Below are positions 1 through 14,207 of a stretch of DNA of 14,207 nt, in pieces. How positions within the stretch are numbered: position 1 is the first letter of the stretch; the number at the start of each line of letters is the position of its first letter. This stretch comes from a virus. Taxonomy: Duplodnaviria > Heunggongvirae > Uroviricota > Caudoviricetes. Below the pieces are notes generated by a model, which was not told the DNA's origin, searched no databases, and saw only the letters and a list, made by a program, of their open reading frames with translations. The stretch lies in IMG/VR virus record IMGVR_UViG_3300005397_000053, one strand, 5' to 3'. The translations under genes and the position numbers were made by a program.

Positions 1-7364: not shown

Positions 7365-8732
7365 TTAAAGCGAGCGGATCCCGTAGGACTCAATGTGATC
7401 AGACAGCGTGTCTTCTTTCTCGTACAGCATGGCTCTGCCAACCGCCATAATCAGCGCAACTGCACCATCGATTTTGTTTTCCGCCTGCTCCTTGACGGGC
7501 TTCACCACATCATCGTTACCCGGAATGGTTTTGCCGACCACGTTGCCGATACACCAGGTCATGATGGGATTGCCGTCATGATGAAAGCGCCCCGATTCAA
7601 TCGCCGCTTCCAGCTCTTTCATCGGATCGGACATGTTGGTGTAGTTCTGAATGATGGTGACGGGGTTCAGGTCTTCATCAGCAAGGTCATGTGACAGCCC
7701 GGTCGCCCCGAAGGGGTCGATGGGTGACTCACTGACCGGGCTGATTTTGTTCGCCGCTTTGGCCTCTTCGAGGATGTAGCGATAATCCACCTCCGCACCA
7801 TCGGTAACGGTCAGAACGCCCATTTCCACCCATTTCTGAAAGCGTTCGGCTGTCCGGCGATCTTCATTTTTCTCGACGCTGTACACCGTGTCATACGGTA
7901 CCCAGAAACGCGGGGCCACACTGTAGTAATGCGTTTTACCGTCAATCTCGCGGGTATAAAGTCGCGCCATGCTGTTCATATCCAGCTTACGCGCCAGGTC
8001 AAAGGCCAGAATGCACGGCTGCCCCTCGAACTGCTCAAGGGTCAGTGATTTATCCTCGCAGCTCTGCCAGCTCACCAGGTTGAAATACGCCGAACGCGCC
8101 GACGCCCAGATATTGAGGTGTTTTGTTTTAAAGACGTTTGCCAGACGGGCGTTATTTTTCGCACGCTGCTGCTGACTTAACAAAAATTCGCGATAAACCG
8201 ACACGCCAATATTTGGATTGGCTTTTTCCAGCACCTGCGGGTCGGTCCAGTCGTCACCTTCATCAACGGTATAGATGATCCCGAACAGTTCATCGTTTGG
8301 CACCGAGCCGTTGAGCATCTCGATGACTTCCCGCCGTTTGTCGTAGCACGGCCCCTCAATGTTGTACCCGGCGGTGGTAATGGCCCACATCAGTGGCTGG
8401 CGTCGCGCCCCCATCCCGGTAAGCATCGTGGTGTAAAGCGCATCTGTGGCGTGCTCGTGATATTCATCCACCACGGCACAGTGGGGTGATGAACCATCAC
8501 CCTGGCGACGCGCCTTACGCGTTAACCAGCCTTCTGCTTCCAGCCGTGCGATAGCCGTTCTGACGGTACTCATCCCCGCGCCAATCTGACGGGCAATGGT
8601 TTCAATTGATGGCCAGCACACACCTTCGTCATTACTGAAATCAGCCAGGCGGGCCATAATTGCCACGCTGGATAACTTCATGCCTGATGCAGCGCAACCA
8701 TCCCATACATAGCCGGTTAATTTAGTGCTCAT
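7365..8732 (-). CDS. ymfN: Chimeric ORF: winged-helix replication-initiator-like N-terminus fused to terminase large-subunit C-terminal region
   Basis: 455 aa. The first 80-90 residues have an HTH ([30 protein letters not shown]); the remainder resembles a terminase large subunit. I recall this fusion being described for e14. Confidence 0.75.
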
Positions 8733-8741
8733 GACCGACCT

Positions 8742-9080
8742 CTATTTCCCTGAATTTACGACGAAACTGTTCGAGCGGGCTGAAGCATTCATGCTCATAA
8801 CCTTCGCGGAGGTAGATAACCCGTTGTGTTTCCGGCTCCCAACGAATGACTCTGACGGGCACTCCGTAGTGATCTTTGAACCAGCGGTTAACTTGTCGCA
8901 AAGGACTGTCTCCTTCTGCCGGTTGAAATCACCCACAGCCCACTCTGCAAAGCTGTGGGTTACAATTTCCCTGTCACCTGGTACATTCACTGCATAGCAA
9001 TATTCCACCTTCGCTTTTCCACCCGGTACAGGAAGCGCAATCAGTTGCGAGCGACGGTAGTGTGTTGTTAAACTGTTCAT
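8742..9080 (-). CDS. ymfM: Small early-operon protein; I recall it being reported as the SOS-inducible cell-division inhibitor of e14
   Basis: 112 aa ORF between ymfL and ymfN in the rightward-operon equivalent. Confidence 0.65.
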
Positions 9081-9646
9081 GCGTTAGTTTCTCCACAACC
9101 AGAAGCAATCGACGCCACGACGCCCGGAGCTGCACACTCGCGGGCGTCATTACTTTCTGAAATGCAAAAAATTTTGTAGACAAGTGCTGCATGCTCCTGC
9201 AGCTTCGAAATTGAGAGATACAGCTCGTCGTTAATTGCTGTCTTCTCATGCGGTTCCACTACACCGTCTTCGATTGCTGAACGAATCTGTTTTGAATAAC
9301 TGCCGATCTGTTCAATGACTTCCAGCAGACGCTGGTTAATATCGGCGTTGTCCACATCCTCGACGTCAGGAAGAGACACAAAGACGCCATTTGCAGACTG
9401 CGCCACAGCATCAGCAATGAAGTGAGTGCCACCAGCACGCTGTAAAACCATTGCCCATCCCAGCGGGAAAATCTGATCGCCATCTGCACGAAGGCGGTTG
9501 AATAAAGCGTTTTCTGTTACATCGAGCCAGTCAGCCGCTTCAGCGTAACCACTCGGCAACGCCGCGATAGTTTTTCTGACAGCTTTCACGTACCACTCAG
9601 GCTGTTTTTCTATTTTCCAGTGATGCTTACCCACGATTAGCCTCAT
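9077..9646 (-). CDS. ymfL: Early regulatory protein (possibly CII-like)
   Basis: 189 aa ORF immediately downstream of the cro-like gene. 4 bp overlap with ymfM. No motif recognised. Confidence 0.65.
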
Positions 9647-9677
9647 CGTTCTGTGGTTAAAAATTGAAAGTGTTCTG

Positions 9678-9878
9678 CTAATCTTTCGGATAGATATCCG
9701 GTCTTAAGTCAGATTTCGTAATTGCACCTGATGTGTATTGCTCAAGTTTTTTAGCCAGCACAAAACTGGCTTTTTTATAGCCATTGAAAACCAGCCGTAA
9801 GTAGCCAGGTGTTGAGCCAACTTTTCCGGCCAACTCGCCCTGCTGTTCTTTGGTTAAAGAGTCCCAATACGCTTTCAT
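9678..9878 (-). CDS. croE: Cro-like HTH repressor
   Basis: 66 aa from the ATG at 9876-9878, preceded by GGAGG. HTH-like segment QGELAGKVGSTPGYLRLVFNG. Transcribed divergently from cohE across an operator-bearing intergenic region. The track ORF (167 aa) is an upstream extension overlapping the cohE start. Confidence 0.6.
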   Translation of the reverse strand: MKAYWDSLTKEQQGELAGKVGSTPGYLRLVFNGYKKASFVLAKKLEQYTSGAITKSDLRPDIYPKD

Positions 9879-9881
9879 ACA

Positions 9882-9904
9882 ATATGTACCTCCGGTGTAC
9901 ATAT
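9882..9904. promoter_or_regulatory. Operator-like palindrome 1 in the cohE/croE divergent region
   Basis: ATATGTAC ctccggt GTACATAT: perfect 8 bp inverted repeat. Confidence 0.55.
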
Positions 9905-9932
9905 TACATGATTGAAATGAACCTTCAAGATA

Positions 9933-9953
9933 CTTGTACCTTAACGGTACAAG
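9933..9953. promoter_or_regulatory. Operator-like palindrome 2 in the cohE/croE divergent region
   Basis: CTTGTACC ttaac GGTACAAG: perfect 8 bp inverted repeat sharing the TGTACC core with palindrome 1. Confidence 0.55.
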
Positions 9954-9968
9954 GGTTTTAATTTCGTT

Positions 9969-10643
9969 ATGAAAACAATCCATGACATCCGGCGGTCTAA
10001 CGCCAGAAAACTGAGAGATGGTGTTGGCGGGAATTCTTCCTTTGCCACTATGATTGATCGCGAGCCAACCCAGACCAGCAGGTTTATGGGAGATGGTGCT
10101 ACTAAAAATATCGGTGACAGCATGGCACGACACATCGAAAAATGTTTCGACCTGCCTGTAGGATGGCTCGATCAAGAACACCAGACAACGAACATCACAA
10201 AAAAACCTGATGTTTCAATCACTAATAAACAAATCACATTAGTCCCTGTCATATCATGGGTACAGGCCGGAGCATGGAAAGAAGTTGGATATTCTGAGGT
10301 TGATTTGAGCACAGCAGAAACGTATCCCTGCCCTGTACCCTGTGGGGAAATGACTTATATCTTGCGGGTAATAGGTGATTCAATGATTGATGAGTACCGC
10401 CCGGGAGACATGATTTTTGTCGATCCTGAAGTACCTGCCTGCCACGGTGACGACGTTATTGCATTGATGCACGATACAGGTGAAACCACCTTCAAAAGGT
10501 TGATAGAAGATGGGACACAGCGTTATCTCAAAGCGTTAAACCCAAACTGGCCTGAGCCTTACATTAAGATCAACGGTAATTGCTCTATAATTGGTACTGT
10601 GATTTTCTCAGGAAAACCAAGAAGATACAAAATCAAAGCCTAA
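9969..10643 (+). CDS. cohE: CI-like prophage repressor with C-terminal LexA/S24 autopeptidase domain
   Basis: 224 aa. S24-type signature (VIGDSM...GDMIFVD...) in the C-terminal half; positioned as the immunity repressor. Confidence 0.8.
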   Translation: MKTIHDIRRSNARKLRDGVGGNSSFATMIDREPTQTSRFMGDGATKNIGDSMARHIEKCFDLPVGWLDQEHQTTNITKKPDVSITNKQITLVPVISWVQAGAWKEVGYSEVDLSTAETYPCPVPCGEMTYILRVIGDSMIDEYRPGDMIFVDPEVPACHGDDVIALMHDTGETTFKRLIEDGTQRYLKALNPNWPEPYIKINGNCSIIGTVIFSGKPRRYKIKA

Positions 10644-10655
10644 TCAATGTTTATG

Positions 10656-10678
10656 AACCTGCTTCGGCAGGTTTTTTT
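10656..10678 (+). terminator. Rho-independent terminator downstream of cohE
   Basis: cctgc ttcg gcagg followed by ttttttt, directly after the cohE stop. Confidence 0.8.
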
Positions 10679-10682
10679 ATAC

Positions 10683-10710
10683 TTGACAATGTACCTTTGA
10701 GATACATAAT
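10683..10710 (+). promoter_or_regulatory. Sigma70-like promoter with embedded operator half-sites, driving ymfJ and possibly xis-int
   Basis: TTGACA (10683-10688), 16 bp spacer, CATAAT (10705-10710). Two ATGTACC copies (10689-10695 and 10708-10714) match the operator core of the cohE/croE region. Confidence 0.5.
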
Positions 10711-10817
10711 GTACCCAAGAGAAACAACAAACAGGCAGGACGCCCACGAAGTAGCCCGCCCGGTACGTACGAAGACCGGGATGATTCGTTAGCGGATGAT
10801 TTCAGTGGAGAGAATAG

Positions 10818-11126
10818 ATGAATGAGCAGAATTTGAAGCATGTGATCGCATTGTTGCTGGAAGACGCTAAACGTTTGCAGCAGATAGAGCCAAATGCAGG
10901 CACTGAGGCCCGCATTTTGTTAGCAAAACAGGCATTAAAGACTTGCGGGGCGCAAGCCCCTGGTCGAACCGAGTTCATGAATTTCATGGCTAACACACTC
11001 ACCCCTCTGCCATGCAATGGAGAGAAGGTGAGCCGTGTTTATCACGACACAATGGTTAAGGCTTTAAGAATCGAGCTTGATGGGCTTAGGCGTAAGATCG
11101 TAATGAACGAAATCGTTACCAACTAA
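10818..11126 (+). CDS. ymfJ: Hypothetical protein, no recognisable domain
   Basis: 102 aa ORF, first gene downstream of the promoter at 10683. 3' end overlaps ymfI convergently by 63 nt. Confidence 0.6.
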   Translation: MNEQNLKHVIALLLEDAKRLQQIEPNAGTEARILLAKQALKTCGAQAPGRTEFMNFMANTLTPLPCNGEKVSRVYHDTMVKALRIELDGLRRKIVMNEIVTN

Positions 11127-11405
11127 GGAAGCAGACGGAAGTAAGCATGCGCTTTGTTCAAATTTACAGACAAATATATTTGCGTCAACACCGGCACTGT
11201 TAGCAATTGAAAATGTTTGATCAAGGATTTGTTGGCAGTTCATTGTACTTTTGAGGATATATCCCTCTGGAATCAGTCTGCAGCAGCTATCGTCAGACTC
11301 TTTAACTGTTTTCTGGTACAGAAAGTTAAGCATTAATTCTTCAAATTTTTTGGTCTGTTCGGCTGTGTCTTCAAATAGACGAACGTGAACATAAAACTGG
11401 TTCAT
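11064..11405 (-). CDS. ymfI: Hypothetical protein, no recognisable domain
   Basis: 113 aa from the ATG at 11403-11405 (MNQFYVHVRLFEDTAEQ), preceded by an AGGAAAC Shine-Dalgarno-like sequence. The track ORF adds 15 upstream codons. Confidence 0.55.
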   Translation of the reverse strand: MNQFYVHVRLFEDTAEQTKKFEELMLNFLYQKTVKESDDSCCRLIPEGYILKSTMNCQQILDQTFSIANSAGVDANIFVCKFEQSACLLPSASLVGNDFVHYDLTPKPIKLDS

Positions 11406-11521
11406 TAAGTTTCCTTGCTTGCTGGCTGTGTGAGAACTCCAGCATACCACCGAGCCTGAAGTGGTGAAAAGACAGGCACATAACAGCTAAGTATTTTCAA
11501 CCAGAGAGAATCCTTAGCGTT

Positions 11522-11833
11522 GTGGTGAATGCGGCTCAGCGCACGCGGGTTAAGGTTGAGGCTGACAATCGACCTTCTGTGGATACCCACCCGCCTGGTG
11601 TGCAACCTTCGCCAGGCACCGGGGGCACCCGACACCACAACTTTATGCTGTGTGTAGTCTTGGCGGTACCAGTTTTTTCCTTAGTCCTTTCTGGTACCGC
11701 CCTTTTTACAAAACAGAGAAGAGTATCCCCGGATGACGGGTTAATAACCCGACCCATCCTGATAGCTGTGGCCACAGGTGCTCTTCTCTGTTTTGTGGAG
11801 AAACTAACCGACCGTGCAGGGTCGATATGCTGA
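11522..11833 (+). CDS. Doubtful ORF (GTG start, no clear RBS) encoding a putative two-TM peptide; may correspond to K-12 ymfH. The region may instead be a structured RNA or regulatory DNA.
   Basis: 103-codon ORF with hydrophobic stretches, but the DNA is unusually rich in nested perfect inverted repeats (see findings), which argues for a structural or regulatory role. Confidence 0.25.
   Translation: MVNAAQRTRVKVEADNRPSVDTHPPGVQPSPGTGGTRHHNFMLCVVLAVPVFSLVLSGTALFTKQRRVSPDDGLITRPILIAVATGALLCFVEKLTDRAGSIC
11662..11707 (+). terminator. Strong stem-loop followed by a T-tract (candidate terminator or attenuator upstream of xis)
   Basis: GGCGGTACCAG, a 18 nt loop, CTGGTACCGCC (perfect 11 bp stem), then cttttt. 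Confidence 0.45.
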
Positions 11834-11869
11834 GACTAAGCAGTTAGTGTAGTAATAAGGTGATCGCAT

Positions 11870-12115
11870 ATGCTTCAAATGTTAACTCTTGAAGAATGGG
11901 CTGCTGAAAAATACAGAAGTAATCCTCCAAGTGTGTCCACATTGCGTCGTTATGCTAAGCAGAATTTATTTTGTCCACCGGCCATGAAACAAGGCCGGTT
12001 ATGGCGAGTGCGTGAGGACGCCGAGTTAGTTGGGGAGTTGGTAACACCTGTAATCAAGAAAAATGACTCATTACTTTTGCAACGGATTTTGAGTAATGGC
12101 AGCCAGACCGCGTAA
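11870..12115 (+). CDS. xisE: Excisionase (Xis-like)
   Basis: 81 aa ORF immediately upstream of and overlapping the integrase start by 20 nt. Confidence 0.75.
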   Translation: MLQMLTLEEWAAEKYRSNPPSVSTLRRYAKQNLFCPPAMKQGRLWRVREDAELVGELVTPVIKKNDSLLLQRILSNGSQTA

Positions 12116-13223
12116 GAATAATGTTTCAGTCCCTAACTTATATCCGCTTTATAGTAGGAAGGTAAATAAAGTCTATTGGCGGTATAAGCATCCAGTGACA
12201 GGAAAATTCCATGCTTTGGGAACAAACGAAGCTGAAGCTATCGCTATTGCCACTGAGGCCAACACTCGCCTGGCTGAACAAAGAACCCGGCAGATTCTGG
12301 CTATCAGTGACAGGATCGCAACCAGCAAAGGAAAGGCTATCACAACGTCAACCTGGTTAGATCGCTATCAAGCGATCCAGGATGACAGGCTTAAAAGTGG
12401 TGATATAAGACTCAACACCTATAAACAAAAAGCTAAACCAGTATCCTTGCTCAGAGAACGAGCAGGAATGAAGTTGATCTCAGCCGTTGATGTCAGAGAT
12501 ATAGCACAATTGCTTGATGAGTATATCGCCGCTGGGCGGCCAAGAATGGCACAAGTAGTTCGCTCCGTCCTGATTGATGTTTTCAAAGAGGCGCAGCACT
12601 ACGGAGAAGTACCTCCTGGCTATAACCCAGCATTAGCCACTAAACAACCAAGAAGAAAAATTACCCGACAACGGCTGAGCCTTGAAGAATGGAAAAAAAT
12701 CTTCGATATCGCAGACGCTACTCATCGTTACATGGGAAATGCCATGCTGTTAGCGCTGGTTACTGGTCAGCGGTTAGGTGATATTTCGCGTATGAAATTT
12801 AGCGATATTTGGGATGATCATCTTCATGTCATTCAGGAAAAGACCGGGAGCAAAATCGCAATTCCTCTTTCTCTTCGCCTCAATGCGATTAACTGGAGTT
12901 TACGCGATGTAGTAGCCCGCTGCCGTGACTATGCAGTCAGTGCATACTTAGTGCATTTTTTTCGTTCAACTTCACAAGCAGAGCGCGGAGCGCAGGTTAA
13001 AGCCAATACATTGACGATGAATTTTAGTAAAGCGAGAGATTTAGCAAGAATTGACTGGGGAGAGGGTTCACCTGCGACATTCCATGAGCAAAGGTCTTTA
13101 TCTGAACGTCTGTATAAAGAACAGGGGTTAGACACACAAAAACTACTTGGTCATAAAACACAACAACAAACCGATCGTTATCATGATGATCGAGGTAAAG
13201 GATGGAGCAAAGTAGCGTTGTGA
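12096..13223 (+). CDS. intE: Tyrosine integrase (lambda Int family)
   Basis: 375 aa. The C-terminus HEQRSLSERLYKEQGLDTQKLLGHKTQQQTDRYHDDRG closely parallels lambda Int (HELRSLSARLYEKQ...LLGHKSDTMASQYRDDRG), including the catalytic Tyr. Confidence 0.92.
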   Translation: MAARPRKNNVSVPNLYPLYSRKVNKVYWRYKHPVTGKFHALGTNEAEAIAIATEANTRLAEQRTRQILAISDRIATSKGKAITTSTWLDRYQAIQDDRLKSGDIRLNTYKQKAKPVSLLRERAGMKLISAVDVRDIAQLLDEYIAAGRPRMAQVVRSVLIDVFKEAQHYGEVPPGYNPALATKQPRRKITRQRLSLEEWKKIFDIADATHRYMGNAMLLALVTGQRLGDISRMKFSDIWDDHLHVIQEKTGSKIAIPLSLRLNAINWSLRDVVARCRDYAVSAYLVHFFRSTSQAERGAQVKANTLTMNFSKARDLARIDWGEGSPATFHEQRSLSERLYKEQGLDTQKLLGHKTQQQTDRYHDDRGKGWSKVAL

Positions 13224-13313
13224 ACCTTTAAGCATCTCAACGCCACATTGAATTTCTCACCGCACATGATAAAAACTAAAAAGTCCACTTTAAGCGAGCG
13301 GCGGACAGCCATA

Positions 13314-14207
13314 TCAGTTACTGGTAAGACGTGAAATATCACAGAGAAGATCACCTAAAATCGATGAAAAGGACTCCCCATCTAGATTCACATTGATATT
13401 TTTGCCATGGAAAAGATATTGAAGCATCACTGTACATAGAGCTTCAATCAACTCTTCATTTCCGACAGGGTAGCATGAAATATTCGAATATATACGCTCA
13501 TATGCAGCTGGGTGTGTATTTTGTAAACAGAAGTAATTTTCAACTTCTAAGCTTTGTATACAAAGCACTGCCGTAGCAATGCCAAGTGCACGTTTCTTTA
13601 ATTCAGGAGCGGATTCATACAGGTTGCCTAATATCCATTTTGTAGCATGTGAATCTGCTTCACGCTCCTCTTGAGTGGAGAATGCTGTAGTGACCAATGG
13701 ATGCTGTAAAACAACATGACTTATTTCATGATGAAGAATCCAAGCAATAGCACAAAGAAATATCTCGCTAGCAACTTGTGAGTCTTCGCTTCCTTGTAAA
13801 TATGCTTCTGGCTTGGGACATTTTTTAGGCCATGATTCGCAACCTGTTGTTTGCAAGTTTTTCCTTGCCCATTTAAGAAGTTCATCAGACTTTTTAAGCC
13901 TATTTTTTCCTGTTAAATCAAAGTGCTCATCATTATTTTTCTGAGATTTGGAGTACTCTTGCGTAAAAACCCAAAAGAAATTGGAAAATGCCCAAATATA
14001 TTCAAGTGAAGCTACTGTTAGAACTATTTCATGTGAATTATTACTCTCATTCTTCCTGACTCGGATATTAAAACCAGGTTCACTCACAACTGAAATTATA
14101 ATTTTTTTGTCGTCAACTATCGTTTTAAGATCTTGCTCCTTCTCTGGTGCAATCTTAAATGGTGATGAATTAATTGCTGAGAAAAGATGACAAATTGGTG
14201 AGCGCAT
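13314..14207 (-). CDS. lit: Lit, zinc metalloprotease abortive-infection (phage exclusion) protein that cleaves EF-Tu
   Basis: 297 aa with the HExxH zinc-binding motif (ILHHEISHVVLQH). AT-rich; convergent with intE. The start codon coincides with the last base of the window, so the promoter is outside. Confidence 0.88.
   Translation of the reverse strand: MRSPICHLFSAINSSPFKIAPEKEQDLKTIVDDKKIIISVVSEPGFNIRVRKNESNNSHEIVLTVASLEYIWAFSNFFWVFTQEYSKSQKNNDEHFDLTGKNRLKKSDELLKWARKNLQTTGCESWPKKCPKPEAYLQGSEDSQVASEIFLCAIAWILHHEISHVVLQHPLVTTAFSTQEEREADSHATKWILGNLYESAPELKKRALGIATAVLCIQSLEVENYFCLQNTHPAAYERIYSNISCYPVGNEELIEALCTVMLQYLFHGKNINVNLDGESFSSILGDLLCDISRLTSN

What the first reader, a model, noticed from the sequence alone, without database searches (positions are those of the whole stretch)
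10683..11405. Orphan convergent gene pair ymfJ/ymfI behind an operator-bearing promoter
Two small ORFs of unknown function (102 and 113 aa) converge with a 63 nt 3' overlap in the interval between the repressor gene and xis-int, where lambdoid phages often carry accessory cargo. ymfJ is preceded by a near-consensus sigma70 promoter containing two ATGTACC copies identical to the operator core in the cohE/croE region, which suggests it is repressor-controlled and switched on at induction. The convergent overlap implies mutual antisense interference. Neither protein shows a motif I recognise. A role in superinfection exclusion, a toxin/antitoxin-like pairing, or control of excision are all open.
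Basis: partly seen in the sequence, partly recalled or inferred. Interest (0 to 1): 0.55.

Follow-up and report, generated by a model that had tools for sequence, protein, structure and literature searches.

The report
Swappable prophage gene pair behind P_L
ymfJ and ymfI of the E. coli K-12 e14 prophage are a real two-gene cassette that moves as a unit: ymfJ is the first gene behind the repressor-controlled early-left promoter, and ymfI is an oppositely oriented gene whose protein distantly resembles the GhoS antitoxin RNase, which is a first functional lead but no proof of function.

Summary
ymfJ (10818-11126, +) and ymfI (11064-11405, -) converge with a 63-nt overlap. ymfJ follows a TTGACA-16-CATAAT promoter whose spacer holds a 19-bp operator like the two in the cohE/croE interval. 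This is e14's equivalent of lambda P_L/O_L. Published data show ymfJ induced late in SOS together with ymfM and intE, while ymfI rises only weakly.

The pair is not an orphan. All 37 viral contigs that carry ymfI carry an intact convergent partner with a 63-nt (34 loci) or 72-nt (3 loci) overlap, next to several different repressors and integrases. Both genes are under purifying selection.

The cassette sits in a variable slot between a conserved structured leader and a conserved 'ymfH' RNA-like region. Sibling phages such as SfV carry other convergent pairs in that slot.

The function remains inferred. The most likely reading is an accessory cassette with a lysogen state and an induced state. 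A type V-like toxin/antitoxin pair is possible but unproven.

The parts
10655..10674 (+). Intrinsic terminator of cohE (ymfK), immediately upstream of the ymfJ promoter
   Evidence: 8-bp GC-rich stem followed by a T run. It is conserved in B1172, TW14425 and SfV. SfV annotates the same element as a terminator.
10683..10710 (+). Early-left (P_L-like) sigma-70 promoter of ymfJ: -35 TTGACA 10683-10688, 16-nt spacer, -10 CATAAT 10705-10710
   Evidence: Matches 11 of 12 consensus positions. The sequence is nearly identical in SfV (one spacer base differs) and conserved in other cohE-type prophages. ymfJ is induced late in SOS together with other e14 genes.
10689..10707 (+). O_L-type operator ATGTACCTTTGAGATACAT inside the promoter spacer. 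An extra ATGTACC half-site lies at 10709-10715 and overlaps the -10 hexamer.
   Evidence: One of only 3 TGTAC-N7-GTACA sites (at most 1 mismatch) in the window, against 0.43 expected. A relative with an 87%-identical repressor has a perfect palindrome here.
9884..9953 (.). Reference operators in the cohE/croE interval: ATGTACCTCCGGTGTACAT (9884-9902) and CTTGTACCTTAACGGTACAAG (9933-9953)
   Evidence: cohE mRNA is reported to be leaderless, like lambda cI. CohE carries a Peptidase_S24 domain.
10734..10788 (+). Conserved structured 5' leader of the P_L transcript: small hairpin 10734-10744, outer helix 10747-10750/10785-10788, inner hairpin 10759-10763/10776-10780 with a 12-nt loop
   Evidence: The leader is conserved next to different immunity regions, upstream of different cassettes, and in 44 phage records including SfV, SfII, SfIV, ST64B, mEp237 and ZF40. 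The inner stem shows compensatory changes (CG, UA and GC at one pair). The e14 sequence folded alone is not significant (z = -0.9).
10818..11126 (+). ymfJ CDS (102 aa; RBS GGAGAG 10807-10812). It has an N-module (aa 1-42), a variable linker (43-57) and a C-module (58-102).
   Evidence: phrog_12693. dN/dS is about 0.1 in the N-module, 0.3-1.1 in the middle and 0.7-1.7 in the overlap. The predicted structure is all-helical with pTM 0.28. The modules recombine with other modules.
11064..11405 (-). ymfI CDS (113 aa; RBS AAGGAAA at 11410-11416 on the - strand). It has a GhoS-like ferredoxin-fold core (aa 1-82) and a conserved C-terminal tail (aa 89-113).
11064..11126 (.). 63-nt convergent dual-coding overlap (YmfJ aa 83-102 and stop; YmfI aa 94-113 and stop)
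   Evidence: The overlap is 63 nt in 34 and 72 nt in 3 of 37 related loci. The YmfI frame is the more constrained one. No terminator-like hairpin was found between the genes.
11406..11480 (-). Conserved ymfI upstream block with an inferred promoter: -35 TTTTCA 11465-11470, 18-nt spacer, TG-extended -10 TATGCT 11441-11446
   Evidence: About 75 nt upstream of ymfI are nearly invariant in all loci, while the sequence further upstream differs. The hexamers were parsed. The site is below the consensus-scan threshold (8 of 12, not listed), so the promoter is inferred and not shown.
10790..11446 (.). Extent of the swappable ymfJ/ymfI cassette between the conserved flanks
   Evidence: Three-way alignment with B1172 and TW14425. 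The cassette is present in 303 of 5426 E. coli genomes, always at 80% or more of its length with both genes, while its flanks occur in about 2400 genomes. The ymfI half has the lowest GC (0.38) in the region.

Best explanation
ymfJ/ymfI is a mobile two-gene accessory cassette. It sits in the variable slot directly behind the early-left promoter (the P_L/O_L equivalent) of e14/SfV-type lambdoid prophages, and it has a lysogen state and an induced state.

Lysogen state:
- Shown from sequence: the LexA-like repressor CohE has a 19-bp operator in the spacer of a near-consensus promoter, placed just after the cohE terminator. Bound repressor would occlude RNA polymerase.
- Inferred: ymfI is transcribed independently from its own weak TG-extended -10 promoter in the opposite direction. 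No terminator separates the genes, so its transcript runs antisense into ymfJ. YmfI is therefore the lysogen-state product.

Induced state:
- Shown in published transcriptomes and proteomics: after SOS-triggered CohE self-cleavage the promoter fires late, at the same time as the P_R-side gene ymfM and as intE, and YmfJ protein appears.
- Inferred: P_L transcripts cross ymfI antisense and enter the structured 'ymfH' RNA region. Some read through to xisE-intE.

The proteins:
- YmfI is a small acidic protein. Its ferredoxin-like core is remotely related to GhoS, the type V antitoxin endoribonuclease (moderately supported). Its 25-residue tail is conserved, predicted disordered, and partly encoded on the opposite strand of ymfJ's 3' end.
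- YmfJ is a basic helical protein built from shuffled modules.
- The two genes behave as one functional unit (shown by co-inheritance). Sister phages replace the unit with other convergent pairs, so it serves an accessory role, host-directed or anti-phage, rather than a core phage role (inferred).

My estimates for the individual steps: P_L/O_L identity 0.85; cassette in a hotspot 0.9; YmfI a GhoS-fold homologue 0.6; antisense coupling that matters biologically 0.4; YmfI an RNase 0.2.
For: Promoter, operator and terminator. The operator is a perfect palindrome in L042. The same control region occurs in phage SfV. CohE has a Peptidase_S24 domain and a leaderless mRNA like lambda cI.

Expression: ymfJ log2FC 4.8 late in SOS together with ymfM and intE, and YmfJ protein detected. 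ymfJ 4.76 against ymfI 1.82 in a second study. ymfJ clusters with xisE and ymfL and belongs to the YmfT iModulon. ymfI-ymfJ is in the core convergent excludome.

Co-inheritance: 37 of 37 loci have intact pairs with a 63- or 72-nt overlap, next to repressors that are 100%, 87%, about 41%, about 35%, about 30% identical or undetectable, and next to different integrases. In E. coli, 303 of 303 hits hold both genes.

Selection.

Slot and alternative convergent cassettes.

YmfI and GhoS.

Remote YmfI relatives are also antisense to their neighbours, and in four of five contexts end-overlapping, within early-left operons. Their partners share modules with YmfJ-type proteins.
Against: - No experiment addresses either protein's function.
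- ymfI rises about 4-fold rather than falling when P_L fires. This argues against simple mutual exclusion, unless the libraries were unstranded or the signal is antisense read-through.
- The ymfI promoter is weak by consensus (8 of 12) and no TSS data could be retrieved.
- YmfI itself gives no Pfam hit. hhalign against GhoS is weak (P = 0.005).
- The ferredoxin fold is very common, and no Foldseek hit reaches E = 0.001.
- GhoS R28 aligns with Glu22 in YmfI (R28's importance is taken).
- Part of the linkage between ymfI and the YmfJ C-module could simply reflect their physical overlap.
- PADLOC finds nothing.
Confidence: 0.55

Rival explanations
1. A type V-like toxin/antitoxin or RNA-control pair. 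YmfI would be a GhoS-like sequence-specific endoribonuclease that destroys leaky ymfJ/P_L transcripts in the lysogen. YmfJ, through its C-module, would be the harmful or host-takeover effector released when P_L out-transcribes ymfI.
For: - ymfI is strictly linked to the YmfJ C-module across three different N-modules, and in a relative only about 52% identical that lacks the tail.
- The pair is acidic (pI 4.9) and basic (pI 9.1).
- A paper states that both genes were once scored essential in MG1655, although the whole of e14 can be deleted. That pattern is seen with antitoxins.
Against: - The residue reported as most important for GhoS activity, R28, aligns to Glu in YmfI.
- YmfJ has no membrane segment and is unlike GhoT. 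No GhoT-like ORF lies downstream of ymfI.
- The gene order and orientation differ from ghoST.
- If ymfJ were the toxin, a ymfJ knockout should not be lethal, so the 'both essential' report looks like a small-target artefact.
- No toxicity data were found.
Confidence: 0.17
2. Two functionally unrelated genes. ymfJ would be an ordinary early-left gene and ymfI an independent lysogeny-expressed moron, for example an exclusion or defence factor. The overlap and the co-inheritance would be by-products of tight packing.
For: - The forward-gene modules recombine freely with other partners. The ELKHV N-module occurs in many proteins that have no ymfI nearby.
- One remote YmfI relative converges on an unrelated methyltransferase gene without overlapping it.
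- ymfI has a lower GC content than ymfJ.
- The last 20 codons of ymfJ evolve almost neutrally.
Against: - Convergent end-overlap with the upstream P_L-direction gene recurs in relatives that are only 23-30% identical to YmfI.
- It also recurs in the two unrelated cassettes that occupy the same slot.
- No locus carries ymfI alone.
- The YmfJ C-module stays with ymfI well beyond the 63 overlapping nucleotides.
Confidence: 0.23
3. YmfJ is a core regulator of the early-left operon: an N-like antiterminator acting on the conserved leader, a cIII-like factor, or a regulator of excision.
For: - It occupies the first-gene position behind P_L, just after a conserved structured leader.
- Homologues of its N-module sit between the repressor gene and kil in several phages.
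Against: - YmfJ has no arginine-rich motif and no hit to the Pfam N-peptide or lambda cIII families.
- A related locus has a separate N_peptide gene upstream of the pair.
- SfV and other phages with the same promoter, leader and downstream genes lack ymfJ altogether, so it cannot be essential for the operon.
Confidence: 0.05

Closest known systems
Lambda P_L/O_L early-left control region; closest real relative is the cI-cro region of Shigella phage SfV
   Same: - The repressor gene is followed, in the same direction, by a terminator and then a strong promoter whose core holds an operator of the same type as those between the repressor and cro genes.
- The repressor is RecA-cleavable (S24 domain) with a leaderless mRNA.
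- Transcription runs toward xis-int.
- SfV has nearly the same promoter, operator and leader sequence (one spacer base differs).
   Different: - Only one full operator plus a half-site is visible, instead of lambda's three.
- The operator consensus, ATGTACC-N5-GGTACAT, is specific to CohE/SfV cI.
- No N gene was recognised. The leader hairpin has a 12-nt loop, unlike boxB.
GhoS (YjdK), the type V antitoxin endoribonuclease of E. coli (PF11080, PDB 2LLZ)
   Different: - YmfI itself scores nothing against PF11080.
- The R28 equivalent is Glu in YmfI and His in the remote relatives.
- YmfI has an extra conserved 25-residue tail.
- The partner is a convergent, soluble helical protein, not a co-directional membrane peptide like GhoT.
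- YmfI is phage-borne and antisense to an early operon.
Phage morons and prophage accessory hotspots next to the immunity region (lambda rexAB/sieB; Rac sieB, which is antisense to its neighbours)
   Same: A self-contained unit sits between conserved phage segments and is replaced by unrelated cargo in sibling phages. The gene is oriented against the lytic operon and is presumably expressed in the lysogen. Its GC content is lower. sieB-ydaF of Rac appears in the same excludon list as ymfI-ymfJ.
   Different: This unit is always a convergent, end-overlapping pair, one member of which is driven by P_L itself. No exclusion or defence activity is known, and PADLOC gives no match.
Excludons (convergent overlapping transcription units)
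   Same: The coding regions overlap by 63 nt with no terminator between them. The pair is listed in the core E. coli MG1655 excludome.
   Different: Mutually exclusive expression has not been shown. ymfI rises modestly when ymfJ is induced.
The dicB operon of prophage Qin (dicA - promoter - ydfABC - dicF - dicB ... intQ)
   Same: A repressor gene is followed by a repressed early-left operon with small ORFs of unknown function and then an embedded structured RNA. The e14 'ymfH' region gives sub-threshold but full-length Rfam matches to DicF and STnc100.
   Different: The matches are below the gathering scores (28.5 against 48 bits; 29.2 against 47 bits). No antisense-oriented GhoS-like gene is known in Qin.

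Membership tests
Lambdoid P_L/O_L early-left promoter | Lies downstream of the immunity repressor gene, in the same orientation, pointing toward xis-int | tested here: met
   The order is cohE 9969-10643, terminator 10655-10674, promoter 10683-10710, ymfJ, then xisE 11870 and intE 12096, all on the + strand.
Lambdoid P_L/O_L early-left promoter | Carries operator(s) of the same type as those between the repressor and cro genes, overlapping the core promoter | tested here: met
   There are 3 TGTAC-N7-GTACA sites in the window: two in the cohE/croE interval and one in the promoter spacer, against 0.43 expected. A relative has a perfect palindrome at this position.
Lambdoid P_L/O_L early-left promoter | De-repressed when the repressor is inactivated (SOS) | tested here: met
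   This rests on the literature only. ymfJ is induced late in SOS with ymfM and intE, in hupAB mutants with xisE and ymfL, and by an SOS-inducing antibiotic conjugate. Direct CohE binding has not been shown.
GhoS family (PF11080, type V antitoxin endoribonuclease) | Sequence scores above the Pfam gathering threshold | tested here: inconclusive
   YmfI has no hit. Relatives retrieved with the YmfI profile score 28.8 bits (P0161) and 24.2 bits (P0157) against a threshold of 21. Six of 22 family members list GhoS, the only family hit by more than two of them. An HMM built from the remote clade scores YmfI at 48.9 bits.
GhoS family (PF11080, type V antitoxin endoribonuclease) | GhoS/Cas2-like ferredoxin fold | tested here: met
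GhoS family (PF11080, type V antitoxin endoribonuclease) | Catalytic Arg28, reported as the most important residue | tested here: not met
   In three alignments R28 pairs with Glu22 of YmfI, and with His of the LHEKM motif in remote relatives. All three alignments are of low confidence.
GhoS family (PF11080, type V antitoxin endoribonuclease) | Co-transcribed small membrane toxin (GhoT-like) whose mRNA is the target | tested here: not met
   No co-directional ORF with transmembrane character lies downstream of ymfI. YmfJ is soluble, with a maximum KD hydropathy of 0.31 over 19 residues.
GhoS family (PF11080, type V antitoxin endoribonuclease) | Endoribonuclease activity | not testable with these tools
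   This needs purified protein and RNA substrates.
Moron / prophage accessory hotspot cargo | Lies between conserved flanks and is replaced by unrelated genes in sibling phages | tested here: met
   Alignment A1. SfV, B1172 and TW14425 carry different cargo. The flanks occur in about 2400 E. coli genomes and the cassette in 303.
Moron / prophage accessory hotspot cargo | Has its own promoter and terminator and is expressed from the repressed prophage | tested here: inconclusive
   A conserved 75-nt upstream block carries a TG-extended -10, but it is below the consensus threshold and no TSS data were found. No clear terminator was found for ymfI.
Excludon | Overlapping convergent transcripts | tested here: met
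   The CDS overlap is 63 nt with no intervening terminator. The pair is listed in at least 50% of 58 MG1655 transcriptomes.
Excludon | Mutually exclusive expression | tested here: not met
   When ymfJ rises (log2FC about 4.8), ymfI rises too (1.8-2.0). The strandedness of those data is unknown.
Known anti-phage defence systems (PADLOC 2.0) | HMM match to a catalogued defence protein | tested here: not met
   No hits were found for YmfJ, YmfI, YmfH, their remote relatives or the alternative cargo.

The most novel reading that the evidence does not exclude
YmfI-family proteins and their convergently overlapping partners would be an unrecognised, widespread phage-borne relative of type V toxin-antitoxin systems. 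A GhoS-like RNase, encoded antisense at the head of the early-left operon, would cut P_L transcripts in lysogens. It would act as a post-transcriptional safety catch on induction, or as an abortive-infection trigger. Overprinting of its conserved tail on the partner's 3' end would lock the two genes together.
Probability: 0.15. Interest if true: 0.7.

Novelty: new member of a known kind. Interest (0 to 1): 0.45.

Why it matters
ymfJ and ymfI belong to the uncharacterised 'y-ome' of the best-studied bacterium. ymfJ is one of the most strongly SOS-induced transcripts that LexA does not control. Three things follow from this analysis.

1. A concrete regulatory assignment. The promoter is P_L/O_L of e14, and the predicted CohE operator ATGTACC-N5-GGTACAT can be tested with a single reporter fusion.
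2. The first homology lead for YmfI. It has a GhoS-like fold, and GhoS belongs to a toxin/antitoxin class with very few known members.
3. A P_L-proximal slot in SfV/e14-type prophages that repeatedly holds convergent, end-overlapping gene pairs. If these turn out to be defence or toxin/antitoxin modules, the slot is a new place to look for such systems.

If they do not, the result is an ordinary accessory cassette, now properly described.

Tried and rejected
Searches that found nothing or little:
- Rfam at gathering thresholds found nothing in the window.
- Pfam, PADLOC and NCBIfam gave no functional family for YmfJ. YmfI matched only name-only families.
- tblastn of YmfI against 50,697 GenBank phage records found no match.
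- The genome-contig scan returned only two K-12-like loci.
- Profile searches of the YmfI family against PDB sequences found nothing useful.
- hhalign of the family against GhoS alone is weak.
- BFVD Foldseek gave only generic hits.
- Alternative cargo proteins and partner modules have no Pfam or PADLOC assignment.

Searches that could not be run or completed:
- The afdb50 fold library was unavailable.
- No fold search was run on YmfJ, because its model is extended helices with pTM 0.28 and would give meaningless matches.
- Mehta et al. 2004, the primary e14 analysis, is not held.
- No TSS table listing ymfI or ymfJ could be found in held supplements.

Ideas considered and rejected:
- A LexA box at the promoter. 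The operator is TGTAC-N7-GTACA, not CTGT-N8-ACAG.
- YmfJ as an N or cIII analogue. It has no arginine-rich motif and no family hit, and it is dispensable in SfV.
- ymfI as a spurious ORF. Its dN/dS is 0.09-0.19.
- A GhoT-like peptide hidden antisense to ymfJ. None is convincing.
- A second copy of the leader on the P_R side, which would have been nutR-like. None was found.
Full report
**Identity and observation.** The window is the E. coli K-12 e14 prophage, matching MG1655 at 100%. RefSeq annotates, in window orientation:
- ymfT/croE (-)
- ymfK/cohE (9969-10643, +)
- ymfJ (10818-11126, +)
- ymfI (11064-11405, -)
- ymfH, xisE and intE (+)
- lit (-)

**Promoter and operator.** The promoter TTGACA-16-CATAAT at 10683-10710 matches 11 of 12 consensus positions. 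It starts nine bases after the cohE intrinsic terminator (10655-10674).

ATGTACC occurs at 9884, 10689 and 10709. The functional unit is better described as a 19-bp palindrome. TGTAC-N7-GTACA with at most one mismatch occurs exactly three times in 14.2 kb, against 0.43 expected. Two sites lie between cohE and croE, and one fills the promoter spacer. In a relative whose repressor is 87% identical, the promoter site is the perfect palindrome ATGTACCCCAAAGGTACAT.

**What the promoter is.** Four features define a lambda-type P_L/O_L:
- The repressor is LexA-like, with a Peptidase_S24 domain and a reportedly leaderless mRNA, as for lambda cI.
- The repressor gene is followed by a terminator.
- Next comes an operator-bearing promoter in the same orientation.
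- Transcription points toward xis-int.

Shigella phage SfV carries nearly the same terminator, promoter, operator and leader (one spacer base differs) downstream of its cI.

Published data fit this reading:
- ymfJ is induced late in SOS (log2FC 4.8), together with ymfM and intE. The authors attribute this to the cI-like repressor rather than to LexA, and YmfJ protein was detected.
- ymfJ clusters with xisE and ymfL in hupAB mutants.
- ymfJ reaches 4.76 against 1.82 for ymfI under an SOS-inducing antibiotic conjugate.
- ymfJ belongs to the 'YmfT iModulon'.

Direct CohE binding has not been shown.

**The pair is a cassette in a variable slot.** I aligned e14 with two E. coli prophages that carry the same cohE. 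The left flank is conserved through the promoter and a roughly 70-nt leader, up to about 10790. The right flank is conserved from about 11447. Everything between differs.
- The flanks occur in about 2400 of 5426 complete E. coli genomes.
- The ymfJ/ymfI cassette occurs in 303 genomes. Of these, 285 are at least 99% identical and are evidently K-12 derivatives; only 18 fall in the 95-99% band. Every hit covers at least 80% of the cassette.
- The alternatives in the slot are also convergent, end-overlapping pairs. TW14425 has a 68-aa forward ORF against a 144-aa 'ECs1072 family' reverse gene, with a 29-nt overlap. SfV and B1172 have orf33 against an unannotated 81-aa reverse ORF, with an 83-nt overlap.

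**The pair is conserved and both genes are real.** A scan of IMG/VR with YmfI returned 37 loci.
- Every locus has an intact 112-113-aa ymfI and an intact convergent partner. The overlap is 63 nt in 34 loci and 72 nt in 3.
- The neighbouring repressors are 100%, 87%, about 41%, about 35%, about 30% identical to CohE or undetectable, and the integrases differ too.
- In each locus I inspected, the partner lies in the early-left direction from a cI-like repressor gene. It is the first gene after the repressor in L030, L035 and L011. In L040 two other ORFs intervene.
- dN/dS against e14 is 0.09-0.19 for non-overlapping ymfI, about 0.1 for the YmfJ N-module and 0.3-1.1 for the YmfJ middle.
- Inside the overlap, dN/dS is 0.18-0.54 in the YmfI frame and 0.7-1.7 in the YmfJ frame. 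YmfI therefore dominates the dual-coding stretch.

**YmfJ.** The protein is basic (pI 9.1), has no membrane segment, and is predicted to be four helices without a compact fold (pTM 0.28). It is modular.
- The N-module, aa 1-42 (ELKHVIALLLEDAKRLQQxEPNAGTEARI...), is almost invariant in hundreds of small proteins that have unrelated C-termini. One is a 42-aa stand-alone version. They sit between the repressor gene and kil in Cronobacter, Serratia, Shigella/Stx and other phages.
- The C-module, aa 58-102 (ITPLPCxGxxVxRVYHDTMVKALRIEL...), is the part that always travels with ymfI. It occurs behind three different N-modules: ELKHV, MEFKDLP and MESPKEP.
- No Pfam, NCBIfam or PADLOC family matches.

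**YmfI.** The AF2 model has a confident beta-alpha-beta-beta-alpha-beta core (aa 1-82, pLDDT 82-92) and a low-confidence tail. The tail is nevertheless nearly invariant in sequence (LPSAxLVGNDF...). About 20 of its residues are encoded on the opposite strand of ymfJ's 3' end.

Evidence linking YmfI to GhoS:
- Foldseek ranks GhoS third, with the best TM-score among the leading hits, but no hit reaches E = 0.001.
- The family is tiny. A full HMMER pass over 1.84 billion representatives gave only 16 hits.
- Among those hits are relatives of about 92 aa that lack the tail. Two of them pass the Pfam GhoS gathering score (28.8 and 24.2 bits against 21).
- GhoS is the only Pfam family hit by more than two of the 22 family members; six hit it.
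- An HMM built only from the remote clade scores YmfI at 48.9 bits. It scores E. coli GhoS at 5.0 bits in the right register, with an empirical p of about 0.0025.

Evidence against full membership:
- YmfI itself has no Pfam hit.
- GhoS R28, reported as the key residue, aligns with Glu22 of YmfI.
- There is no GhoT-like partner.

I therefore call YmfI a probable remote GhoS-fold homologue. I do not call it a GhoS orthologue or a demonstrated RNase.

**The architecture is a family trait.** I inspected five contexts of remote YmfI relatives that are 23-52% identical. In all five the gene is antisense to its neighbours in a phage-like gene cluster. In four of them that cluster is recognisably the early-left operon. 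In those same four it overlaps the 3' end of the gene that converges on it, by 4, 13, 14 and 44 nt. In the fifth, the convergent neighbour is a methyltransferase gene 49 nt away. Three of those partners share the MKFxDLP N-module, and one also has the YmfJ C-module. This recurrence is the strongest argument that the convergent arrangement is functional rather than accidental.

**Expression of ymfI.**
- The 75 nt upstream of ymfI are nearly invariant in all loci, while the sequence further upstream differs.
- This block contains TTTTCA-18-(TG)-TATGCT. That is a plausible but weak extended -10 promoter, below the scan threshold.
- No terminator lies between the genes, so the ymfI transcript should run antisense into ymfJ, and P_L transcripts should run antisense across ymfI.
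- ymfI-ymfJ is in the core MG1655 'excludome'.
- ymfI rises about 4-fold when ymfJ is induced. Mutual exclusion is therefore not demonstrated.

**Mechanism I commit to (confidence 0.55).** The pair is an accessory cassette at the head of the e14 P_L operon.
- In the lysogen, CohE on O_L keeps ymfJ silent, and ymfI is expressed from its own promoter.
- After RecA-mediated CohE cleavage, P_L fires, YmfJ is made, and transcription crosses ymfI antisense toward the 'ymfH' RNA region and xis-int.
- The two products act as a unit in an accessory role, host-directed or anti-phage.

Rivals:
- A type V-like toxin/antitoxin or RNA-control pair (0.17).
- Two unrelated genes packed together (0.23).
- YmfJ as a core antiterminator, cIII-like factor or excision regulator (0.05). 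This is disfavoured because SfV lacks the gene.

A remark in the literature says both genes were once scored essential. Whole-e14 deletions are viable, and the genes are small targets, so I give the remark little weight.

**Novelty and score.** The following were already known: the genes themselves, the SOS induction of ymfJ, the cI-like repressor and the excludon listing. As far as the held literature shows, the following are new:
- the explicit O_L assignment
- the cassette and hotspot description, with recurring convergent pairs
- the strict co-inheritance across immunity types
- the modular anatomy of YmfJ
- the GhoS link for YmfI

I rate it as a new member of a known kind, with interest 0.45. 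The most novel reading that the evidence does not exclude is a phage-borne type V-like module, with probability 0.15.

Noticed in passing
window 11441-11834 (annotated ymfH, 11522-11833 +): The 'ymfH' region looks like a structured non-coding RNA rather than a gene. It is about 90% conserved in more than 2000 E. coli genomes, where it is often annotated 'hypothetical, frameshifted'. Its RNA fold has z = -6.7. It gives full-length but sub-threshold Rfam matches to STnc100 (11489-11710; 29.2 bits against 47) and to DicF (11649-11702; 28.5 bits against 48). It ends in an 11-bp hairpin plus a T run at 11664-11710. The same element is present in SfV, SfIV, ST64B and phiES15, and a 32-nt stretch matches phage P1. 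It may be a DicF-like or c4-like RNA embedded in the P_L operon upstream of xis-int.
   Followed up: partly
window 10734-10788: The leader of the P_L transcript is a conserved module in its own right. It occurs downstream of quite different promoters and operators, upstream of different cassettes, and in 44 phage records. Its inner hairpin shows compensatory base changes. It could be a nutL- or put-like site, or a processing site. No second copy was found in the window.
   Followed up: partly
L049 (phage SfV NC_003444) 2809-3054, - strand: An unannotated 81-aa reverse ORF overlaps the 3' end of SfV orf33 by 83 nt. The slot in TW14425 likewise holds a 68-aa forward ORF overlapping an 'ECs1072 family' reverse gene. 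All three cassette types in this slot are convergent overlapping pairs.
   Followed up: partly
window 9933-9953 and 9969: The perfect palindrome CTTGTACCTTAACGGTACAAG lies 16 nt upstream of the cohE start codon, and the cohE mRNA is reported to be leaderless. This operator should therefore overlap the cohE promoter, which suggests autoregulation as at lambda P_RM.
   Followed up: no
proteins P0089 and P0101 (133 aa, E. coli): The MEFKDLP module and the ELKHV module of YmfJ-type proteins occur fused in one common 133-aa E. coli prophage protein. The small proteins encoded at the head of these early-left operons are therefore a mosaic family built from at least three interchangeable modules.
   Followed up: partly
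window 11100-11400: The ymfI half of the cassette has the lowest GC content in the region (0.38), against 0.46-0.48 for ymfJ and 0.52 for the ymfH region. This hints that the two halves of the cassette have different origins.
   Followed up: no
literature: A paper states that ymfJ and ymfI were reported as essential in MG1655 in early transposon and essential-gene compilations, although complete e14 deletions are viable. This is either a small-target artefact or context-dependent essentiality.
   Followed up: no

Follow-up and report, generated by a model that had tools for sequence, protein, structure and literature searches.

The plus strand of the e14 prophage of Escherichia coli K-12 carries, between positions 11446 and 11834, a conserved non-coding RNA module of three parts (Table 1). 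All positions are those of the window, i.e., the whole stretch of 14,207 nt that was analyzed. We consider it likely that this module is a multi-domain non-coding small-RNA (sRNA) locus of lambdoid prophages, built like STnc100/PasD and DicF. This explanation incorporates three observations: helices that change in a compensatory manner, a lack of any conserved reading frame, and RNA 3' ends at 11479, 11645, and 11707. A preliminary description had reported dense nested inverted repeats at 11519-11800 and had suggested a structured RNA element, which is supported by the fold z-scores and covarying helices presented below. While the structure stands, the extent does not, since the conserved block is larger (~11446-11834). 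Among the three functions then offered (an attenuator controlling excision, an sRNA, or a protein-binding array), an sRNA is the best fit.

Fold, distribution, and genomic setting

In e14, a defective prophage in which many genes are truncated, the gene order is cohE, ymfJ, module, xisE. All of the inverted repeats listed in the preliminary description are found at the coordinates it gave, and the small hairpins GCCTGG/CCAGGC, GGGTTA/TAACCC, and CTGTGG/CCACAG are present in the sequence. Local GC content is 0.51-0.56 in the module vs. 0.37-0.47 in its flanks. When 11441-11834 was folded, the plus strand reached -169.2 kcal/mol, compared to -120.6 +/- 6.2 in dinucleotide shuffles (z = -7.9), with none of the 100 shuffles equally stable. 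The minus strand has a z-score of -4.8 over the same interval. The real sequence is thus far stabler than shuffled controls on both strands.

Table 1. Features of the module and of the overlapping annotated reading frame (window coordinates)
Feature	Position	Strand	Remarks
Conserved leader: hairpin CCACC-GAGCCUGAA-GUGG, then AAAAGACAGGCACAUAAC	11446-11485	+	Left edge of conserved block in all homologues
Hairpin abutting P1, GCUAAGUAUUUUC / GAGAAUCCUUAGC	11486-11518	+	Inverted repeat I2
STnc100-type core domain	11519-11641	+	Rfam STnc100 match, covariation, Qin homology
P1, core closing helix; 9-nt pair GTTGTGGTG / CACCACAAC	11519-11527 / 11633-11641	+	100% complementary
P2	11531-11546	+	
GCCUGG/CCAGGC, one of the variable hairpins	11593-11617	+	
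P4	11619-11632	+	
Annotated ORF ymfH, 103 aa, GTG start	11522-11833	+	Between ymfI and xisE; judged spurious
Single-stranded linker and seed, CUUUA then UGCUGUGUGUAGUCUU	11642-11661	+	Putative processing site after A11645
DicF-type intrinsic terminator: 11-bp stem, 18-nt loop, U5	11662-11707	+	Repeat I3, Rfam DicF, Term-seq
11-nt pair GGCGGTACCAG / CTGGTACCGCC (inverted repeat I3)	11662-11672 / 11691-11701		100% complementary; followed by CTTTTT
Third domain, three-way junction; candidate RNase III site	11708-11796	+	Repeat I1, covariation
Third-domain closing helix, 19 pairs	11708-11726 / 11778-11796	+	Extendable by U-A/U-G pairs into U-tract
16-nt pair ACAAAACAGAGAAGAG / CTCTTCTCTGTTTTGT (inverted repeat I1)	11708-11723 / 11781-11796		100% complementary
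Third-domain inner helices	11729-11733 / 11757-11761; 11738-11740 / 11748-11750; 11766-11769 / 11774-11777	+	
Small hairpin CGACC-GUGCAG-GGUCG	11809-11824	+	Upstream of next gene's ribosome-binding site

The module is found at ~90% identity in 2,160 of 5,426 complete E. coli genomes (~40%), and it is also carried by phages SfV, SfII, SfIV, ST64B, and related phages. A single phage can have as many as three copies of the core. In the contig search, which used a loose gapped pattern, most non-enterobacterial matches are due to chance, and a stricter motif was applied as a filter. The position of the module is constant: it opens the early-left operon, 3' of a cI-type repressor encoded on the same strand. 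The curated annotation of SfV leaves the region non-coding.

What lies downstream is, by contrast, variable, which bears on the suggestion in the preliminary description that the module acts on xis-int. The proposal would be a transcription attenuator dedicated to xisE-intE, and hence to excision. However, conservation of the module does not depend on xis/int. It precedes yfdP/yfdQ/yfdR-type genes in SfV, ST64B, mEp460, and the prophages of O157 and O103, which lie next to tRNA-Thr/proA, while a kil gene is next downstream in phiES15, a relative sharing the leader, core, and seed. The xis/int genes are ~3 kb further downstream in SfV, O103, and O157, with an integrase of a different type, and they lie beyond the stretch compared in ST64B. 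Since the same module precedes unrelated genes elsewhere, it is not an excision-specific attenuator. Moreover, no xis-specific alternative antiterminator pairing was seen. We therefore regard such a dedicated function as improbable, despite a RegulonDB-type annotation that places intE-xisE-ymfH in one operon (PMC12132413) and despite the presence in e14 of a terminator 163 nt upstream of xisE. Because an RNA 3' end is observed at this terminator, it must nevertheless limit read-through into xis-int in e14. A separate candidate, an N-like antiterminator encoded by ymfJ and acting through boxB-like hairpins, was rejected since YmfJ has no arginine-rich motif.

The STnc100-type core and the ymfH reading frame

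The preliminary description could not assign the region to any known element. At curated Rfam thresholds there is indeed no match across the whole window, but an E-value search brings up full-length, sub-threshold matches to two families, STnc100 and DicF. The core aligns with the full STnc100 model (RF02076, positions 1-206) at 29.2 bits (E = 1e-4), short of the gathering threshold of 47, while the intact SfV and phiES15 copies score 39.5 and 40.6 bits, also below the threshold. In addition, the core shares ~30 nt of near-identity with the dicF-dicB spacer of the Qin prophage, with which it is homologous.

The helices of the core covary, as judged from 60 diverse sequences (the module and 59 family members). 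Pairing in P1, P2, and P4 amounts to 94%, vs. 37-50% when the partners are slid, and the alignment contains 115 compensatory cells, compared to 39 +/- 5 in shuffles, none of 500 scoring as high. One Qin row in this alignment lacks 7 nt, shown as gaps, which does not materially affect the counts. The third-domain helix covaries as well. Its closing helix is 96% paired over 23 variants, with four pairs altered on both sides, and the junction pair covaries between GC and AU in 11 sequences, giving compensatory change at five pairs in all.

Dozens of cells in conserved pairs are G-U wobbles, which can pair on the plus-strand RNA only. This argues against a DNA-level site, whether an array bound by a recombination or replication protein, as the preliminary description had offered, or an origin. 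Dense perfect palindromes beside xis/int would be compatible with such a site. However, the G-U intermediates keep pairs in the RNA while leaving A-C mismatches on the other strand, which is meaningless in duplex DNA. There are also no iterated direct repeats, the setting is independent of integrase type, and transcripts end at predicted RNA features. A DNA-level function is thus extremely improbable.

The core seems to have a single, fixed insertion point between leader and seed. Three contigs (L255, L281, and L293) are "empty-site" versions without the core, and in F1055 and mEp460 the site is occupied by other P1-closed inserts. In Qin, the core separates dicF from dicB, and RNase III appears to cut there. 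We tentatively suggest that the core might be an autonomous, exchangeable RNA cassette, which would represent a new class of phage RNA processing, insulator, or protein-binding domain, and that the 62-nt RNA described below (e14/SfV type) might be a second and widespread DicF-like riboregulator, with a GU-rich seed acting on C/A-rich host mRNAs. A Salmonella-type insertion with a GGTTCGATTCC motif contains no tRNA detectable by ARAGORN.

The K-12 copy of the core is partly decayed. With a covariance model that we built, it scores 63.9 bits (E = 1e-15), 15 bits less than the SfV copy (79.2 bits). It has lost 1 nt after 11623, in a loop (AGGCA) that is otherwise invariant, and the P4 stem is broken by a G-to-A change at 11632; both lesions fall in P4, the most conserved hairpin of the core. 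The K-12 copy may be non-functional, and the e14 element might even be an inert relic, its transcripts being noise. The two lesions, the lower score, the defective state of e14, and a terminator loop unlike the majority type all speak for it. On the other hand, the seed, the terminator stem, and the third-domain helix are intact, discrete RNA 3' ends are found at predicted places, and the same allele is present at >=99% identity in 283 records, including non-laboratory isolates. An inert relic is therefore possible but doubtful.

The loss of one base from the core is also the reason why the ymfH ORF exists. The preliminary description had suspected an annotation artefact, which is borne out by the homologues. 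The 103-aa reading is found in the K-12 copy alone; one homologue (L215) is also open for 103 codons, but only via different frameshifts. Fourteen others shift frame around codon 35 and stop at codon 75, and one stops at codon 19. The indels in all homologues are not multiples of three (+1/+1 or other), and no open frame is common to all lineages on either strand. Variable columns are distributed over the codon positions as 30/34/38 (p = 0.62), with no third-position excess, and the only Shine-Dalgarno-like sequence of ymfH belongs to GGUGAAU, an invariant RNA motif. A real protein-coding gene with incidental repeats would account for the annotation as a 103-aa ORF and for the outcome of a screen in which RcaT, the toxin of retron-Sen2, was triggered by a plasmid ymfH clone (bioRxiv 10.1101/2020.06.22.160242), although an RNA effect is an equally possible cause of the latter. 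Frameshifts and early stops in nearly all other copies, the lack of a third-position excess, and the GTG start make a coding ymfH very improbable, and on these comparisons that reading appears largely refuted.

Seed, terminator, and RNA 3' ends

In the second part of the module (11642-11707), a DicF-type terminator comes after a single-stranded seed, GCUGUGUGUAGUC, that is conserved. This part aligns with the full Rfam DicF model (RF00039, positions 1-52) at 28.5 bits (E = 3e-4), below the threshold of 48, while genuine DicF scores 76.7 bits with the same model. The terminator stem begins 20 nt after P1, within the ~15-55 nt downstream that characterizes STnc100, and its U-tract comprises only five U. 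The preliminary description had pointed out this stem and the CTTTTT that follows. It is a working terminator, since published Term-seq data for K-12 (PMC7815308, supplementary files 1 and 3) contain an RNA 3' end at 11707. The same data contain an end at 11645, which comes from a different growth condition. Together, the 11645 and 11707 ends fit a 62-nt DicF-like sRNA spanning 11646-11707, for which the predicted fold is a largely open 5' seed, with a weak 3-bp hairpin, followed by a -21 kcal/mol hairpin. On the K-12 reference (NC_000913.3, minus strand), the processed 5' end of this sRNA would be at 1201256.

The seed, GCUGUGUG(U/A)AG(U/A)C, is kept beside at least five upstream contexts and at least five terminator hairpins. 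A 13-nt unpaired stretch is thus invariant while both adjacent hairpins are swapped, a signature that points to a base-pairing seed. In two contigs (L174 and L179), the e14-type seed and hairpin are found exactly at the dicF position, before a Qin-type core and a dicB-like ORF. A search for complementary targets of the seed within the window, i.e., e14, returned the self-match only. For ftsZ (-100 to +60), 83% of shuffles gave a duplex energy as good, in a crude test that ignores intramolecular structure and is weakly positive even for DicF.

A third and strong Term-seq end, present in all three growth conditions, maps to 11479 in the leader (PMC7815308). It is the strongest of the ends, and it is left unexplained by the sRNA model. 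In the minimum-free-energy fold, 11469-11485 is complementary to the seed/linker at 11646-11661. We considered whether the 11479 and 11645 ends might be a pair of RNase III cuts in this leader-seed helix, but rejected it since, in the predicted fold, the cuts lack the 2-nt staggered geometry. As for the 5' end, a promoter scan of 11400-11520 found no promoter-like site, and only weak candidates were visible by eye. Conserved hairpins upstream of P1 argue for a transcript that starts further upstream, and the filtering rule of the Term-seq paper (PMC7815308) would imply a start site between 11127 and 11459.

The hairpins on either side of the core and third domain are themselves exchanged between lineages. 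At the position of the hairpin abutting P1, direct reading reveals a different hairpin with a different closing helix in ST64B (GAUAAGAG/CUCUUAUC) and in sal3 (GAUGAGAG/CUCUCAUC). Likewise, the small hairpin downstream of the third domain is replaced, again by direct reading, by different hairpins with a G(U/G)GCA-type loop (UGGCGGU-GGCA-ACCGCCA in ST64B, GGCGGC-GGCA-GCCGCU in phiNP).

These observations also bear on whether the module is purely cis-acting, i.e., a cassette that processes, insulates, or stabilizes the early-left transcript and yields no trans-acting fragment. Such a cassette would be consistent with the mid-operon location of an STnc100-type core between dicF and dicB in Qin, where the P1 helix, by our count, contains the 3' end published for the RNase III-generated 72-nt DicF (PMC5069750). 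It would also be consistent with the conservation of the long third-domain helix and of a hairpin before the next ribosome-binding site, and with the strongest Term-seq end not being an sRNA end. However, an invariant unpaired stretch between exchanged hairpins, the use of the seed and hairpin to fill the dicF slot in other prophages, and an architecture like that of the proven trans-acting sRNAs DicF, StxS, and PasD are not what such a cassette would display. We thus consider an exclusively cis-acting role unlikely, and favor an sRNA locus.

Proposed mechanism and known systems

We propose that the sRNA locus would work as follows. The module would be transcribed rightward from a start upstream of the leader, and the RNA would fold into the leader hairpins and the P1-closed core. 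RNA polymerase would stop at the DicF-type terminator (11707), and an endonuclease, most likely RNase E, would cut the A/U-rich linker after A11645, a route taken by DicF and StxS. This cut would free the 62-nt RNA, the 5' single-stranded seed of which, UGCUGUGUGUAGUC, would pair with mRNA targets, probably with Hfq. Upon read-through, e.g., on prophage induction, the third-domain helix (at least 19 pairs) would likely serve as an RNase III site, by analogy with Qin. Cutting there would detach the sRNA from the mRNA that follows (xisE-intE in e14, yfdP etc. elsewhere), mirroring the RNase III cut that makes 72-nt DicF in Qin.

If this is correct, K-12 ymfH would have to be re-annotated as a non-coding RNA locus, adding an unrecognized DicF/STnc100-type riboregulator to the best-studied bacterium; the same module is present in serotype-converting Shigella phages and Salmonella ST64B. 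Prophage sRNAs of this class would then be put together from interchangeable elements (a scaffold core, a seed, a terminator, and a processing helix), and the RNase III cleavage of DicF, known for a long time, would be related to a structured domain that is conserved. The conserved seed would offer a handle on the host genes that temperate phages of this group regulate from their immunity region. The non-coding locus would also offer an RNA-based explanation for the ymfH clone acting as a retron-Sen2 toxin trigger.

Among known systems, the put RNAs of phage HK022, ~70 nt with two stem-loops (PMC9378689), are likewise cis-encoded structured RNAs near the start of lambdoid early operons. However, the module differs in size and helix number, and in e14 a terminator that demonstrably stops transcription stands after the core. 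A put-like antiterminator was rejected as a candidate, the core covariance model having no match in the 40.7-kb HK022 genome at E <= 1. StxS provides a precedent for a long structured prophage transcript with an intrinsic terminator and a stable 3' fragment: RNase E converts its 258-nt precursor into a 74-nt, Hfq-binding 3' sRNA carrying the seed (PMC7547250). StxS differs by its late promoter context (the PR'-tR' transcript of Stx phages) and its targets, rpoS and stx1B, and we claim no sequence relationship.

The resemblance to STnc100/PasD is closer. PasD and STnc100 are one scaffold with different seeds, and K-12 has no Pas genes according to the same study (Zhu, Shabalina and Storz, bioRxiv 10.64898/2026.05.13.724894). 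In the module, as in these sRNAs, a P1 helix (here covarying) closes a core that contains UGGUGAAU, a P2 hairpin in which an A is bulged, middle hairpins that vary, and CACCGGGAGGCACCCGGCACCA. An unpaired linker comes next and then an intrinsic terminator, and all are borne by prophages in Enterobacteriaceae. It differs from STnc100 by its P2 type (GCGGC/GCGC vs. CCCCC/GGGG), its seed, its DicF-like terminator, and its sub-threshold Rfam score. No sigma-70 promoter was found abutting P1, in contrast to canonical members, exemplified by contig L149, where TTGACA-18-TAAATT ends 8 nt before the core. Moreover, the module is immunity-proximal and early-left, while PasD is near Q, LpxR, and lysis genes, and one STnc100 copy is downstream of stx2.

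As for DicF, its 5' end is generated by RNase E, and its 3' ends by termination (53 nt) or RNase III (72 nt) (PMC5069750). The module differs by an unrelated 5' seed (UGCUGUGUGUAGUC vs. UUUCUGGUGACGUU in DicF) and a different loop, by its order in e14 (core then sRNA, the reverse of Qin), by the lack of dicB after the e14 module, and by the lack of specific ftsZ pairing in our crude test. Yet the terminator stems have the same ends (GGCGGUA.CAG ... CUG..CCGCC-CUUUUU), and an STnc100-type core is adjacent in both. Both also lie in an early-left (dicB-type) operon 3' of the repressor, as found for the module in e14, SfV, ST64B, phiES15, and others. As with DicF, a short RNA is predicted to arise from the module by cleavage in an A/U-rich linker and termination. 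Finally, the e14-type seed and hairpin replace dicF at its own locus in L174 and L179.

Locus, distribution and genomic setting

Comparison with MG1655 gave 100% identity, which identifies the window as the E. coli K-12 e14 prophage. The inverted repeats to which the preliminary description had drawn attention are all present and correctly placed, and are perfect over 9, 11 and 16 nt. Folding of 11441-11834 as + strand RNA gave -169.2 kcal/mol, against -120.6 ± 6.2 kcal/mol for dinucleotide shuffles (z = -7.9), while RNA of the - strand was more weakly structured (z = -4.8). GC content is 0.51-0.56 in the region and 0.37-0.47 in its flanks. The repeat-rich structure is thereby confirmed as real and no chance feature.

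A 501-nt query spanning this part of e14 found matches in 2,160 of 5,426 complete E. coli genomes; at least 99% identity was seen in 283 records, which are e14 itself, and most of the others showed 80-95%. Among the matches listed, most run from about 11441/11447 to 11810/11834 and end there. Consequently, the conserved unit is a mosaic module of ~390 nt, within which the interval first delimited (11519-11800) lies but for which it is too short. The module is present in phages SfV, SfII and SfIV, in mEp460-like phages and in several induced E. coli phages, with divergent forms (75-77% identity) in Salmonella ST64B and 118970_sal3. Only parts of it occur in the cdtI phage, Stx2c phages, Cronobacter phiES15 and Citrobacter phiNP.

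In every annotated case, a cI-type repressor is found upstream on the same strand and the module heads the early-left genes. It is followed by yfdP/Q/R/S/T and then xis and int in SfV and in O157 and O103 prophages, by yfdP/yfdQ-type genes with no xis/int annotated in the stretch examined in ST64B, mEp460 and phiNP, and directly by xisE in e14, while in phiES15 the module parts precede kil and a nuclease-inhibitor gene. The earlier proposal of an attenuator controlling excision is therefore disfavoured, as the module occurs independently of xis/int, even if the e14 terminator must still limit read-through into xisE-intE.

Directly after the cohE terminator lies a near-consensus promoter (TTGACA-16-CATAAT) that holds AATGTACC as two direct copies and looks like an early-left promoter under repressor control (pL analogue) together with its operators. 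At the left edge of the module (11446), a small gene starts on the opposite strand in nearly all lineages: ymfI in e14, and unrelated hypothetical genes elsewhere (homologous contigs L002, L127, L136, L158, L250, L255 and others). Because its ribosome-binding site and ATG lie within ~40 nt of the boundary, the leader may also contain or overlap the promoter of this gene. In the early-right region of SfV-type phages, C4 antisense RNA and isrK sit side by side above Rfam thresholds, inside the coordinates of the early-right operon regulator gene in L245, L246 and L247; e14 has no match to either at these thresholds.

Coordinates of features in the window and, where a contig is named, in homologous contigs
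Feature	Position	Strand	Remark
ymfL	9077-9646	-	overlapped by antisense RNA
Region of antisense RNA 3' end	9101-9161	+	3' end at 9151
cohE	9969-10643	+	
cohE terminator	10655-10674		
Promoter	10683-10710		
ymfJ	10818-11126	+	
3' end	10991	-	weak; antisense to ymfJ
ymfI	11064-11405	-	
Leader	11446-11485	+	
3' end	11479	+	all three growth conditions; strongest of three (PMC7815308)
STnc100 match	11489-11710	+	
Core	11519-11641	+	
ymfH, annotated ORF	11522-11833	+	
3' end	11645	+	LB, OD 0.4 (PMC7815308)
DicF match	11649-11702	+	
Terminator	11662-11707	+	
3' end	11707	+	M63 medium (PMC7815308)
Third domain	11708-11796	+	
xisE, intE, then lit	3' of ymfH		lit on - strand
3' end	13207	-	weak; antisense to intE
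C4/isrK, L245	1232-1420		Rfam
C4/isrK, L246	1409-1597		Rfam
C4/isrK, L247	1324-1512		Rfam
C4/isrK, L252	74-262		Rfam

Conserved helices and the ymfH reading frame

The region, which the preliminary description had assigned to no known element, gave two full-length matches when Rfam was searched by E-value on the + strand, both below threshold: STnc100 (RF02076, 29.2 bits, E ~1e-4) and DicF (RF00039, 28.5 bits, E ~3e-4). P1, the helix that closes the STnc100 core, is formed by the 9-bp long-range pair. The same core type is found in the Qin prophage of K-12, directly 3' of dicF and before dicB; the e14 and Qin cores both contain GTGGTGAATGCGGCT(C/G)AGCGCACGCGG and have CC(G/T)GG(A)GGCACC(C/A)G(G)CAC in common. 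Scanning viral and genome collections with a gapped pattern yielded >100 distinct members in phages and prophages of enterobacteria, some contigs carrying two or three; as the homologue sets were collected by patterns, they are not an unbiased sample.

In a 60-sequence alignment, the three alignable helices (P1, P2 and P4) have standard pairs in 94% of cells, versus 37-50% after shifting partners by 1-3 columns, and 115 cells are changed on both sides, versus 39 ± 5 in column shuffles (0/500 as high). UA/CG and GC/AU alternate in P1, CCCCC/GGGG and GCGGC/GCGC in P2, and a G-C of P4 becomes U-A in the Qin type. Within the e14 subtype, covariation is also seen in the GCCTGG/CCAGGC hairpin of the core's variable middle, which reads GCCUGG/CCAGGC in e14, GUCUGGCG/CGCCAGAU in ST64B and GUCUGGU/ACCAGAC in phiES15. 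The covariance model built from this alignment scores e14 at 63.9 bits and SfV, ST64B, phiES15 and Qin at 74-80, a difference due to K-12 alone lacking the A of the invariant AGGCA loop (after 11623) and to a G-to-A change at 11632 that breaks one P4 pair. That the K-12 copy is an inert relic would be compatible with the identification, and we regard it as unlikely. A put-like antiterminator was rejected, the core model having no match in HK022.

In the third domain, the 16-bp pair forms the centre of a longer helix that closes a three-way junction (19 pairs scored; U-A/U-G pairs can lengthen it into the U-tract). Across 23 distinct variants, this helix is 96% paired, with four pairs changed on both sides (A-U/C-G and G-C/A-U exchanges), and the junction helix shows G-C/A-U covariation in 11 sequences. 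The two small inner hairpins noted previously (GGGTTA/TAACCC and CTGTGG/CCACAG) are present, but beyond 3-4 pairs they are unconserved, e14-specific extensions. In other lineages, the place of a small hairpin at 11809-11824 is taken by hairpins that differ from it in sequence and resemble it in their G(U/G)GCA loop.

G-U or U-G accounts for many of the conserved pairs in the two alignments (22/23 at one position); read on the other strand, these would be A-C mismatches. It follows that the module functions as RNA of the + strand, which excludes duplex DNA or a - strand transcript in this role and essentially excludes the suggested DNA binding array.

As for ymfH, its annotated 103-aa product is obtained only from the K-12 copy. 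In 14 distinct homologues, the frame shifts at about codon 35, at an extra A absent from K-12, and meets a stop at codon 75; one homologue stops at codon 19, and in L215 the 103 codons are open only via different frameshifts. Relative to K-12, all homologues show +1/+1 or other indels of lengths not divisible by three, and e14, the SfV type and the Salmonella type have no frame on either strand that is open in all three. Variable columns number 30, 34 and 38 at codon positions 1, 2 and 3 (p = 0.62), with no excess at third positions. In other E. coli, the ORF bears the PGAP label "frameshifted", and the curated SfV annotation leaves the interval non-coding. The ORF, already suspected of being an annotation artefact, is one, made by a 1-nt deletion in the K-12 core, and a protein-coding ymfH is essentially excluded. 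These data show a + strand RNA with conserved helices and no conserved ORF. Over-expressed ymfH was among the prophage-gene triggers of the retron-Sen2 toxin RcaT in a plasmid-library screen (bioRxiv 10.1101/2020.06.22.160242); since the ORF is spurious, the active agent of that clone could be RNA.

A putative seed among exchangeable hairpins

Most members of the core family have 15-55 unpaired nt after the core and then a canonical intrinsic terminator, and canonical STnc100-type members have a good sigma-70 promoter ending a few bases before P1 (e.g., TTGACA-18-TAAATT in contig L149). The latter are thus free-standing sRNA genes composed of scaffold, linker and terminator. The e14 module has CUUUAUGCUGUGUGUAGUCUU as its linker and, as its terminator, the 11-bp stem followed by U5, with stem ends matching those of DicF. 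Within the linker, GCUGUGUG(U/A)AG(U/A)C is conserved while its surroundings vary. Its upstream neighbour can be the e14-type core, another P1-closed insert (F1055 type) or the leader itself (contigs L255, L281, L293), and in L174 and L179 it stands at the dicF position before a Qin-type core and a dicB-like ORF; at least five different terminator hairpins follow it, among them unrelated hairpins of phiES15 and L306. A 13-mer that stays invariant and unpaired between swappable hairpins has the appearance of a base-pairing seed, and in e14 it differs from the DicF seed UUUCUGGUGACG.

L255, L281 and L293 represent an "empty site" where the leader is joined straight to the seed with no P1-closed domain (GGCACUCAACGAAUUGCUGUGUG), other P1-closed inserts occupy the same point in other contigs (e14, ST64B, F1055 and mEp460 were compared), and a CACAAC(G) motif stands on either side of the insert. 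The structured domains would thus appear to be cassettes that can be exchanged. In Salmonella-type modules (L249 3040-3170, L158, L252), an insertion of ~100 nt, closed by GAUGAGAG/CUCUCAUC, replaces the hairpin before P1; it carries a tRNA T-arm-like motif, CTGGTTCGATTCCAG, and ARAGORN found no tRNA in it.

RNA ends, proposed processing and known relatives

Term-seq of MG1655 (Adams et al. 2021, PMC7815308, supplementary files 1 and 3) contains three + strand 3' ends in the module, whose positions we derived from their sequence and from the distances to the ymfH start that the file gives (-43, +123 and +185). The 11707 end is the last U of the terminator, while the 11645 end falls within the A/U-rich linker, between AACUUUA and UGCUG; they are 62 nt apart and listed in different growth conditions. 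This shows termination at 11707 and cleavage or a 3' end at 11645. By inference only, from the same dataset, transcription would start between the ymfJ stop (11126) and 11459.

Elsewhere in e14, an extremely abundant Term-seq 3' end at 9151, antisense to ymfL and preceded by the hairpin GACGCCCG...GCGGGCGTC, scores 1.4e7 to 5e7, 100-1000x the ymfH-region ends. It probably belongs to ECS003, a candidate cis-antisense sRNA opposite ymfL/ymfM (Shinhara et al. 2011). The weak - strand ends at 10991 and 13207, opposite ymfJ and intE, likewise come from Term-seq.

Of the options in the preliminary description, a small RNA agrees best with the STnc100/DicF-like architecture, the RNA 3' ends and the lack of a conserved ORF. 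By analogy with DicF, whose 5' end is made by RNase E (PMC5069750), and StxS, which RNase E converts from 258 to 74 nt (PMC7547250), we infer cleavage of the transcript within the linker. The proposed product is a 62-nt RNA in which a mostly unpaired 5' seed precedes the terminator hairpin (-21 kcal/mol) and which would act in trans with Hfq on mRNA targets. That the module is a purely cis-acting processing cassette appears quite unlikely. In the predicted fold, leader segment 11469-11485 can pair with the seed, which may mask it in the precursor of the proposed trans-acting RNA; the strong 11479 end inside this segment has no explanation in the processing model. On read-through, the long third-domain helix would be a plausible RNase III site. 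The RNase III product of DicF in Qin is 72 nt, 19 nt past the 53-nt form (PMC5069750), so that by count the cut would fall inside the 15-bp P1 helix of the core after dicF.

The searchable library held no link of ymfH or e14 with DicF or STnc100, and a recent survey of Pas sRNAs (bioRxiv 10.64898/2026.05.13.724894) describes K-12 as without Pas genes. Since the module scores below both curated Rfam thresholds (its intact relatives likewise), carries a conserved seed of its own in place of that of DicF, and adds a conserved three-way-junction domain, it is no strict member of DicF or STnc100. Nevertheless, it has the scaffold-seed-terminator build of STnc100/PasD and, as a putative sRNA of the early-left operon, resembles DicF; if processed as proposed, it would also mature from a structured precursor in the way of StxS.
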